In this document: positions 1 through 64,000 of the stretch, piece after piece
Layout of the letters: the number at the start of each line of letters is the position of its first letter
Position numbering within the stretch: the stretch's first letter is position 1
DNA from: Candidatus Thorarchaeota archaeon
Lineage (GTDB): Archaea; Asgardarchaeota; Thorarchaeia; Thorarchaeales; Thorarchaeaceae
Reading direction: 5' to 3'
Assembly (NCBI GenBank): GCA_011364985.1
Contig: RDOC01000003.1
Span: 64,001-128,000, forward strand
Length of the DNA stretch: 64,000 nucleotides
Program-made: the position numbers and the translations under genes
Notes under the pieces: generated by a model
What the model saw: the letters and a program-made list of their open reading frames with translations, nothing else
Databases searched by the model: none
What the model was told of the DNA's origin: nothing

Positions 1-16
1 CACAGAGGTTACTAGT

Positions 17-943
17 GTGAGTTTCAAGAGAAGGAACTTCATCGATTTGGCTGACTTCAAGAGGCATGAGCTTAGAGCCTTCTTGGACGCTGGACACGAT
101 TTGAAGAGAAAACAAAAATGTGGAGAACCGCATGAGGTATTGAAAGGCAAGTCCATGGCCATGATTTTCATGAAATCAAGCACCCGAACGCGTGTTTCCT
201 TTGAAGTTGGGATGACACAGCTTGGTGGGCATGCTCTTTACCTGCAACCTGGCGGCACACAGCTTGGGCGTGGAGAAACTATAGGAGATACTGCAATTGT
301 GCTCAGCAGATACTGTGATGTAATCATGGCAAGAGTCTTTGGGCATGGTGAAGTGGTGGAGCTTGCCAAACACGCGACAGTTCCCGTCATCAATGGTCTA
401 TCTGATCTTCTGCATCCATGCCAAATCATGGCGGACATGATGACCATAGAAGAGCACAAGGGCACTCTTGAAGGACTCAAGGTTGCTTATGTGGGCGACT
501 CCAACAATGTCAGCAATTCCATAATGCAGGGTTGCACGATAATGGGGATGGATGTCACGATTGGCTCCCCGAAGGGCTACACACCGACCGATGAAATAAT
601 GGAACGTGCAGAGAACCTCAGTAGGACCTATAAGACACATCTTGAAGTTGTTACAGACCCTGCAGAGGCTGTGAAAGCCGCTGACGTTATTTATACTGAT
701 ACCTTCTTTAGTATGGGTCAAGAGAGAGAAAAAGAAAAGGAAGAAGCTCTTATGCCATTCCAAGTGAACAGAGCACTTGTTAACAACGCAAAAGAGGATG
801 TCATTGTGATGCATTGTCTGCCTGCGCACCGCGACGAGGAATTAACATCTGATATCATGGACGACCCCAAGCATTCTGTTGTGTTTGATCAAGCTGAAAA
901 TCGACTTCATGCACAGAAAGGCATACTGGCACTTATTGTCTAA
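17..943 (+). CDS. argF: ornithine carbamoyltransferase
   Basis: STRTR carbamoyl-phosphate motif, HPCQ, HCLPAHR and FDQAENRLH motifs. Confidence 0.95.
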   Translation: MSFKRRNFIDLADFKRHELRAFLDAGHDLKRKQKCGEPHEVLKGKSMAMIFMKSSTRTRVSFEVGMTQLGGHALYLQPGGTQLGRGETIGDTAIVLSRYCDVIMARVFGHGEVVELAKHATVPVINGLSDLLHPCQIMADMMTIEEHKGTLEGLKVAYVGDSNNVSNSIMQGCTIMGMDVTIGSPKGYTPTDEIMERAENLSRTYKTHLEVVTDPAEAVKAADVIYTDTFFSMGQEREKEKEEALMPFQVNRALVNNAKEDVIVMHCLPAHRDEELTSDIMDDPKHSVVFDQAENRLHAQKGILALIV

Positions 944-955
944 GAGGCGGACGAG

Positions 956-1927
956 TTGGCGGGCGAAGTTGTAGTCATAGGCAGAATCAACACAGATGTG
1001 GTGATGCGTATCGAGAGCCTGCCCGGACCAAATGATCATTTCATCACAGATGAGGGATACATATCATTTGGCGGTTCAGCATGCAACTTTGCGACTCAAT
1101 CAGCCCGTCTCGGAGTGCCGACGAGTCTTGTAAGTTGTATTGGCAACGATTTGTATGGTCGGCTTGCACTCAAGGAATTATCACAGATAGGAATAGACAC
1201 TAGCCAGATTCTTGTTTTGGACCAGCAGTCCACTGGTATCTTCTTTCTGGCCGAGCAACCAAATGGAACCGGATTCGTTTTCACTGAGCCAGGTGCGAAC
1301 CGATTCTTGGAAAAGCATATTTTCGATGAGGAAGCTATTGCTAAGGCAAGAATTGTACACATGGCAGGGGGATTTCCAATGATGAATGGAAGAGCCCTAG
1401 AAGTAGCCACCCTGAATGGTATGATATTCTCTCTCGATCCAGGCCGAGTTGCTGGAAATCTTGACTTCCCGAAAGTGCTAGCTAAGACAGATCTCTTCTT
1501 CGTGAATGAAAAAGAATTGAAGACTTACTTTGACACCACACCCACCGAGAAGAGCCTCAAGATGTTTGCCAAGAATTTCCCGGGTATTGTTATCGTGAAG
1601 AGAGGAAAGAAGGGGGCCATAGCCACAGATGGTTTTGAATACTGTACTTCACAAGCATTCGAAGTGAAAGCAGTCGATACCTTGGGAGCTGGTGATGCGT
1701 TTGCTGCTGGTTTTGTCACAGCATGGACGCGCTCTGAGAACATAGAGAAAGCACTTCATGTTGGGAATGCCGTGTCTGCCCTTACAATAACAAAGCAAGG
1801 TGCACAGAACGGACAACCAACGCTCAAGGAAGTATCGAAATTACTCAAGGATAATGGCGTATCAATTGATGCGATTTTGAGAACTTTCGGCGAACGAAAG
1901 AGAAGAAAGAAACGATATAACAAGTAA
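956..1927 (+). CDS. PfkB/ribokinase-family carbohydrate kinase
   Basis: GGSACNFA N-terminal motif and DTLGAGDAFAAG anion-hole signature. Confidence 0.9.
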   Translation: MAGEVVVIGRINTDVVMRIESLPGPNDHFITDEGYISFGGSACNFATQSARLGVPTSLVSCIGNDLYGRLALKELSQIGIDTSQILVLDQQSTGIFFLAEQPNGTGFVFTEPGANRFLEKHIFDEEAIAKARIVHMAGGFPMMNGRALEVATLNGMIFSLDPGRVAGNLDFPKVLAKTDLFFVNEKELKTYFDTTPTEKSLKMFAKNFPGIVIVKRGKKGAIATDGFEYCTSQAFEVKAVDTLGAGDAFAAGFVTAWTRSENIEKALHVGNAVSALTITKQGAQNGQPTLKEVSKLLKDNGVSIDAILRTFGERKRRKKRYNK

Positions 1928-2002
1928 TACCAGCGTAGTATTCTACTTTTTGTTAGCGAAATACAGCCGTATTAGTGGAAGATGTAAGGTGAGAGTGAGC
2001 TA

Positions 2003-3175
2003 ATGCATCCATTACTAGAAGAAGTCCTCCGCAGTCCAGCACGACGGGACGCTCCTATTACTAAACCAAGCAAGAGATCCTCAAGATCTGCAATCACTGA
2101 TGAAGAATTGGCTGACTTGCTGGAGTCAGTGACCGCACGAATCCTTGTCGTAGGCGTTGGAGGAGCAGGCAATAATGCTGTAACGCGTCTAATGGAAGTA
2201 GGTGTTGAAGGTGCAGAGACTCTCGCCGCAAACACTGATGCGCAAGACCTCTATGTTTGCAATTCTAACCACAAATTACTCCTTGGCAGAGAAACCTGTG
2301 GTGGGCTTGGTGCCGGTAATAATCCAGATATCGGAGAGGCTGCAGCGCAGGAAACGTATGATATCATCAAGGATGTTGTAAGAGCGGATCTTGTCTTCAT
2401 CACTGCAGGAATGGGGGGAGGAACAGGAACTGGTGCAGCACCATTAATAGCAAAGGCTGCAAAAGAAACTGGTGCGCTTACAGTTGCGATTGTATGCCTT
2501 CCTTTTGAAGTTGAAGGTGCCACACGGAAGAAGAATGCCACGAGAGGACTTAAGGCCCTCATGGAGCATGTTGATACTCTTATTGCAATCCCTAATGAAA
2601 AACTCCTTGAGATTGCTCCTGACTTGTCAATGCCAGAGGCGTTCATGGTAGCTGATGAAGTACTTGTCAGAGCTGTAAAGGGCATTGCGGAACTTATCTC
2701 AAAACCGGGTCTTGTTAACTTGGACTTCGCTGATGTCAGAACCACAATGAAAAACGGCGGGGTTTCAATAATTGCACTGGGAGAGGGAACTGGCGAGAAC
2801 AGGGACGAAGAGGCTGTCATTAACGCACTGCGTAATCCTCTAATTGATGTATCAATTGAGAATGCTAGAAACATCTTGATCAATGTCAGTGGAAGCACAG
2901 ATCTCCAGCTCGCAGAGGCTAAGAGAGTTGTTCAGTTAGTGACTGAGCAGGTCAATCCAAATGCGGAGATCATCTATGGTGCGTTAATATCTCACGAATT
3001 GGAAGATAGACTACGTGTGACGATAATTGCATCCGGCGTCAATTCTCCGTATGTTTTTGATAACTCCGAACGAGTTTTACCCCTAGCAGATGACCTAAAA
3101 TCAGATTTGGGACTACAGCGTTTGGATGATACAGATACAGACACTCAGGAAGGGTTAAAAGAAGACCCGAAATGA
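2003..3175 (+). CDS. ftsZ: cell division GTPase FtsZ (FtsZ1-type context)
   Basis: VGVGGAGNN, GGGTGTG tubulin signature, NLDFADV T7 loop; upstream of secE-spt5-uL11. Confidence 0.97.
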   Translation: MHPLLEEVLRSPARRDAPITKPSKRSSRSAITDEELADLLESVTARILVVGVGGAGNNAVTRLMEVGVEGAETLAANTDAQDLYVCNSNHKLLLGRETCGGLGAGNNPDIGEAAAQETYDIIKDVVRADLVFITAGMGGGTGTGAAPLIAKAAKETGALTVAIVCLPFEVEGATRKKNATRGLKALMEHVDTLIAIPNEKLLEIAPDLSMPEAFMVADEVLVRAVKGIAELISKPGLVNLDFADVRTTMKNGGVSIIALGEGTGENRDEEAVINALRNPLIDVSIENARNILINVSGSTDLQLAEAKRVVQLVTEQVNPNAEIIYGALISHELEDRLRVTIIASGVNSPYVFDNSERVLPLADDLKSDLGLQRLDDTDTDTQEGLKEDPK

Positions 3176-3230
3176 AAACATTCCAATACAGCATTGCAAA
3201 AGCAGATTTGCATAAGGATGTGAAGCCAGT

Positions 3231-3419
3231 TTGGGATTTAGCAGTTTCATCAAAGAAAGCAGGCGGATATTGAAGCTTGCGACCAAGCCATCAAGGAAGG
3301 AGCTTTGGATGAGTACTAAGATAACCATTCTTGCGATGCTCGTGGTGGGAATGCTCAGCTTCATTGTCCAAGTGTTCATGATTGTCATAACTGGCGATTG
3401 GGGAACCACAACATCATAG
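3231..3419 (+). CDS. secE: protein translocase subunit SecE/Sec61gamma
   Basis: RILKLATKPSRKE amphipathic helix plus one TM segment; conserved position between ftsZ and spt5. Confidence 0.92.
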   Translation: MGFSSFIKESRRILKLATKPSRKELWMSTKITILAMLVVGMLSFIVQVFMIVITGDWGTTTS

Positions 3420-3530
3420 ACAAAAGTCCTTCGACAGCTCAGGCTGGAATGGACAAAAGCATCCCTTGGGAATCTGTGGTGTGCTTTGCGTGCTATACTT
3501 TCTTCGGAGTCAAATCTTGGATGTGCTGAA

Positions 3531-4193
3531 ATGGAGCATAGAAACAGTATCTACGCGATAAGAACTACGATAGGCCAGGAGCGATCAGTCACAGACCTCA
3601 TAACGACCGCAGTTACTGGTGAAACTGACGTCTGGGGCTGCCCATTTTGCGGCGAGGATTTCGCCTCAAAGGCTGCTACAGTAGAGCACATGAAGAGCTG
3701 TAAAAAGAAAGGAAAGAAGAGCGGAGAGCCTAAACTAATATCACAAAATCCGCTAATTGGCAGAGTCATGGCCATTCTGGTTCCTGAAACTCTTCGAGGC
3801 TATGTCTTTTTGGAAACACTGGAGTTCAGAGATGTTGAACTGGCAATATCTGGTGTACCACATGTCCGAGGGCGTGTTGGAGGGAAAGTGAGTTACGAAG
3901 AGATTGACAAATTCCTTGTGCCGAAACCTGCCGCAGAAGGAATCTCAATTAGTGATGTTGTTGAAATCATTTCAGGGCCATTCAAGGGAGAACGAGCGAA
4001 GGTTGCGAGAGTAGACTCCGCCAAAGAAGAACTCATTCTTGAATTGCTGGACAGCCCCCACACGATTCCTATACGCGTTCACGCAGACTTTGCGAAAATT
4101 GTTGAGAAGGCTGTTAGAGAAGAGCCCTCGATTGCTGAGACAGCGGAGAAAGACGAGAAAGAAGAAGATGATTCCTTCTGGGCACACGACTAA
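3531..4193 (+). CDS. spt5: transcription elongation factor Spt5 (NusG) with inserted zinc finger
   Basis: IYAIRTTIGQE, LRGYVFLE (NGN) and VEIISGPFKGE (KOW); start placed at ATG 3531; C-x2-C-x12-H-x3-C insert. Confidence 0.93.
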   Translation: MEHRNSIYAIRTTIGQERSVTDLITTAVTGETDVWGCPFCGEDFASKAATVEHMKSCKKKGKKSGEPKLISQNPLIGRVMAILVPETLRGYVFLETLEFRDVELAISGVPHVRGRVGGKVSYEEIDKFLVPKPAAEGISISDVVEIISGPFKGERAKVARVDSAKEELILELLDSPHTIPIRVHADFAKIVEKAVREEPSIAETAEKDEKEEDDSFWAHD

Positions 4194-4424
4194 CTCTTCG
4201 AACATCGTATCTTCAGATTAGATGTAATTGTCAGTCCAAAAGCCTTAAAACAGTCCTGCGAGGGGGAGGCTCAACTCCTTAAACAGACATTAACGCAAGA
4301 CGTTGTGTCAGGGGTGAAATATGATGATGAATGCAGTAGACTATATTGGACGTTATTCTTGTTGTGCCATTTGGTCGACCCCGGTGATACACTTTGAATG
4401 TGTTAACCTACTGCATCAGGAGTT

Positions 4425-4937
4425 GTGCAAGAATTGAGTGAGAAACCGATAGTAGTAGAGGCAATGGTAGAAGGAGGCAAGGCCTCTGGTGGCCCTCCAA
4501 TCGGTCCTGCGCTTGGACCAACAGGTGTCAATATCTTTCAGGTTGTCACCAAAATCAATGAGGAAACTGTGCCCTTTACTGGGCTGAAGGTGCCCGTGAA
4601 GATCACGGTCAATCCATCTGATAAGAGCTTTGAGGTTGAAGTAGGCACTCCTCCAACAAGTGCTCTAATCCTTAAGGAGATTGGACAAGCAAAGGGTTCT
4701 GGAGAAGCAGGTAGTACCGTAATAGGCAATTTGACTATCGACCAGCTAAAGGCCATTGCAAAGGGAAAAGCAAGCGATTTGTCTGCACTTGAGATGAAAT
4801 CGGCTGCAATGATAATATCGGGCACCTGTGTTTCCATGGGTGTCACAATCGAGGGAAAGGCACCAAAGGAGTTCCAAGAAGAGGTCCGAGAGGGTCTCTG
4901 GGACAGCCAACTTGATGAACTTCTTAGGGAGGAATAA
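4425..4937 (+). CDS. rpl11: ribosomal protein uL11
   Basis: GGKASGGPPIGPALGP and GTCVSMGVTIEG motifs. Confidence 0.96.
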   Translation: MQELSEKPIVVEAMVEGGKASGGPPIGPALGPTGVNIFQVVTKINEETVPFTGLKVPVKITVNPSDKSFEVEVGTPPTSALILKEIGQAKGSGEAGSTVIGNLTIDQLKAIAKGKASDLSALEMKSAAMIISGTCVSMGVTIEGKAPKEFQEEVREGLWDSQLDELLREE

Positions 4938-4939
4938 CG

Positions 4940-5602
4940 GTGTCATTCAATGTCGATGTAATTGAGACAGCAGTTGCTGAGGCACGCGCAAAAGGCAATG
5001 GAAAGAGTACGAAATTCGAACAGAGCTTTGATATCGCAGTCAACTTCAGAAAGAAGGAATTGGATGTCTCAAAGCCGGAGAATCGATTCAATCAGGAAGT
5101 TGTCTTGCCTAATAGAATGTACCCTCCAGTCAAGGTATGCGCATTCGGCGATGGTGAGTTTGCCGACAAGGCCTTGGAAGCAGGTGTAGAACGCGTTGTG
5201 GGCAGAGAGGAAATTCCAAAGATCGGGGAAGAAAAGAAAGAAAGAAAACTGCTCGCAAAGACTTTCGACTTCTTCATCTCAGCCGTTGATGCAATGTCTC
5301 TTGTTGGTCGCTATCTTGGTCAAGCATTGGGTCCGCGAGGAAAAATGCCGAGGCCATTTCCACCACAAGCCGATTTGAGTGCGGTTGTTGATCAGTATCA
5401 ACGCACCGTCCGCATAAGAATGAGGAACACACCCACCTTCCATGTGAAGGTGGGACATGTGAGAATGAGTGATAGAGAGATTGCTGACAACATAGCCACG
5501 GTTCTTGGCTTTGTTGACAGCAAGGGTATCATTGACCGTGTAGGACGTGTCTTGGTAAAGACCACAATGGGACCTCCCGTTGATGTTAGCATTGAGAGGT
5601 GA
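4940..5602 (+). CDS. rpl1: ribosomal protein uL1
   Basis: KFEQSFDIAVN, LGPRGKMP, KTTMGP motifs. Confidence 0.96.
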   Translation: MSFNVDVIETAVAEARAKGNGKSTKFEQSFDIAVNFRKKELDVSKPENRFNQEVVLPNRMYPPVKVCAFGDGEFADKALEAGVERVVGREEIPKIGEEKKERKLLAKTFDFFISAVDAMSLVGRYLGQALGPRGKMPRPFPPQADLSAVVDQYQRTVRIRMRNTPTFHVKVGHVRMSDREIADNIATVLGFVDSKGIIDRVGRVLVKTTMGPPVDVSIER

Positions 5603-5606
5603 TCGG

Positions 5607-6626
5607 ATGTCAGTATATGAAAAGAGCATTCCGCAATGGAAGGTTGACCTAGTAGAAAAGCTTTCCACTCGAATCAAAGATAGCGCCATGGTTGGACTTG
5701 TGAATGTGGAGGGTGTGGGTGCCAAGCAGCTTTCAGGTATTAGAGAGAGTCTGAGATACTCTGCAGAGATCAAGATGGCACGGAACACACTTATGATCAG
5801 AGCTCTTGAAGCGTCAAAAGTAAAGGGGATTGACTCCTTGATCGAACATGTCAAGGGACCCGTCGCTTTTGTTTTCAGTGATCAGGATCCTTTTATTCTC
5901 AGTAAGTTCCTTCGTGAGAACAAGACACCAGCGCCAGCTAAAGGGGGTCAGACTGCTCCAAATGACATCATGGTGCCAGCTATGAATACTGGTGTTGCAC
6001 CAGGACCTTTCATTAGCGAACTCGCAGCCCTCAGGATTCCATCTCGAGTCAAGAGCGGTGTGATTCATATCACTGACGACACCGTTGTTGTGAAGGCAGG
6101 CAATGTCATCTCTAACGCAATGGCTATGATGCTGACAAGACTTGGGATAGAACCAATGGAGCTTCAGCTGAAACTGATTGCAGCATATACCGATGGAGCT
6201 GTACTTACAGCAGAAAGCTTCGATATTGACCTACAGAGTCTCTTCCAGAGTGTCATTCTGGGCCATCAATATGCAATGAATCTCTCAATCAATTCTGGCT
6301 ATCCCACCAGTGATACTATGCCGATGATAATCGTCAAAGCAGACAGAGAAGCGAGAAGCTTGGCTTTGAGCCTTGACTTCTTTACACAGGATTTGCTCGG
6401 CGATTTCCTCGCAAAGGCGAGCTCAGAAGCGTTTGCCCTTGCAGCGGCAATATCGGAAAAGGATCCAGAAGCAATACCCTCAGAAGTCCTCGACCAAGTT
6501 CGATCTGGTGTAACAGATACATCAGCCGCTACATCGGCTGAACAGACTTACAAGAAGCCAGAGGAACCCGGAGAGGACGAAGAGGAGGAAGAATCAGTTG
6601 CAGGTCTCTCAGGCCTGTTCGGATAG
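5607..6626 (+). CDS. rpl10: ribosomal stalk protein uL10 (P0)
   Basis: [18 protein letters not shown], acidic tail ending GLSGLFG; ATG 5607 follows a GAGGTGA SD. Confidence 0.95.
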
Positions 6627-6643
6627 AAAATGAGGTAGAAACA

Positions 6644-6949
6644 ATGGAGTACGTATATTCCGCACTTCTGCTCCATAAAGCCGGAAAGAAAGTAGATGCA
6701 AAGGGCATGGAGGCTGTTCTCACCGCTGCAGGTGTGACACCTGACAAAGGAAGAATAAAGGCTCTTCTAGCAGCTCTTGAAGGGGTCGATATTGATGATG
6801 CCCTGAAGAGTGCAGCAATGCCCATGGCGATGGCCGCAGCTCCTGCTGCTGGTGGCGCCACAGCTGCAGCTCCTGCCGAGGAGAAGAAGGAAGAAGAAGA
6901 GAAGGAAGAAGAGGAAGAAGTTGCAGGACTTGGCAGTCTATTCGGGTAG
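6644..6949 (+). CDS. rpl12: ribosomal stalk protein P1 (aL12)
   Basis: [11 protein letters not shown] start, Ala-rich hinge, acidic tail ending GLGSLFG. Confidence 0.96.
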
Positions 6950-6995
6950 GTCAAGCAACCAGCTTCAGACTCTCAGTTACTTCCTTAGCCTAAAC

Positions 6996-7042
6996 GGATG
7001 GACAGGTAGCAAGCCTGTCTGTCCATCGATTCTCTTTTCTTT
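6996..7042 (+). terminator. hairpin plus T-rich tract ending the ribosomal protein operon
   Basis: GGATGGACAGG (6996-7006) pairs with CCTGTCTGTCC (7014-7024), followed by TTCTCTTTTCTTT. Confidence 0.55.
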
Positions 7043-7156
7043 GATATCATTCATCTAGTTGGAGATTTGTATCCAGTTTTCCAAGATTGTCACAGAATGA
7101 AATGATGAAATAAGTTGGCCAACAGAGAGAAATGGAAGTGGTGCATACCAATTCGT

Positions 7157-7939
7157 GTGAAAATCATATATCATCCACTTATGTTGCAACCGTATGATAG
7201 TACTCCTGCTGGAGCGCCAGGCAGACTTGAGAGCGCTGTTGAGATTCTCAGTAAAGCCACAGGATACGAGCTTCTCACATCCGAACCAGCAACTGATGAG
7301 CAGATATTGCGTGCTCATGGCCCGAATCATTTGGAGAGTGTAAAGAGTGATGGAGAATTCATGAGAGGCGGCCTGCTCTTTGAGATGGCAGCCCTAGCTG
7401 CTGGAGGCGCGATTCTTACAGGACATATTGCAGCCAGAGGCGAACCAGCTTTTGGTCTAATTCGCCCGCCAGGGCATCATGCCTCTCGAAATAGCTACTG
7501 GGGATTCTGCTATCACAACAACATTGCTATCTCGCTGTTGGACCTGGAAAACAAGGGGATCATAAAGTCAGCCTTCGTACTTGACTTTGACCTTCACATA
7601 GGAGATGGAAATATCGATATCCTTGGCGGCAAACCTGGGTATATCATCTCAAACCCGAGAAGTCAGGGAGATGATGCATATCTTGCTGAAGTTGGGCAGA
7701 TCTTGGATGCGGCGCCCGATGTTGATATCATCGTAGCTTCCGCCGGATTTGACCAGTATGAAAACGACTGGGGAGGAAATCTATCAACAGACGCGTTTAG
7801 ACAGATTGGGAAGATGATGCATGATTTTGCCATGGAAAGATGCGAAGGAAGACGTTATGGTCTGTTAGAGGGTGGTTACAACTTCCAAGACCTTGGGACG
7901 AATGTCTATGCCTTCTGCGAAGGATTGCAGGGAAGATAG
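7157..7939 (+). CDS. histone deacetylase-family (Zn-dependent) protein
   Basis: RPPGHHA, GFCYHNN, DFDLHIGDG, SAGFD, LEGGY motifs; start placed at GTG 7157. Confidence 0.9.
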   Translation: MKIIYHPLMLQPYDSTPAGAPGRLESAVEILSKATGYELLTSEPATDEQILRAHGPNHLESVKSDGEFMRGGLLFEMAALAAGGAILTGHIAARGEPAFGLIRPPGHHASRNSYWGFCYHNNIAISLLDLENKGIIKSAFVLDFDLHIGDGNIDILGGKPGYIISNPRSQGDDAYLAEVGQILDAAPDVDIIVASAGFDQYENDWGGNLSTDAFRQIGKMMHDFAMERCEGRRYGLLEGGYNFQDLGTNVYAFCEGLQGR

Positions 7940-8008
7940 TAGGAGTGCACAAGCAACATAACTTGAGATTCCTTCAGGAGTTTATATTGCATACTGGCTG
8001 ATGAAATT

Positions 8009-8278
8009 ATGGTGTGGAATTTGCAGTTGGGTTGGCTCCTAAGTCCATTGACAGACTTCATGAATATGATAGCAGTATACTTCACCGAGATTTGGGGCTT
8101 CCTGATTTTCATCGGTCGAATTTCAGGAGTAATAGTCGTTCTTGTGGGAGCCATTCTCTGGTTCACAGAGATTAACTCCAAGAGAGGAAAAGGATTAGTT
8201 GCCAGCGGAATCCTTCTATCAATAGTAGTCCAATATTTCGTAATGTATCCGCCAGCCTTTGCTTTGATTGGTGATTAG
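8009..8278 (+). CDS. small two-TM membrane protein, VirB2/TrbC/CedA1-like pattern
   Basis: two hydrophobic helices joined by GAILWFTEINSKRGKGLV; similar to 53929-54447. Confidence 0.6.
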   Translation: MVWNLQLGWLLSPLTDFMNMIAVYFTEIWGFLIFIGRISGVIVVLVGAILWFTEINSKRGKGLVASGILLSIVVQYFVMYPPAFALIGD

Positions 8279-8289
8279 GCAGGGAATTG

Positions 8290-8430
8290 TGGGCACCTTA
8301 TATTCTAGAGTGCCAACGGTAGGATAGACGTCTAGTCTTTCTTGGTTTCACACACCCATCTCGCCCGGGGATGGTTGATTCGCCCCGGGCATCCCTGGCT
8401 TCTTATTCTCCGAGGGAATGTCGAAAATCC
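8290..8430. ncRNA. putative structured intergenic RNA element
   Basis: perfect 8-bp stem GCCCGGGG/CCCCGGGC (8363-8390), adjacent stem 8390-8420, stem GGCAC/GTGCC (8292-8314); no credible ORF. Confidence 0.35.
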
Positions 8431-8493
8431 GTTTTGTACTCAAATCTGTATAACGAAGAGTCTATAAGCATAAGAAGAGGCACTCGGTTTTCA

Positions 8494-8602
8494 GGGCCCG
8501 TTGCCTAGTATGGACCAGATGGAATTTTTCCCGTCTGGGTACAAATAGGGCGCTAGCCTTCTAAGTTAGAGGTCGCCGGTTCAAATCCGGCCGGGCCCGC
8601 CA
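8494..8602 (+). tRNA. tRNA-Arg(TCT) with 31-nt D-loop intron (19/20; 8514-8544)
   Basis: acceptor GGGCCCG/CGGGCCC, anticodon arm CTAGC-CT-TCT-AA-GTTAG, T-arm GCCGG-TTCAAAT-CCGGC, encoded CCA; BHB GTAT/GTAC with GGA and AAA bulges. Confidence 0.93.
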
Positions 8603-8614
8603 TGAAACAATTTT

Positions 8615-10348
8615 CTACATATTGAAGGAGTTCTGTTCAAAGTCAAGCGATTGCTTGAGCCAATCTGGGAAACTGACATCGAGAATATGCTCAAGGTCGT
8701 GGTAGCTGTGGAGAGGGGGTGCTGTTCTCAGACGCGCTGCTCGCTTTGCACCAAACCCACGAATTGCTCTCCACTGTGCCATGGAGACCATATTTGGGTG
8801 TAGGGGAAAGGGGAGAACTGTTAGCGACCTGGGGCCATGGCCGACAACAAAGACATCCCTCTTCTTAGTCAGGTCTTGCCCCTTGGGCATATAACAAAGC
8901 AACGGGTAGGACCCAAGAGGCCGCAGAAGCTGGTAATTGACCTCATCTTGATCAATGAATACGTGCCTTATGATTGTGCCAAGAGGAGCAACATTACGAA
9001 GCATCTCAATATCGATCTCTTGGCGAATTATCTTCTTATGCCGAAAGAACTCGTTTCTCTTTATCTTAGGCTTCTTCTTAGAGTTTGCCAATGTCCCTGG
9101 GAAGCCTATAACCTGTCTGATATTGATTCGACGAACAAGGAGTCCTTCAGCCAGAAGCATCTTCAGAAATGCATAATTCGCTTCTAGTGTTTTCTTGCTT
9201 TCTCCAGGAAGGCCGTATAACAGATTAATCCCGGGCAAGAGATGTGGAAGTTCTCGTGGAGGCCGAAACCCACCCACTTCATTGAGCAGTCGAATCGCAT
9301 CCAACACCTGATCTTCATCCGCTTTGAGATTGTTCCTTCTCTGCACCTCAGGATCAAGAGATTCTACACCCAGAGCAGCAACATCACCAGTAGTGTGATA
9401 CTTCATGACTATCTTCGCTATAGCACGGCTCTCCTCAGGGTGTATGGCAATCGTACCAGGATTCACATTATCTATGTGAAGCACAGTCAAATCAGGCGCG
9501 GCCCGACGTATCTTTGCGAATAAGCTTTCGACTGCTTCAGGGGAAGGGCGAGGAAATTCATCTTCACCAATTTCAGTAGAGCCATAGGTGAAGAGGTCGG
9601 CCTGATTTCCAATCCTGAAAGCCTGAATCCCGTATTCATGAAGCGCACGCACTTCTGCCGCAATATCAACCGCATCTCTTTGCTGCGGGTGTCCGTAGAA
9701 TGGTTCAGTACAAAATGAACAGCCACCAGAGATGTAACGGGGACAGCCACGATAGGTTTCAATCTCACAAATGGCGTATCCAACAGCATGTCCTGGATGT
9801 TGTACTACAACATTTGCTCCACGTACGGCAAACCCCCTAATTTCGTCAGGTCCTTGACGGGAGTATGATAGGTCAACATCGGAGGGATTCCAGCCTATCT
9901 GAGCAATTTCTGAAAGGACAACCTCTGGATCCCCAGGCACAATGAAGTCGAATGGAGGACTGAGGATATCCGGAGGAACGGCAAGTTCCCCCCCTTCAAG
10001 GCCACAACCAAATCTCGCCCACGGTCCAGTCAGCAGTTTTGGTATATCAAGAAGTCTGTTATCGGAAAAGAATTGGCTGGCTTCTTTGACAGAGATGGGT
10101 GTGCCACCGATATATTTCCCAGGAACTATCATTCCTGCGATGAGAATCAGCATATCTGCAGTTGCCCACATTCCTTGTGGGTCCCTCATATTGCGAATTT
10201 GGTCGATTGTCTGATAGAACACTTCTGTCCTTGGCGAATGAGTCCAGATTGAGCCAGCGATGTATCGAGGATAGGGACTGATATAGGGAGGGACACCTAA
10301 ACATGTTGGTTCATCAACATAACCATCAATGAGAATGACACGGTCCAG
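8615..10348 (-). CDS. radical SAM protein with C-terminal helix-hairpin-helix; probable CTG start
   Basis: C-x7-C-x2-C (CPRYISGGCSFC); the frame stays open 42 codons beyond the listed start, giving VILIDGYVDEPTCLGVPPYISPYPRYIAG; HhH IRGFGAKRA. Confidence 0.85.
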   Translation of the reverse strand: MDRVILIDGYVDEPTCLGVPPYISPYPRYIAGSIWTHSPRTEVFYQTIDQIRNMRDPQGMWATADMLILIAGMIVPGKYIGGTPISVKEASQFFSDNRLLDIPKLLTGPWARFGCGLEGGELAVPPDILSPPFDFIVPGDPEVVLSEIAQIGWNPSDVDLSYSRQGPDEIRGFAVRGANVVVQHPGHAVGYAICEIETYRGCPRYISGGCSFCTEPFYGHPQQRDAVDIAAEVRALHEYGIQAFRIGNQADLFTYGSTEIGEDEFPRPSPEAVESLFAKIRRAAPDLTVLHIDNVNPGTIAIHPEESRAIAKIVMKYHTTGDVAALGVESLDPEVQRRNNLKADEDQVLDAIRLLNEVGGFRPPRELPHLLPGINLLYGLPGESKKTLEANYAFLKMLLAEGLLVRRINIRQVIGFPGTLANSKKKPKIKRNEFFRHKKIIRQEIDIEMLRNVAPLGTIIRHVFIDQDEVNYQLLRPLGSYPLLCYMPKGQDLTKKRDVFVVGHGPRSLTVLPFPLHPNMVSMAQWRAIRGFGAKRAARLRTAPPLHSYHDLEHILDVSFPDWLKQSLDFEQNSFNM

Positions 10349-11341
10349 TTACTCCCACTCCCGGAAGTTGTCATATCCGTTCGGTGGAACCTCGATATAT
10401 CCCTCTGATGATTCGAAGACAACTCCCTTGCCGGAAGTTGTATAGCCAATCTCTTTCAAAGGCACGTGGAGATTTCCAGCAATTTCAACGGCTTCATCCC
10501 ACTTCTCAGAGGGGACTGTGACGACCAAGATGAATTCCTCACCGCCCTCAAAGACCATACGTCGCTCGTTTATGTATAGATTTCTCGAGAAGTAGATTAC
10601 ACCTTCAGCGACGGGGAGTGTTTCAACCACGAATGAAAGGTTGCTCTGAGTTGCCATTGTATTCAAGGTTATTCCAAGCCCGTCACTGCTGTCCATGGAT
10701 GATGTGACAGCGTCTTTCTCAGCAAGGGCAGAGATCAGTCCAATAGGGATTTCGGGCTTGTATGCAGCTGTAATCGCGCGTCGCTTGAACGAGTCTTCGG
10801 CTTTCTCGCCCTTGAGAAGAATTTCATACGCTGCCGAAGTCAGTCCGAAGTCACCTGTCACCGCTATCACATCCCCTTTTTTGGCACCACCACGAGAAAT
10901 GATTCCCTTTGGTGGGGCTACACCTACCGCCACTCCAGTTAGAATGACATCATTTGAAGCTCCCAAGTCTCCACCAAGGAATGGTATTGCCTTTTTCATG
11001 CAGTACTGAGAGAACCCACGTATCAACTCCTGTGTAGCAATGACATCATAATCATGTGGAACGCAGAGCGAGAGCATGGCAGCCAGAGGTGAGCCCCCTT
11101 TAGCGGCAATGTCGCTTAATGCCATTACGGCAGTTTTCCTGCCAACTTGGGCATCAGTCATTCCGGGAAGCCAGTCAGTTGTGCCCACGAATGTATCCAC
11201 GTTCACAATGATGTTCTGATTCTCTGATAAGGGAAAATCTGAGGCGTCATCGTCAAATCTGAGCTTCGCACCCTCTGGTACCGCAACCATATGTTCGATG
11301 GTTTTCAAGAAGTTGCGTTCGCCCAATTCACCGGTCTTCAT
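10349..11341 (-). CDS. thiL: thiamine-monophosphate kinase
   Basis: GE..FL N-terminus, DDA, SDIAAKGG, GGD, DSSDGL, GGEEF motifs. Confidence 0.92.
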   Translation of the reverse strand: MKTGELGERNFLKTIEHMVAVPEGAKLRFDDDASDFPLSENQNIIVNVDTFVGTTDWLPGMTDAQVGRKTAVMALSDIAAKGGSPLAAMLSLCVPHDYDVIATQELIRGFSQYCMKKAIPFLGGDLGASNDVILTGVAVGVAPPKGIISRGGAKKGDVIAVTGDFGLTSAAYEILLKGEKAEDSFKRRAITAAYKPEIPIGLISALAEKDAVTSSMDSSDGLGITLNTMATQSNLSFVVETLPVAEGVIYFSRNLYINERRMVFEGGEEFILVVTVPSEKWDEAVEIAGNLHVPLKEIGYTTSGKGVVFESSEGYIEVPPNGYDNFREWE

Positions 11342-11420
11342 TGAGAAACCTCTAGTCGAAGAAATTATGGTTTCATGATAAACTTTTATAACAAATAAGA
11401 AGGCAATTCGCTCCAGTCAA

Positions 11421-11554
11421 GCCTCGGTGGCCAAGTGGTTATGGCGTCTGCCTCGTAAGCAGTAGATTAGTCTCTCTGCTGAGCCAGCAGGAAAACGTTG
11501 ATTGATTACCAATCTCCGGTCGAATCGCGGGTTCGAATCCCGCCCGGGGCTCCA
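11421..11554 (+). tRNA. tRNA-Thr(CGT) with a canonical 37/38 intron (11458-11485) and a second ~30-nt insertion in the variable region
   Basis: acceptor GCCTCGG/CCGGGGC, D-stem GCCA/TGGC, anticodon CGT at 11454-11456, T-arm GCGGG-TTCGAAT-CCCGC, CCA; BHB CTCG/TGAG with TAA and CCA bulges. Confidence 0.88.
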
Positions 11555-11708
11555 TTAATGATATCTCATTCTTCCAGTGTCTTGGATTCAAGATGTCACA
11601 TTATGTCATGAATCCCACATTCTTGAGTCTTCGAAGTACTTCAGGATCTTACATTCCTTACAGCGATGAGCTCGAATGAAGCCATGACGAAATATAGGTT
11701 GAACATTC

Positions 11709-11972
11709 TTGACAGAACTGGAAGAAACTTATTTCCTGAGGAAGTATCCGATACTGTCTGAAAGCAGGACTTGTCCAGTACGCGGAAGAGCAATGGGGAG
11801 AGTGTGTCTCAGTGCCAGAGAAGGTATCTACTGAAGTGGGACTGTTCCAAGAATGATTCTATCTGGTATCCCGCTTACTAACCTCATTTCTGCTTATCAA
11901 CATTCAATTTCCACATGCAGCATCCCACATCTTTATACGGCATCGGATGAGAAGTTGACTTCCAAGAGATGA
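11709..11972 (+). pseudogene. probable decayed small zinc-ribbon protein gene
   Basis: frame reads ...TCPVRGRAMGRVCLSAREGIY*SGTVPRMILSGIPLT...; in-frame TGA at 11832 where Trp would fit; CPxC appears degraded to CPVR. Confidence 0.3.
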
Positions 11973-12234
11973 AATCTGAAATGAAAAACAACAATGAACA
12001 GAAAAAGAGCCTTAACAAGACAAACAAGCCAGCCTTGTTTGAATGGCTTGCTGGAACTACAAGGTAGTTGTGATTCACAAAACAGACAGATGGATTGTCA
12101 CTTAATGGTGGCTCCTTCTGTTTGAAATAAGTCGCTTCTTTTCAAGTCACAAATTCAAAACATCGGATAGAAATCCTTATCACCGGTGGGAGGCCGATTT
12201 GGGACCAACCAACTGCATACGAACATCCACAAGT

Positions 12235-12352
12235 GCGGAGGTTGCCAAGCCTGGCCAAAGGCGCTAGGTTGAGGGCCTAGATTCTGTGGATTTTCATCAC
12301 TGAAAGGCTATCTCGTAGGAGTTCGCGAGTTCAAATCTCGCCCTCCGCACCA
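12235..12352 (+). tRNA. tRNA-Leu(GAG) with 30-nt intron at 43/44 (12281-12310)
   Basis: acceptor GCGGAGG/CCTCCGC, anticodon arm CTAGG-TT-GAG-GG-CCTAG, variable arm CTC-GTAG-GAG, CCA; BHB GCCT/AGGC with AGA and TAT bulges. Confidence 0.93.
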
Positions 12353-12397
12353 TTCTCTCCAATCAAGAAGATTAAATGAATTCAAGACTAATATAAC

Positions 12398-12916
12398 GTG
12401 AAGTTGGTATCTATGGATGCTTCAAGCAAAGCTTTTGCGGCGATTGCAGTTTGTGTCTTCTTGGTCATTTCATTCTTAGTACTATATGGACCAAGCGTGG
12501 GTCTTTCTTCTGGCACCGATATGCCATTCGAGATGGTTGATCCAGGCAACGGATATGGATATGAATCAAGAGCCAATTTCACTATTGAGAACGGCACATT
12601 CTGGGAGAGTCTCTGGTTGGAGCTGTACAGTGGATATGAACCTATACCAGAGGTACCAGCTGTTAACTTCACATCGGAAACGCTCATCGCAGTGTTTCAA
12701 GGTGTTCGTAGTTCAGGAGGCCATTGGACAAACATAACACGGATCATTATGACTGATACCAACTATGTAGTCTATGTCGACGAAATGCATCCTGGTAATG
12801 GATGTGGTGTTACAGCAGTCTTAACATATCCATATCAGATTGTCAAGATTAATGAACATCCACTCAGTCTGCCAGTGCAGTTCATCTATAATATCATAGT
12901 CTATGAATGTGAATAG
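12398..12916 (+). CDS. membrane-anchored PrcB C-terminal-like domain protein
   Basis: N-terminal TM; VPAVNFTSETLIAVFQG.RSSGG and VTAVLTYPYQIVKI match the PrcB_C pattern. Confidence 0.7.
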   Translation: MKLVSMDASSKAFAAIAVCVFLVISFLVLYGPSVGLSSGTDMPFEMVDPGNGYGYESRANFTIENGTFWESLWLELYSGYEPIPEVPAVNFTSETLIAVFQGVRSSGGHWTNITRIIMTDTNYVVYVDEMHPGNGCGVTAVLTYPYQIVKINEHPLSLPVQFIYNIIVYECE

Positions 12917-12928
12917 AACAAGGACCCA

Positions 12929-12962
12929 GTGTTCGTAGATTCAAATCCTGCCCTTCACGTCA
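12929..12962 (+). repeat. degenerate copy of a tRNA-Leu-like 3' end (att-like relic)
   Basis: GTGTTCGTAGATTCAAATCCTGCCCTTCACGTCA aligns without gaps to the 3' end of tRNA-Leu (12319-12352), including TTCAAATC. Confidence 0.55.
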
Positions 12963-13011
12963 TACACTCCTGACACACTGAACTTCAAGAAGACCTGATG
13001 TGATGTTTATT

Positions 13012-13338
13012 TCAGGGTTCAGAAAGGCCGATTTCCATCACAACCCTATTCTCATTCTTGTCATATTCCGTCCAGAGAATAACGTCACGCCAATCTGATA
13101 GTGCAATCTCTGAGTGCCTTGCCAATGAAGCTTCATCACCAACAGTGAGATGGAGAAGACAGCGAAAGATACGTGGGCTGGGCTCAACCTTATACAAATC
13201 TACGAAGTGATTTTCGAAATCCTCTAGACTAGCCTCTACGGCATTAGCTCTTTCGGGTCCATAATCACTGCGGATTCGTTTTCTAATGTTGGTAGGCAAC
13301 ATTGCCATTTCTTGGTCTTTGGGGAGAGAAAAAGGCAT
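13012..13338 (-). CDS. hypothetical protein (DWRDVILWxEY type), probably frameshifted near the C-terminus
   Basis: PRIFRCLLHL..GD...L......ALSDWRDVILWTEYD; a shifted frame after NRV reads DGNRPF*, a more natural ending. Confidence 0.55.
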   Translation of the reverse strand: MPFSLPKDQEMAMLPTNIRKRIRSDYGPERANAVEASLEDFENHFVDLYKVEPSPRIFRCLLHLTVGDEASLARHSEIALSDWRDVILWTEYDKNENRVVMEIGLSEP

Positions 13339-13352
13339 GAGTTAAAGAAATG

Positions 13353-13563
13353 AATGATTGGGCCCGCTCTGATACGGGGGGAGGCAACCCGTATCGTGAG
13401 AGCGGACCCTTGGAAGGAGTTGTCTTTTGAAGCCTTCGGGTTTCCGTGAGCGGGAAGAGAGGATTACAGACCGTAGAAAATGTCAACCACAGTCAATTGA
13501 GGGACGCATGGATGGCAAAGGCTCCGGGGGCGTTCGATAGTTGCCCGCTCACGCCCAATTATT
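13353..13563 (+). ncRNA. unassigned ~210-nt multi-helix structured RNA
   Basis: closing 11-bp helix, 15-bp hairpin, cUUCGg-capped hairpin, 9-bp helix and an inner hairpin; several G-U pairs favour the + strand; locally GC-rich and non-coding. Confidence 0.7.
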
Positions 13564-13768
13564 GAAGGGATTCTTACAAATTAGAATTGACTTAGGTCAA
13601 TATAAGGTCGTACTGATGATCTGTTTCATTCTTGAACTCCGAAACTGTCAAAGCCTAGTAAACATCAGACACATAGCATACGTGTTATGCTTGTAGGTTT
13701 GTAGCTTGCCAACGATAAGCTATAAAGGAGGCATATGGAGGGACAAGAGCAAACAGGAGTGAAGCAAA

Positions 13769-14773
13769 ACGGCAGCCCCAAAGATAGGCATCATTGGCGC
13801 AGGCAATATGGGACGGATTCATGCACGAATATTGAGTAATATGCGTGCCTTGGCGGGTGTAGCAGACAAGGAATTCGAGAAGGCTGAACAAGTCGCTGGT
13901 ATGTACGGGTCACCAGCCTACCGTGAATATTCAGAGATGATAGAAGAACTGAAACTTGATGGGATTATTATTTCAACTCCCACTGGTACGCATGCGGAGA
14001 TTGCAGAAGCCATAGCCAAGAAATATGATGGCCTTCGAGGAATTCTGATCGAGAAACCATTGGCTAGTACCCTAAGAGATGCAAAGAAAGTAGCAGACAC
14101 CCTTAGGAAGAGAAGGGTTTGTACACTCATTGGCCATTCAGAGATATATAATCCCGTTGTGGAACGCGCTCTTGAGCTAATCCACAGGGGTGAAATCGGG
14201 CAACCTCACACTGTCATTCATGACAGAAGAGGTTATGTTCAACCTTCAAGAATAGCATCCCTTGGGGACGTTTTTGAGGACATCGGTGTGCACGATTTCG
14301 ATATCATGTCAAGAATAAGCAAGGGTCCTGCAAAGCTCTATGCCCAGTGCAATACAAGAAGTGGAATATTGAACATGGGCACTGTCATGGTCAAATTTGA
14401 AAGTGGTACTGAACACTTCTTCCATCTCTCTCGCCAGTATGTCGGTAGAAAACGCAGTATGGACGTTTCGGGCTCAAAGGGTACTTTGTCTTTGGACCTC
14501 TTCGGGCAAATCATAAAGATTCAAGACCTTGATGAAGCCCCAGAAGCAGACGGTCGGACTTTGAGCTTGCCGGAACGTGGGGCAACAATAAAGGTCTACG
14601 GGGAGCCCGTTCAACAAGTCATTACTGATTTTCTGAATTGCATAGAAACGAGTCAACCACCGAAAGTGGGGCTTGATGATGGATTACTTGCCCTCGAAAT
14701 CGTTGAGGCAGCCAGAAAGAGTGCCAAGGATGAGAAGCCAATAGATATCAACATTCAATCTAAGCATCTATGA
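13769..14773 (+). CDS. Gfo/Idh/MocA-family oxidoreductase; probable ACG start
   Basis: KIGIIGAGNMGRIH Rossmann motif lies upstream of the first ATG; IEKPLA and DIGVHDFD motifs. Confidence 0.88.
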   Translation, partial: TAAPKIGIIGAGNMGRIHARILSNMRALAGVADKEFEKAEQVAGMYGSPAYREYSEMIEELKLDGIIISTPTGTHAEIAEAIAKKYDGLRGILIEKPLASTLRDAKKVADTLRKRRVCTLIGHSEIYNPVVERALELIHRGEIGQPHTVIHDRRGYVQPSRIASLGDVFEDIGVHDFDIMSRISKGPAKLYAQCNTRSGILNMGTVMVKFESGTEHFFHLSRQYVGRKRSMDVSGSKGTLSLDLFGQIIKIQDLDEAPEADGRTLSLPERGATIKVYGEPVQQVITDFLNCIETSQPPKVGLDDGLLALEIVEAARKSAKDEKPIDINIQSKHL

Positions 14774-16059
14774 GCTACTAAATGGGTCCTCTCAGCTGAG
14801 TCTATACAGACATCAAGTTCGGTTCCCAGCGGTATAGGATCTTCAAGAATAATGGACTTGTATGCGAAATTCCTGCAAACCACACCACCCTTTGGTCCTT
14901 TCTCAATAGCAATCGCATGGCCTTTCCAACCAGTCCAAGTGGCATTAGTTTCCTGTATCATCTTGGAAACCATTCGGGAGAGCTCTCTGCTTCTTGACTT
15001 CTTAAGCTTACTATCAATCTTCTCCGTTGATTTCGAAGCCTCTGTTCCCGGACGGTCCCCATATTTGGAAATATTCACAACATCTGGCTTGATTCTTCTC
15101 AGGAGTTCTTCAGTCATTCTAAAATCGAAGGCAGTTTCACCGGGAAAGCCAACGATTATATCTGTGGCAATGGTAGCGCGCGGAAAGATCGTTCTTGTTT
15201 TGTGGACTATCTCAGTCCACTGCTCTACGGTGTACTGCCGGCCCATCTTCTTCAGCAGCTCACTGCTGCCAGTTTGAAGAGGTATATGAAAGAACTTGAA
15301 GAAGTGGTCAGACTTCATTGCTGAAAGGAGATTTCCAATGCTATCAATGACAAGATTCGGATTGAACATGCCAAGACGAAACCGGTGTTTTCCTGGAATT
15401 CTTGATAGGGACTGCAATAGCTCGTGCAGATTCTCTCCCGTATCATGCCCAAAGACACCTGCATCTTGAGATGTCAGCCGAACCTCACGATAGCCGAGAT
15501 GTGTGCATCTTTCGACAATCTCGTAGATTTCATCAATGGAATAGCTCCTGACAGCACCTCTTGCAAAACGAACAGCACAATAGGAACAATGACCAAGGCA
15601 GCCTTCACAAATTGGGATGGTACAAATCACGCTATTGGGTGGACCCTCGAAGAAGCGCAGCTTTGAAGCAGGATCGGAATCCAGATGCAGAATTCCCCGT
15701 TTCCCATCAAGTACCTGTTCTGCTATTTTTCCAAGCGAGTCTACAGACTGAGGTCCTAAAATGGCCGCATATGAGGGAATTGCCGATTCGATTCGCTGCA
15801 ATGAGATGCATGGAAGACAACCTGCAATAATAACAGGAATATCGATTTCTGCCAGAGTCCTCAGTCGATGAATTATCCGGTCTTCGGTTGGTTCTTTGAC
15901 TCCACAAGTGTTTACTAGGATCAGGCTTGCCTCATTAAGAGTTTCTGTGCGGTGTAAACCAATCGCATTCAGACGGCCAACCATGAGATCTGAATCAGCT
16001 TTGTTTAGTGAACAGCCATAGGTTTCCAAATAGAAATCCATCGACATGATGAGTAGCAC
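14755..16059 (-). CDS. tRNA methylthiotransferase (MiaB-like, archaeal/eukaryotic MtaB-CDKAL1 type)
   Basis: ETYGCSLN, NTCGV, AGC (UPF0004); CLGHCSYC radical SAM motif; TDIIVGFPGET; C-terminal TRAM. Confidence 0.9.
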   Translation of the reverse strand: MLLIMSMDFYLETYGCSLNKADSDLMVGRLNAIGLHRTETLNEASLILVNTCGVKEPTEDRIIHRLRTLAEIDIPVIIAGCLPCISLQRIESAIPSYAAILGPQSVDSLGKIAEQVLDGKRGILHLDSDPASKLRFFEGPPNSVICTIPICEGCLGHCSYCAVRFARGAVRSYSIDEIYEIVERCTHLGYREVRLTSQDAGVFGHDTGENLHELLQSLSRIPGKHRFRLGMFNPNLVIDSIGNLLSAMKSDHFFKFFHIPLQTGSSELLKKMGRQYTVEQWTEIVHKTRTIFPRATIATDIIVGFPGETAFDFRMTEELLRRIKPDVVNISKYGDRPGTEASKSTEKIDSKLKKSRSRELSRMVSKMIQETNATWTGWKGHAIAIEKGPKGGVVCRNFAYKSIILEDPIPLGTELDVCIDSAERTHLVAHRCLD

Positions 16060-16341
16060 CTAGCCGCCTTGAACATGAGGGAGAATGGTGACCTCATCAT
16101 CATCTTTGATGGGTTCTCCAAGTCCACCCAGAGTATTCACATCTCTCTTATTCAACATCACAATAAGGTTTCCACTGATGCGTTCTTCCTCCATAATTAG
16201 CTGCTCCAGCTTTGGTCCTGCGATTTCGATAACCTTGGCTATTACGTCTTCAACAGTGGCTCCGCTTTGCATTTCGAGCTCCAAGATGCTGCTTTCCAAA
16301 ATCCTTCGAAAAGGGCCAAATGACTTGAATTTCACCCGCAC
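16060..16341 (-). CDS. MoaD/ThiS/SAMP-type ubiquitin-like protein
   Basis: beta-grasp pattern, DEVTILPHVQGG C-terminal diglycine. Confidence 0.9.
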   Translation of the reverse strand: MRVKFKSFGPFRRILESSILELEMQSGATVEDVIAKVIEIAGPKLEQLIMEEERISGNLIVMLNKRDVNTLGGLGEPIKDDDEVTILPHVQGG

Positions 16342-16373
16342 TTCAACGACCTTTTGGTTTGCTCTCTTCTATG

Positions 16374-16757
16374 CTATTCAGGCTTTTGATAGTGTGAAAT
16401 CGCATCATTAGTGAGGGACTCAACCACCTTGATGATCTCGTCAATTTCCACCTTGGTCACGTTATCATAATGGATTCCAACCGTCACTACCACTGGGCGA
16501 TTCAGAGCTTTGGTGAGTGTCACTGCTGTGGAGTTAGCTATGATATAGTCCTTATGTCCAGGAAGTGTTATACTGTTCAGACTCACAGTGGTGGCACTAC
16601 GATAGTGGCTTGGAGTTGGATAAGATACCGCCACTCCTCCAATATGACATTCGTCGCCACCAGATACTGCAACAAGCAAGTCGTTGCCAATTTCCCTTAC
16701 CTCGAAGAAGATCATGTGACGACCTGCCGCTTTTTTGAATATCATTTTCATTTGCAC
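16374..16757 (-). CDS. LpdD-like / proteasome-assembly-chaperone-like small protein
   Basis: GNDLLVAVSGG..HIGGVA, PGHKD, VVVTVGIH.DN motifs. Confidence 0.65.
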   Translation of the reverse strand: MQMKMIFKKAAGRHMIFFEVREIGNDLLVAVSGGDECHIGGVAVSYPTPSHYRSATTVSLNSITLPGHKDYIIANSTAVTLTKALNRPVVVTVGIHYDNVTKVEIDEIIKVVESLTNDAISHYQKPE

Positions 16758-16807
16758 CTTTAGCAGTAAAGGCTGTTTCAGTATTGGTTTCTTCTTATAC
16801 TCAAGCT

Positions 16808-18379
16808 CTACTGCATCTGTCTTTCATCTTCGCGTTTCTTGAACATTCGCCATGAAAGCGTAAGTGTCTTTGGATGTGCTGCGGTATACTCATCGAGTTT
16901 GCGAAGAGCAGTAGAGTGTGGTGCCTCCATCACAATAGAGGGCGACTCATAGGCTTCCTTTGAAATCTGTTCCATTGCAGCGATGAAGAGGTCGAGTTCC
17001 TCCTTTGACTCGGTTTCTGTTGGTTCTATCATCAATGCCTCCGGAACAATGAGGGGGAAATAGACTGTAGGTGAATGTATTCCAAAATCAAGTAGACGCT
17101 TTGCCACATGCATGGTAGACACTCCAGTTTCATCATGGAGCTGCTCTGCAGAAATAACGCATTCATGCATCCTTGGAGCATCTTGAGAGTAGGGCAAGGT
17201 AAATCCTTTGATTTTTCTCACATGGTATGCTACATAGTTTGCATTCAGGACGGCATTCTCTGCAACACTAGAGATTCCTTGTTTGCCAAGTGAGTAGATG
17301 TAGCTATATGCCTTTACGAGAACTCCGAAGTTCCCGTAGAACCCATGTATTTTTCCAATAGACCTTGGTCTATCATACATCCATTTGAAAGCGCCATCAT
17401 CATCCTTGATAATTGTTGGTACTGGAAGGAACTTCTCCAAGTGCTTCTTGACACCTACCGCGCCTGCGCCGGGCCCGCCTCCACCGTGTGGTGTGGAAAA
17501 CGACTTGTGAAGATTCATGTGTACAACATCAAAACCCATGTCACCAGGACGAGTGATTCCCATTATCGCATTTAGATTGGCACCATCGTAATAGAGAAGG
17601 CCTCCAGCATCATGCACAATCCCTGCGATCTGATCTATGTCTTTCTCAAAAACACCAATTGTGTTAGGGTTTGTTAGCATGAGCCCGGCAGTCTTCGGAC
17701 CGGCTGAGGCTCTCAGTGCATCAAGATCAACAAGACCCTCATTACTTGAGGGAAGAACTACAACCTTATAGCCAGCCATGGCTGCAGAGGCGGGATTTGT
17801 TCCGTGGGCAGCGTCCGGAATAAGAATCTCATCGCGTTGTTCACACTCATGTGTTATGCATTTATGGTATTCGCGAATAATCGTGACTCCTGTATATTCG
17901 CCCTGCGCTCCTGCCGCAGGTTGAAGTGTGACTGCATCCATTCCAGTTATCTCTGCCAACCATCGCTGAAGTTCCCACATCAATTCCAATGCACCTTGAC
18001 AGTTGGAAACGTCCTGCAATGGGTGCAGCCATGAGAAGCCAGGAAGAGCGGCTGCCCATTCGCTAATAATAGGATTATACTTCATAGTGCAGCTACCAAG
18101 AGGATATGTACCTGAAGTTACCGAGAAGTTCATCTGAGAGAGTCGTGTGAAGTGGCGAACTACCTGTAATTCTGATAGCTCGGGTAAGATAGGAGGAGTG
18201 GACCGTTGCATCTCTCTTGGAATAACTAGGTCAATGGAACCAATTTCCTTCCTAATACCATCTCGAATCTTTGGATACTTGTGACTTATTTTGCCCTCAA
18301 CAGACTGCTCAAAGAGGAGGGGTTCCATCCACTTCGCCTGCCTAAACCGTGAATCGAGATCATCCATTCCCTTGGCCAC
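16808..18379 (-). CDS. gcvPB: glycine dehydrogenase (decarboxylating) subunit 2
   Basis: YPLGSCTMKYNP, AHGTNPASA, NLHKSFSTPHGGGGPG (PLP Lys), MIEPTETE. Confidence 0.96.
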   Translation of the reverse strand: MAKGMDDLDSRFRQAKWMEPLLFEQSVEGKISHKYPKIRDGIRKEIGSIDLVIPREMQRSTPPILPELSELQVVRHFTRLSQMNFSVTSGTYPLGSCTMKYNPIISEWAAALPGFSWLHPLQDVSNCQGALELMWELQRWLAEITGMDAVTLQPAAGAQGEYTGVTIIREYHKCITHECEQRDEILIPDAAHGTNPASAAMAGYKVVVLPSSNEGLVDLDALRASAGPKTAGLMLTNPNTIGVFEKDIDQIAGIVHDAGGLLYYDGANLNAIMGITRPGDMGFDVVHMNLHKSFSTPHGGGGPGAGAVGVKKHLEKFLPVPTIIKDDDGAFKWMYDRPRSIGKIHGFYGNFGVLVKAYSYIYSLGKQGISSVAENAVLNANYVAYHVRKIKGFTLPYSQDAPRMHECVISAEQLHDETGVSTMHVAKRLLDFGIHSPTVYFPLIVPEALMIEPTETESKEELDLFIAAMEQISKEAYESPSIVMEAPHSTALRKLDEYTAAHPKTLTLSWRMFKKREDERQMQ

Positions 18380-19779
18380 TACGTAGCACCTCCCTCATGA
18401 ACAATCTCTGCGACACAAGATGCCATCTCATCTATGACTTCTTTGGAGTGTTTTTCAGTTACACAGAACAGCATTGATTCCCCAAGTTCGGGAAACTCCT
18501 CTGTTAGTATCTTGCCACCATGCAAGTTTCTCTTTAGAAGCCCCTCATGAACGACTTGCGCACTCGTCCCATTTTCAAATCGAACTACAAACTCCTTCCA
18601 GAAGGCGTGACCGATAGCAGGAGCTTTGATGCCTTTGATTTCGTTTAGTTTCTTTGCTGCATAGTGAGACTTGTACGCTACTGCTTCGCCCAAATCCCGG
18701 AACGCACTTGGGCCCATAATCGCTGTGTAGACTGCTGCAGTAACTGCCATCAACGCCTGGTTAGAACAGATATTGCTGGTTGCCTTCTCCCTTCTGATGT
18801 GCTGTTCTCTCGGACTGAGTGTCAGCACATATCCACGTTCATATGGTTCTTCTTCGGTACGTGTCATTCCTACAAGTCGCCCAGGGAGCTGTCTTATGAG
18901 CTTCATATCATCCTTGCAGCCAAATACACCAAGAAATGGTCCCCCAAAGGAAACAGGAGAACCCAAGCCTTGTCCCTCGCCCACCACAATGTCAGCATCA
19001 TAGTCACCGGGAGCTCTGAGAATACCCAGAGACATGATGTCCGCACCAACGACGAACAGAACATCTGCATCATGAACCAAATCCGCTATCCTATCAACTT
19101 GACTTTCTATTAACCCTAGATAGGACGGATTCTCGATGTATACTCCAGCAACACCATTATTGAGCTTTGATTCAAGATCATCTAAGGACATTAGTCCTGT
19201 CTGCGTATCAAAATCCACCTTCTGAAGTTCTATTTCAAGAGGGTCTGTATAGGTCTTGGATACTCGGTAGTGGGAAGGATTGATTGATGCCGGTAGGAGA
19301 AACTTGGTGCGTCCCTTCTTTACGCGAGCACACATCAGGATTGCTTCAGCAAGACCACTAGCCATGTCATACATGCTGCTATTGACTACATCTACACGCA
19401 GTAGCTCAGCCATCATGCTTTGATATTCGAAAAGCGTCTGAAGCATTCCCTGACTAGTCTCTGGTTGATAACTGGTATAGGATGTAACGAGCTCTGATCG
19501 ACCTGCCAATGCAGGAACAGCAGCGGGGATGTAGTGCAGTGAGGCCCCAGCACCAAGGAAGACACGCCCATTGTCTGCAGACTTATTCCTAGATGCGAGT
19601 TCAGTGAGCCTCTGAACGACTTCCATCTCAGAATGAGAATCCGGCAATTCCAGTTCGTACTTAAGCCGGAATTCAGAGGGAATATTAGAAAAGAGGTCGC
19701 CAATCTCTTTCTTTCCCATGGATTGAAGCATCTCAGCTCGAATCTCTTCTGTCATTGGAATCCAAGGATGTTTCTCCAT
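18379..19779 (-). CDS. gcvPA: glycine dehydrogenase (decarboxylating) subunit 1
   Basis: YTSYQPETSQG.LQ..FEYQ, REQHIRREKATSNICSNQ. Confidence 0.96.
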   Translation of the reverse strand: MEKHPWIPMTEEIRAEMLQSMGKKEIGDLFSNIPSEFRLKYELELPDSHSEMEVVQRLTELASRNKSADNGRVFLGAGASLHYIPAAVPALAGRSELVTSYTSYQPETSQGMLQTLFEYQSMMAELLRVDVVNSSMYDMASGLAEAILMCARVKKGRTKFLLPASINPSHYRVSKTYTDPLEIELQKVDFDTQTGLMSLDDLESKLNNGVAGVYIENPSYLGLIESQVDRIADLVHDADVLFVVGADIMSLGILRAPGDYDADIVVGEGQGLGSPVSFGGPFLGVFGCKDDMKLIRQLPGRLVGMTRTEEEPYERGYVLTLSPREQHIRREKATSNICSNQALMAVTAAVYTAIMGPSAFRDLGEAVAYKSHYAAKKLNEIKGIKAPAIGHAFWKEFVVRFENGTSAQVVHEGLLKRNLHGGKILTEEFPELGESMLFCVTEKHSKEVIDEMASCVAEIVHEGGAT

Positions 19780-19930
19780 GCTATCATCAGCCTCATTTTG
19801 GCATTGCGCTTGTCCTGAACTTCCCCCAAAATAGGCTTTCGTTTCGAGCTCTTTTTGGGAAAGTAGAGAAACCTCGAATAGTTTTTAACAATATGAAAGT
19901 AACTCGCGACCCGAGCAAGTGGAGGTATCA

Positions 19931-20251
19931 GTGGTGAAACCGTGGCTCATGGATCTGCTCATCTGCCCTGCAAAAGAATGTGGAGGGAATCTCTCAATCG
20001 AGATTTTCGAAAAGCATCAAGAGAAGATTGGAGAAGAGAGCTTTGAGGAGATTGATGAAGCCCTCATCATCTGCCAAAAATGTGGACGCTGGTATCCTGT
20101 CATTGATACAATACCCTGTATGCTTCCGGATGATTTGAGGATGGAGGGAAAGCAGAGAATTGAAGAAACCAGATTTCTAGAGAGATGGAAAAGTAGAATT
20201 CCGCCTGGAATCATTGAAGAGGGCATTCCCTTCGGTCTATTGTCAGAGTAG
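19931..20251 (+). CDS. Trm112-family methyltransferase activator
   Basis: KPWLMDLLICP...C, LIICQKCGRWYPVIDTIPCMLPDDLR. Confidence 0.88.
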   Translation: MVKPWLMDLLICPAKECGGNLSIEIFEKHQEKIGEESFEEIDEALIICQKCGRWYPVIDTIPCMLPDDLRMEGKQRIEETRFLERWKSRIPPGIIEEGIPFGLLSE

Positions 20252-20354
20252 AGGCGTTTTCGTCCCGAGTAATCGCGAAGGATAGACAAGCTAAGGGATG
20301 CTTAGAATACTTTTTAATGTGAAAAAGAAGCCTGTCATTAGATTTCATGGCACT

Positions 20355-20430
20355 AGCCCCGTGGTGTAGCGGTCCAGCATAATGGGTTTTGGCCTCATTG
20401 ACGGAGGTTCAAATCCTCCCGGGGCTACCA
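20355..20430 (+). tRNA. tRNA-Gln(TTG), intronless
   Basis: acceptor AGCCCCG/CGGGGCT, anticodon arm ATGGG-TT-TTG-GC-CTCAT, T-arm GGAGG-TTCAAAT-CCTCC, CCA. Confidence 0.95.
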
Positions 20431-20435
20431 CTTCT

Positions 20436-20924
20436 CTAATATTTGAACTTGTAATTGCCCACTTGTACCGTTGAAAAATTCTTCTCTCCTGTCCAAGGTC
20501 TACGTATCTCAACAAGGTTTAGAACATTGTATCCTCGCTTCTTTAGAAACAGAATGATTCCATCATTATTCGGGTGTATCCAATTATAGACCGTTTCAGA
20601 GCCTAGCTTCTCAACAAGTTGTTCAGCCTTGGCATACAAAGCTGACCCAATACCCCTTCTTCGTTCTGATTCCTTTACAAACAAGGACTCTGCCCATACG
20701 ATATCTTGGTCAATTCGACAAACTAAGTAACCAAGTATATTCCTATAATCATCTGCGACATAGATGCAGTACTTGGAAGACATGTATTCTCCTAGTTCAA
20801 TACTTGCCAATTCGAAATCAGGATTCTTTGTGACCGACTTAAGACTCGAAAGGAATACTCGATATTCTGCAATGAGCGGGACAATCTGGTTATTGTCTTC
20901 GGGCCGATATCTTCTGATTTCCAT
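20436..20924 (-). CDS. GNAT-family N-acetyltransferase
   Basis: LFVKESERRRGIGSAL acetyl-CoA motif; N...FLKKRGY. Confidence 0.88.
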   Translation of the reverse strand: MEIRRYRPEDNNQIVPLIAEYRVFLSSLKSVTKNPDFELASIELGEYMSSKYCIYVADDYRNILGYLVCRIDQDIVWAESLFVKESERRRGIGSALYAKAEQLVEKLGSETVYNWIHPNNDGIILFLKKRGYNVLNLVEIRRPWTGEKNFSTVQVGNYKFKY

Positions 20925-20977
20925 GAGCGAAGCCTAGACTTTCTTAATAAGTGCCTTTGGTTTCGATGGAGAGTGGT

Positions 20978-21823
20978 CTATTCCTTTTCTCTCACAATTG
21001 GCTGGGCATCTTCAGTCATATGAACCCTGAAAAGCCTCTTGACCTGAGATAGAACAAGGCGATTACCATTGACTAGTACATCTATCTCTACATGGTCACT
21101 AAGACCAGAAGTGGACAGTTTCTTCTCAAGCACAGCCTGTACCTGAAAGACACCAGCAGGATTGTCCATGCCAACGGTGAATCGAAGTGGCTTGTTACCT
21201 CTGTCAAGGTCAAGGTTTCGAATCGCCATAGCACTAACAGAGTGGATGTCAACCTTTCCCTTATGATAGGGGATGATTGTTCTACCCTTGGTAAGATCGC
21301 ACCCGTCTCCTATCTTTGTAAGTCCAGCTTCAAGCGTTAGGCACTGCGTGTCATCATCATGTGCATATATTCCATGGAGAATGAAGCTCATGATATCCGT
21401 GGCTACTGCCGGGTCAGAATAGATTTCCTTGAGCTTCTCTTCGAGAATGGGAGCAGCCAGAAGAATTGCAGCTTGAGGATGTTCGTTCCTATGAACAACC
21501 ATTCCGATATCATGGAGGTAGGTTGAAGCTAACACAACCAGACGGGCATCGTCAGTATCACCTATTCCTTCAGCCACGACATTTGGCTGAAAGGTTTCGT
21601 CAAGAATATCAAATGCTTTCAGAGCATACCATGTGGCAACCTCGGCATGCACAGGACCGTGGTCTGTATAGCCCAGGCGGGATACCGCCATTCGATTTGC
21701 AGTCTTGAGATAAGACTGTACTTTGGGGGAGCCTGATAGATACTGATACATCTCTAATGCCTTGGTATCGCTCTCTAGCAGTTCACGGACTCTTATCTCA
21801 TCGCGATTCAAGGATTCTCTCAT
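20978..21823 (-). CDS. HD-domain metal-dependent phosphohydrolase
   Basis: RLGYTDHGPVH, YLHDIG, DGCD..KGR, DIHSVSA. Confidence 0.88.
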   Translation of the reverse strand: MRESLNRDEIRVRELLESDTKALEMYQYLSGSPKVQSYLKTANRMAVSRLGYTDHGPVHAEVATWYALKAFDILDETFQPNVVAEGIGDTDDARLVVLASTYLHDIGMVVHRNEHPQAAILLAAPILEEKLKEIYSDPAVATDIMSFILHGIYAHDDDTQCLTLEAGLTKIGDGCDLTKGRTIIPYHKGKVDIHSVSAMAIRNLDLDRGNKPLRFTVGMDNPAGVFQVQAVLEKKLSTSGLSDHVEIDVLVNGNRLVLSQVKRLFRVHMTEDAQPIVREKE

Positions 21824-21895
21824 ATCTATGCCCCTTTTGGGGAAGTGCGGTTCTTTCTTTGCTTGATAAGATTTACTAAATAGGACACCAAGGGA

Positions 21896-24868
21896 CTAGA
21901 TGTCCCCTGCTTCTTCCTGAATAGAAAGAAGTGTCCTATCTATTGCAGTCGTGGCCTTCTGAATGGTCTTGAGATAATCTTGGCGAGATTTTTCGAACGC
22001 TGTTGTACTAATTCGTTGCTTCTTCTTGCGAAGCAGAAGCTGCCTCAGCCCAGCTTTCGCACCCTCGATCTTCTCGTTTTGAAGCTCAAGCTGGCCCACC
22101 ATGTCGCGGTATTTTGCGCCATATTTTGAAAGCTCATCCTTGACCTCTGGCAGCCTTGAATCAATCTCCTCAAGCTGTGCCTTCAGATCTCGTTCTCGAA
22201 TCATGAACTCGCGCTTCTTGACCTTCCCTCTTCGTCTTGCAGCCTCAAGTTTGTCTAAGTCCAAGTTTAGCGCAGTCTTCTTTGAATACAGAGTGGCAAA
22301 CTCGCTCAATACTTCCAGTGGAGCACCCACTTGACGCTTCTCTGATGCAGTCTGCAAGTCATCCTCTTCGGACATAACTAATTCGGGTAGTTCTGTCATC
22401 CTATAGGCAATGTATGCTAATGCTACGAGGCAAATAATCATAGAAATCGCAAAAGGCCTTGCGCCAATATTGAGAGTTACTTGATAAAGCATTGTAATGC
22501 TGAGGGGGTTGTACTCACTGACATTATATGTTTCATACCTGAAAATTACATCGAATACGTCATAGAGCAGTCGATAACCTGGAGCTGCCTCAAGTGTGAC
22601 GAAAGAGAAGGGTACAACCACATCAAGAACATGATGCTTCACAAGCATCTCATCAATAGTACCTATCGGAATGGCAAGTAAGTTTGCTCCATCGGCTAGT
22701 TCTTCATGGGCCGATAGCTCGACTACATATTCGATATTGAAGGTGTACTTGAAGCCCGACGATAGACCTTCTTCACCAAAGCGGTCGCTAAGTAGCTCGA
22801 TAGTGACATATTGAGAAGAGTTGAAGTCACCCTTGATGTTAGTCATAGATTCCGCAAGAAGTCCAACTCCATCGTATATCCGAATCTCTGTTGCATAAGT
22901 TGGAAATTGGAAAATCACAGATTCTTCAGGGCTGGGGCCCACGTTATGAAGTGTAATGGTTTCCTTGTAGGCAAGCCAACCCCATGGATCAACACGTACA
23001 ACAGTGTTCTGTTCAGCAAAAAGCTCCGGATCATAAGACGTGAATTGTGCAGTAAACTCCTCTACAGTCATTGGTGAGAGGTTAGTGGTAGTAGTATCGG
23101 GAGCCTCGGTGCCAGATGCTTGCTGGTCACCAGTTTTGTACGTCAATACAAGACTTGCCTTGGTAAGGACATAAGGCACAACTGGATACTTTAGATAGGT
23201 TATGCTGTATTTCTTATTCACCGAACTCAAGAGCGTATCAAGAGAGTGCAGTTGTGTAACGGTGGAAAACACAAAGCTCTCATCATAATCTACCTGCTGG
23301 CTGAAGTGTATCTTCCAGTGAAGCATTCCATTGGGGCTGGGAATATTGGTCATCTTTAGGATAGTTCCTGATGCATCACGTGCTTCAATACTAAGGAAGT
23401 AGGAAGTCCACTTTGCAGGAAGATACAACTCGAGGGCTGAGAAGGGGGTTGAACCGTTATTATGTACAGTAAAGATGTCGCTTACATACGTTCGGTGGTA
23501 GATCTCGGTGATTACCTCACGGCTGACACTTATTTTGGCACCAAGAACAGGAATGTAAGGACGATCTATTGTCACATCGATTTGCACAACACTGCTCATA
23601 TTTGAGGGATCAGTAGCATTGAATGATATCGTGTGGGGACCGTTTTCATACTCTGTCGACTCTAACACTTCCTCCCAAAACCCGGAAAGGAAGTTGTAGG
23701 ACATGTCATTCCAGTTAGAATCATCTATCTTGTACTTTACACTTCGCACATAGGTGTCCGCTGCATCAACCTGGAATGTTTCAAGCAGCCCAAGAACGGC
23801 ACCTTGTGTTGGATGCAGGAGATTGATTTGAGGAGGTACATTTGGTAAGAAGCTCATCAAAGCAGGATATGCCCAGTGTGTGCGCTCCAAAGGTATCTCA
23901 TTGAAGTCTTCAGTAGAGCCATACATGAAAATGAAAGGATATACCAAGTCGGGATCTGCAATCAAAGAGATGTCATTTGTATCTGTGCTGTTCATAACGA
24001 TGACATACTCGATTATTGTAGTCGATCCCGTGTCAGATGCATTCACGGCCACAATCCGACTCTGATTCTCATCTTCGAGGTGCTGGAGAGTACTTACCCC
24101 ATGCTGGTCATTATAGACAACTTGGCTGCTGAGAGCGGGATCTTCTGTATGAGTCAGGTCATTTCTAGTAATTCGAGTGAGTGTAATCACATATTCGAGG
24201 TCTTGACCGTATAGCTCGTGGCTGGGAGAAGTATAGGCCTGATCTGCTGGGATAATGAAATGGCGCACCTCTCCAATTCTCATGCCATAAATCATGTCTT
24301 TGTACATCTGAAGACAAGACAGCTTCTCCAATTGCTCAGTAGACTCGATTGAGGGGTAGTCATTTTCTTGATATACTGTTCCATTGCGTAACGATAGAAC
24401 ATAATGCACGGTTACAATGTCGGTACCAATTACCCTCCAGTAGTCCTCAGAAGGAGTACCTGGAGCATATCCGTAGACCAAGTCGCTATTGTTCAGACCG
24501 GCAACAGAGAATGAATCGGTATAGTTCTGCCAACCAAAGCCAATCCAGCCGGATGTATTTGCCAAAAGGCCAATGTAGAGCGTAGTTCCATTGTGTTCGA
24601 TATAGGCAGTGATTCCAGTACTCGGATCTGTATAGTCGCTTGCGTATTCGTAGGGGTCAATGATACCATCAGCTGAACCATAGTGCTTGTCCACGTAGGG
24701 AATCGTGAGATTGTTTGCTGATTCTGCAATGGACTGCTGCACAGAGTTCACGACGAAGGTATCTTCAACCGTTAGATTATCAGGAGCAGATACTAATGTC
24801 ATTGTACTGGTAGTCACAAACAAAGCCAGTAGCACAATTGTTGCAATTCTTCTATACAGCAAGCTCAA
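21896..24868 (-). CDS. ribophorin I (Ost1)-like type I membrane protein with N-terminal DOMON-like, FKBP-like and Ig-like domains
   Basis: signal peptide; two beta-rich repeats including VRVDPWGWLAYKETITLHN.G and DRFG....SGFKYTFNIEY; single TM; cytosolic coiled coil; many N-x-S/T sequons. Confidence 0.75.
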   Translation of the reverse strand: MSLLYRRIATIVLLALFVTTSTMTLVSAPDNLTVEDTFVVNSVQQSIAESANNLTIPYVDKHYGSADGIIDPYEYASDYTDPSTGITAYIEHNGTTLYIGLLANTSGWIGFGWQNYTDSFSVAGLNNSDLVYGYAPGTPSEDYWRVIGTDIVTVHYVLSLRNGTVYQENDYPSIESTEQLEKLSCLQMYKDMIYGMRIGEVRHFIIPADQAYTSPSHELYGQDLEYVITLTRITRNDLTHTEDPALSSQVVYNDQHGVSTLQHLEDENQSRIVAVNASDTGSTTIIEYVIVMNSTDTNDISLIADPDLVYPFIFMYGSTEDFNEIPLERTHWAYPALMSFLPNVPPQINLLHPTQGAVLGLLETFQVDAADTYVRSVKYKIDDSNWNDMSYNFLSGFWEEVLESTEYENGPHTISFNATDPSNMSSVVQIDVTIDRPYIPVLGAKISVSREVITEIYHRTYVSDIFTVHNNGSTPFSALELYLPAKWTSYFLSIEARDASGTILKMTNIPSPNGMLHWKIHFSQQVDYDESFVFSTVTQLHSLDTLLSSVNKKYSITYLKYPVVPYVLTKASLVLTYKTGDQQASGTEAPDTTTTNLSPMTVEEFTAQFTSYDPELFAEQNTVVRVDPWGWLAYKETITLHNVGPSPEESVIFQFPTYATEIRIYDGVGLLAESMTNIKGDFNSSQYVTIELLSDRFGEEGLSSGFKYTFNIEYVVELSAHEELADGANLLAIPIGTIDEMLVKHHVLDVVVPFSFVTLEAAPGYRLLYDVFDVIFRYETYNVSEYNPLSITMLYQVTLNIGARPFAISMIICLVALAYIAYRMTELPELVMSEEDDLQTASEKRQVGAPLEVLSEFATLYSKKTALNLDLDKLEAARRRGKVKKREFMIRERDLKAQLEEIDSRLPEVKDELSKYGAKYRDMVGQLELQNEKIEGAKAGLRQLLLRKKKQRISTTAFEKSRQDYLKTIQKATTAIDRTLLSIQEEAGDI

Positions 24869-25071
24869 TCCGAATCACCATGTTGTTATGGGGTCGAAGC
24901 AGACTATAGTCTTGTCTAGCCACAAACGAATCGCTCGAATTTCGAGAGTCGTTAAATAGATTTCGTACCATCAAGCAATGCACTATTACCAATCCACAAA
25001 TCTCAAGAGCCAACCTGATTCCGGAAATATGAAATGAAATCAGATTTCGCCCTGAGACAGGAGACGAAGAT

Positions 25072-26091
25072 ATGCTACAAATCATTCTCGCCATAGTAAT
25101 TGCTTTTCTCGTGGTGTTTCTCTCGATACCAAGGACTATTGAAATCCTGAAAGAGAAAGGGATCATCGGCGTAGATGTCCATAAACCAAATCAGCCTGAG
25201 GTGGCAAAGGGTGGTGGTTTCATCGTTCTCTTCGCCATTGTAGCTGCCCTCTTGGTTGTGATAGGCTTCATCCGATTTCAAGCTCAAGAGGTGAACTCTG
25301 GATTACTTGCTGCTCTTGTATCCATTCTTATGGCTGGGATGATAGGTCTCCTAGATGATATCTTGGATTTCAATACTCGAACAAAAATTGTTCTCCCGCT
25401 TATAGCATCAATTCCAATGCTAGTGATGCAAGTGGGAACTACGACAATGTCCATTCCAATTATCGGAACCGTTGACTTAGGAGTGATCTACCCACTCGTG
25501 ATTGTTCCCTTAATGATGACATTCATAATTGACTCAACAAATATGTATGGCGGCATGAATGGGCTTGAAACTGGATTAGCAACCATTAATGCATCATCCC
25601 TATTGCTCTACATTCTCTTCGCTCCTCTTTTCACAAATGTTGAGAACACATCTCAATTGATGGATGCTGGAATTGTATCGGGAGCATTACTTGGTGCCGC
25701 ACTTGCCTTCATGTTCTTCAACAAATGCCCAGCAAGAATTCTGCCTGGTGATGTTGGTAGACTTCCACTTGGGGCGACAATGGCAGCTGCATTGATTCTG
25801 GGAAATATGGATCGACTCGCTGTGATTCTATACATACCCTTTTTGATTAACTTCATGTTGTACTTGCTTTATCGAATTCATGTGAAGCGCACCAGAATGG
25901 AATATATCAAGTTCGCAACTCCTCGTAATGATGGAACACTAGAAGTCCCAGGTCCGTTCACTATGTACTGGTTATTGCCGTATCTATCAAATGGAATTAC
26001 TGAAAAGAGGAATGTGATCTTGCTTCTTCTATTGCAGGCCATTCTAGCATATGGCGGTGTCGTAATTCTTCTCTTTGGAATTCCATTCTAA
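25072..26091 (+). CDS. UDP-GlcNAc:dolichyl-phosphate GlcNAc-1-phosphate transferase (AglH/DPAGT1, MraY superfamily)
   Basis: GVDVHKP...EVA.GGG, GLLDD, NMYGGMNGLE, FNKCPARILPGDVG; multi-TM. Confidence 0.88.
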   Translation: MLQIILAIVIAFLVVFLSIPRTIEILKEKGIIGVDVHKPNQPEVAKGGGFIVLFAIVAALLVVIGFIRFQAQEVNSGLLAALVSILMAGMIGLLDDILDFNTRTKIVLPLIASIPMLVMQVGTTTMSIPIIGTVDLGVIYPLVIVPLMMTFIIDSTNMYGGMNGLETGLATINASSLLLYILFAPLFTNVENTSQLMDAGIVSGALLGAALAFMFFNKCPARILPGDVGRLPLGATMAAALILGNMDRLAVILYIPFLINFMLYLLYRIHVKRTRMEYIKFATPRNDGTLEVPGPFTMYWLLPYLSNGITEKRNVILLLLLQAILAYGGVVILLFGIPF

Positions 26092-26100
26092 GTGGATTGC

Positions 26101-27156
26101 TTAGGGAAGTTTCTCTTTAAGATAGGTATCGACAACATAATCCATTCCATGTCTGCTGAAAGCCTGTTGCTCTGCCTTAGAACGAAGTTCTCGGAAGGCC
26201 TTGATATAATCCTGCCAGACAGGTCCCGCATATCGAACGTCATGAAGAAGCTCATCGAGACGTTTTAGGTCTGCATTGTTCATCGGTTCTGTGGGAAGGC
26301 TGTGATTCACTATGTCGCTAGGCGTGACACCAATCCACTCAGCATCAGGTACGGCTAATCCTCTTAGATGCGCAGAATTCGCACTGCCACCGATTATGAC
26401 ACGAGCTATATGCATTCCCCATGGGTCACCGTCTGTGAATATGAAGATGGGCAGTTCCAGCTCCTCACGAAGTCTCCTCATTAGACTACGTGTAGCTCTT
26501 GGCGGCTGTCCTCCAAGATGAATAAGGACCGCCTGATATCGCTTCCAAGCTCCTGTTTCTATTAGCCTGGAAAACATCCCACCTGACTCAATAGCAAGAA
26601 TGATCTCTGCTGAGGCATCCACAGGCTTAGCAGTCATCAAGGCACGACCTATGGGAAATCCATCAGGACTTGCAGTGAGGCAGACCTCCTGATTCTCGTA
26701 TCCTGATACTGTGTAACGCATTCTTACATCGCCAAATATGGAGGAACGCTCTTCAGGAAATATCCCAAAGTTCTCCCTTGCGAGTCCAGTGAGTGTTTCT
26801 AGATCAGTAACAATTCTGTCAGATTCGGCTTGGTTCGAGAATTTTACTCCATAGGCCTCGCTGGAATAATAGAGATCTCGAAGCGAACTTGTCCGTTGAG
26901 CACTTGTCAACTTTTTTGCAAAATAGGCAACCCATATCAATTGTGCAAAGCTTCTTACATGCCTGAGATTGCTTGAGTCGCGAGTGGTACTGGAATCACC
27001 AAGAACGAATTGATTGGTTACGCCATCATAGACAATGTTATCTGTGCTGCGATCAGGGAAATGGAGAGATGGAAATTCGCCTTCAAGAATTGCATCCATA
27101 ACATCTCGCCCTATTGATGTGAGCGTCTTCACTGTACTTTCTTTACTCATCTTCAC
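26101..27156 (-). CDS. top6A: DNA topoisomerase VI subunit A
   Basis: SLRDLYY catalytic Tyr, AIESGGMF, FTDGDPWG Toprim, KAEQQAF. Confidence 0.95.
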   Translation of the reverse strand: MKMSKESTVKTLTSIGRDVMDAILEGEFPSLHFPDRSTDNIVYDGVTNQFVLGDSSTTRDSSNLRHVRSFAQLIWVAYFAKKLTSAQRTSSLRDLYYSSEAYGVKFSNQAESDRIVTDLETLTGLARENFGIFPEERSSIFGDVRMRYTVSGYENQEVCLTASPDGFPIGRALMTAKPVDASAEIILAIESGGMFSRLIETGAWKRYQAVLIHLGGQPPRATRSLMRRLREELELPIFIFTDGDPWGMHIARVIIGGSANSAHLRGLAVPDAEWIGVTPSDIVNHSLPTEPMNNADLKRLDELLHDVRYAGPVWQDYIKAFRELRSKAEQQAFSRHGMDYVVDTYLKEKLP

Positions 27157-28660
27157 TCACCTCGAACAGCCTTTGAACTATGTGTTCTGTAGGCGGCGGA
27201 GAATCAAAATCAGCCAATTCGGATCCGTATTTTGCAACAATTCCTATAAGCTCGGAGTATTCACGGCGTTTCTTAACGTTTCTAGCTGCTGCTCCGCCTG
27301 AGGATACCTTCTTACTAAGAAATCGTCCGAGGACCTTCAGAAGCAATGATGTCTCTCTTTCAATTTCCATAATATGAGCCAATGATTGCTTGCCAGTTGC
27401 TCGATAGGGTATCCTAGTTGATGACACATTCAAGAATAGCGCAGCCGGTTGAGGCTTTGAGAAACCATACCTGCGCCAGCTAGTCTGTCTAACCACCTTC
27501 GTAAAAATATCCTCACTTGCATCGTATAGTAAGGGAACACGGTTCGCCATTCTATATAGAGTAGGTGTATCAGACACAGAAAATGAATCCCCTACTGCCA
27601 ATACGCCTTCAAGTATGACAGGGTTCCCTTGCCACTCAAACACACCCTGACGTCCATAGGATAAGAAGCTCGTATTGAATGTGGAACGTACTCCTGCAGT
27701 AAATGATGCTTCGCCAATTGGACTTAGACATTTGCTATCCGGACTACAGAACCCATCATAGTGACGCATGCCTTGACATAATCGAGAGATATCTTGACGC
27801 GTTAGTACATCAAGTGGAGTTTTCGGATCAATGTTCATGAACGCAAGAAGTTTTGACGCAGTTCTTGTTCCCAATTGTTGAAAGGATGTGACCAAGAAAT
27901 CGCGAATTGTAGTACTCTCACACTCATTCAGGAGTCTTTGTATGAGTTCAACATCGACAGCCCTTGGATGAGGTTTCACAGGAATAGATGTCTTTGGTGC
28001 CTCACTTGTCCAAGGCCCTATACAACCCTGGATTTCATCGTCTATGTTGAATATAATACGTGCATTTGGCGTGCCAACTGTGGTTAGGCGAAGGTATTCC
28101 AGAACTCGTTCTTGTGCACGTTTGAGATCGCCTTTGAAGCATATACTCACGGAAGTTCCCAAGGAATGTTGTCTCTTCGTGGTTTCGCTCAGCAGGATGG
28201 GAGCATTCTTTTCAATATCAATGAGGAGTCGGTAAGCCCTTCCTAGCCCTTCACCGAATCGAGTACAAATCAGAACTGGAGAGTCGGTTGTGATTTGACC
28301 ATAAAGGATAGCCATTGTCACTCCGAGACCAAATGTACCCCGCTTTTGCCTTCGTTCGTATTTGCTACCATAGAGTATCCTTCCAAAGGCTTGAGCAACC
28401 TCATCGTAGGGCAAACCAGTTCCATTGTCCTTAACAGTGACGGTGACATTATCCGAGTCCTCATCGACTATCTTGATACGTATCTCTGGCGCTTTGCCAG
28501 CATCTTCGCATGCATCAAGGCCGTTTTCAATTAGTTCTCTTACTGTTGAGTATACGGCTTGTGTAGGATTACCAAAGCCGGCCATCTGACGATTTCGATA
28601 GAAGAATTCAGCAGGAGATATGCCTGAGAACTTTTGGACCGATCGCTCTTGGGAACTCAT
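27143..28660 (-). CDS. top6B: DNA topoisomerase VI subunit B
   Basis: ISPAEFFYRN, RELIENGLDA, DNGTG GHKL motifs, KPHP, ANRVPLLY, IPY...GKQS. Confidence 0.94.
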   Translation of the reverse strand: MSSQERSVQKFSGISPAEFFYRNRQMAGFGNPTQAVYSTVRELIENGLDACEDAGKAPEIRIKIVDEDSDNVTVTVKDNGTGLPYDEVAQAFGRILYGSKYERRQKRGTFGLGVTMAILYGQITTDSPVLICTRFGEGLGRAYRLLIDIEKNAPILLSETTKRQHSLGTSVSICFKGDLKRAQERVLEYLRLTTVGTPNARIIFNIDDEIQGCIGPWTSEAPKTSIPVKPHPRAVDVELIQRLLNECESTTIRDFLVTSFQQLGTRTASKLLAFMNIDPKTPLDVLTRQDISRLCQGMRHYDGFCSPDSKCLSPIGEASFTAGVRSTFNTSFLSYGRQGVFEWQGNPVILEGVLAVGDSFSVSDTPTLYRMANRVPLLYDASEDIFTKVVRQTSWRRYGFSKPQPAALFLNVSSTRIPYRATGKQSLAHIMEIERETSLLLKVLGRFLSKKVSSGGAAARNVKKRREYSELIGIVAKYGSELADFDSPPPTEHIVQRLFEVSEDE

Positions 28661-28719
28661 CGTATTCAGAAACTGAGATGTGGTCTATTGATATTAGAGC
28701 AGGTATTACACGGCGCGAT

Positions 28720-29286
28720 TCAAAGGTCTGTATTCTCCCATAACTCGGTCTGGGCACGTTTCATGTGACGTCTCATACGTTCAAGCTGGGAGTACACAGC
28801 ACTGTGTGGAGCCCCGCCAATGAGCATATTTACAGCTCTCTGAGCATAGTCGATGCCGGGGTCAAAGCCTATAATTGAAACTGTCCTTCCATACACTGCA
28901 ATCTTTGTTTCTGTGATTTCCTCAATAACACGACGAGTACGACCACTTTCACCAATGATCCGTCCAGCGACTCGCTTGAGTTGATTTGCAGACGTTCCAA
29001 CGGATTCCCGTAGTGAGATAACTATTAATCTTGCATCTTCATCTATAAGCCCGAGAGCGTTCTTTGGACTGAACCCACGAGCCATTGCGCGTACTATGTC
29101 CTTGGCCTTCCAAGCAAGAACTGGGTCGTCGGTACTATCTGAGCCAGTGATTGTTACAAGACCCTCGGAGCCAACCTCAATTATAGTATTTGTAAGCTGT
29201 TCCACTCTTCGCTTTACTTTGCCATTACGACCGACGATTACTCCCACTCTATCAACAGGAACCCTGAGAGTTTCGTGATATATCAT
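28720..29286 (-). CDS. KH-domain ribosome-biogenesis protein (Pno1/Dim2)
   Basis: RVGVIVGRNG, ARGFSP, GRIIGESGRTR, GAPHSAVY. Confidence 0.9.
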   Translation of the reverse strand: MIYHETLRVPVDRVGVIVGRNGKVKRRVEQLTNTIIEVGSEGLVTITGSDSTDDPVLAWKAKDIVRAMARGFSPKNALGLIDEDARLIVISLRESVGTSANQLKRVAGRIIGESGRTRRVIEEITETKIAVYGRTVSIIGFDPGIDYAQRAVNMLIGGAPHSAVYSQLERMRRHMKRAQTELWENTDL

Positions 29287-30083
29287 TTGTTTTCACCAGA
29301 GGCTAGAATATGGTTTGTAATTATTTTCGGCTCTTCAGTGTCTACGCCCAGTTTTTTGAAGAAATTGCAGAGGTTTTGAATATCACGGTATAGATATTTG
29401 CTCGCATTATCATGACTCGTGAGAACAGATTGTGAAACGTCAATGATTATTGGTTGATTGAGCCATAGTATATTGTATTCACTAAGGTCTGCATGAACAA
29501 GATTCGCGGACTTATATGCCAATTCTACGAAACCAATAATCTCGTTAAATGTTTTGACAGGAGAGGGAATCGTGACATTTTTGAGTAGGGGAGCAGGTGT
29601 GACAGTCTTCTTGTCACCAATGAATTCCATTACGACTACATTTCGCTCAATATCAATTGGATGTGGTACAGGTACTCCTGCTTCGTAGAATCTCTGGAGG
29701 TTCTTGTACTCTTTCATAGCCCATTGAGGAATTAGTACTCTACTACGTCGCCGAACACGTCTGAACCTGGGGTCTCCGACGATATACTCAAGCATGAAAT
29801 CAGTCTCTGCTGTACTCATTCGATAAATCTTGACTGCAACAGGTGTCCCATCACCTGCCTCGCCTCTGTACACATTGGCTTCCTTTCCGGCACTTATTAC
29901 CCCATGGACCGCTTGTAGTACTCCGCGATTAAGAAGCTTGTAGAGAATTTTGAGTGTCGGAGGATCAATGACACCCTCAACGACCTTGAACTCATCAGAA
30001 TCCATGCGTCGTTTCATCTTTCGGCGGTCAAGCTCTGATAGAATTCGCTCATGTTCTTTTTCACCTCTATCCATCCAGAGCAC
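29283..30083 (-). CDS. rio1: serine/threonine kinase RIO1
   Basis: ISAGKEANVY, AVKIY, YIVGDPRF, LVHADLSEYNIL, IIDVSQSV. Confidence 0.93.
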   Translation of the reverse strand: MLWMDRGEKEHERILSELDRRKMKRRMDSDEFKVVEGVIDPPTLKILYKLLNRGVLQAVHGVISAGKEANVYRGEAGDGTPVAVKIYRMSTAETDFMLEYIVGDPRFRRVRRRSRVLIPQWAMKEYKNLQRFYEAGVPVPHPIDIERNVVVMEFIGDKKTVTPAPLLKNVTIPSPVKTFNEIIGFVELAYKSANLVHADLSEYNILWLNQPIIIDVSQSVLTSHDNASKYLYRDIQNLCNFFKKLGVDTEEPKIITNHILASGENK

Positions 30084-30154
30084 CTTATTTCCAGTAGAAG
30101 ATGAAGACTTTTTTCCGAACGGAGATACAATCGTACGAAGAAAAACATTGACTC

Positions 30155-30484
30155 CTAGAACATCTTGAGGAGACCTCGTTTATCCAGCCAATCCAGTTCA
30201 TTGCCTCTGTATCTATATACAACGTCACATTTCTCGTCGGTTTGAAAGTCCCAAGGAATGATAACGACGGTGTCACCCACACGCATCCATACTCGTTTCT
30301 TCATGCGACCAGGAATTCGACCTATTCGTATCTCTCCGTCTTCACATCTTACTCTAACTCTATCAAATCCAAGCATCTGAATGATGATGCCGAACATCTC
30401 ACCATCACCTCGATTGGGAGTACGTATTCTAACTAGCTCCTCGGGGGGAGAATCAGACCTATGACGTTTATCTTTACGAGACAC
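30155..30484 (-). CDS. eif1a: translation initiation factor aIF-1A
   Basis: CEDGEIRIGRIPGRMKKRVWMRVGDTV...PWDFQ; GTG 30484 follows a GGAGG SD. Confidence 0.94.
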   Translation of the reverse strand: MSRKDKRHRSDSPPEELVRIRTPNRGDGEMFGIIIQMLGFDRVRVRCEDGEIRIGRIPGRMKKRVWMRVGDTVVIIPWDFQTDEKCDVVYRYRGNELDWLDKRGLLKMF

Positions 30485-30589
30485 AATAAGCCTCCATTGA
30501 CTGGTCGAATCACAAAGATGATCGATCTGAAATGAGAATCCTGTGGGCACCATTTAAGCGTACCGAATAGCTCAGAAAACGCGAGACCA

Positions 30590-31672
30590 TCAGCTCGGTA
30601 GGGGAAGAATTCTTCCGCTGTAAGATAGAGCATAGATTGTATCCCCGGCAGCCACATTAGAAAGGAACACCGAGGAGTCGATTTCATGCATTTCAAAGGT
30701 CACAGAATCCATAAGTTGTATTGGTTGATTTTGCACCTTTGATACAATCATATACTGCCGCCTCTCGGAAGCCTCGGCTAGGAACTCGAGAGATCTCCAT
30801 TTTGAGCTCTTTTGATTAATTGTAAAGGAACAGCCATCAAGCAAATTGTAGCAGCCCAGTCCTCCCTTTCCCATGCTTACAACTTGGCATGGTGTACCTT
30901 CCACAAGCACAAAGTCGTTCTGAGAGAATCGCTGCAGCCTGATAAGAATTGTAATTCTGTATTTCTTCTTTCCACCTCGATCCTGCCCAATGAGTTTGTA
31001 ATTCTCTTTTCGTTGAGCCAGAAAACCAGACTCCAACTGGTCTGCTATTCGTCTGCATAGATGTTCGGAGCCCACTTTGAAGTCAAGACCATACTTGTCT
31101 CTACTTGTCTCTATAACGAAAGCCCTTGCGTCATTCCCATATTCTGCAATTGTAAGGTCGGTTACGAGACCATGGATGACATCTTCTTCAGTTTCTGTCA
31201 AGATCCGATCATCTGCTCGAACTTGAAGAATGGCCTCGTGATATCCACCACTCATCATGGTACATGAGGCACAGGTACTAAACTCAAATCGTATCTCAAG
31301 TGGGTAAGATTCGTCATGGGTAGGTAGACTCGAATGTGATTTTCCTGACACGTTAAGACGAATGTGGGTAACTCGGTCCAGTTTTTTCTCCTCCACATAG
31401 GAGGTTTCCACCTCTAACCCTAGGATATTTGTTTCCTGTTCCAAGAGAATCTCAATCTGTCTATCAGTAATCTTATCTGGGTCAGATGAGAACGTTTGGA
31501 GTTTTATCCAGCCATCGGAAGTTCTTACTGCGCCGCACCGTCGGCAAGCTATGAGGGAGAGAGGAGACCTTACTTGAACTAAGGGATGCTTGTTTTGATA
31601 GCATCTGCTGCATAGTCCTTCTAGGACTGCCTCAGCTCCACATTCATAGCAGGGTGCAGTCAATATTTGCAA
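30590..31672 (-). CDS. NMD3-family ribosome-maturation protein
   Basis: four CxxC pairs, GGYHEAILQVR, GLDFKVGS, KLIGQDR.GKKKYRITI. Confidence 0.88.
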   Translation of the reverse strand: MQILTAPCYECGAEAVLEGLCSRCYQNKHPLVQVRSPLSLIACRRCGAVRTSDGWIKLQTFSSDPDKITDRQIEILLEQETNILGLEVETSYVEEKKLDRVTHIRLNVSGKSHSSLPTHDESYPLEIRFEFSTCASCTMMSGGYHEAILQVRADDRILTETEEDVIHGLVTDLTIAEYGNDARAFVIETSRDKYGLDFKVGSEHLCRRIADQLESGFLAQRKENYKLIGQDRGGKKKYRITILIRLQRFSQNDFVLVEGTPCQVVSMGKGGLGCYNLLDGCSFTINQKSSKWRSLEFLAEASERRQYMIVSKVQNQPIQLMDSVTFEMHEIDSSVFLSNVAAGDTIYALSYSGRILPLPS

Positions 31673-31864
31673 CCATCATATTTTCATCCGCTTCACCTTA
31701 AAATGTGGTGGATATAGCGAAGACACAATAAGGCAGATGAAATGCGATTAACAGAAGCTTTTTGTAACGCTCAGGTTTGTTCCTCATAGGCTTTCGGAAC
31801 ATAGTCAATTGCTGGCTTTTGACTGTTTCCAAGTCAATCATTCTGTTCTCAGGAGATTATCCAA

Positions 31865-32239
31865 ATGGCGATTGAAAAGGTGGCAATACCTGCAGAAAGC
31901 GAAGATGGGCTTAATAGCCTAGTAAGCGGCCACTTCGGCCAGGCGCCGGTCTTTGTCCTATCCACCATCAAAGATGGCGAAATATCTGAAATTGAGCTGT
32001 TCAGCAATTCGATTCATAACGGCTGTGCAGGATTGATCCAAAATCTGGTCGATAGAGGCGTTCAAATACTGATAACTCAGGGTATGGGAAGGCGTCCATA
32101 TATCATGGCTAAGGAGGCAGGAATTCCCATCATTCGTGCAGTAGGATCCACAGTGAATGAAGCAATTGAGAATTACATGAGAGGTACGACGACGCAAGTG
32201 GACGATAATGACCTCTGCAGTCGTGGAAAAGCGCCCTGA
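31865..32239 (+). CDS. NifB/NifX-family cofactor-binding protein
   Basis: KVAIP, VSGHFGQAPVF, GV..LIT.GMG.R. Confidence 0.87.
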   Translation: MAIEKVAIPAESEDGLNSLVSGHFGQAPVFVLSTIKDGEISEIELFSNSIHNGCAGLIQNLVDRGVQILITQGMGRRPYIMAKEAGIPIIRAVGSTVNEAIENYMRGTTTQVDDNDLCSRGKAP

Positions 32240-32244
32240 GAAAG

Positions 32245-32547
32245 TCACAGCTTGACCCATTGAGCGTGCGGATGACCTGCAATGTAACCAACAGCCTGTT
32301 CATGAACAAACCCTGCGTTTATGGCAGCGTTAACACTGATCGGGCCCACCATATTTGCTATTGTTGCACGATTGAGATGACTAATGCATGACTTAACGTC
32401 AACGAGGTCTTCCCCATAGAACTCCTTGGAAACCGTGAATTCCACCTTGCCCTCTACGAAAGTCTTGCCTAGTAAATCCTCATCACATATTGCCACAATG
32501 TAGTGACCATCGTGTGTTTCCCGTACACGCATATACACCAAATTCAT
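32245..32547 (-). CDS. DUF424-family protein
   Basis: IVAICDEDLLGK.F.EG, EFYGE, ATIANMVG, HAQ; start placed at ATG 32547. Confidence 0.85.
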   Translation of the reverse strand: MNLVYMRVRETHDGHYIVAICDEDLLGKTFVEGKVEFTVSKEFYGEDLVDVKSCISHLNRATIANMVGPISVNAAINAGFVHEQAVGYIAGHPHAQWVKL

Positions 32548-32560
32548 GGCCAGTTCACCA

Positions 32561-32974
32561 CTAGACCGGTCTAATAGATGTTCGGGCACCGCAGGCGCTG
32601 CATAGAAGGTAGTACGCGCCGCTTTCCTTTGAGGTATCGGTATCTGGACGACCGCAGACAGGGCAGATAACGTAGGAATCAATGTAACGCTCTAGAACAT
32701 CCTCAATCTGGTTTGATGTGAACTTACCGTTGAAAATGGCATTGCTGCCCTCGATAGTTCCAGCTGTTGCCAATTGGCCTGATACGTATTTGAGGACTTC
32801 TTTTCCAGATCGATTTAGAATCATGATGATTTCCTGAAAGTTCTGCCACATGCTCCTGTTTCCTTGTACCATTAGCTGGATTTTCGGGACTTGAAACCTC
32901 TCGCCTGATCTCTTGAATGCGTCCTCAGGTACTTGTGAACGTGCTCTATCAAGTATTTTCTCGTAATCGTCCAT
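32561..32974 (-). CDS. eif2b: translation initiation factor aIF-2 beta
   Basis: YEKILDRA, ERFQVP, YVICPVCGRPDT...CSACGA zinc ribbon. Confidence 0.94.
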   Translation of the reverse strand: MDDYEKILDRARSQVPEDAFKRSGERFQVPKIQLMVQGNRSMWQNFQEIIMILNRSGKEVLKYVSGQLATAGTIEGSNAIFNGKFTSNQIEDVLERYIDSYVICPVCGRPDTDTSKESGAYYLLCSACGARTSIRPV

Positions 32975-33034
32975 GGTTCAATTCTCTCCGGCTGTTGCTA
33001 TTAAGATGTCGTTCTCTGCGAAACAACTGGTGCA

Positions 33035-33736
33035 TTAACCATTCATCAGAAGATATCTGCCGGTTTCCACCTCTCTTAGCAGATCTCGGTCACAAAGCGC
33101 GATTACTCGTAGATTGATTTCTACTTTGTCATAATCTCGTTCAGCGAAGAATTCTGCGATATCATTTATCGAGACTCCTTGTGGAGTAGTATGTAGCTCA
33201 ACATATTGTAGTATTTGCTTGTCGATTTTCCTCAAACCAGAGCCACTTGTAACTCTGGTAGTCTGGGCCATATCCGTTGGAGATGATGTTGCATCTAAGA
33301 GCGTCTCCTCCAAATCGGATGTGATTGGAGATGTAATTCCGCTTCGAGTAAGCAGAGCATGATATCGTTCCATAAGATGGAGCGACATATAGTTGGGATC
33401 ATCCAGTTCTCGAATAATTTCGGGAACAAGATAGATTTCGCTCTCATATTCTCGGATTTTTCCAACGAACAATGCCAGTTTGTTTGCTTCGATCTTTTCG
33501 AGGGCGCTGGCTTCCGTACCCCAAGCCTTTGCCTTAATTGTTTCAGTTCCATCATCGATTGTGATGCTGGCGAAATTTCCCTGTCCGACATATCGATCAA
33601 TTATGAAACCAACAAGTGCAACACGTCTCAATTCGACACCATAGGGCGAAATCACATGTGGTCCATTCTCGCTTCCAAACGTGCCGTTTACAATATCAGC
33701 TACATTGGATCGTACAGCTGTCATTCTCTCTCTCAT
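33035..33736 (-). CDS. RPA32-like OB-fold ssDNA-binding protein with C-terminal winged helix
   Basis: RRVALVGFI, SITIDDGTETI, VGKIREY....YLVPE; C-terminal wH-like segment ending LREVETGRY. Confidence 0.8.
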   Translation of the reverse strand: MRERMTAVRSNVADIVNGTFGSENGPHVISPYGVELRRVALVGFIIDRYVGQGNFASITIDDGTETIKAKAWGTEASALEKIEANKLALFVGKIREYESEIYLVPEIIRELDDPNYMSLHLMERYHALLTRSGITSPITSDLEETLLDATSSPTDMAQTTRVTSGSGLRKIDKQILQYVELHTTPQGVSINDIAEFFAERDYDKVEINLRVIALCDRDLLREVETGRYLLMNG

Positions 33737-33799
33737 TGACCAAGGTCACCTATCTGCAACAATTCTCTTACATTTTGCTATTTATCGTTCACGGACAAG

Positions 33800-34834
33800 C
33801 TAGAAAAAGTCCGTCAGGGAACTCTGCTCTGTGGAATCACGCAGCTCCTCAAGAGCTTTTTGAAGACGCTGGAGAGAGGACTCCACCCTGCTCAGACTGA
33901 AGTCATGTTCGTTGCACAGGATTCGCATCAAGTTGTCCTTGTCAAAATCATGCCATTTTGGTTTTGATATATCCGCCTTTGGGGGATTCAAGAAGATATT
34001 ACGAATCTCATCATAGGGAAAATTGTATTGAATATCTTCTGCCGCTTCAATCCCTTCAATATCCAAATGTTTCTTGATAAGCTTCAAAGCAGTCTTAGGT
34101 CCTATTCCTTTGACTCCGTCGTTGTAGTCTGTTCCCACCAGAATAGCGATGTCAATGAGTTGCTCCCTTGTAATTCCTAACAGCCTGAGATTCATATCCA
34201 AATCAACAAGTTCAGGATGAACTGCCTTATAGGATCCAGACCTAGATGCACGTCTCCTGCCAGATATTGTGAGATTTCGTACCAACCGAGGGCAATTGTA
34301 AAGAAAAGAGTCGTTGTCCTGACTCGCTGACGCCCATGCTATATTGGCGCGTGTCATTTGGGCAGCTAGAGCCTCCCCTTCGGAGGGCGCCTGAATAACC
34401 GGGATGCCAAGGGCTGCCAAGAGATTCTTGCTCTCTTCGATCATGGATGTGGTAAGACGCGAACTGGCTTGGGCAGCCTTTCGAGCATCCTCTATCCGTC
34501 CCTCTTCTTTTGCGACCAGCCATTCTTCATAGGCTGCGTCTCTGATTTCCTTTCTCCTGTCCACCTCTGCAGCTTTCAGTTCAGGAGGTTTTCCATCGAA
34601 TACATAGACAGGACGAACACCAGCCTCGAGCAAGTTGAGGTTTCTATAGAAGAGACCTGATAGATGGCTAGTGACACGGCCTTTGCGGTCCATAAGGGGG
34701 GTTCCATCCGGCTGCCGAATGCTAGAAAGAAAGGCGTAGACTGTGTTAAAGGCATCAAATGCAATCACTCGGTCTTTCAGGTCATTCAGCGAGATGATTT
34801 CTGCCTTCATTATGTCGGCTAGCTTAGTGCCCAT
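33800..34834 (-). CDS. fen1: flap endonuclease 1
   Basis: IRQPDGTPLMD, TSHLSGLFYR, APSEGEA, SQD.DS, GTDYN.GVKGIGPK, PIP box QSSLTDFF. Confidence 0.97.
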   Translation of the reverse strand: MGTKLADIMKAEIISLNDLKDRVIAFDAFNTVYAFLSSIRQPDGTPLMDRKGRVTSHLSGLFYRNLNLLEAGVRPVYVFDGKPPELKAAEVDRRKEIRDAAYEEWLVAKEEGRIEDARKAAQASSRLTTSMIEESKNLLAALGIPVIQAPSEGEALAAQMTRANIAWASASQDNDSFLYNCPRLVRNLTISGRRRASRSGSYKAVHPELVDLDMNLRLLGITREQLIDIAILVGTDYNDGVKGIGPKTALKLIKKHLDIEGIEAAEDIQYNFPYDEIRNIFLNPPKADISKPKWHDFDKDNLMRILCNEHDFSLSRVESSLQRLQKALEELRDSTEQSSLTDFF

Positions 34835-34999
34835 TTTTGCTCGCCACCATCTGACGGAAGTAGATTATTAGAACAGAGCATATATGGATTGGCAAGAGGC
34901 TTCATCATATTTCGACACTTCGGCAAGTTTATAAAAACCTCAAAGATGGCGACATGAGACCCATAGGGGATAACTCACTCTGGTGATAATTTGTCTAGC

Positions 35000-35167
35000 A
35001 TGAGAGCTATACGATGTACTTCGTGCCACCGGTCGATTTCTCCGCAGGAGAATAGTGTGAAATTTCAGTGCCCTTCTTGCGGCGAATTTGTCATTTGGCG
35101 TTGTGAAGTATGCAGACGTTTCTCGGTCAAGTATACCTGCCCCAATTGTGCTTTTGAGGGACCATAA
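35000..35167 (+). CDS. small Cys-rich zinc-finger protein (DUF1610 type), not in the ORF track
   Basis: MRAIRCTSCHRSISPQENSVKFQCPSCGEFVIWRCEVCRRFSVKYTCPNCAFEGP; four CxxC; typical position before aEF-1beta; alternative TTG start at 34991. Confidence 0.88.
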   Translation: MRAIRCTSCHRSISPQENSVKFQCPSCGEFVIWRCEVCRRFSVKYTCPNCAFEGP

Positions 35168-35190
35168 ATCAAACAAGGAGTACACTGCTA

Positions 35191-35457
35191 ATGGCAAGAG
35201 TAGTAATCACATTGAAAATCATGCCCGAGGATGTTGATGTTGACCTAAATGGCCTTCTCGAGAAAATCAAAGCGGTTGTGCCAAAAGGAACTGATGTTGG
35301 CGCGACTGAGATCACCCCGGTGGCCTTTGGCTTAAACGCTCTTAGAATGAACGTGTCCAGAGAAGAGTCAATGGGTGGAACAGATGATATTGAAGCAGCA
35401 ATCAGCGAACTTGATGGTGTATCGCAAGTGGAAGTTGAACGTGTTTCCAGAATGTGA
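35191..35457 (+). CDS. ef1b: elongation factor aEF-1 beta
   Basis: KIMPEDVDVDL, PVAFGLNAL, GGTDDIE, GVSQVEV. Confidence 0.94.
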   Translation: MARVVITLKIMPEDVDVDLNGLLEKIKAVVPKGTDVGATEITPVAFGLNALRMNVSREESMGGTDDIEAAISELDGVSQVEVERVSRM

Positions 35458-35697
35458 GTTTCGCGCCACATGCTTCACTGTGATCATTCCTGCTTTGGTT
35501 GCTTGCTCAGGTTTATATCATTTCCAGAGTGATATTCATCAGTAACTTGGGAATTGGGTCCGTACCAGATGATATTCCCAGAGAAACACTAATCAACGGA
35601 TATTTGATTGAGGGAAGTGAAACGGAGCTACAGATGCCAAGAAACCCGTCCTGTTTCTGGATTATCAGGCATATAATCTGGAGGTTGTATTTAGACA

Positions 35698-37893
35698 TTG
35701 GTCGAAATCGTACTCAAAGTAACGGAAGCGGAACATCGAGACATTGGTAGGTTCATTGTACGTATAGATGCTATGTCCATGGAAAAACTAGGAGTCAGGA
35801 CAGGTGATATAATCCAGATCAAGGGAAAGAAGATCACGGCAGCTATTGCTTGGCCTGCCTATCAGGGTGACAAGGGAAGAGAGATAATCCGAATGGACGG
35901 CCGTATTCGAAGAAATGCGGGAGTTTCTCTTAGCGAAAAAGTCGCTGTTGCACGTGCAAATGAAGAACCAGCACGTAATGTGACCTTAGCGCCCACGTCA
36001 GTACCAATTCGTCCGGAGCCCAGATTTGAGGAGTTTGTTAAGCGAAAGCTGTTAAACTGCCCTGTTACTCTGAATGATACAGTATTCATTCCGATTCTTG
36101 GTAGAGCGATACCATTCAAAGTCACTTCAATAAAGCCAGCTGGAACTGTCGTTGTACAGCATTCTACAATGCTAACGATTGCTGAGAAGCCAACCGGAGA
36201 TATAATCAGTACTTCACAAGTGACATACGAAGAAATTGGAGGGCTCTCTGATGCAATTCAACGCATTAGAGAGATGGTAGAGCTTCCGATGAAACATCCA
36301 GAGATCTTCAAGAGATTAGGAATTGACCCGCCCCGAGGCCTCATCTTGCATGGGCCTCCTGGGACTGGCAAGACATTACTGGCAAAAGCCGTGGCGACGG
36401 AATCAGAGGCGAATTTTGTCCATATTAACGGGCCAGAGATTATGTCCAAGTTCTACGGTGAATCAGAACAGAAACTCAGGAAGATATTCGAAGAGGCAGA
36501 AGAAAACGCTCCCAGTATTATTTTCATTGACGAGTTGGACGCCATTGCACCAAAGCGTGAAGACGTTCAAGGAGAAGTCGAACGAAGGGTTGTTGCACAG
36601 CTTTTGGCCACCATGGATGGGCTGAAGACTCGTGGTCAGGTCATTGTAATCGGTGCGACGAATCGTGTAAATGCTCTCGACCCAGCCCTTAGACGTCCTG
36701 GAAGATTCGATAGAGAAATCGAGATTGGTGTTCCTGATGAGATTGGTCGCCTTCAGATACTACAAATTCATTCAAGAGGAATGCCACTCACATCCGAGGG
36801 GGACAAGGCGGTAAACCTCCAGAACCTCGCGAACACAACTCATGGTTTTGTAGGGGCGGATCTTCATGCCCTCTGCAGAGAAGCGGCTATGAAAGCCCTG
36901 AGAAGATATCTTCCCCAAATCAACCTAGAAGAGGAAGAGATTCCTGAAGAAGTGCTGGAGGAACTTGAGGTAAACAACGATGATTTCGTTGGAGCCCTGC
37001 GGGAAATCCAACCATCCGCGGTTAGGGAAGTATTCATCGAGATTCCTAATGTGAAGTGGGAAGATATTGGTGGACTAGAGGACATCAAACAGAAGTTGAT
37101 TGAAGTTGTTGAATGGCCCCTAAAGAAACCAGAATCATTCAGACGAGTAGGAATCACACCACCAAAAGGAGTATTGATTTGGGGTCCTCCGGGATGTGGA
37201 AAGACACTACTTGCCAAGGCAGTAGCAACCGAGTCGGAAGCAAATTTCATCAGCGTGAAAGGACCCGAATTGCTTTCAAAATGGGTTGGCGAGAGTGAGA
37301 AAGCAATTCGAGAGGTGTTCAGAAAGGCAAGAACAGCTGCGCCAGCAATAATATTCTTCGATGAGATTGACGCGCTAGCACCAATTCGAGGCAGAATCTC
37401 TGGAGATAGCGGTGTATCTGAGCGAGTCATGAGCCAATTGCTTACCGAGATGGATGGTCTTGAATCCATGAAAGATATTGTGGTACTTGCTGCAACAAAC
37501 CGCCCAAGACTCATTGACAGGGCTTTGCTTAGAAAGGGTCGTTTTGATCGCCACGTGAGAGTACGCCCTCCAAATGCTGATGGGCGAAGAGAGATATTCG
37601 AGATATATACGAGGGAAATGCCACTTGATGCAGACATCTCAATTAATAAGCTTGTACAGCTGACAGAGGGCTATACTGGAGGCGATATCGAATCCCTCTG
37701 CAAAGAAGCGGGGATGCATGCCCTAAGAGAGGACCTCCAAATCGAAATCGTATCATGGAGGCATTTTGACGCAGCCCTAAAGGAAACACCCCCATCTGTC
37801 ACTCCTGCAGACTTGGCAGAATATGACAAGATCGAGGAGGAATTCCAAAGAGCAGCTGCACAACCCATTGAGGCGCCGCCTGGATACATCTAA
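35698..37893 (+). CDS. cdc48: CDC48/VAT AAA+ ATPase
   Basis: N-domain plus two AAA modules ([14 protein letters not shown]; [14 protein letters not shown]), C-terminal GYI. Confidence 0.97.
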
Positions 37894-37906
37894 GGAAGTG
37901 ATTGTG

Positions 37907-38167
37907 ATGACAACGTGGAGTATCATGCCTCTCAGAAATATCATCATCGAGATTCTAAAGAAACGTCGAGGCGTAATCCTTGATGATGAGCTACAAAGGG
38001 CATTGAAGAAAGAACTCGGCGATGAACCAAGTGAAGCGGAGCTAAACTCTGCACTCATGCAGCTTGAGATTAACGGGCTTGTTCATGTAAGTCAAATCAC
38101 AAAGACAAAGAGACGAATCGAAGTCATTACAGATGCCCATGAGTTCCTCGCTGTTGATGAAGACTAG
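37907..38167 (+). CDS. small winged-helix-like protein downstream of cdc48
   Basis: PLRNIIIEIL...GVILDDEL...ELNSALMQLEINGLVHV; ATG 37907. Confidence 0.7.
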   Translation: MTTWSIMPLRNIIIEILKKRRGVILDDELQRALKKELGDEPSEAELNSALMQLEINGLVHVSQITKTKRRIEVITDAHEFLAVDED

Positions 38168-38193
38168 AAGTAGGTTCAAGAGGAGACAATTAC

Positions 38194-38655
38194 ATGGCCG
38201 GCAAACGAGTACTGGCTGCTGGCAAATTCGACATCCTTCATTTGGGTCACTTAGCCTATTTAGAGCAGGCCAGACAGCTTGCTGGTGATGATGGAGAACT
38301 CATCGTTGTGATAGCGCTAGATAAGATCATAGAAAGTGAACGAGGAGCACCTCCAGTCTTCCCTGCAGAGCAAAGACGCCGCTTAGTAGAAAGCTTGGGT
38401 ATTGTCGATAAGGCGATTATTGGTTATGACACCACAGACCACACCCGAATCGTAGTAGATACAAATCCGGATATCGTTGCCCTTGGTTATGATCAATACA
38501 CGGATATTGATGCCTTGGAAGCTGCCTTTAGAACAGAGAGAATGAATACGAGAGTCATTCGGCTTGAGAAGAAGGAAGCAAATGGACTATGCTCTTCAAC
38601 ACTCATTCGAAAGAGGATAATTGACTACTACAGAGAGAATGGGCGGCCAAGATAG
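38194..38655 (+). CDS. ribL: FAD synthetase / cytidylyltransferase family
   Basis: GKFDILHLGH (HxGH), PDIVALGYDQ, SSTLIR. Confidence 0.78.
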   Translation: MAGKRVLAAGKFDILHLGHLAYLEQARQLAGDDGELIVVIALDKIIESERGAPPVFPAEQRRRLVESLGIVDKAIIGYDTTDHTRIVVDTNPDIVALGYDQYTDIDALEAAFRTERMNTRVIRLEKKEANGLCSSTLIRKRIIDYYRENGRPR

Positions 38656-38659
38656 ATTC

Positions 38660-40009
38660 CTAGAGTACTAGTTCTCCACGGTCTCTCGCTGCTTGAATCA
38701 TCAGTTGTTTTCGTTCTCTGCGATCAAAGGTCTTCTTCCAGATGAAATATGCAACTCCAGCGAGAAGCACCAGAAAAAGCATTCCAAGCAGAGTCCACCA
38801 TCCATAGGGAAAATGTGAAAAGAAGTCCGGCAGAGGACCGTTTATGAAGTAAGGCCAGTTACAGATTGCACCAAATGCATAGAGTAGACCAACTAGGGTT
38901 ATCAACTTGAGATAGCCGATCATATGCTCGTCCTTTTCAAAGAGAAATACAACCAAGGCGAGCCACATCAGATACCAAGGCATGACCCATCTAAATAGGA
39001 ACAGGATTCCTGGCAATATATAGATATAGAACGGCCTTAGCAACTTGATTTTATCCCACCAACCTGCATCCAGGAATTCCCGCTTGGATGGCAAGTACGG
39101 TTTTATGGTGAACAGAATAAAGACTGCGAAGATGATGAAAGGTATCAGTGCTGGAGGCCACATGTAGTAGTTGTCAAGATTGCCCATTGCGAAGTCCTGA
39201 GTCGCGAAGAAGAGGCCCGGATAGAGAGGATTGACTATGAATGAGCTATACGAGGACGTGTTTAGAAAATGCGAAACTAGGGAATCGAAATTCGCTCCAA
39301 GAAAGGCGAATGGGATTATTGTGAGAAGTGTAGATGCAAAGAACCAAATAATGGATATCGGCGAAGTCAGGAATAAAATGGGCAGGGCAACAATGGAATA
39401 GATCTTGGTCTGTACCGAGAGCCCGAGAGTAAACATGGCTTTTCCATATTGTTTCTCTTCACGTAACACCAAAGCCATCAGTAACAGGCAATCAACAATT
39501 GGCTCTAGCTTGCCGCCTCCGGCGGAGAGCATTAGTCCGTAGATGTAGTACCCACCGACAAACAGTCTGGCCCATTTCTTAGTATAAATACGTTCTTTCA
39601 GCAGTATCGCAATTAGTACAAGATTAAGATTGAAGACCAGCACGAGTAGGAAGTTCAACCATAAGGGTTGCAGTCCTCCCTGACCAGGGTAGAGAAACGT
39701 CGCTATCGCGAAAAAGATCAGACCGAAGACCGGATATTCATAGGTGATGTTGCCTAGGTAATCTGGTAGCGTATGCAGACCATCATTGTAGTCCCATTCA
39801 GGGGGCAAAGCTGCTGCAAGCTCGTGATCATTGTAGTTGTAGACCGTAAAGCCATAAATCCAGAAGGCCTCCCCATACATCTCATTACGATTCCGGTCTC
39901 TCTGAATGACTATCGTGTGTGCAATAGGTATTGCTATCATTGAGATGATGAGACTCAGGACGAGATACTTCCGATACTGGTAAATCGTAAGAGATATCGC
40001 ACTGAGCAT
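38660..40009 (-). CDS. polytopic GT-C-fold glycosyltransferase-like membrane protein
   Basis: YEYP loop motif, TKIYS..ALP, PWYLMWL, about 10 TM segments. Confidence 0.6.
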   Translation of the reverse strand: MLSAISLTIYQYRKYLVLSLIISMIAIPIAHTIVIQRDRNRNEMYGEAFWIYGFTVYNYNDHELAAALPPEWDYNDGLHTLPDYLGNITYEYPVFGLIFFAIATFLYPGQGGLQPLWLNFLLVLVFNLNLVLIAILLKERIYTKKWARLFVGGYYIYGLMLSAGGGKLEPIVDCLLLMALVLREEKQYGKAMFTLGLSVQTKIYSIVALPILFLTSPISIIWFFASTLLTIIPFAFLGANFDSLVSHFLNTSSYSSFIVNPLYPGLFFATQDFAMGNLDNYYMWPPALIPFIIFAVFILFTIKPYLPSKREFLDAGWWDKIKLLRPFYIYILPGILFLFRWVMPWYLMWLALVVFLFEKDEHMIGYLKLITLVGLLYAFGAICNWPYFINGPLPDFFSHFPYGWWTLLGMLFLVLLAGVAYFIWKKTFDRRERKQLMIQAARDRGELVL

Positions 40010-40109
40010 TGAAACACCGCCAAACCATGCTTGGACTGAGAGGCGCATTTAGAACATAATTAACCTTGTGGCACGAAAGCACATCCAGTATATAATCACT
40101 CGTAATAGG

Positions 40110-42062
40110 TTAGGAAAGATAGGTGGGACAGGGCCATGAATTGCATTCAAGACAGTTCACACATTTGTTTTGGTTGACAGAAATCTTTCCCAGTTCCAGA
40201 GAGAGAGCGTTTTGAGGACACTGAGGGACACAAGAACCACAGGCTTGGCACAACATGGCACGTCTGATGGTGCGTTCAACTTGTTCAGCAAGAGATTCAA
40301 CCTCTTTTTCGTCATCACCCCTCACGACGAGAGACCCTGATGAGAAGATAAGAATGCTGCTGGATCCTGATGTGCTGCGTAGGGCACCTAGTTCTTCGGA
40401 ACACCTAGTCTTCCCGAAGATAGGTAGAAGCTCAGCGATTCTCTCAAGATCCAATCCACTTGGAAATTGACCCTCAATAGAATATCCTGCTGATGTACAT
40501 GGGGCTACTCCTTTTGTGATGGTCAGTTTCAGCTCATCAGCGGGTCCGGGACGGTCAGGAGCAATGTCAATGCCAAGCTTCTGTGCAAGCTTCATTTGAC
40601 CTTGGGGTATTCGTTTCCATCTCCAAAAACCGAAATCGACCCACTCCTTTGGAAAACCAAAACGGTCAGCCCAAGAATACATAGAACTGGCCCACCGTTC
40701 ATACAACTCAGGATGAGTGGATTTCAAACTCTCAAACTCGGAGAGAGGCGAAGAGGGGCATAGATAACAGCCCATCCGATGATAGCCTTTATTGTATGAG
40801 GGGTTGAATGAAGATTTCTCTCGAAATATGTAGAGCCATACTTCCAATGCATTCCAGTTTCTAATTGGATTGGCTGAGGTCTGACCTGGAACCCAAGGAT
40901 TGGAGGTTACTCGAGGCTCTATAGACCGCTGGAAAGACTCTAGGCGTCGCTGACCCATGAAGCTAAGAGAAGACCCACCCATTTGCTCACTTATGGAAGT
41001 TGCTGCAGGACCAAGTTTGAGAATCTTGCAGCACCAGCGGAAGTCTCGTGCAGGAGGCCCAAAGCTAGCGATAGATTCCCAATATTGATTGCCGCTCTCT
41101 TGGCCTAGAATGCGTGCAGCTCTTTCCTCTGCAAAGGAATGGATGTAGTCAATGGTTTCAGGAAGCTCCAGTCCTGTATCCACAAAGAATAGAGGAGGAC
41201 TGAACCCGAGCGCCTTTTCCACAAGGAGGTATGTGGCAAGAGAGTCTTTGCCACCGCTAAACCCAACGACCACCGGGAAATCTCCCTTTTCGGCAGTTCG
41301 CTTGATGAAAGAAACTGCTTCATGTTCTATCTCTTGGAGGCCGTCTTCATTTGCTATGACCGCTTTGTCCCAAGAGGAGGGTGTTTGGATTACTAGCGAT
41401 TTAGAGGGCTCCGCCACTTCTCGGATTTTTACGGCAAACCCCTTTGTCGCCTTGGCCATTTTCCTTCCGTTCATTCGAGCAATTCCAACGGCAACGACAT
41501 CACCATCTGAGTTGATGACCCAAACTTCGTCGTTCTCTTCTATGCCTGAATCACAGCCTGCAATCCCCGGGAGCATCAGGTTTGCTCCATCTAGGAGATA
41601 CTTGAGGACGCCCTCTTTCATGGAAACCCATTTCTGCTTAGACAAGTGACCAATTCTCTTCGCTCCTTCCAGAGTGAGAAGAAAGACGTATTGATGAGTT
41701 GGAATTTCGAATCGCAATCGACCAATGATTTGGCCTCCTGCAATGACCTCGAACATGGTATCTAGAGAAGGGATCTTGTTCAGAACTATTGTAGTGTCGA
41801 TAGGGAGAAGGGCAGGACCAACACCATCGCCAAATTGCGCATCAATAGCAGTCCTCGCCTGTGCAAGATGACCATCCATCGCAGGGAAAGGGTCGCCAGG
41901 AGGAGAGATATCAACTTCGCGAGAGGGAGTCCCGCATATGTTGCATTTAGTGGGAGAGATTCGGGGAACATTGCATGTATCACACCAGTAGAACCTAATC
42001 TTCGTGAGGTATGGAGCATGCCCTCTCCTGAATCTTCTGTGAGGCTTTTTCCGTTTTGTCAG
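40110..42062 (-). CDS. PAPS-reductase-family protein with N-terminal Zn ribbon, PUA domain and C-terminal 4Fe-4S domain; probable CTG start
   Basis: SGGKDS PP-loop, RWCCKILK, RMGCYLCP, CQACGSC...CP; the frame extends 61 codons upstream to WCDTCNVP...CNICG...ISPPGDPFPA. Confidence 0.85.
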   Translation of the reverse strand: MTKRKKPHRRFRRGHAPYLTKIRFYWCDTCNVPRISPTKCNICGTPSREVDISPPGDPFPAMDGHLAQARTAIDAQFGDGVGPALLPIDTTIVLNKIPSLDTMFEVIAGGQIIGRLRFEIPTHQYVFLLTLEGAKRIGHLSKQKWVSMKEGVLKYLLDGANLMLPGIAGCDSGIEENDEVWVINSDGDVVAVGIARMNGRKMAKATKGFAVKIREVAEPSKSLVIQTPSSWDKAVIANEDGLQEIEHEAVSFIKRTAEKGDFPVVVGFSGGKDSLATYLLVEKALGFSPPLFFVDTGLELPETIDYIHSFAEERAARILGQESGNQYWESIASFGPPARDFRWCCKILKLGPAATSISEQMGGSSLSFMGQRRLESFQRSIEPRVTSNPWVPGQTSANPIRNWNALEVWLYIFREKSSFNPSYNKGYHRMGCYLCPSSPLSEFESLKSTHPELYERWASSMYSWADRFGFPKEWVDFGFWRWKRIPQGQMKLAQKLGIDIAPDRPGPADELKLTITKGVAPCTSAGYSIEGQFPSGLDLERIAELLPIFGKTRCSEELGALRSTSGSSSILIFSSGSLVVRGDDEKEVESLAEQVERTIRRAMLCQACGSCVPQCPQNALSLELGKISVNQNKCVNCLECNSWPCPTYLS

Positions 42063-42169
42063 TTTGGTACATCTCCAGTAATAGCGGGCATGGTTGTTTT
42101 GGCATTACTTGTAATTTGGCCAATAAAAGCGTCGATGTGGCTGCAATAGCGAGAAATCATGCAGCGCTG

Positions 42170-43960
42170 TCAGTATAGTTCGAGTTTCTCAAGTTGCTCC
42201 TTGGAAGGCTGTCCATCCGAGTCCCAACCACGCAAACGATAGTATTCGGGAAGCATTGTCTCGAGATGCACAACACGATTTCTTGATCCGCCCTCTGGAA
42301 GTGGTTTGAAGAATCTTGGTGGTAGTGTATCATCCTTTGAGCTGAATCCTTCCCTCTGATTAAAGAGACGCTCTACATTCCAGATACGTTCTCCTATTGT
42401 CAGAAGGGCGTTACCATCTATGGGTAATCCGGTTGCCGATGCGGCCATTTCCGCGTAATCATCAACCGACCAAGCAAAGTTGGTGAAGCGACACAGCACC
42501 AATGAGTCCATTGCTGCTGAGAGGTTTTGGTAGAGAATGACTAAGCCAGCCTTCCCTTGGGTCCGGTCTCGGTCAACAATGACAGGCGATCCAAGAATCT
42601 CAGGACCAATCATGTAGGAGCGGAGATGACATCCACCTCGATTTGAGGTTGCATAGCCTAATGCATGCCCTTGGGCCCCTCTGGGGTCATATGCGGGGAT
42701 TTCAAGGCCTTTCACTTGCATCGCCAGTTCTGACATTCCATATCTAGCCGCGAATCGTTTGGATCCTTCAGCCATTTCTGCACCAAGACCGCGTCCATGA
42801 CCAATGTCATCTATGAGGTCTAGTAGACCAGTGGTATCTCCAAAGTGCAGTGATGTATCCAGTGCGCCGCGTTGCACAAGCTCCATAGCGCATCCAATTG
42901 TGCTACCCACAGAAATGGTATCAATACCTAAGAGATTGCAGCGATGGTTTGCAGCAGCAATCCATTCTAAGTCATTAATTCCACACTGGGGCCCAAGTGC
43001 CCAGATTGTCTCGTACTCAGGGCCTCCAACCTCCTCTCCATAGGCTTTGCTAATTCGCCCACACCCAATCGGGCATACATGGCAATTGTATGTGCGGACA
43101 TGTAGCCGCTCCAATAGCTTTTCTCCGGACACGCCTTCGGCGTCATTGAAGGTTCCTTCTTGGAAATTAAAGGTGGGCAACATTCCAAGTTCATTTACTA
43201 CATTGACAAGTACTGCAGTTCCATAGACGGGAAGAGACTTGTCAGTAATGCTGTTCTTTTTGAGCAACAGTCGCACACGTTTCACTCTTTCTGCAAGTTC
43301 TTCAGGATTGGCAACCTCTGTCTTTCCGGTCCCTCGTGCAACAACCGCTTTTAGGTTCTTAGATCCCATTACTGCACCAACGCCGCCACGTCCTGCTGCA
43401 CGATGTTTGTCTGTCATGATAGTCGCCACGAGAGACATGTTTTCGCCTCCAGGTCCAATACAAGAAACCTGAGCATGTGGATCAGTTTCAGCAATCAATA
43501 GATCAGTTGACTCGTAGGTATCTTTCCCCCAAATCTTTGACGCATCTTTGATTTCAGCCACATCATCATTTATCCATAGATAGACGGGATTAGGAGACCT
43601 GCCGGTAATGACTACAGCTGCAATGCCAGAACGTCGAATCTCAGGCCCAAAGTGTCCGCCTGCATGCGAGTCAAGGATGGTCCCTGTAGCTGGAGACTTT
43701 GTTATCACTACGAAACGACCACTTGTGGGTACAGGACTAGCAGTCACAGGTCCAATGGCAAAAATAATCCAGTTGTCAACTGAAAGTGGGTCTAATCCTT
43801 TTGGTAGGTTATCGTACAGAAGCTTCACACCAAGTCCTCGGCCGCCAAGGTACTGTTCATACAGATTCCGAGGCAATGGCTCTCGTCGTATTTTCCCATC
43901 GCTAAGAGAAACATAGAGTAACGAGGTGTCCTCATAATGCAGTGATGAAGTATCAGTCAT
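42170..43960 (-). CDS. aor: tungsten-type aldehyde:ferredoxin oxidoreductase
   Basis: YLGGRGLG, KSPATG, AAGRGGVGAVMGSKNLKA, CHVCPIGC, EYET, RGGCH. Confidence 0.93.
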   Translation of the reverse strand: MTDTSSLHYEDTSLLYVSLSDGKIRREPLPRNLYEQYLGGRGLGVKLLYDNLPKGLDPLSVDNWIIFAIGPVTASPVPTSGRFVVITKSPATGTILDSHAGGHFGPEIRRSGIAAVVITGRSPNPVYLWINDDVAEIKDASKIWGKDTYESTDLLIAETDPHAQVSCIGPGGENMSLVATIMTDKHRAAGRGGVGAVMGSKNLKAVVARGTGKTEVANPEELAERVKRVRLLLKKNSITDKSLPVYGTAVLVNVVNELGMLPTFNFQEGTFNDAEGVSGEKLLERLHVRTYNCHVCPIGCGRISKAYGEEVGGPEYETIWALGPQCGINDLEWIAAANHRCNLLGIDTISVGSTIGCAMELVQRGALDTSLHFGDTTGLLDLIDDIGHGRGLGAEMAEGSKRFAARYGMSELAMQVKGLEIPAYDPRGAQGHALGYATSNRGGCHLRSYMIGPEILGSPVIVDRDRTQGKAGLVILYQNLSAAMDSLVLCRFTNFAWSVDDYAEMAASATGLPIDGNALLTIGERIWNVERLFNQREGFSSKDDTLPPRFFKPLPEGGSRNRVVHLETMLPEYYRLRGWDSDGQPSKEQLEKLELY

Positions 43961-43972
43961 TGTTTTAGCCTC

Positions 43973-44794
43973 CTAATCATTGAATACATTCTCATCTCGA
44001 TGGGGACAAATCAAGCAACGTTCCTTATACCAAAGGAACACATCCTTGGGCTGAGTAGCCATATTTGCTTGTCTACTAGGACATGTCCAGCAGGGCTTAT
44101 CCGGTTCCATCCAAGCATCGCTGTACTGAGCCCATCTGTAATCTTCCACTATAGCTACTCCGGAACTCGTTCCCAGACGACTAGCCCCAGCCTCAATCAT
44201 TTGTAATGCATCCTTGAAGGAACGGATTCCACCTGCAGCCTTTACACCCATGTCTTTGCCAACGGTTTCACGCATGAGACGCACAACATGAGGTGTTGCA
44301 CCCATTGGACCAAACCCAGTTGATGTCTTTACGAAGTCAGCGCCAGCTTCTTTTACTATTAGACAAGCCTTGCGCGTTTCGTCATCTTTCAATAGACCAG
44401 TCTCAAGAATCACTTTAACGTGTGCATCGCCGGAAGCAGCCACGACTGCCTCGATATCTGACTGCACCAGCTCGAAATTCTCTTCTCTCATGGCGCCAAC
44501 ATTCATCACCATGTCAATCTCATGGGCGCCCTGCTTCAATGCTTCCTTTGTTTCGAATGCCTTGGTCTGCGAGAGATTGGCACCGAGTGGAAAGCCCACG
44601 ACACAACATACCTTTACTGACGAATCTCTGAGAAAATCAGCAGCATATTGAACATGTACAGGATTGATGCAGACTGCCCCAAAATTGTAGAGAAGAGCCT
44701 CTTCGCACAGCTGCTTTATCTTGCTGCGCTTCTCAGCAGGTTTCAGCGCAGTATGATCTATCATGCCAGCCAATTCTTCAACCGTGAGGACCAT
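43973..44794 (-). CDS. deoC: deoxyribose-phosphate aldolase with Cys-rich C-terminal extension
   Basis: IDHTALKP, VGFPLG, EIDMV, KVILET, FVKTSTGF, VKAAGGIR, RLGTSSG. Confidence 0.95.
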   Translation of the reverse strand: MVLTVEELAGMIDHTALKPAEKRSKIKQLCEEALLYNFGAVCINPVHVQYAADFLRDSSVKVCCVVGFPLGANLSQTKAFETKEALKQGAHEIDMVMNVGAMREENFELVQSDIEAVVAASGDAHVKVILETGLLKDDETRKACLIVKEAGADFVKTSTGFGPMGATPHVVRLMRETVGKDMGVKAAGGIRSFKDALQMIEAGASRLGTSSGVAIVEDYRWAQYSDAWMEPDKPCWTCPSRQANMATQPKDVFLWYKERCLICPHRDENVFND

Positions 44795-44864
44795 TGATGT
44801 GCCTCCAAACGGAACGTTGCGCTATGAGGCACTATTAAGCCTTCGTAAGGGCTTTTAGTGATAA

Positions 44865-45200
44865 CTAACGGGCACCAAGGTAAGATTTGATATCGTCTAG
44901 TACTTCTTTCTGAAGCCGAATTACATCATGGACTTCTATTTCTTCAGCCTCCTTTACAACAGAACTCAATTGCACAACAGTCCCAACTGTTTCCACCTTG
45001 GAGAAGTCAACAGGGAACTCTACTTCAGCACCTTTTACGATAAGCTCTGAACGTGTAGGATTCAAAGCGATTCGGATACTCCTCACGATCCCTATTCTCC
45101 TAGCTCTGCTGTCAAGAACCTCTTTGCCTAGTAATCGCCCAGGCATATTCAGTTCGTAGAGCTCTGCTTCAATACTTGGCATGGCCTCACTAGTCGTCAT
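44865..45200 (-). CDS. PRC-barrel domain protein
   Basis: LLGKEVLDSRARRIGIV..I, V.TVGTVVQL. Confidence 0.7.
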   Translation of the reverse strand: MTTSEAMPSIEAELYELNMPGRLLGKEVLDSRARRIGIVRSIRIALNPTRSELIVKGAEVEFPVDFSKVETVGTVVQLSSVVKEAEEIEVHDVIRLQKEVLDDIKSYLGAR

Positions 45201-45283
45201 TTATCTTTGGCTCCTTATAACGGAAGGAAGTAGGAGGCTTTTTACAGTGAGTATTATCAAGGAACAGAGCAACTATAGCTGAT

Positions 45284-47590
45284 GTGGATGCCAAAGTGAC
45301 GAAAACCTATGTCGATATGCCACTTATCAAGAAACGAAGCATAGATTATAGGAAGTACCAGGTCAATCTTGCCGAAAAAGCATCAACAAAGAGCACATTG
45401 ATTGTATTGAGCACTGGTCTTGGTAAGACTGTCATAGCAGCTCTTTTGGCCGCAAAGCGATTGGAAGGGCAAGCAGAATCGAAGGTCGTCGTTCTGGCCC
45501 CATCCCGTCCACTCGTTGATCAACAAGCTCGGTTCTTTAGAACAGTCTTGGATTTGAATCCGAATCAGATTGTGTGTTTGACAGGGCAGGACCCACCTGA
45601 AAAGAGACGTGAGATTTGGAATAATTCACGTGTCATAGTCATGACACCTCAAGCGCTCCAGAATGATCTCATTCAGAGAAGCTATCACTTAAAGGAGGTA
45701 TCCCTTCTAGTATATGACGAAGCTCATAGAGGTGTTGGAGGTTATGCATATACCTTCATAGCTGAATTATATGAGAAACAGAGTATCAATCAGCTTTCCT
45801 TGGGACTGACTGCATCACCTGGACATGAAACAGAGCATATCAAGACAATCTGTGAGAATCTAAGACTTGGAAATGTGGAAGTTCGGACAGAAGAGAGTGA
45901 TGACGTAAAGGAGTACATAGTGTCAGTTGAGATGGATGTTCACTATGTCCATTTGCCTTCGGAAGTAGAGGTCCTAAGAGACATACTATATAGTCTCTTG
46001 GACCACTACCGAGAACCTGTAGTAGACCATGGGTTTTCTCTGCCGGATAGTAGACGGTTGAGCCGACGAGAGATACTTAGGGTTCAGCAAGAAGTGCGAA
46101 GAGAGATTGGGTCCTATACCAAGCCACCACGAGGGCTCTATCTTGTAATCAGAAATTTGACTGCTGCACTACGGATAGTCCATCTGATTGAATTTGTAGG
46201 AACCCAAGGACTGGGTCCTACATATCGGTACATTCAGGGGATCTACGAAGAAGTCCGCAACAAAAGGAGCTCCAAGGGTGTCAAAGACCTTATTTCCAGA
46301 TCCGAATTCAGGCAGTTCCAAAGCTTGCTTCAGGCGTTGCTCTCTAATGGTTATCGACACCCAAAGTCTGACGCCATACTTGAACTGGTAAGCGAACAGC
46401 TATCAGTAGACCTAGATTCCAGAGTCCTAGTATTCACGCGATTTCGCGACACAGCAGCTGAGGTGGTTGAAACCCTTGAACAGCTAGAAGATGCGAGGGT
46501 CAGTCGTTTTGTTGGACAGAGCTCTAGAGGGTCTGATAAGGGATTCACACAGAAGAAACAGGTAAAGATTCTGGAAGGATTTCGTAACAACGAATACAAT
46601 GTTCTTGTTGCAACCCAAGTGGGCGAAGAGGGACTCGACATTCCCGAGTGCAATCTTGTCGTCTTTTACGATTGCGTACCATCAGTTGTGCCATATATCC
46701 AGAGAAGAGGCCGGACGGGAAGAAAGTTTCCTGGTCGTGTTGTGATTTTTGTTGCCAAAGGAACACATGATGAGTTCTATCACTGGAGCGTGCTTAGCAA
46801 AATGAAGAAAATGCCGTCAGCCTTGAGAGATGCGGAACAAGAATCGGATGATGAAAAGCAGACAAGTCTCGATGAGTTTGCTGATGAAGAAGTGGAGAAT
46901 GCAGAATCATACCGCCCAACATTCCCTAGAAAGAACGATGACAGAATTCGTCTGATTGTAGATTCGAGAGAACTTCCCACCGCAGTCGCTCGTGAACTCG
47001 CAAGAATAGATGTTGAAATATCAGGAGAAAGCTTGCAAATAGGGGACTACATTGCTTCCGAAGATGTGGCGATAGAGAGAAAGGAATCAGGTGACTTTAT
47101 TCAATCTTTGATTGACGGACGACTTTTTGTACAATTGGGCGCACTACGTTCAGCATACCGGAGACCAGTTCTGATTATAGAAGGAGAACAGCTTATTGGA
47201 CAGCGAGCAGTAAATCCAGCTTCTATATACGGTGCTCTCGCTTCAATTGCAATTCGTATTCAAGTGCCAATGATATGGACTCGAAATCCTGAAGAAACCG
47301 CTCAAGTTCTTCATCGAATTGCATACCTCGAACAAATCGGAGCAAAGAAACCCCTCAGAACAAGGACAGGAGAGCTTCGTGGTTCTGATGCTGAAACGCT
47401 TGAGTATATACTATCGGGCTTTCCCGGTGTTGACACAGTGATTTCCAGAGCGATGCTATCCGAGTTCAAGACACTTGAGAAGCTGTTCTCAGCAGAGGAA
47501 AAGGAATTGCGAAAAGTAAAGGGTGTTGGCGCCAAGATAGCTGGGAGAATTCGACGGTTGTTAACAGCAGAATACCCATCTAGTCAATGA
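45284..47590 (+). CDS. hef: Hef (FANCM/XPF-like) helicase-nuclease
   Basis: TGLGKT, DEAH, TASPG, EEGLDIP, QRRGRTGR; ERCC4 GDY...ERK; HhH VKGVG. Confidence 0.93.
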   Translation: MDAKVTKTYVDMPLIKKRSIDYRKYQVNLAEKASTKSTLIVLSTGLGKTVIAALLAAKRLEGQAESKVVVLAPSRPLVDQQARFFRTVLDLNPNQIVCLTGQDPPEKRREIWNNSRVIVMTPQALQNDLIQRSYHLKEVSLLVYDEAHRGVGGYAYTFIAELYEKQSINQLSLGLTASPGHETEHIKTICENLRLGNVEVRTEESDDVKEYIVSVEMDVHYVHLPSEVEVLRDILYSLLDHYREPVVDHGFSLPDSRRLSRREILRVQQEVRREIGSYTKPPRGLYLVIRNLTAALRIVHLIEFVGTQGLGPTYRYIQGIYEEVRNKRSSKGVKDLISRSEFRQFQSLLQALLSNGYRHPKSDAILELVSEQLSVDLDSRVLVFTRFRDTAAEVVETLEQLEDARVSRFVGQSSRGSDKGFTQKKQVKILEGFRNNEYNVLVATQVGEEGLDIPECNLVVFYDCVPSVVPYIQRRGRTGRKFPGRVVIFVAKGTHDEFYHWSVLSKMKKMPSALRDAEQESDDEKQTSLDEFADEEVENAESYRPTFPRKNDDRIRLIVDSRELPTAVARELARIDVEISGESLQIGDYIASEDVAIERKESGDFIQSLIDGRLFVQLGALRSAYRRPVLIIEGEQLIGQRAVNPASIYGALASIAIRIQVPMIWTRNPEETAQVLHRIAYLEQIGAKKPLRTRTGELRGSDAETLEYILSGFPGVDTVISRAMLSEFKTLEKLFSAEEKELRKVKGVGAKIAGRIRRLLTAEYPSSQ

Positions 47591-47599
47591 AACCAGTAA

Positions 47600-48265
47600 T
47601 TAGTAGACTTCAGGGTTCTTCCCTGCTCCGGCACGATATGCCTCTCGAAAGATATCGGTCACATTTCGACTCACTTCCCAGTACCTTTCATAGTCCTTAT
47701 CATTTAGTTGTAAGACACTCAGAATCCGTCTCAATGTTATGTACACTGTGGGGTCAAGCTCAGGAACTTCCTCAAGAACTTCTCTTGCGGCGTCACGCCC
47801 TTTCCTCCAGAGTTTGTCCCACTCAAGAAACTTGTCTATGGTAACTTTGACCTCTCCATTTTCAGGAATGGCAAACCCGAGGTTTCGCATGACACTCACA
47901 ATATCGACGATTTGCTTCAGTTCGAGGGGATCCTTATCGGGAAAGTCTGACATCTTGCTAGTCGCTATGAGCACAGTTTCTGCCGAGGCGGTATACATTT
48001 TCTTCATTATGTGTGTACCACCATTTCCAGCAGGTTCATACCCATTTTGTATAATAAGACCACTCTTCTCAAGCTCCTTCAAGTGGTATCTGATTGTCTG
48101 AGGCTTCAGCTCTGTCCCATACTCACGTTCAAAGAATTGTACAAGTTCTGTTGCTGACATGGTCCGTGCCTTGAGTGCATTCAGAATTCGCCTACGATTT
48201 TCATCATACAGCGCTCGTACAGCATCTACAGCTTGATCGCCAGTTAGTATTCTTACTGCTTCCAA
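47600..48265 (-). CDS. ArsR-like winged-helix transcription regulator
   Basis: ALYDENRRRILNAL, MSATEL, QTIRYHLKELEKSGLI. Confidence 0.8.
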   Translation of the reverse strand: MEAVRILTGDQAVDAVRALYDENRRRILNALKARTMSATELVQFFEREYGTELKPQTIRYHLKELEKSGLIIQNGYEPAGNGGTHIMKKMYTASAETVLIATSKMSDFPDKDPLELKQIVDIVSVMRNLGFAIPENGEVKVTIDKFLEWDKLWRKGRDAAREVLEEVPELDPTVYITLRRILSVLQLNDKDYERYWEVSRNVTDIFREAYRAGAGKNPEVY

Positions 48266-48386
48266 CTCAGACTACTCCTGTTACTAGTTGAAATGGGACC
48301 ATAGTGGTTTCTTTGCTCTGAATCTATAAGTGAAGTCCTGCAGAACTGTGTGTAACAGCCATAGACCCACTTAAGTATGTACTGCA

Positions 48387-48644
48387 TTATGCTGGAACGT
48401 AGATCCATTGTCTCATATCCTGAAGACATGGAACTCGCTTGATCAGCTTCTTCTTTAGCAGCTTTCTTAGAGCATATCTTACTGTCCTAGGGGCAAATGA
48501 CACCTTGTCAAGGAGCTGCTTCGGAGTCACGCCTCTTTTACCGCTAGTCCGCAGGATGTCAAGCACAATCATCTGGCTCTTAGTGAGCTTGAGATCCTTT
48601 AGCTCTTCCCGCAATTGTTCGTCTGACATCATTTTTGTCTTCAC
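48387..48644 (-). CDS. small basic winged-helix DNA-binding protein
   Basis: LTKSQ..VLDIL, RTVRYALRKL, DMRQWIY. Confidence 0.8.
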   Translation of the reverse strand: MKTKMMSDEQLREELKDLKLTKSQMIVLDILRTSGKRGVTPKQLLDKVSFAPRTVRYALRKLLKKKLIKRVPCLQDMRQWIYVPA

Positions 48645-48889
48645 CTACTTCCGTGAATTATATGATTACGCGATGGTAGTGATGCCCAACCATGCAGAAA
48701 TCAACAAGTTACTTGAGAAGAATAAGCTATATTAATCTATCGCCGTTTCTGATTACCTATCGCGGTGTACTACCGCGCAATGATTTGTGGAGGGAGCCGT
48801 CTGGCATGATTCTTGGCATGATAGGTATATCTCCTACAATAGCGGGAAACTCTTTAACACTATATGCCTACCGCCGATGATGAATTATC

Positions 48890-50167
48890 ATGAAGAAAGC
48901 TGCTCTACTTGCCGCTGGAGAATCCACACGGATGCTGCCACTATCAGCATATAGACCAAAACATCTTCTCCCAGTTGCAGGAAAACCCATGATTTTTCAT
49001 ATTCTTGAGGCTCTAAGAAACGCCGGGATAACAGAAGTTCTAATCATTCATGGATACCATGCCGAAGACCTGCAGCAAGCAGTTGATGTGGAGGAGTGGG
49101 GTACACTTACTGTGCATTATGCCTTGCAAAAAGAACGCAAGGGTACTGCACATGCCGCAGGTCATGCCAAGGAGTTTGCCGGAGATGATGATATACTCCT
49201 GATGAATGGCGATATATTGGTTGGTCCGGATGCATTCTCTGGTCTGATTCGGAGACACAGGAGTTCCAATGCTGAAGTCACCTTGTCGGTCTATCCAATA
49301 GAAAACCCTTCTGCATATGGTATCGTTGCTGTTAAAGACGGAATGGCAGTAGAGCTCATTGAAAAACCAAGCTCGGATCAACTTGTAAGCAACCTTGTCA
49401 ATGCAGGAATATACGCCGTAGGAAGAGGGCTTTTTGATGCAATCGAAGAGACAGGCCTATCGAAAAGAGGCGAGTACGAAATAACCGACTCGCTCAGGAT
49501 GCTAATTGAACAAGGAAAAGTCGCATCCTATACGATTTCATCATGGTGGACCGATATCGGAAAGCCCTGGGACCTGCTTGATGCCAACAAGATGCTGCTG
49601 GAGGGAGAAGAGAAGAGAATCTCAGGCACCGTAGAAGAAGGCGCCGTTGTCAAGGGAAATGTAGTCATTGAAGCAGGGGCAATTGTCAGAAGTGGAGCTT
49701 ATATTGAAGGCCCAGTCTTTATAGGTCATAATGCCACTATAGGGCCGAATTGCTATCTACGTCCATATAGTTGCTTGCTAGAAGGAGTAAAAGTGGGAAA
49801 TGCATGTGAAGTGAAGAACTCTATCATCATGGAGAGATCAAGTATAGGTCATCTCTCCTACGTTGGTGACTCGATTATTGGACAGGATGTGAACTTCGGA
49901 GCTGGAACCATAACGGCGAATCTGAGACATGACAATAAGGCAGTTAACGTGACTGTAAAGGGTCAAAGGGTCAGCTCCGGACACAGAAAACTTGGTGCCA
50001 TTATTGGGGACAACGTGAAGACTGGAATTGGCACTTTATTGTCCACAGGTGTGATCTTACACCAAGGAGCCAAAACGGGACCAGGCGTGATTGTAACAAA
50101 GAACATTGGCCCCAACAAACTTGTCCTTGCCAAACAGTCTCAAGAAGAGATCGATTATTCGGTCTGA
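48890..50167 (+). CDS. bifunctional sugar-1-phosphate nucleotidylyltransferase/acetyltransferase (archaeal GlmU type)
   Basis: LAAGESTRM.PL...RPK, EKP, hexapeptide repeats, HLSYVGDS, NFGAGT..ANLRHD, RKLGA. Confidence 0.9.
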   Translation: MKKAALLAAGESTRMLPLSAYRPKHLLPVAGKPMIFHILEALRNAGITEVLIIHGYHAEDLQQAVDVEEWGTLTVHYALQKERKGTAHAAGHAKEFAGDDDILLMNGDILVGPDAFSGLIRRHRSSNAEVTLSVYPIENPSAYGIVAVKDGMAVELIEKPSSDQLVSNLVNAGIYAVGRGLFDAIEETGLSKRGEYEITDSLRMLIEQGKVASYTISSWWTDIGKPWDLLDANKMLLEGEEKRISGTVEEGAVVKGNVVIEAGAIVRSGAYIEGPVFIGHNATIGPNCYLRPYSCLLEGVKVGNACEVKNSIIMERSSIGHLSYVGDSIIGQDVNFGAGTITANLRHDNKAVNVTVKGQRVSSGHRKLGAIIGDNVKTGIGTLLSTGVILHQGAKTGPGVIVTKNIGPNKLVLAKQSQEEIDYSV

Positions 50168-50225
50168 TAGGAGGATCTATTCTCTTTATAATGATGGAAA
50201 GTATATCAGGAAAGAGGAGCCAGCT

Positions 50226-51752
50226 TTGTCCCAGTCCTTTCTGAGGGAATACAATACCATTGTCAAGGATCCAAGGTTAGTTGACATTCTGGTTGGATAC
50301 TGCTATCCATCCACTTATAGGGCTGGCATGACCAGTTTAGCAACTCATCTTTTTTATCGGATTCTGAATTCGAGAGAAGATGTATCCTGTGAAAGATACT
50401 TCAGATTTGACACGAAATCCCCAATTCATTCTATTGAAACCTCTAGACACCTGAAAGAAAATCATCTTGTTACATTCTCATTAACATGGGAAGAGGATAT
50501 CGTGCATCTTATTCAAATGCTTGAGAAAAGTGCCATTGATCCATCTGCAAATAAGAGGAGAGACCAAGACCCAATAGTCGTAGTGGGTGGACCAGTCCCA
50601 AGTGCAAATCCCGAACCCTTCGTAGACTTTGTGGATGCTTTTGTTATAGGTGAAGGAGACCTTGTCATCAATCATATCATTGACGTGATGAAAGAGTCTT
50701 CAACTCGGGCTCATGCTCTTGAATTGCTTTCAGGTATACCAGGAGTTTATGTCCCCTCAGCAAATCCAACCTCCATAAAACACCTAATCATAGACAGAAT
50801 CGACGATCTGCTGTATCCGGTAGCGCAGATTATTCCAGATGTTCCCGAAGGCTCTAAGCTGGAACCTGTCTTTGGAAAATCATTCTTGCTGGAAGTGACA
50901 AGGGGATGTGGCCATTCGTGCCGATTCTGTTTGGTAGGGCACATTTGCAGACCAAGAAGAGCAAGGACATTCTCCCGACTGATGCAAATAGTGGAAGAGG
51001 GGATTGAGAATACGCCTGTCGACAAAGTGTCTTTGATAGGGTCGTCTCTAGGAGATATAGATCAGATTGCAGAGCTATCATCATGGATTGTGAATAAGAA
51101 TCTAGAACTTTCGGCTCCATCCCTAAGGGCTGACACTGTGACCTTCGAGCTTCTTAGCACACTCGTTAAGGGTGGACAGAGAACACTGACTATTGCTCCT
51201 GAAACGGGCTCTGAACGACTTCGGAAGATTGTAGGAAAAGGACTCTCGGATGCGGAAATTGAGCATGCAGTCATGCTGGCATCGGAAACAGGGTATAAAT
51301 CGGTCAAGCTCTATTTCATTATTGGGCTTCCAGAGGAGAGTCAGGACGATATCATTGCAATAGCTGACATGACCAAACGTTTGGCAAGGAAGTCCGGTTT
51401 GAGAATAACCGCGAGTATTAGTCCCTTTGTCCCCAAAGCGCGGACAAGATGGGAACGTGAAGTGCAACAATCAGTAGAAGTGCTGCGCAAGAAAGCTGGA
51501 ATCATTGAGAAGGAGCTTCGAAATCATCCTAATGCAGTAATGGAAAGCTCGGATCCAAGAAATGCAAGGATTCAGGCTGCCCTTTCAATTGGGGCTAGAG
51601 ATCTAGGTCGTGTTATTGTTTTAGCCGCCAAATATGGAGGACTCGGTGGCTGGCGACGAGCAGAAAAGGAGACAAAGGTAGCATTCTTTTCAATTGCAAA
51701 TGATCCAAATCGAAAAGATGATGCCCTGCCTTGGTCATTTATTACTCACTAG
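50226..51752 (+). CDS. B12-binding-like radical SAM protein
   Basis: YPSTYRAGMTSL, GGP....NPEP, IGEG, EVTRGCGHSCRFC, PSLRAD, APETGSERLR; TTG 50226 follows a GAGGAG SD. Confidence 0.85.
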   Translation: MSQSFLREYNTIVKDPRLVDILVGYCYPSTYRAGMTSLATHLFYRILNSREDVSCERYFRFDTKSPIHSIETSRHLKENHLVTFSLTWEEDIVHLIQMLEKSAIDPSANKRRDQDPIVVVGGPVPSANPEPFVDFVDAFVIGEGDLVINHIIDVMKESSTRAHALELLSGIPGVYVPSANPTSIKHLIIDRIDDLLYPVAQIIPDVPEGSKLEPVFGKSFLLEVTRGCGHSCRFCLVGHICRPRRARTFSRLMQIVEEGIENTPVDKVSLIGSSLGDIDQIAELSSWIVNKNLELSAPSLRADTVTFELLSTLVKGGQRTLTIAPETGSERLRKIVGKGLSDAEIEHAVMLASETGYKSVKLYFIIGLPEESQDDIIAIADMTKRLARKSGLRITASISPFVPKARTRWEREVQQSVEVLRKKAGIIEKELRNHPNAVMESSDPRNARIQAALSIGARDLGRVIVLAAKYGGLGGWRRAEKETKVAFFSIANDPNRKDDALPWSFITH

Positions 51753-51854
51753 CCAGAAAAGGTCATCTTGACTAAGGTTATAAGAGAGATAAACGAGAAT
51801 AGCATGCAAATTGCCCCCAGACTGGTCATGGTGTAATTGAACTGGTGGTATCTC

Positions 51855-52196
51855 ATGACTGATGATGATTTCGAAAAAGAATTCCCAGCACTCGCAGAAG
51901 AAATGGCAAGGGGAACCACCAGAACCCACAGAATCGATGGTGTTCGCACAATGTCCGATGAAGCAGATCAGCCTGACGACAAAGAAACTTTCATGCCAAA
52001 TATTATAGATTACATTCGACGTTGTGATACAGTCAACCAAGCACTTGAGATTGTGGAATATATGCTGAAACGAGAAGAAATCAGCAGCATGAAGGCCAAA
52101 GAGATTAAGGCGCAGCTGAAGCGGGACGGTTTGAGAAGCTTTGGAACCAAGAAGGAGAAAGGGCATTACCTCCATCATGGGTTAGAAGAAGAATAG
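51855..52196 (+). CDS. DUF2095-like protein
   Basis: F.KEFPALAEE, PNIIDYIRRCDT..QALEI..Y..KR.EI, GLRSFG.KK..G.Y. Confidence 0.8.
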   Translation: MTDDDFEKEFPALAEEMARGTTRTHRIDGVRTMSDEADQPDDKETFMPNIIDYIRRCDTVNQALEIVEYMLKREEISSMKAKEIKAQLKRDGLRSFGTKKEKGHYLHHGLEEE

Positions 52197-52285
52197 GTTG
52201 ACCCCAAGACAACCTGCAGCACTTCAACCAGTGCTCAGTTCTTTTGATACATCTTCAATCCACTTCTTACGATGAAAGGCCTTTG

Positions 52286-52390
52286 CTAAATCTTCGGACT
52301 GGGAGGCGAAATGAAGTCTTTACAACAGGAAGTATCCGTTCTGGCTGTGCGCTTCTTTTTTCCACAGCTAGTAAGAACTGATATCTTCAT
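52286..52390 (-). pseudogene. possible gene relic
   Basis: MKISVLTSCGKKK start resembles the N-terminal SC..KK motif of YaaA/DUF6884-like proteins but stops after 34 codons. Confidence 0.25.
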
Positions 52391-52440
52391 CAACAATCAT
52401 AGAGAAAAACAGCTAATCTCAGTGTTCTCTCATTCAAGAC

Positions 52441-53853
52441 CTACATGAACATGTATATTCCGCGTTCCTTCGCCCAAGAAATGGTTGAGGGGTCACATCT
52501 TTTCAGTTCACGCTCTGGAAACTCGCTAAGTAGATTCCATCCAAGGTCAAGGGTCTGCTCAAAGGAGCGATCTTCGTGTTCACCTTGACCGATAAATTCC
52601 TGTTCGAATCTATCAGCAAACTTCAGATATTTCTGATCGCGGTCCGTCAGAGCTTCGGATCCTACAACAGCAACTAGGTCCCTAAGATCAATACCTTCGG
52701 AATAGGCATAGTAGAGCTGGGCCTGAACTTCTTTGTGATCAAAGCGGGTCATTCCCTCACCGATTCCTTCTTTCATGAGCCTGCTTAGCGATGGACCAGG
52801 ATCAATAGGAGGAAAAATTCCTCGTCTATGAAGTCCTCTACTTAATGGTAGCTGACCTTCGGTTATGTACCCTGTTAGATCCGGGATTGGATGAGTCATA
52901 TCATCTTGGGGCATAGATAGGATGGGCATCTGGGTAATTGTGCCTTTACGGCCGTTGATTCGTCCAGCCCGTTCGTAGATGAGGCTGAGATCAGTGTAGA
53001 GATAGCCGGGGTAACCACGTCGACCAGGCACTTCCGACCTGGCTGCGCTAATCTCTCTTAATGCCTCTGCGTAGTTGGTCATATCAGTCAAGACAACCAA
53101 GACATGCATATCAGCTTGGTAGGCAAGATACTCCGCGGTTGTGAGAGCCGCCCGGGGGGTAATTATTCGCTCTATGGCAGGGTCATTGGCAAGATTAAGG
53201 AAAAGGGTGGTATGTTCCAAAGCCCCAGTTTCCTCAAATGACTTCATGAAATACTGTGCTTCGGTGGCAGTTATTCCCATGGCAGCGAATACAATAGCAA
53301 ATTCACCCTCTTCCCCGGGAATCTTTGCTTGCCTAACAATCTGTGCAGCTATCCTATTGTGAGGCAAGCCGGATCCAGAGAAAATGGGCAACTTCTGTCC
53401 TCGGACAAGAGTGTTGAGTCCATCAATAACGGAAAGACCTGTTTGAATAGGTTGCCTTGGATATTGGCGAGCGTATGGGTTTATTGGTGACCCGTAGATG
53501 TCCCAATGGTCTTCAGCGGTGAGTTTTGGGCCCTTATCCAATGGATCGCCCGATCCATCCAGAACCCGTCCGAGAATCTCAGTAGAAACTGGAAGCTTAA
53601 GAGTTTCACCAGTGAATCTTACCGCGGTGACATCAGTATCAAGACCGCTTGTGCCCTCAAAGACTTGAATCACTGCGCGTCCGTGCCCTGTTTCAAGAAC
53701 GGTACCAGTAAGCAGTTCGCCATTTGGAGCACGGATTTTAACAACTTCATTGAACGTCACGTTGTGTGTGTTCTCTACCACAAGCAGTGGTCCACTGACG
53801 TCTGAAACAGTTCTATAAGAGATTGAAGACTCGCTGGACATATCAGAATCCAC
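52441..53853 (-). CDS. atpB: A/V-type ATP synthase subunit B
   Basis: [60 protein letters not shown]. Confidence 0.97.
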
Positions 53854-53928
53854 CTCAGACGCTCTAATCAGTGGTATTCGGCTCGTATTGGTCCTTTTGT
53901 TTTAAGAGTTGTCGTGTGTATCCATGAA

Positions 53929-54447
53929 TCATATCCATGGGGCGATATGGAAAAAGGCTAGCACTGGCGCAAACATCAGAGCTCGTATGATAAGTGAATG
54001 ACCCCTAGACTTAAGGTCGTTGGACAAGGGTGTGAAATATAGAATTGCTCCAGCAAGGAAACATATAGCAGCGATCATATCCCCAATTAGCACAGTAATT
54101 CCAATGACTTCAGTATCAGTCATGCCGATGAAAGACAGCCAAGTACTTGTTGCACTTTCAATAGTGACCGTTTCCAGTCCAACTATCGATGCGAATAAAT
54201 CAAGTATGATTGGTCCGATAATATAGATCACCACGCCCATTGCTATCAGAGTTTTGCCTAATCCATCGCTTGCCCCAGTCACATAAACTATGAAACCTAC
54301 TAGGACAATAATCAAGTATCCACGTATGATGAACGCAAGCATGATATTGAGAGCCATTTCTAACAGATCAACAAATGGAGCAGGAAATGTCGGATCGAAG
54401 ACGATCTGCAAAACGGTTAGTAAAAGAACAGGATTGAACGGCTTCAC
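53929..54447 (-). CDS. membrane protein made of two VirB2/CedA1-like hairpin units
   Basis: two repeats (VLVGFIVYVTG..DGLGKTLI; FLAGAILYFTP..DLKSRGHSLI), each similar to 8009-8278. Confidence 0.6.
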   Translation of the reverse strand: MKPFNPVLLLTVLQIVFDPTFPAPFVDLLEMALNIMLAFIIRGYLIIVLVGFIVYVTGASDGLGKTLIAMGVVIYIIGPIILDLFASIVGLETVTIESATSTWLSFIGMTDTEVIGITVLIGDMIAAICFLAGAILYFTPLSNDLKSRGHSLIIRALMFAPVLAFFHIAPWI

Positions 54448-54482
54448 ATTAAGCTGTCATAGCAAGGGCATTTAATCTCCAC

Positions 54483-55034
54483 TCAACTCAATTCTGCTCG
54501 TAGTTTCTCAAAGTCCGCTAGAATAACTTCCCTAGTTGAAGGAAATCTGAGAGCTGCAGCAGGGTGATATGTGATAAAGAACGTTCTTTCGTTTCCGTCA
54601 TAGAAGCGGCCATGAGCATCAGCCATTTTCCAAGGTCCAATCAGAGAAGAGACTGCAACTCCACCCAATAGCACAACCAGTTCAGGATCGATTATCTCCA
54701 ATTGTCTATCCAAATAGGGGAGACAAGCATCTATTTCGCTCTTTTTGGGAGTCCGATTGTTGGGAGGCCTTGATTTCAGAACGGATGTTATGAAGACCTC
54801 TTTTCTCGTAAGGCCAATTCCTTCTATCAGCTCGGTGAGAAGCTCACCTGAACGACCCACAAAAGGACGACCTAGCTTGTCTTCTTGTGCACCAGGGGCC
54901 TCTCCAACGAACATGATTTTTGCATCGACAGCCCCTTCGCCCGGTACTGCATTTGTACGAGTGGCATGAAGAGGGCATTCAGTGCAGTGAGCAATCATGG
55001 CATGCAGGTTTTCGAGTTCTTCAGTTGGTGTCAT
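54483..55034 (-). CDS. uracil-DNA glycosylase family 4
   Basis: [36 protein letters not shown]. Confidence 0.93.
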
Positions 55035-55084
55035 TTCCAGAATATGTATGCATTCAGCATCAATAAACTCAGCTGTTCGACAGG

Positions 55085-56893
55085 TTATTGTAATGCATCT
55101 GGTCGAATAATACCAGACTCTGACAATTCTTGGAAAAGCGATTGGAACTCTAGTTCCATCTTTCGCTCAATAGCATCCATGGTCTTCTCATACCCATCCC
55201 ACGGTGCGATTTTCATTCGTGCAATGTTATCGAGGACACTGAACTCAAGAATTCGTCTAACCTGAGCGCCAATACTTACTGCCTCAGCCATCTTTTGGGC
55301 AAACCTGATTATGATACGCAGCATTCTGTAGGTTTTCTCTATGGGGCTGTATGTGTCAATTTCATGGATAGCACTTTGAGTAAGAAAATCCTCTTTGATC
55401 ATTCGAGCTGCTTCTAGCGTAGCACGTTCGGATTCCGGCAGAGCATCAGGACCGACAAGTTGCACAATCTCTCTAAGTTCCTGATCCTTCTGAAGGAGAG
55501 CCATGGCTTCGCGCACCAAGTCCGGCCAATCCGGTCCAAGATGTTTCTTATGCCACTCTTCCAGAGTTTCATGATAGAGAGAATAACTTGTCAGCGTATT
55601 AATGGCAGGAAAGAATCTTCTCGCTGCCAAGTCCTTGTCCAGAGCCCAGAACACCTTGACAATACGTAGAGTGGCTTGTGTTACTGGTTCGGAAAAGTCA
55701 CCACCTGGTGGTGAAACGGCACCGCAAATAGTTACTGAGCCCAACAGATCATTTGAGCCAAGTGTCTTTACGCGCCCTCCTCTCTCGTAGAACTGTGCGA
55801 GTCGAGAGCCCAGATATGCGGGATACCCCTCTTCCGAAGGAAGTTGTCCCAATCGACCAGAAATCTCTCTCAGAGCCTCCGCCCATCTTGAGGTAGAGTC
55901 CGCCATTAGTGCGACATCAAGGCCTTGGTCTCGAAAATACTCGGCGATAGTGACTGCGACATAAATGGATGCTTCTCTGGCAGCAACAGGCATATTTGAT
56001 GTATTCGCAATTAGTACTGTCCGTTCCATAAGAGGCCTACCTGTCTTAGGGTCCTTGAGATGTGGCCATTCCTCAAGAGCTTCAGTCATCTCATTACCTC
56101 TTTCTCCACAACCAACATAGATCACTACTTGAGCATCAGCCCACTTGGCAAATTGATGCAATGTGACTGTCTTGCCGGTTCCAAAGCCCCCCGGTATGGC
56201 ACCAGTGCCACCTTTTGCTTGAGGCATAAAGGTGTCGATGACACGTTGTCCAGTGAGTAGGGGCGTATCCATTGGTGCGCGTTCCTTGAAGGACCGCCCT
56301 ATCCGCACAGGAGTCTTTTGTAGCATTCTCACATCGTGAATGTCCCCAAGACTATCTTTCACCCTGCAGATGGTTTCGACTATCGTATATTCTCCAGATG
56401 GGACAATCTCTACAATCTCACCTTCCACACCATGAGGAATGAGAATACGAGAAGTGATTATGCTAGTTTCAGGAACCTCACCAATGATATCACCTGGTTT
56501 GACCTTTGTGCCAGCTTTCACGATAGGATTCAATTTCCATTTTTTCTCTTTGTCAAGACCCTCTACTGCTAGACCTCTTGATATGAAATCACCTGAAATG
56601 TTTCTTAGTTCAGGAAGAGGTCTTTGAATGCCATCATAAATAGAGCCCAGGAGACCAGGGCCTAGCTCAACTGACAAAGAATCACCTGTAGCAGCTACTG
56701 GCTCCCCAGGAGCCAGACCAGATGTCTCTTCGTAGCATTGAACTGTGCAGGTATCTTCAGCGACTTCAATGACTTCTCCAATAAGCTGCTGCCGACCAAC
56801 GCGGACTACTTCATACATACGTACGGATGGAAGTCCTTCACATCTTACAACAGGTCCAGCAATGCTCTGAATTCTACCTGTGTCCTTATTCAT
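55085..56893 (-). CDS. atpA: A/V-type ATP synthase subunit A (no intein)
   Basis: GGFGTGKT P-loop, GCGERGNE, ANTSNMPVAARE, DSTSRWAEALRE, SPPGGDFSEPVTQ. Confidence 0.97.
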   Translation of the reverse strand: MNKDTGRIQSIAGPVVRCEGLPSVRMYEVVRVGRQQLIGEVIEVAEDTCTVQCYEETSGLAPGEPVAATGDSLSVELGPGLLGSIYDGIQRPLPELRNISGDFISRGLAVEGLDKEKKWKLNPIVKAGTKVKPGDIIGEVPETSIITSRILIPHGVEGEIVEIVPSGEYTIVETICRVKDSLGDIHDVRMLQKTPVRIGRSFKERAPMDTPLLTGQRVIDTFMPQAKGGTGAIPGGFGTGKTVTLHQFAKWADAQVVIYVGCGERGNEMTEALEEWPHLKDPKTGRPLMERTVLIANTSNMPVAAREASIYVAVTIAEYFRDQGLDVALMADSTSRWAEALREISGRLGQLPSEEGYPAYLGSRLAQFYERGGRVKTLGSNDLLGSVTICGAVSPPGGDFSEPVTQATLRIVKVFWALDKDLAARRFFPAINTLTSYSLYHETLEEWHKKHLGPDWPDLVREAMALLQKDQELREIVQLVGPDALPESERATLEAARMIKEDFLTQSAIHEIDTYSPIEKTYRMLRIIIRFAQKMAEAVSIGAQVRRILEFSVLDNIARMKIAPWDGYEKTMDAIERKMELEFQSLFQELSESGIIRPDALQ

Positions 56894-56920
56894 GATTGTC
56901 TTGCTCCACGATTGGATGAA

Positions 56921-57244
56921 TTAGATATTGATTTCTATGCCTACGGCCCTTCGAATCAATTCTTTCAATACAGTCTCGTAAGTCCCTCTCGAACCGGTCC
57001 TGTCCGGGATTAGCAAAATAACGGGGACCGGAGCTGCGGATAGCTCAATTATGGTATCCTCAACAGGTTTTGCCAAGAATTCTGTTATGATTATGAGCCC
57101 GGTTGTTGGGTCGCGAAAATGTCTAACAAGCATTTCACGAGTTTCGTCGGGGGATTTGCAGATATATGCGTCCTTTGCACCTGCCATCTGAAAGCCAGTT
57201 ACTGTGTCGTTGTCCCCAATTACAACAATTTTGTTACTGACCAT
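56921..57244 (-). CDS. atpF: A/V-type ATP synthase subunit F
   Basis: KIVVIGDNDTVTGFQMAG, IP, LIRRAVG; ATG 57244 follows AAGGAG. Confidence 0.92.
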   Translation of the reverse strand: MVSNKIVVIGDNDTVTGFQMAGAKDAYICKSPDETREMLVRHFRDPTTGLIIITEFLAKPVEDTIIELSAAPVPVILLIPDRTGSRGTYETVLKELIRRAVGIEINI

Positions 57245-57351
57245 ATTAGCATCTCCTTGGGTCGACACCCCGTCCGATTCATCTCGTTGCGGTGGTGCTT
57301 AAGATGTGTGCTAAATAAGGTTTGCATCCAGTCTTGAATCATACTGGACTG

Positions 57352-57852
57352 TCAACGCGATTCAGTGAATTGAGCAATGATTTCATCATCTCCGATTATT
57401 GTCCAGCAGTAGTGGCATTTCAGTGAAACTGGTTCCTTTGTAGTCACCTTATACTTGGGGGTAATGGGCTCGCGCTCCTTGTTTGTGACGCATCGCTGGT
57501 TGGGGCATGTTATAACATCAACGATAGTTTCCGGAAGCTGCACATGATTCTTTTTCGTAACCTTGCCATCCTCGATTAGATTGATGGTTGCTTCAGGAGC
57601 AACAAGCGCAATTCTGGCAACTTCTCGCTCCTCAAGAAGACGCTTCTCAAGCTTGACAATGTCCTTCCGCCCAATCTTTGAACTAGTGATATTCATTGCA
57701 ATTGTGATTACGCTTCCTTCTCTACCAGTAATGCCAAGTATCTTGAGAACATCAAGCGCATGGCCAGCCCTTATGTGGTCAATAACTGTTCCTGCATCGA
57801 TCTTGACGACTCTGATTCCTTCAACCTTCTGTCGCTCATCCATTGATATCAT
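57352..57852 (-). CDS. pyrI: aspartate carbamoyltransferase regulatory chain
   Basis: GTVIDHI.AG, KDIVK, APEATIN, CPNQRC...CHYC. Confidence 0.94.
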   Translation of the reverse strand: MISMDERQKVEGIRVVKIDAGTVIDHIRAGHALDVLKILGITGREGSVITIAMNITSSKIGRKDIVKLEKRLLEEREVARIALVAPEATINLIEDGKVTKKNHVQLPETIVDVITCPNQRCVTNKEREPITPKYKVTTKEPVSLKCHYCWTIIGDDEIIAQFTESR

Positions 57853-57969
57853 CTGGGTGACAGGCAAGATGAAAATCAGTTTTATCCCTTGTGTCAAGTA
57901 TCTTGGAACTCCTTCGAAGCGAAGCTTGATATGGAGAACCATCCTGAAGCTTCCAAGTCAACATGGTGA

Positions 57970-59319
57970 TTGCCATTGGTTCTAGAAGGTCTAGGAAAAT
58001 CACTCAACTCTGCTCTAAAAAGACTCTTTGGAGCTGCTGTTATCGACGAAGATCTTGTCAAGGAATTGGCTAAAGACATCCAGCGCGCCCTGCTAGTGGC
58101 GGATGTCGATGTCAATCTTGTCATGGCAATCACAAAAAGAGTGGAGGAACAAGCTCTAGATGAGTCTCTACCAAGGGGTGTTTCACGAAGAGAGCATATC
58201 GTCAAGGTGGTTTGGGACACGCTCGCATGTTTTCTGGGCGAAAAAGCTGTTCCTCTCGTCATTGACCCAGGAAAACCAAATCTTGTAATGATGGTTGGGA
58301 TTCAAGGGTCGGGAAAGACAACGACTATCGGCAAACTTGCTCGTTACTACCAGAAACGTGGTATCAAGACCGGCGTGATATGTGCGGACAATTTCAGACC
58401 AGGAGCCTACAACCAGCTCAAACAGCTGGCCGAGAAGTCGAGTATTCCATTTTATGGAGATGAGGAACAAAAGGATGCCGTCAATCTAGCCAAGAAAGGG
58501 TTCGATGAGATGCGCAAGAAAGGCATCGAACTCATTCTGCTTGATACTTCTGGAAGACATCGAGAAGAAAAGGGTCTGATTAAGGAGATGAGAGATATCT
58601 CCAGATCAGTAAAACCCAAGGAGATCGTGATGGTTATTGATGGAACTCTTGGACAACAAGCAGGTGTCCAAGCAGCCGCCTTTAAGGAAGCGACGGATAT
58701 TGGGTCAATTATCGTAACAAAGCTAGATGGAAGTGCGAAGGGTGGTGGAGCTCTCTCTGCTGTTGCTGCAACTGGTGCACCTATCAAATTCATTGGCACT
58801 GGAGAATCGATGGATGCGATTGAACCATTCAATCCGACGAAATTCGCCGGGCGCCTTTTGGGTATGTCAGATATCCGTGGCCTCATTGACAAAGTGAGAG
58901 AAGCCCAAATCGATGTAGACGAAGATGTTACAATGCGTTTTATGAAAGGGCAGTTCTCACTAAACGACATGATGGTACAGCTGAAACAACTCAAGAAGAT
59001 GGGACCCATTGGGAAAGTAATGGAAATGCTTGGCCTGCAATACAAACTTCCGGATAATATGGCAGAAGTTCAGGAGGAGAATATGAAACGATGGGAAGTC
59101 ATCATGAACTCGATGACCAAGGAAGAGCGTGACAATCCAAAGATTATCAAATCTTCTCGTATTTCAAGAATTGCACAAGGCTCTGGAACAAGTTCAAGGG
59201 ATGTCCGTGACATGCTGAAGCAACATCAACAGATGCAGAAGATGATGAAACACATCGGAAAGCAACGCCGCGGAAGAAGAGGCGGTATTCCGGGTATTCC
59301 AGGACTGCCAGGGATGTAG
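57970..59319 (+). CDS. srp54: signal recognition particle protein SRP54
   Basis: GIQGSGKTTT, DTSGRH, TKLDGSAKGGGALS, Met-rich M domain, SMT..E, RIAQGSG. Confidence 0.97.
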   Translation: MPLVLEGLGKSLNSALKRLFGAAVIDEDLVKELAKDIQRALLVADVDVNLVMAITKRVEEQALDESLPRGVSRREHIVKVVWDTLACFLGEKAVPLVIDPGKPNLVMMVGIQGSGKTTTIGKLARYYQKRGIKTGVICADNFRPGAYNQLKQLAEKSSIPFYGDEEQKDAVNLAKKGFDEMRKKGIELILLDTSGRHREEKGLIKEMRDISRSVKPKEIVMVIDGTLGQQAGVQAAAFKEATDIGSIIVTKLDGSAKGGGALSAVAATGAPIKFIGTGESMDAIEPFNPTKFAGRLLGMSDIRGLIDKVREAQIDVDEDVTMRFMKGQFSLNDMMVQLKQLKKMGPIGKVMEMLGLQYKLPDNMAEVQEENMKRWEVIMNSMTKEERDNPKIIKSSRISRIAQGSGTSSRDVRDMLKQHQQMQKMMKHIGKQRRGRRGGIPGIPGLPGM

Positions 59320-59352
59320 ACTCTCTAAATATAGAGGAGTTCCTGAGCTGCC

Positions 59353-59937
59353 ATGCGCCGGTTCCTAATCGGCTTTGAGAAGTTTCCGATCAAACTGGAG
59401 GATGTAAGGAGCGGAACAAACTCACCGCAGGTGATAACGGCCAGTAGATGTGTCAATGTTGGACTTTTTCTATCAGGCAATATGCGGAGAAACGTAGAGA
59501 TTGTCATATCGATCGGAAAGGGAAGTGATCTTGAAGTGATATCATTTCCAGGATGGCAGCTCAGACGTGTTTCCCCAGACGAACGATCAATCGCCTATTT
59601 TCTTTTGAAAGCATTATACGAGCTACAGAACATGAATGAAGAGGAAATGGTGGAAATGCCTAACGGCATCATTTTAATGAAGACCAATGTTGATTCATTG
59701 ATTGAAAGCTGGGATAGTCTGGAGGTGTTCCTAGCTACAACGAATGCCGAGTGGAAAACGATGGAAGAAGCAATGGAACATGCTGTATACATCTTCCCTA
59801 CAAGTGATAGGCTGTACTTTGACCAGTGCAATATCAATATGCAGCCGATTTGGAAACCAGCCTATCCGGAGAGATTTATTCTAGACATAAACATGGTCCA
59901 AGATAGAAGACTTGGATGCATTGGGAAATCTTCATAA
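59353..59937 (+). CDS. TrmY-like SPOUT protein, divergent
   Basis: MRRF, RC...LFLS..MRRNV, PDERS motifs and position after srp54; SAM-binding knot motifs not recognisable. Confidence 0.6.
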   Translation: MRRFLIGFEKFPIKLEDVRSGTNSPQVITASRCVNVGLFLSGNMRRNVEIVISIGKGSDLEVISFPGWQLRRVSPDERSIAYFLLKALYELQNMNEEEMVEMPNGIILMKTNVDSLIESWDSLEVFLATTNAEWKTMEEAMEHAVYIFPTSDRLYFDQCNINMQPIWKPAYPERFILDINMVQDRRLGCIGKSS

Positions 59938-59987
59938 TATCATCTTCCAAATCCCTTCTGGTAGACATGAATTGGAAGTGAATTCCC

Positions 59988-61166
59988 GTGCCTACGAACG
60001 TTTCCCCAGAATTCGATAAACAGAGGCAAATCTACGAGGACACTGAAGACCTCACCCAGAGGATAGCAGAACTAGAGAAGCTTCTTGCTCTTGCGCCCAA
60101 TCACAAGGGCGCAGAACGAATGAGAGGCGACTATAGAAAGAAGTTGGCCCAACTAAAGGCGAAACTTGAGAAGCAACGAGAACAAGATCGGATTCGAAAG
60201 AGTGGAGGCGCCCAAGAGGAGGGAGTTGTAAGGAAGGAGGGTGCAGGGCAAGTATGTCTGATTGGGATCACAAACAGTGGAAAATCGTCTCTAATCAACG
60301 CAGTAACTACTGCAGAACTAGAGGTAGGCGATTATCCCTTTACTACACCAATCCCAACGCCTGCAATGTTAGCTCTACAAGACATCAATATTCAGCTTGT
60401 TGAATTGCCGGGTGTCTTTGAAGGAAGCCATGAGGCGGGAATAGGAAGACAGGCCCTATCGGTCTCCAGAAACACAGACTGCATTGCTCTTGTGATTGAC
60501 CTCTCACAGGACATAGATAGTCAAATGGAGATCATACTAAGTGAATTGAACAAGGCAAGAATTAGATTAAACAAAGAGAAATCTGCAGTTAGAATCGAGC
60601 GGGTAGGACTCGGTGGGCATATGATCTATGGTGCACAGAACTACCAAGGTAATATCGATGAGGTGAAGGAATATCTAAGCGCAAGAAGAATAGCAAACAT
60701 CATTGTGCGCTTCCAAAGAGAGACGACCTTCCAGCAGTTTGTCGATGCAATGGACGCAAGTGTCGCCTATGTTCGTGCATTAATCGTTGCAACAAAGGGA
60801 GATGTTCCGGGTTCGGAAAGCCGTTTTAAGGAACTGGAAGAAAAGTACGGAAATAGGTTTGATATTGTTCCCACTTCAGTCAGGCAGAATGAGAATCTTG
60901 ATGGTATGAGTTGGGCGCTCTACGATCATCTAGATATCCTGAGAGTCTATACAAAGATACCCGGCAAGAAGCGGGAAGATAGACCAATAGTCCTGCCTGA
61001 AGGGTCCGTTGTTGAGGATGCTGCAAGCAAAGTTCACAAGGAGCTATTTGTGGAAAGATTTCGAAGTGCGACCATCATCAGAGAGAACGACAAGATAAAA
61101 CGTAGGCAGGTGGGACTCAATTACCCACTTCAAGATGGAGATATAATTCAGCTAGCTCATCGCTAG
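59988..61166 (+). CDS. DRG/OBG-family GTPase with TGS domain
   Basis: GITNSGKSS, YPFTT, ELPG, TKGD, RVYTKIPG, LQDGDII. Confidence 0.92.
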   Translation: MPTNVSPEFDKQRQIYEDTEDLTQRIAELEKLLALAPNHKGAERMRGDYRKKLAQLKAKLEKQREQDRIRKSGGAQEEGVVRKEGAGQVCLIGITNSGKSSLINAVTTAELEVGDYPFTTPIPTPAMLALQDINIQLVELPGVFEGSHEAGIGRQALSVSRNTDCIALVIDLSQDIDSQMEIILSELNKARIRLNKEKSAVRIERVGLGGHMIYGAQNYQGNIDEVKEYLSARRIANIIVRFQRETTFQQFVDAMDASVAYVRALIVATKGDVPGSESRFKELEEKYGNRFDIVPTSVRQNENLDGMSWALYDHLDILRVYTKIPGKKREDRPIVLPEGSVVEDAASKVHKELFVERFRSATIIRENDKIKRRQVGLNYPLQDGDIIQLAHR

Positions 61167-61193
61167 TCAATCCCCTCCATGAGGTGAAATTCA

Positions 61194-61931
61194 TTGACTA
61201 AATTGGACAATGTCACTGTGATTCTTGTCGAACCCAAATCCCCGGGAAATGCGGGCTTTGCTGCAAGAGTGATTTCCAATTTTGGAGTCAATAGGCTGAG
61301 AATCGTGGGAGAAGACCCCAGACATGAAAGCCAGGCACAAATCTTCTCGGTTCACGCTCATGACCTTCTTGAGTCTGCTGGCATTTTTCCGGACCTGAGC
61401 AGTGCAATACAGGACATGCATGCAGCATGGGCAGCAACCGCCAGATCGGGCCGAAACCATAGCGTCACTAGGGCACTGGTTCCACTTGAGAAGTTGCCAA
61501 ATCCATTAACAATGGAGGGGAATGTGGCTATTGTATTTGGAAGAGAGGATATTGGACTTACCAATGAAGAGATTCTGCTCTGTGATTTGGCCTTTACTAT
61601 TCCAGTGGCTCCAAGCTATCCCAGCATGAATCTCAGTCACGCAGTAGCCGTTGTGCTATACCATCTTTATTCGGCATATGCACCTGAGGAGAGGAAGGAA
61701 CCTACTGAAGCAAAGCCAGCTACTAGAAAAGAACGAGAGATTGTTTACAAGTTCTTTGATGAAATCGTAGACAGACTCACAATCAAGGACTTCAGGAAGC
61801 CCATTGCAAAGCAGGTATTTCGGAACCTCTTGGGCAGATCCTATATGACAGGAAGAGAAGTGATGACGCTGACCGGAGTGGTTCGAAAGGTCATGGAGCA
61901 AATTGATGAGAATCCTGAGAAAGAAGAATGA
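61194..61931 (+). CDS. trmJ: tRNA (position 32) 2'-O-methyltransferase, TrmJ family
   Basis: ILVEP..PGNAG..AR...NFG, VFGREDIGLTNEE, IP....YPSMNLSHAV. Confidence 0.88.
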   Translation: MTKLDNVTVILVEPKSPGNAGFAARVISNFGVNRLRIVGEDPRHESQAQIFSVHAHDLLESAGIFPDLSSAIQDMHAAWAATARSGRNHSVTRALVPLEKLPNPLTMEGNVAIVFGREDIGLTNEEILLCDLAFTIPVAPSYPSMNLSHAVAVVLYHLYSAYAPEERKEPTEAKPATRKEREIVYKFFDEIVDRLTIKDFRKPIAKQVFRNLLGRSYMTGREVMTLTGVVRKVMEQIDENPEKEE

Positions 61932-61993
61932 GATTCCTAATATGCACTAATGTATAGGATTAGTTGATGGCGAAGTGGCTCGGTTGAAGGCAA

Positions 61994-62695
61994 ATGCACT
62001 GTGATGGGATTGTAGGTAGGTTCACTCCAAACGGCTTCCTTTTCCAAGGAGCATATTGGGTAGTAGAAGTAGTAATTCTCATCCTGATTTTCATGCTTCT
62101 TTGGATTTGCTGCTGTGTTAGGTCAATTCGGTATTCTTGGAAGTTTCCAATACCTGCGTTTATGGGAAATGCAATTGCAGCAGGACCGTATCGCAGGAGA
62201 GTACAGCCTCCATCAATGGTAGTAGATGCAATAGATGCCAAGCCTGGAATGACCGTCATTGACATCGGCTGTGGTTCTGGACTCTATACAGTTGCTGTTG
62301 CGGAAGCGGTACAGCCTGATGGAGTAGTATATGCAGTGGATATACAGGAAGGAATGTTGGAAAAACTGAGAAGCCGGATGAAACGTGAAGGCATAGAGAA
62401 CATCATTCCTGTCTTAGCTGATGCCGAGGGGCGAATCCCGCTTGACGATGGAATTGCTGACGCGATTTTCTCAACAGCAGTCATACCCGAAATCCCTGAT
62501 CCTGTAAAGGCGCTGCTTCAAATAAAGCGTCTATTGAAAACAGGCGGCCTTTTTGCGGAGGCAGAATTCCTCTTGGATCCCGACTTCCCCTTGGCAGGTA
62601 CAGTAAAGAAATGGGCGAGAAAGGCAGGACTTGTGTTTGAAAGGCAGGTGGGTCATGCCATGCGTTACGTACTCGTGTTTAGGAAGGACTCATAG
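61994..62695 (+). CDS. class I SAM-dependent methyltransferase with N-terminal TM segment
   Basis: VIDIGCGSG, VYAVDIQ, RLLKTGG; start uncertain. Confidence 0.85.
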   Translation: MHCDGIVGRFTPNGFLFQGAYWVVEVVILILIFMLLWICCCVRSIRYSWKFPIPAFMGNAIAAGPYRRRVQPPSMVVDAIDAKPGMTVIDIGCGSGLYTVAVAEAVQPDGVVYAVDIQEGMLEKLRSRMKREGIENIIPVLADAEGRIPLDDGIADAIFSTAVIPEIPDPVKALLQIKRLLKTGGLFAEAEFLLDPDFPLAGTVKKWARKAGLVFERQVGHAMRYVLVFRKDS

Positions 62696-63688
62696 CTTCA
62701 GGTTAGCAAAACTCGTAGCGAGTACTGATGAGTAATTGTCCCAATTCGTTATCATTTCCTTCAAGAATCTGTACCCATACGAAACCATCTGTTCTAGGTT
62801 GAAGTCAATTCCAGATAGGATGTAAACGAAAGGGCATCGTCCCAATCTGAACTTCATCCTTTGAGGAAGGGTCGAATCGATTCTTCCAGTGTAGGACCTA
62901 AGCATCGATGACAGGAATGCAGTACCTTTATCCTGAAATAGAAAGTCAGCAGCTGGATCGTACACACGTGTTTCTTCAAAATCAATAATGCCTGTCACCT
63001 CAAGATTAGAGGGATTGATGAGGATATTTGTCGTATCAAAATCACCATGGGCAAGGCAGGGAAGATAGTGGAAATTCTCGTCATCATCGAGAAAATCATG
63101 AAAGAGAGTATCGGTCCACTCTTCCTGAAACTCGGAGAGATTGGGATAGACTTCCTTCTGAATTCTCTTGAAGAATTGTCGATGTTTATTGCGGTCTATG
63201 TTCGGAGTAAAAGATGACACAAGTTGACTTTCTGCCAGCCCATTAAAGTCCAATCTATGAAGCTCCCCCAAGAAACGGCCTAAGGTTTCACTTATGTGTC
63301 GCCTCTTTTCAACTGGAGCACTATCGTAGAAATAGTATAGTGAAGCCCCCAGTATCTTTCGATAACCCATGTGTGGGTGTTCAGAACTAGAATCCATAAA
63401 TTCCGGATTGGGGATTTGAAATGAGAGGCGAGATTTCAATTCTCTCAGTACGAGGGTCTCTCTATGAATCAACTGTCTGCGTTCTTCAATGGGCAGGATT
63501 GTGCTTGGAAAACGGAAGATGTATTCCTGCCTAACGTCATAGACATTGTGTGTTCCATGGTAGAGAAAGTGCACATCAGACTCCTTGATACTAGGAATGT
63601 GCTCCTTTATCGTTGAAAATACGACATGGAAACCAATGTCAGGCGGATTATTTTCCTCGAACATCATGTCTAGAGGAGTTGCATTCAA
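62690..63688 (-). CDS. aminoglycoside phosphotransferase (APH)-family kinase
   Basis: IFRFP, FLGELH, LAHGDF...NIL, GIIDFEE, DPAADF. Confidence 0.85.
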   Translation of the reverse strand: MNATPLDMMFEENNPPDIGFHVVFSTIKEHIPSIKESDVHFLYHGTHNVYDVRQEYIFRFPSTILPIEERRQLIHRETLVLRELKSRLSFQIPNPEFMDSSSEHPHMGYRKILGASLYYFYDSAPVEKRRHISETLGRFLGELHRLDFNGLAESQLVSSFTPNIDRNKHRQFFKRIQKEVYPNLSEFQEEWTDTLFHDFLDDDENFHYLPCLAHGDFDTTNILINPSNLEVTGIIDFEETRVYDPAADFLFQDKGTAFLSSMLRSYTGRIDSTLPQRMKFRLGRCPFVYILSGIDFNLEQMVSYGYRFLKEMITNWDNYSSVLATSFANLKL

Positions 63689-63723
63689 TGTAAAGTTGTT
63701 GAATCCCCTTATACAAAAAGGCT

Positions 63724-64000
63724 CTATGAGCCATAGCCAAGTCTTCTCTTCAAATCAGGATCAATCTTGTCGAATTGAATCTTGCAGGGGGTGGGCATCT
63801 TCGGTGCTGCCTTCTCAAGGGCACGCATTGCAGTCTTAAGATGCTGCTCAGTCGTGCGTATTGTGATGAGAGCCTGATTTGGCCTCACGCGCGCCGCTAC
63901 ACCAACGACCTTACCAAAGGCCTTTCGCATCCCGTCTTGGACACGGTCAGCTCCTGCTCCTGAGATCATCTTGTTCTCTCGCAGGTAATGATACGGTTTC
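63724..64000 (-). CDS. rpl10e: ribosomal protein uL16 (L10e), 3' part; 5' end lies outside the window
   Basis: PYHYLRENKMISGAGADRVQDGMRKAFGK.VG.AARV, K.PTPCKI. Confidence 0.95.
   Translation of the reverse strand, partial: KPYHYLRENKMISGAGADRVQDGMRKAFGKVVGVAARVRPNQALITIRTTEQHLKTAMRALEKAAPKMPTPCKIQFDKIDPDLKRRLGYGS

Follow-up and report, generated by a model that had tools for sequence, protein, structure and literature searches.

Trans-acting small RNAs (sRNAs) may be encoded divergently from a neighboring gene, as in the bacterial pairs OxyS/oxyR, GcvB/gcvA, SgrS/sgrR, and MicF/ompC, and intergenic sRNAs are also present in the archaea Methanosarcina, Haloferax, and Sulfolobus. An element in the 64,000-nucleotide stretch of DNA from an Asgard archaeon of the Thorarchaeota that was analyzed here (the window) resembles the divergent sRNAs in several respects. 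A predicted promoter of its own would be positioned back to back with that of the neighboring gene, the length would be 90 to 250 nt, and the element is a single-copy, lineage-restricted sequence. Its most conserved part is a single strand beside a GC-rich hairpin, 3'-terminal in this reading, which is followed by U-tracts. Unlike those systems, it has an oxidoreductase gene as its neighbor instead of a transcription factor gene, and there is no sequence or Rfam relationship to them. The reading preferred here, with a chance slightly better than even, is that of a gene for a small non-coding RNA on the minus strand, divergent from the Gfo/Idh/MocA gene.

The source genome, a MAG obtained from marine sediment, comprises 1.7 Mb and is 74% complete. 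The element is located in an intergenic gap of about 400 nt between a minus-strand open reading frame (ORF) of 108 aa (13012-13338), which had no Pfam or NCBIfam match, and a plus-strand Gfo/Idh/MocA oxidoreductase gene on the right, the best NCBIfam matches of which, both sub-threshold, were the archaeal UDP-GlcNAc 3-dehydrogenase and inositol 2-dehydrogenase. From left to right, the locus contains the following features:

13325 to 13350, minus strand: T-rich tracts past the hairpin, with TTTCTTTAAC at 13350-13341 and TTTTT at 13333-13329
13360 to 13409, minus strand favored: long hairpin, based on covariation and wobble type
13379 to 13387, minus strand favored: apical loop, reading GGGAGGCAA on the plus strand and UUGCCUCCC on the minus strand
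13410 to 13445, minus strand favored: conserved flank beside the hairpin, reading UUGGAAGGAGUUGUCUUUUGAAGCC... on the plus strand and C/U-rich ...CUUCAAAAGACAACUCCUUCCAA on the minus strand
13446 to 13552, minus strand favored: variable second domain closed by helix P4, with an unconserved interior
13573 to 13577, minus strand: CUUAC (plus) or GUAAG (minus), the first conserved block past the spacer, assigned by eye
13599 to 13613, minus strand: box 1, AATATAAGG plus the flank TCGTAC, reading (GTACGA)CCTTATATT on the minus strand
13721 to 13771, plus strand: promoter and start region of the Gfo/Idh/MocA gene, with box 2, a BRE-like sequence, a Shine-Dalgarno sequence, and ACG

A BLAST search yielded one clear homologue in the congener G016, with about 70% identity and compensatory changes in the helices P2 and P4; another match, in G012, was spurious and located inside a coding region. 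A covariance model from these two sequences, window and G016, led to more distant copies, and a second covariance model (R2) of the 5' core was used for the family survey. Covariance model matches in G357, G001, L087, L088, and L090 were weak or false. With the R2 model, the element was found in 43 of the 86 genomes of one Thorarchaeota family, including 27/28 genomes of genus g5, 7/17 of the window's own genus, 5/7 of genus g7, and 3/7 of genus g3. The homologue search, a check named in the initial annotation of this DNA, returned homologues with compensatory changes. Forty-two of the 43 positive genomes had a single match, and the window's genome has one copy; the element is not a MITE or dispersed repeat, given one copy per genome. 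Only G375 contained two copies, on the separate short contigs C127 and C209 (95.8 and 95.4 bits), which probably reflects strain duplication or contamination in the bin and not a second locus. When 185,579 species genomes were scanned for the exact-stem pattern, about 33 archaeal records were obtained, nearly all of them from Candidatus Thorarchaeota, and the remaining matches were unrelated bacterial palindromes. About 30 further copies came from metagenome contigs fetched via the neighboring protein. A pattern search with the linker beside the hairpin, allowing one mismatch, produced chance-level matches in 400 genomes of the phylum.

The element is conserved together with one gene. In all 39 genome copies with enough flanking sequence, an orthologous oxidoreductase gene starts 260 to 415 nt to the right on the plus strand, and the orthologues beside the element are 61 to 78% identical. 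An orthologous oxidoreductase gene also adjoins 32 of the 33 archaeal pattern matches, with the remaining one being at a contig end, and none of the bacterial chance matches had such a gene. The gene to the left of the element differs between genomes. Linkage to a single oxidoreductase gene points to a regulatory role. Orthologous Thorarchaeota loci without the element have a plus-strand tRNA gene preceding the oxidoreductase instead. This tRNA (GCGGAGGTTGCCAAG...CCCTCCGCACCA) replaces the element in L161-L164, L173, L176-L179, L185, and L203, and L160 contains only a 20-nt 3' fragment of it, beside a group-B-like second domain and box 1, which suggests a rearrangement or an integration at this tRNA. 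The element represents a covariation-supported RNA family that is well delimited, confined to Thorarchaeota, and possesses a fixed genomic partner.

The conserved core is the hairpin P2 of the initial annotation (13364-13405), which is strongly supported by covariation in an extended form, with GGN/NCC added at the base (13361-63/13406-08). This extension competes with helix P1. The lower stem of 10 bp is formed by 13360-70 and 13399-13409 (family consensus GGACCCACCC/GGGUGGGUCC); the window has a single C·A cell in it, at 13363/13406, corresponding to U·G in the minus-strand reading. The upper stem is formed by 13371-78 and 13388-95, next to a 3-nt bulge at 13396-98, and across the family an asymmetric internal loop or bulges separate both stems. 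A K-turn in the 3-nt bulge was considered and rejected, as the flanking pairs are Watson-Crick pairs and not tandem G·A. Among 59 distinct sequences, the lower stem was 98.3% paired, and both sides had changed in 7 of its 10 pairs; the observed covariation score was reached by 0 of 500 shuffles, and the slid controls collapsed. The sequence of the upper stem differs completely between groups, with ACGGG/CCCGU, GCGA/UCGC, and CAGCA/UGCUG as examples, yet it stays paired. The stretch flagged by the initial annotation contains a structured RNA element with genuine covariation. The lower stem is a near-perfect 10-bp palindrome with the same reading on both strands, so that covariation alone cannot tell the strand.

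The apical loop contains GAGGC, which is nearly invariant across genera, as part of the family loop GAGGC(A/G)(A/G), reading GAGGCAA on the plus strand and UUGCCUC on the minus strand. The flank is a conserved linker of about 25 nt that is purine-rich on the plus strand, with CC-GAG-GGAGGGAG-UUGUCUUCUGAAG in genus g5 and UUGGAAGGAGUUGUCUUUUGAAG in the window; the feature also includes UUGUCUU (13420-26) and the hairpin P3 (13429-44). Conservation is higher in the loop and in the 25 nt of single strand beside the hairpin than inside the stem. The hairpin has a length of 52 to 55 nt in genus g5 and of 38 to 55 nt across the groups. Because the length shifts by 1 to 2 nt within genus g5, no reading frame is kept, and coding potential of the element was ruled out by these changes. 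A short UUG-initiated mini-ORF ending with UGA or UAA is present on the plus strand in several groups, group D excepted. Copies from genus g5 (L050 and others) contain a canonical G-quadruplex-type run, GGGUGGGUCCGAGGGAGGG, at about element positions 46 to 66 on the plus strand, which is not a family feature because the window copy is without it.

All helices listed in the initial annotation occur in the sequence where they had been placed. The minimum free energy fold of the plus strand of 13345-13575 contains P1, P2, P3, and P4 (−88.1 kcal/mol, z = −3.4), and the minus-strand fold of the same stretch is about as good compared to shuffles (−76.8 kcal/mol, z = −3.6). The compact five-helix architecture of 210 nt could not be confirmed: the hairpin and the single-stranded flank are conserved, and a variable second domain is added to them. 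In G016, P1 is unable to form and is replaced in the RNAalifold prediction; conservation does not extend to the inner hairpin (13494-13543); and the proposed pseudoknot UCUUUU/AAGAGA is non-complementary in G016 (UCUUCG versus AAAUCG). P3 survives in G016 with one compensatory pair and is absent from genus g5. P4 (13446-54/13544-52) is kept in G016, the closest relative, with one compensatory change (GAGCGGG/CCCGCUC to GAACGGG/CCCGUUC), and the other groups possess analogous long-range helices, GGGGGUUCC/GGAACCCCC and GGGACU/AGUCCC, which cannot be aligned to P4. The second (3') domain ranges from about 45 to 190 nt in length across the relatives and was, in 19 representatives, no more stable than dinucleotide shuffles on either strand.

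We infer the strand, the ends, and the promoter of the RNA from sequence patterns, and the minus strand is somewhat preferred. The lower stem has no G·U cell when read on the plus strand and contains 10 non-Watson-Crick cells, 8 of which are C·A or A·C on the plus strand, i.e., G·U or U·G on the minus strand. These C·A and A·C cells come from at least six lineages, with four of them being internal (window, L170, L197, and L089). The upper stem contains a state between UGCGA/UCGCA and UACGA/UCGUA, which is UACGA/UCGCA in L056, L175, L059, and L170 of genus g5, and this intermediate is A·C on the plus strand and G·U on the minus strand. Thirty-four sequences have the more stable inner hairpin on the minus strand and 20 on the plus strand, and reading the minus strand adds pairs in groups B and D2. 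G·U cells of the plus type are few and comprise the loop-closing pair of L061, the terminal pair of L059, and the small hairpin of L049 and L051. The plus strand is purine- and G-rich, which is usual for a sense strand. Folding energy was rejected as an indicator of the strand: in 35 of 37 copies, the 3' domain gains about 10 kcal/mol in stability on the plus strand, but this gain reflects only the G-richness; compared with dinucleotide shuffles, both strands have z-scores close to zero. The initial annotation had chosen the plus strand on the basis of G-U pairs, which reside in helices that are not conserved (P1 and the inner hairpin) or are kept in G016 only (P3), whereas the wobble evidence from the conserved helices points to the minus strand. 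It also noted in an aside that the minus strand could be driven by a TATA-like box at 13599-13606, which now seems the better interpretation. This is a caution for readings from a single sequence, since G-U counts on unconserved helices indicated one strand and the conserved stems the other.

The boxes around the element can be sorted by comparison of loci with and without it. Box 1 (ATATAAG) accompanies the RNA wherever this is present and is missing from the orthologous loci without the RNA. Box 2, CTATAAAGG (13721-29), preceded by the BRE-like GATAAG, is kept in orthologues without the RNA at a fixed distance of 49 to 54 nt from the gene start. Because loci without the element keep only box 2, box 1 is assigned to the RNA element and box 2 to the gene. 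On the minus strand, box 1 (CTTATATT/CTTAAATT) resembles the sense TATA boxes of the tRNA, RNase P, and SRP RNA genes of the genome, as well as tRNA gene boxes in related contigs (CCTTATCATT and ATCTTTAAG). Box 1 is, judged from these similarities, the probable TATA box of the RNA gene. The spacer between box 1 and the GUAAG block is variable in sequence and constant in length: it measures 21 nt in group B as well as in the window and G016, and the distance to the next conserved block in genus g5 is 16 to 20 nt. Transcription of the minus strand is predicted to start at about 13577, at GUAAG, and conservation sets in again at this expected start. Hexamer counts upstream of about 800 to 1,200 crude gene calls gave no usable TATA consensus for the genome, and TATAARG was not enriched in the window. 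In genus g5 (L044, L045, L047, and L042), an inverted repeat TTGCA-N7-9-TGCAA and a CGnCGnTTTTTC motif occupy the space between boxes 1 and 2, about 45 to 75 nt past the ATATAAG sequence; they resemble the binding site of a regulator within a divergent promoter.

Termination at oligo-U is known from archaeal transcription. The T-tracts past the hairpin on the minus strand are candidate oligo-U termination signals, although TTTCTTTAAC (13350-41) could alternatively be the TATA box of the neighboring minus-strand ORF. Of the 59 distinct loci, 39 have a run of at least 4 T within 45 nt past the hairpin on the minus strand, compared to 17 with the opposite polarity, and genus g5 has a conserved TTTTACAA...TTTTGAAA at this place. 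The U-tract argument fails in group B because TTTT precedes the hairpin on the plus strand there, with AAAA following it on the minus strand.

Under the preferred minus-strand reading, an RNA of about 225 to 250 nt in the window genome, and about 90 to 240 nt in the relatives, would be transcribed from the TATA box CCTTATATT at 13607-13599 with a start near 13577 (GUAAG). It would begin with the lineage-variable 5' domain closed by P4, followed by an exposed, strongly conserved single-stranded C/U-rich stretch (...CUUCARAAGACAACUCCYUCC...) and the long 3'-terminal hairpin with UUGCCUC in its loop, which repeats the GCCUC/CCUC motif. The U-tracts past the hairpin would end transcription. By analogy with small RNAs whose C/U-rich seeds target ribosome-binding sites, the two exposed CCUC-type pyrimidine motifs may serve as an antisense seed against purine-rich ribosome-binding regions of the GGAG type or, alternatively, as a protein-binding platform, and a single divergent control region would serve both the RNA and the oxidoreductase gene. 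The minus-strand seed paired with the translation start region of the Gfo/Idh/MocA gene no better than shuffled sequences (−15.0 versus −14.0 kcal/mol). A genome-wide ranking of duplexes for targets was dominated by long-loop artifacts, with none being interpretable, and a 15-nt identity elsewhere was discarded since it was inside an aspartate-oxidase-like ORF. No RNA-seq run was found to cover 13200-14800, and metatranscriptome contigs from two runs of the same study matched only a 34-nt stretch inside the oxidoreductase gene, which came from another organism and was uninformative on expression.

The element may instead act on the plus strand as a cis-regulatory leader of the Gfo/Idh/MocA mRNA, riboswitch-like or protein-binding, which is a tentative reading with clearly less than an even chance. 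The hairpin and a pseudoknot between its loop and UUGUCUU would then form an H-type sensor of about 90 nt, and the downstream domain would be the expression platform controlling read-through. The position on the same side and in the same orientation, 260 to 415 nt upstream of the same gene in four genera, agrees with a leader, as does a conserved 5' core combined with a variable 3' part, which is the arrangement in riboswitches, and the purine-rich character of the unpaired conserved residues. Genus g5 also contains a T5 run about 30 nt after box 1, a possible attenuator. The pairing itself is specific to this strand: a 7-bp pairing between the loop GAGGCAA and UUGUCUU is possible on the plus strand and impossible on the minus strand, and the complementarity extends over 5 to 10 bp in genera g1 and g5. 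One double compensatory change was present in L059 (GAGGCGA/UCGUCUU, A to G and U to C), and the L074 group shows a matched one-nucleotide lengthening of the loop pairing (AGGCGGG/UUUGUCU). These pairings were judged by eye, with the model-based alignment being inconsistent in the loop columns. Against a leader, the pairing is violated in L175, where the partner changed without a change in the loop (A·C), and is broken in G016, L051, and genera g7 and g3. The wobbles in the conserved stems are oriented the wrong way for this strand, and the 3' domain has no thermodynamic signal. Moreover, the element would be located upstream of the gene's own BRE/TATA-like box 2, which is kept also without the element, and the sole A/T-rich box upstream of the hairpin is 15 to 22 nt away, too close for a start before the stem.

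The plus-strand reading can be compared with the pseudoknot riboswitches SAM-II/V, preQ1-II/III, fluoride, and NAD+-II, in which a loop likewise pairs with a downstream strand, and which share with the element the association with one gene and a variable region. Differing from these, the element has no Rfam match at E values up to 10, a much longer stem, an only partly conserved pseudoknot, a promoter-like box of the gene downstream of the element, and a wobble pattern that disfavors this strand. It is unlikely that the element is a ligand- or protein-sensing plus-strand leader and, as such, the first riboswitch-class candidate specific to Asgard archaea. If so, a domain with few riboswitches would gain a new candidate, and control of a sugar, inositol, or nucleotide-sugar dehydrogenase by this sensor would indicate an unknown metabolite signal in Thorarchaeota.

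A further explanation assumes, instead of a free-standing RNA, a hairpin that only stops transcription on one or both strands or acts as an insulator for them, or inverted repeats bound by a regulator in the divergent control region. This is quite improbable. The near-perfect 10-bp palindrome in a promoter-rich intergenic region would fit such a function, as would the operator-like inverted repeats nearby in genus g5 and the A/T runs flanking the hairpin. A GC-rich hairpin followed by U4 to U8 tracts, as on the minus strand of most copies, is also reminiscent of archaeal oligo-U sites and bacterial intrinsic terminators. Archaeal termination requires no hairpin, and a hairpin of about 50 nt with an internal loop is far larger than termination needs. 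Half-sites for a regulator would be 27 to 35 bp apart. The complete exchange of the upper-stem sequence between groups with retention of pairing also argues against a function at the DNA level, and neither a terminator nor a half-site model predicts a loop and a 25-nt flank that are conserved across genera and above the interior of the stem. A chance secondary structure in an ordinary intergenic spacer, for which similar window-only z-scores on both strands and the unconserved parts of the initial fold might speak, is extremely improbable in view of the homologues, which come from 43 genomes and about 30 metagenome contigs, carry compensatory changes, and keep a fixed synteny.

The element was also compared to known RNA classes. 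A scan of the window with Rfam 15 at gathering scores found only three tRNAs, all elsewhere, and a permissive scan of 13200-13800 on both strands with E values up to 10 gave one irrelevant 12.9-bit match outside the element; the initial annotation had inferred an undescribed class, and no Rfam family matched on either strand. It had likewise been right to set RNase P RNA and SRP RNA aside, both of which are located elsewhere in the genome: the archaeal RNase P RNA model (RF00373) did not match the element but C11:401185-401521 with 156 bits, and the best genome match of the archaeal SRP RNA model (RF01857) was C15:211334-211644 with 88 bits. With archaeal RNase P, SRP, C/D-box, and H/ACA RNAs, the element shares a similar size, a structured character, and a C-box-like CUGAUGA at 13613-19. 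Unlike guide RNAs, it possesses neither a D box at a fixed place nor an ACA box. The C-box-like sequence becomes CAUGAC, AAUGAG, or others in relatives and is unconserved in genus g5 and group B, no D box is conserved, and the element therefore does not qualify as a C/D-box sRNA. The tRNA that stands in place of the element in other Thorarchaeota and has CCCUCCCUC in common with it was the reason to consider a SECIS element and a tRNA-derived origin; both were dismissed since this sequence is of low complexity and nothing else aligns. Nothing indicates the ribozyme, guide, or scaffold function that had been suggested. In the literature searched, the motif is undescribed, and almost nothing was found on regulatory RNAs in Asgard archaea. 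The element is classed as a new RNA family that is specific to its lineage, within the generally known kind of small regulatory or non-coding RNAs. As such, it provides a handle for an addition to Rfam, for mapping of promoters and terminators in an uncultured lineage, and for the control of a conserved oxidoreductase.

Some observations concern the neighboring genes. The Shine-Dalgarno sequence AGGAG of the oxidoreductase gene is at 13755-59, and an ACG (13769-71) is found exactly where the orthologues from genus g5 have the ATG of MTSSRRI...; G020 (L043) likewise has ACG at this position. An in-frame TGA is located at 13760, near the start in the window region 13755-13810, and the first in-frame ATG (13808) would remove the GxGxxG NAD-binding motif. 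Judged from this context, the ACG may be either a non-AUG start or an assembly error. The annotated start of the 108-aa ORF overlaps the T5 tract (13333-13329), 3 nt downstream of the TATA-like TTTCTTTAAC (13350-13341), and for a leaderless transcript, Met11 or Met13 would be a more fitting start than the annotated one. Elsewhere in the window, a tRNA gene at 11421-11551 (53.7 bits) is interrupted by an intron of about 60 nt, and a marginal tRNA call at 8537-8599 reached 30 bits, compared to a gathering score of 29. In G016, an intron-bearing tRNA is found immediately to the left of the element copy on the opposite strand.

Follow-up and report, generated by a model that had tools for sequence, protein, structure and literature searches.

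Ribophorin I (RPN1/Ost1, OST1) counts among the eukaryotic-signature proteins found in Asgard archaea. The eukaryotic RPN1/Ost1 chains and the short OST1 proteins of Asgard archaea have a common plan, consisting of a signal peptide, two beta-sandwich domains, one transmembrane (TM) helix and a four-helix bundle. The cytoplasmic domain of OST1 from the Lokiarchaeon MK-D1 (8WHN) binds eukaryotic ribosomes (PMC11417166), and in animals and rice ribophorin I is bound by the lectin malectin (PMC9144812).

Human FKBP11 (PDB 9YGY), which has a signal peptide, an FKBP domain, a TM helix and a short tail, binds the ribosome–Sec61–OST-A translocon; its pocket is buried there by CCDC134, and an isomerase role at this place is disputed by the authors of that work (PMC12804085). 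A combination of an FKBP with a second domain by insertion is known from SlyD and from archaeal FKBPs carrying an insert-in-flap (IF) chaperone domain. PpiD and PrsA are membrane-tethered extracytoplasmic peptidyl-prolyl isomerases (PPIases) beside the bacterial Sec translocon; they are of the parvulin type and have their own anchors.

The locus described here lies in a 64,000-nt stretch of DNA (the window) from Candidatus Thorarchaeota archaeon (Asgardarchaeota; Thorarchaeia; Thorarchaeales; Thorarchaeaceae in GTDB), comprising positions 64,001–128,000 of the forward strand of contig RDOC01000003.1 (assembly GCA_011364985.1). It encodes a long form of ribophorin I which, unlike the RPN1/Ost1 chains and the Asgard OST1 proteins of 566–638 aa, carries about 410 extra N-terminal residues, made up of a DOMON-like domain that harbors an FKBP domain, followed by an Ig-like domain.

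The long-form gene

The gene occupies 21896..24868 on the minus strand and encodes 990 aa plus a stop. The reading frame is open over its whole length, as the first-pass annotation of the window had indicated, and each of the domains listed there was recovered with edges within about 10 residues. The start codon is TTG; the orthologues have ATG at the same position and a matching signal peptide. Full-length orthologues of 967–1001 aa, with 47–83% identity, occur in Thorarchaeota MAGs, and no second OST1 copy was found in the genome of the window. The structure models used have a pLDDT of 87.0, with a pTM of 0.80, and a pLDDT of 89.7.

The signal peptide (residues about 1–28; 24785..24868, minus strand) has an RR n-region and a hydrophobic core at residues 8–27, where hydropathy peaks, and ends in VSA/P; the orthologues share this N-terminus.

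In public records, long-form proteins are named 'FKBP-type peptidyl-prolyl isomerase', 'Ig-like domain-containing protein' or 'hypothetical protein'. Surveys of OST subunits that rely on names or single Pfam hits may thus miss them.

The ribophorin I half and its topology

Two beta-sandwich domains of the ribophorin I luminal type, at residues about 438–612 and 613–797 (22478..23557, minus strand), were recognized by Foldseek, VIA and Pfam. In the Foldseek search with the ribophorin half, ranks 1–8 are all RPN1 or Ost1 (E 6.6e-28 to 4.6e-19), headed by human RPN1 (8b6l_O, E 6.6e-28), and rank 9 follows at E 2.5e-8. The corresponding VIA comparisons gave Z scores of 26–31 with 368–518 residues aligned, far better than the 13.7 obtained with N-terminal domains of aminopeptidases. 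For this half, ribophorin I is a much better match than the aminopeptidase or S-layer folds named as the alternative in the first-pass annotation. The RPN1/Ost1 matches extend over both luminal domains, the TM helix and the four-helix bundle; with RPN1 the match is full-length. At the sequence level, the Pfam model Ribophorin_I (PF04597) does not match the protein of the window at E<=1, whereas it matches 12 of 32 orthologues (best 9.6e-10). It also recognizes the short-form homologues P0140 and P0141, with 62 and 53 bits (cut-off 25), and these short Asgard proteins align to residues about 445–987 of the long form with E 1e-37.

The TM helix (residues about 798–826; 22391..22477, minus strand) coincides with a hydropathy peak at 797–825 and a helix at 800–825 in the model. 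Across the 32 orthologues, 461 N-X-S/T sequons are located N-terminal to this helix and 0 C-terminal to it; N115, N126, N471, N683 and N782 are invariant. With a signal peptide, a single TM helix following the luminal domains and a cytosolic C-terminus, the protein has type I topology.

The C-terminal part, residues 847–990 (21899..22330, minus strand), had been annotated as a cytosolic coiled coil. The location stands; the fold is instead a four-helix bundle, with four helices within residues 851–987 of the model; its homologues are the domains with which Lokiarchaeon OST1 and mammalian RPN1 bind the ribosome. Against 8WHN, phmmer gave E 4.9e-6, and structural superposition gave Z 18.8 and an rmsd of 1.7 over 141 of 142 residues. 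The bundle is the best-conserved portion of the protein (79%). The gene product is a genuine ribophorin I/OST1 orthologue and the sole one found in its genome.

An FKBP domain inserted in a DOMON-like domain

The FKBP-type PPIase domain comprises residues about 142–238 (24155..24445, minus strand) and is located in a hairpin loop of the DOMON-like domain. Pfam FKBP_C (PF00254) matches residues 149–230 with 24.7 bits (gathering cut-off 21.1) and is found in 30 of 32 orthologues (best 6.1e-10). The FKBP fold on which the first-pass annotation had staked its reading is indeed adopted by residues 142–238, as seen from VIA matches to SlyD (3cgm; Z 12.5, rmsd 1.8, 85 residues aligned) and FKBP13 (4nnr; Z 11.4, rmsd 2.1, 92 residues aligned, 22% identity).

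The pocket was compared at the positions of FKBP12 Y26, F36, D37, F46, V55, I56, W59, Y82, H87, I91 and F99. No variation is seen at Y156, L186, Y189, Y212 and Y226, and of the 32 orthologues 29 have H217 and 30 have L219. The equivalents of Y26, Y82 and H87 are retained, W59 and F99 are replaced by Tyr and I56 and I91 by Leu, all invariantly or nearly so, and the position of F36 is taken by Ile, Leu, Phe or Tyr. In the main family the equivalent of D37 is Gln (31/32) and that of F46 is Ser (29/32), due to which the domain may be a less efficient catalyst and a weaker binder of FK506. The divergent orthologue P0125 has the canonical F36–D37, V55–I56, Y82 and F99.

The DOMON-like host is split into residues about 52–141 (24446..24715, minus strand) and about 239–342 (23843..24154, minus strand), the end of the second part being set by the ranges of the fold matches. 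These VIA matches all span residues about 52–342 across the insert, with ethylbenzene dehydrogenase gamma (EbdC, 2ivf_C; Z 15.6, 164 residues aligned), NxrC (7b04_C; Z 15.0), the DOMON of DBH (4zel; Z 13.2), and the CDH cytochrome domain (1d7c) and CBM9 (1i82), both at Z 12.0. A PF03351 cluster of the ESM Atlas matches with TM 0.52 and rmsd 1.8 over 163 aligned residues. Direct Pfam DOMON matches are weak and confined to 3 of 32 orthologues (best 5.5e-4), and a PDB search with a profile yielded no DOMON chain at E<=10. A more direct indication comes from P0175, an uninterrupted Pfam-DOMON protein (PF03351, 60.4 bits; cut-off 32.7). BLASTP aligns residues 56–135 of the long form to its residues 380–465 (E 1e-16) and residues 254–317 to 471–533 (E 7e-6). 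Since these two stretches match adjoining stretches of P0175, the FKBP is proven to be an insertion in a DOMON domain, as the two DOMON-like halves in the annotation implied.

The analysis also bears out the earlier remark that heme ligands show no clear conservation. The only near-invariant His and Met residues in the DOMON of the main family are H92, H263 and M315; in the long-form orthologue P0125 these positions carry Q, R and A. A heme site in the DOMON is improbable.

An Ig-like domain of the Big_7 type (residues 343–437; 23558..23842, minus strand) serves as spacer between this module and the ribophorin core. In the sequence of the window Big_7 (PF17957) scores 17.2 bits, under the cut-off of 24.1, and 17 of 32 orthologues match (best 1.5e-10). 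The fold is supported by a VIA match of residues 346–437 to 6tn6 with Z 13.7.

Distribution, gene neighbourhood and relatives of the insert

The long form is present in nearly all genomes of the order to which the window belongs (73/76, plus 1/1), with one copy per genome and ORFs of 981–1034 aa, except for one stop-to-stop frame of 1233 aa. In every other Asgard family sampled, OST1 is the short form, likewise in single copy. The survey of the architecture across Asgard genomes that had been proposed in the first-pass annotation thus places the long form in this order alone, and within the families sampled the gain of DOMON, FKBP and Ig is restricted to one order. Among orthologues the mean identity is 71% for DOMON-a, which is the most conserved extracellular portion, 64% for the FKBP and 41–45% for the ribophorin domains. 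An FKBP nested in a DOMON sandwich was found nowhere else in a search of 1.84 billion representative proteins or in the large ESM Atlas clusters.

Divergently oriented to OST1 is a gene (25072..26091, plus strand) for a UDP-GlcNAc:dolichyl-phosphate GlcNAc-1-P transferase-like protein of the Alg7/DPAGT1/AglH type. It matches Pfam Glycos_transf_4 (2e-27), and among relatives of solved structure human DPAGT1 comes first (E 4.5e-16), with MraY at E 4.8e-11. The 203-bp intergenic region (24869..25071) presumably is a shared promoter region, and the arrangement is conserved. The Alg7-like gene is found in 79 of 81 genomes of the order, in nearly all of them at ~300–400 bp from the OST1 start, and the divergent pairing is kept across 17 genera. 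Of 5 other Asgard genomes, 3 have it no more than 5 kb from the short-form OST1. STT3 (927 aa) is encoded in 12 of 12 genomes of the same genus; the assembly that contains the window, which is 74% complete, yielded no STT3.

The closest relatives of the insert among the matches listed are small proteins from other Asgard families, with a signal peptide, an FKBP domain and a TM helix. They share the motif GM.IGE..F.VP.E.GYT.P.H.LYG with the insert and have a canonical FKBP pocket, including F36–D37. For the order of the window, no full-length stand-alone form is among the matches listed, and no genomic link of the stand-alone genes to OST or Sec genes was seen. Other PPIase genes found in five genomes of the family encode a long-type FKBP, a cyclophilin and a small parvulin. 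These lack a signal peptide in the copies examined and look cytosolic, and no second extracytoplasmic PPIase was found in the five genomes. In a paralogue that lacks ribophorin, this module is mounted on a plain TM anchor, which speaks for the module working as a unit outside the cytoplasm.

Proposed function and alternatives

The reading that we prefer, with a probability of roughly 0.6, is that the insert is a foldase or chaperone of the FKBP type, located outside the cytoplasm and tethered to the OST–Sec–ribosome site. In its favour are the strong constraint on the added module and its aromatic pocket, the relatives of the insert with signal peptide and TM anchor, the paralogue with the free module and the FKBP11 precedent; against it count the Gln and Ser in place of D37 and F46, the failure to find STT3 in the window's assembly and the lack of a genomic link between the stand-alone FKBP genes and OST or Sec genes. 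The protein is a type I membrane glycoprotein whose cytosolic C-terminal bundle would dock on the ribosome, as judged by homology, and whose two ribophorin domains, on the outer side, would be neighbours of AglB/STT3 and the Sec channel. On top of these, the order-specific distal module consists of the Ig spacer, the DOMON-like sandwich and the FKBP in the DOMON loop. The FKBP would most likely act as prolyl isomerase or holding chaperone for chains that leave the translocon during glycosylation, standing in for the free membrane-anchored FKBP of other Asgard lineages. The DOMON would serve as rigid scaffold, possibly with a glycan- or peptide-binding surface.

Alternatively, the insert may bind without catalysing, as an adaptor whose proline pocket grips a fixed partner such as an AglB loop, another OST subunit or a surface-layer protein, with a role in OST assembly or regulation in place of client folding. 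We regard this as unlikely, even though the main family has Gln and Ser in place of D37 and F46 while the aromatic pocket is invariant, the pTM of 0.80 suggests a rigid DOMON–FKBP–Ig unit, and human FKBP11 is itself an adaptor with a buried pocket at the translocon (PMC12804085). P0125 and the stand-alone relatives retain the canonical pocket, F36–D37 included, no candidate partner has been identified, and the insert is the sole extracytoplasmic PPIase domain found in the five genomes. In addition, FKBP catalysis is not known to rest on one essential residue. It is less probable still that the whole module is a ligand-binding surface decoration, for glycans, heme redox chemistry or adhesion, for which OST1 is a mere anchor and whose main job is separate from the folding of nascent chains. 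Such a role would fit the binding of heme or sugars by DOMON-like folds, of which EbdC, NxrC, the CDH cytochrome domain and CBM9 were matched, the high conservation of DOMON-a and the paralogue lacking ribophorin, and the binding of malectin to ribophorin I makes a glycan-binding function at OST plausible. However, P0125 does not have the candidate heme ligands, an FKBP is without obvious use in redox chemistry or adhesion, and the fusion has supplanted the short form, being now the only OST1, and is retained by virtually all genomes of the order, which argues for a role tied to OST1.

That the protein is no OST subunit at all, and is a cell-surface protein that shares beta-sandwich folds with ribophorin I, is highly improbable. 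The failure of the Ribophorin_I model on the window's sequence and the similarity of the second luminal domain to N-terminal domains of aminopeptidases (Z 13–14) would agree with it. These are outweighed by the RPN1/Ost1 matches over luminal domains, TM and bundle, by the tail homologous to 8WHN, by the Pfam matches of orthologues and short forms, by the single copy in place of the short form and by the adjoining Alg7-like gene.

Comparison of the tethered foldase with described systems brings out likeness and difference. As with FKBP11, an exoplasmic FKBP would be held by the OST/translocon on a ribosome-contacting protein, here by homology, and the topology of FKBP11 recurs in the stand-alone Asgard relatives. 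Unlike FKBP11, the Thorarchaeota FKBP lacks a private TM helix and belongs to the OST1 chain itself, nested in the DOMON, and the likeness is thus one of working principle. A specific sequence affinity to FKBP11 was not found; higher scores were obtained with FKBP2, wheat FKBP73 and archaeal FKBPs. By analogy, the FKBP11 precedent cuts both ways for a foldase role. The malectin–ribophorin I complex (PMC9144812) likewise places a carbohydrate-module-like beta-sandwich on ribophorin I, at the luminal or extracytoplasmic side, although malectin is a separate protein of another fold family. The DOMON-like fold includes the sugar-binding CBM9, and glycan binding by the Thorarchaeota DOMON is putative. 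With PpiD and PrsA, the long form would have in common a PPIase or chaperone domain anchored at the outer membrane face where secreted chains emerge, while these bacterial proteins have no tie to glycosylation machinery. Compared to SlyD the topology is reversed, with the FKBP of ~97 residues being the guest in a DOMON host and lacking an IF domain.

Implications

The first-pass annotation had suggested that a folding catalyst is coupled to N-glycosylation, in a way that resembles the endoplasmic reticulum (ER). The case for such coupling is strengthened by the order-wide conservation, by the better conservation of the added module as compared to the ribophorin core, by the Alg7-like neighbour and by the fact that no other extracytoplasmic PPIase was found in the five genomes. 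Since a single Asgard order has the fusion, the resemblance to the ER would be one of analogy, without shown descent, and the fusion has little direct bearing on the eukaryotic ancestor.

A wider interpretation can be envisaged, in which the small proteins with signal peptide, FKBP and TM from several Asgard families are translocon- or OST-associated prokaryotic counterparts of FKBP11, the Thorarchaeota fixed this partnership by insertion into OST1 (a Rosetta-stone argument), and the coupling of an isomerase or chaperone, perhaps also of a lectin-like domain, predates the ER. We consider this speculative and rather doubtful. If true, the coupling of a PPIase or chaperone to co-translational N-glycosylation would be older than the ER.

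For the biology of Asgard archaea, the fusion in this order is a natural experiment on the role of OST1. A folding-type domain that was fused to it, is kept in essentially every genome and is better conserved than the core argues for a position of archaeal OST1 at the exit of unfolded chains, and for an ER-like coupling of folding help and N-glycosylation at that place. It also leads to the prediction that, in other Asgard lineages, the free FKBPs with a membrane anchor should act at the Sec–OST–ribosome site, as human FKBP11 does.

Gene and membrane topology

The long-form ribophorin I/OST1 gene is a single open reading frame of 990 codons on the minus strand (21896–24868) that begins with TTG, a start that is credible since ATG occupies this position in the orthologues, which carry a similar signal peptide. 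Public data hold more than 200 full-length relatives of 930–1001 aa, most of them labelled as Candidatus Thorarchaeota MAGs, the closest having 83% identity to the window protein. Hydropathy analysis gave two hydrophobic segments, at residues 8–27 and about 797–825. Among 32 orthologues, 461 N-X-S/T sequons precede the TM helix and none occurs in the 164-residue tail, those at N115, N126, N471, N683 and N782 being invariant. This split around the TM helix is consistent with a type I glycoprotein whose N-terminal module is extracellular and whose helical bundle is cytosolic.

Identity of the C-terminal half

The first-pass annotation had assigned the C-terminal half to ribophorin I, with an S-layer or aminopeptidase fold as the alternative, and the assignment to ribophorin I holds. 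With an AlphaFold2 model of residues 436–990 (64 sequences, pLDDT 89.7), the top eight Foldseek matches are RPN1/Ost1 chains of yeast OST and of human OST-A and OST-B (E 6.6e-28 to 4.6e-19), and the first match after these reaches only E 2.5e-8. In VIA-align structural alignments, the RPN1/Ost1 chains gave Z 26–31 as compared to Z 13–14 for the best unrelated tier, the N-terminal domain of M1 aminopeptidases, and up to 518 residues of the human OST-A chains were aligned, TM helix and cytosolic bundle included. The tail (residues 847–980) matches crystal structure 8WHN in sequence (E 4.9e-6) and in fold (Z 18.8, rmsd 1.7, 141 of 142 residues); 8WHN is the cytoplasmic domain of the Prometheoarchaeum MK-D1 OST1, a domain that binds eukaryotic ribosomes (PMC11417166). 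The long-form protein is a type I membrane glycoprotein with a ribosome-docking-type tail inside and an FKBP/DOMON/Ig module outside.

On the window protein alone, FKBP_C was the sole Pfam or NCBIfam match above cut-off, Ribophorin_I and DOMON not being directly detected, so that orthologues, profiles and folds were needed to recognize these two. Pfam Ribophorin_I matches 12 of the 32 orthologues, and also Asgard proteins of 560–575 aa that align with residues 446–986 of the window protein. No other OST1 was found in the window's genome, and the long form is thus the orthologue rather than a side copy. The protein is an OST1 orthologue, and the reading that it would not be an OST subunit at all is effectively excluded.

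An FKBP domain nested in a DOMON sandwich

The N-terminal part was modelled separately (residues 40–440, pLDDT 87.0, pTM 0.80). Ig-domain matches dominate when this model is compared to the PDB with Foldseek, and it was an exhaustive VIA search that separated three domains. The DOMON-like sandwich (about residues 52–342) matches ethylbenzene dehydrogenase gamma (Z 15.6), NxrC (Z 15.0), the DOMON domain of dopamine beta-hydroxylase (Z 13.2), and the cytochrome domain of cellobiose dehydrogenase and CBM9 (both Z 12.0). Residues 142–238 match the FKBPs SlyD (Z 12.5) and FKBP13 (Z 11.4), and an Ig-like domain follows at residues 343–437 (Z 13.7). Pfam FKBP_C, above cut-off on the window protein, matches 30 of the 32 orthologues.

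P0175, a Pfam-DOMON protein with no interruption (60 bits on PF03351), aligns with residues 56–135 and then, after six residues of its own chain, with residues 254–317; these two consecutive stretches place the FKBP in a hairpin loop of the DOMON sandwich. A search of the ESM Atlas yielded a plain DOMON cluster (100% Pfam DOMON), which aligns over the span 52–342 at rmsd 1.8, and no cluster in which DOMON and FKBP are combined. At E ≤ 10, a profile of the N-module retrieved only FKBPs from the PDB sequences and no DOMON chain.

Distribution and paralogues

The OST1 core was found in 284 of 301 sampled genomes of the phylum, mostly in single copy. In the window's order the OST1 frames measure 981–1034 aa, except for one stop-to-stop frame of 1233 aa, and in every other sampled family of the phylum 566–638 aa. 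The complete N-module is present in 73 of 76 genomes of the window's family, covering 16 genera, and in the single genome of the sister family; beyond the order, only matches to single domains of the module were obtained. In the few genomes that lack it, the OST1 core and its neighbour gene are also absent or present as pieces at contig ends, which points to assembly gaps.

Among 1.84 billion proteins covered by a representative search, DOMON and FKBP are combined only in long-form OST1 and in a few paralogues of 567–586 aa. In the latter, a signal peptide precedes the DOMON–FKBP unit, Ig, an additional Ig-like domain and a plain C-terminal TM anchor, and the ribophorin part is missing. Paralogues of this kind (567–598 aa), to which P0128, P0132, P0133 and the loci G299:C125:6294-7427 and G179:C23:20704-21867 (genome, contig and positions) belong, occur in only a few genomes. 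A tree of the N-module that compares the OST1-borne copies with the TM-anchored paralogues of 567–586 aa has long branches, lacks resolution at its base and does not place the paralogues; it implies no order of events.

Gene neighbourhood

Divergently transcribed from OST1 is a Glycos_transf_4 gene (25072–26091, plus strand), with human DPAGT1 (E 4.5e-16) as the best solved relative of its product and MraY behind; judged from sequence, it encodes an Alg7/AglH-type (DPAGT1-like) enzyme predicted to initiate lipid-linked oligosaccharide synthesis. This neighbour was found in 79 of 81 genomes of the order, in nearly all at about 300–400 bp from the OST1 start and on the opposite strand. Of five other Asgard genomes, three also have an Alg7-like gene within 5 kb of short-form OST1, which lacks the N-module, and in one of these three the two genes are divergent and adjacent (G038:C1:2334222-2336935). 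Since such a pair exists with the short form, the gene pair is older than the fusion.

A frame of 104 codons (24852–25166, minus strand), which spans the divergent intergenic region and runs into the start of OST1, has no Pfam match and is probably not a gene. Downstream of OST1, at 72 bp and on the same strand, a 281-aa protein is encoded (20978–21823, minus strand) that has a weak HD-domain match (E 0.005) and no NCBIfam match. Housekeeping genes flank the region at 16808–19779, 26101–28660 and 28720–30083, all on the minus strand; they encode subunits 1 and 2 of the glycine cleavage P-protein, topoisomerase VI A and B, a KH-domain protein and, after it, a RIO kinase. The window's own assembly comprises 1.70 Mb in 22 contigs and is 74% complete; its parvulin gene is apparently split over two adjacent frames (C17:215546-215852). 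STT3/AglB was not found in this assembly, which we attribute to its 74% completeness since all 12 same-genus genomes encode an STT3/AglB of about 927 aa.

Stand-alone FKBPs and comparison with known systems

Five genomes of the window's family have two FKBP domains each, the OST1 insert and that of a long-type FKBP (about 260 aa), of which the copy examined (locus L011) has no signal peptide. Neither do the cyclophilin and parvulin copies examined carry one, so that in these five genomes no extracytoplasmic PPIase domain other than the insert was found. Elsewhere among the Asgard families, the insert is best matched by proteins of 175–260 aa with a signal peptide, an FKBP domain, a C-terminal TM helix and a short cytosolic tail; the tail is Cys-rich and zinc-ribbon-like in one family and rich in Lys/Arg in a second one. 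Copies of 175–235 aa are encoded at L030:606-1130, L028:656-1291, L029:535-1176 and L032:610-1236 (plus strand) and at L031:465-1169 (minus strand). The motif GM.IGE..F.VP.E.GYT.P.H.LYG is common to these proteins and the insert. A profile built from five of the proteins detected full-length copies from five families or more, and for nearly all of the genomes listed in the window's order its top match is the OST1 insert, in frames of about 985–1000 aa. Around two of the stand-alone genes no link to OST or Sec was seen, the neighbours being RNAP, ParB, AAA, VWA, MFS, response regulator and PAC2 genes.

The signal peptide–FKBP–TM layout is also that of human FKBP11, which is bound to the ribosome–Sec61–OST-A translocon via its FKBP on the lumenal side, its TM helix and a basic tail that binds the ribosome (PMC12804085). 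The stand-alone profile has no special affinity to FKBP11 nor to ER FKBPs as a group, and we therefore regard the likeness as a parallel and not as shown homology. Asgard OST1 (PMC10307638; PMC11417166) and a malectin–ribophorin I complex (PMC9144812) were already known. An OST1 carrying a PPIase is not described in the literature searched, of which the coverage is incomplete so that absence is not proven, and the same literature yielded no FKBP nested in a DOMON domain, no order-wide replacement of short-form OST1, and no connection with a clade of membrane-anchored, extracytoplasmic FKBPs from Asgard archaea.

Constraint and possible role of the module

Sequence constraint on the acquired N-module exceeds that on the ribophorin core. 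Mean identity to the window protein is 79% for the cytosolic bundle, 71% and 49% for the first and second parts of DOMON, 64% for the FKBP, 43% for Ig and 41–45% for the ribophorin domains. FKBP12-equivalent pocket positions were mapped via a HMMER alignment to FKBP13. Y26, Y82 and H87 (FKBP12 numbering) are kept in the insert, W59 and F99 are replaced by Y and I56 and I91 by L (invariant or nearly so), and in the main family D37 is replaced by Q and F46 by S. P0125, the long-form orthologue that diverges most (33% identity, FKBP_C 50.8 bits), retains F36-D37, V55-I56, Y82 and F99. A degenerate FKBP in some congeners, such as genome G242 with a Pfam match below cut-off, was rejected since pocket residues are retained there. 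P0125 has Q, R and A in place of the near-invariant H92, H263 and M315 of the main family, so that a pair of axial heme ligands conserved across the order is improbable.

It is in the light of this pocket, with both its kept and its replaced positions, that a rival reading has to be weighed in which the FKBP would be a non-catalytic adaptor, by analogy with the apparent role of FKBP11 in the GRP94 complex. Another rival takes the whole N-module as a ligand-binding decoration without a role in folding.

In the folding-related reading that we prefer, OST1 would be placed with AglB beside SecYE-beta on translating ribosomes, as family knowledge suggests. The DOMON sandwich would position the FKBP and may itself bind glycan or peptide, and the FKBP may act on emerging chains as an isomerase or a holding chaperone.
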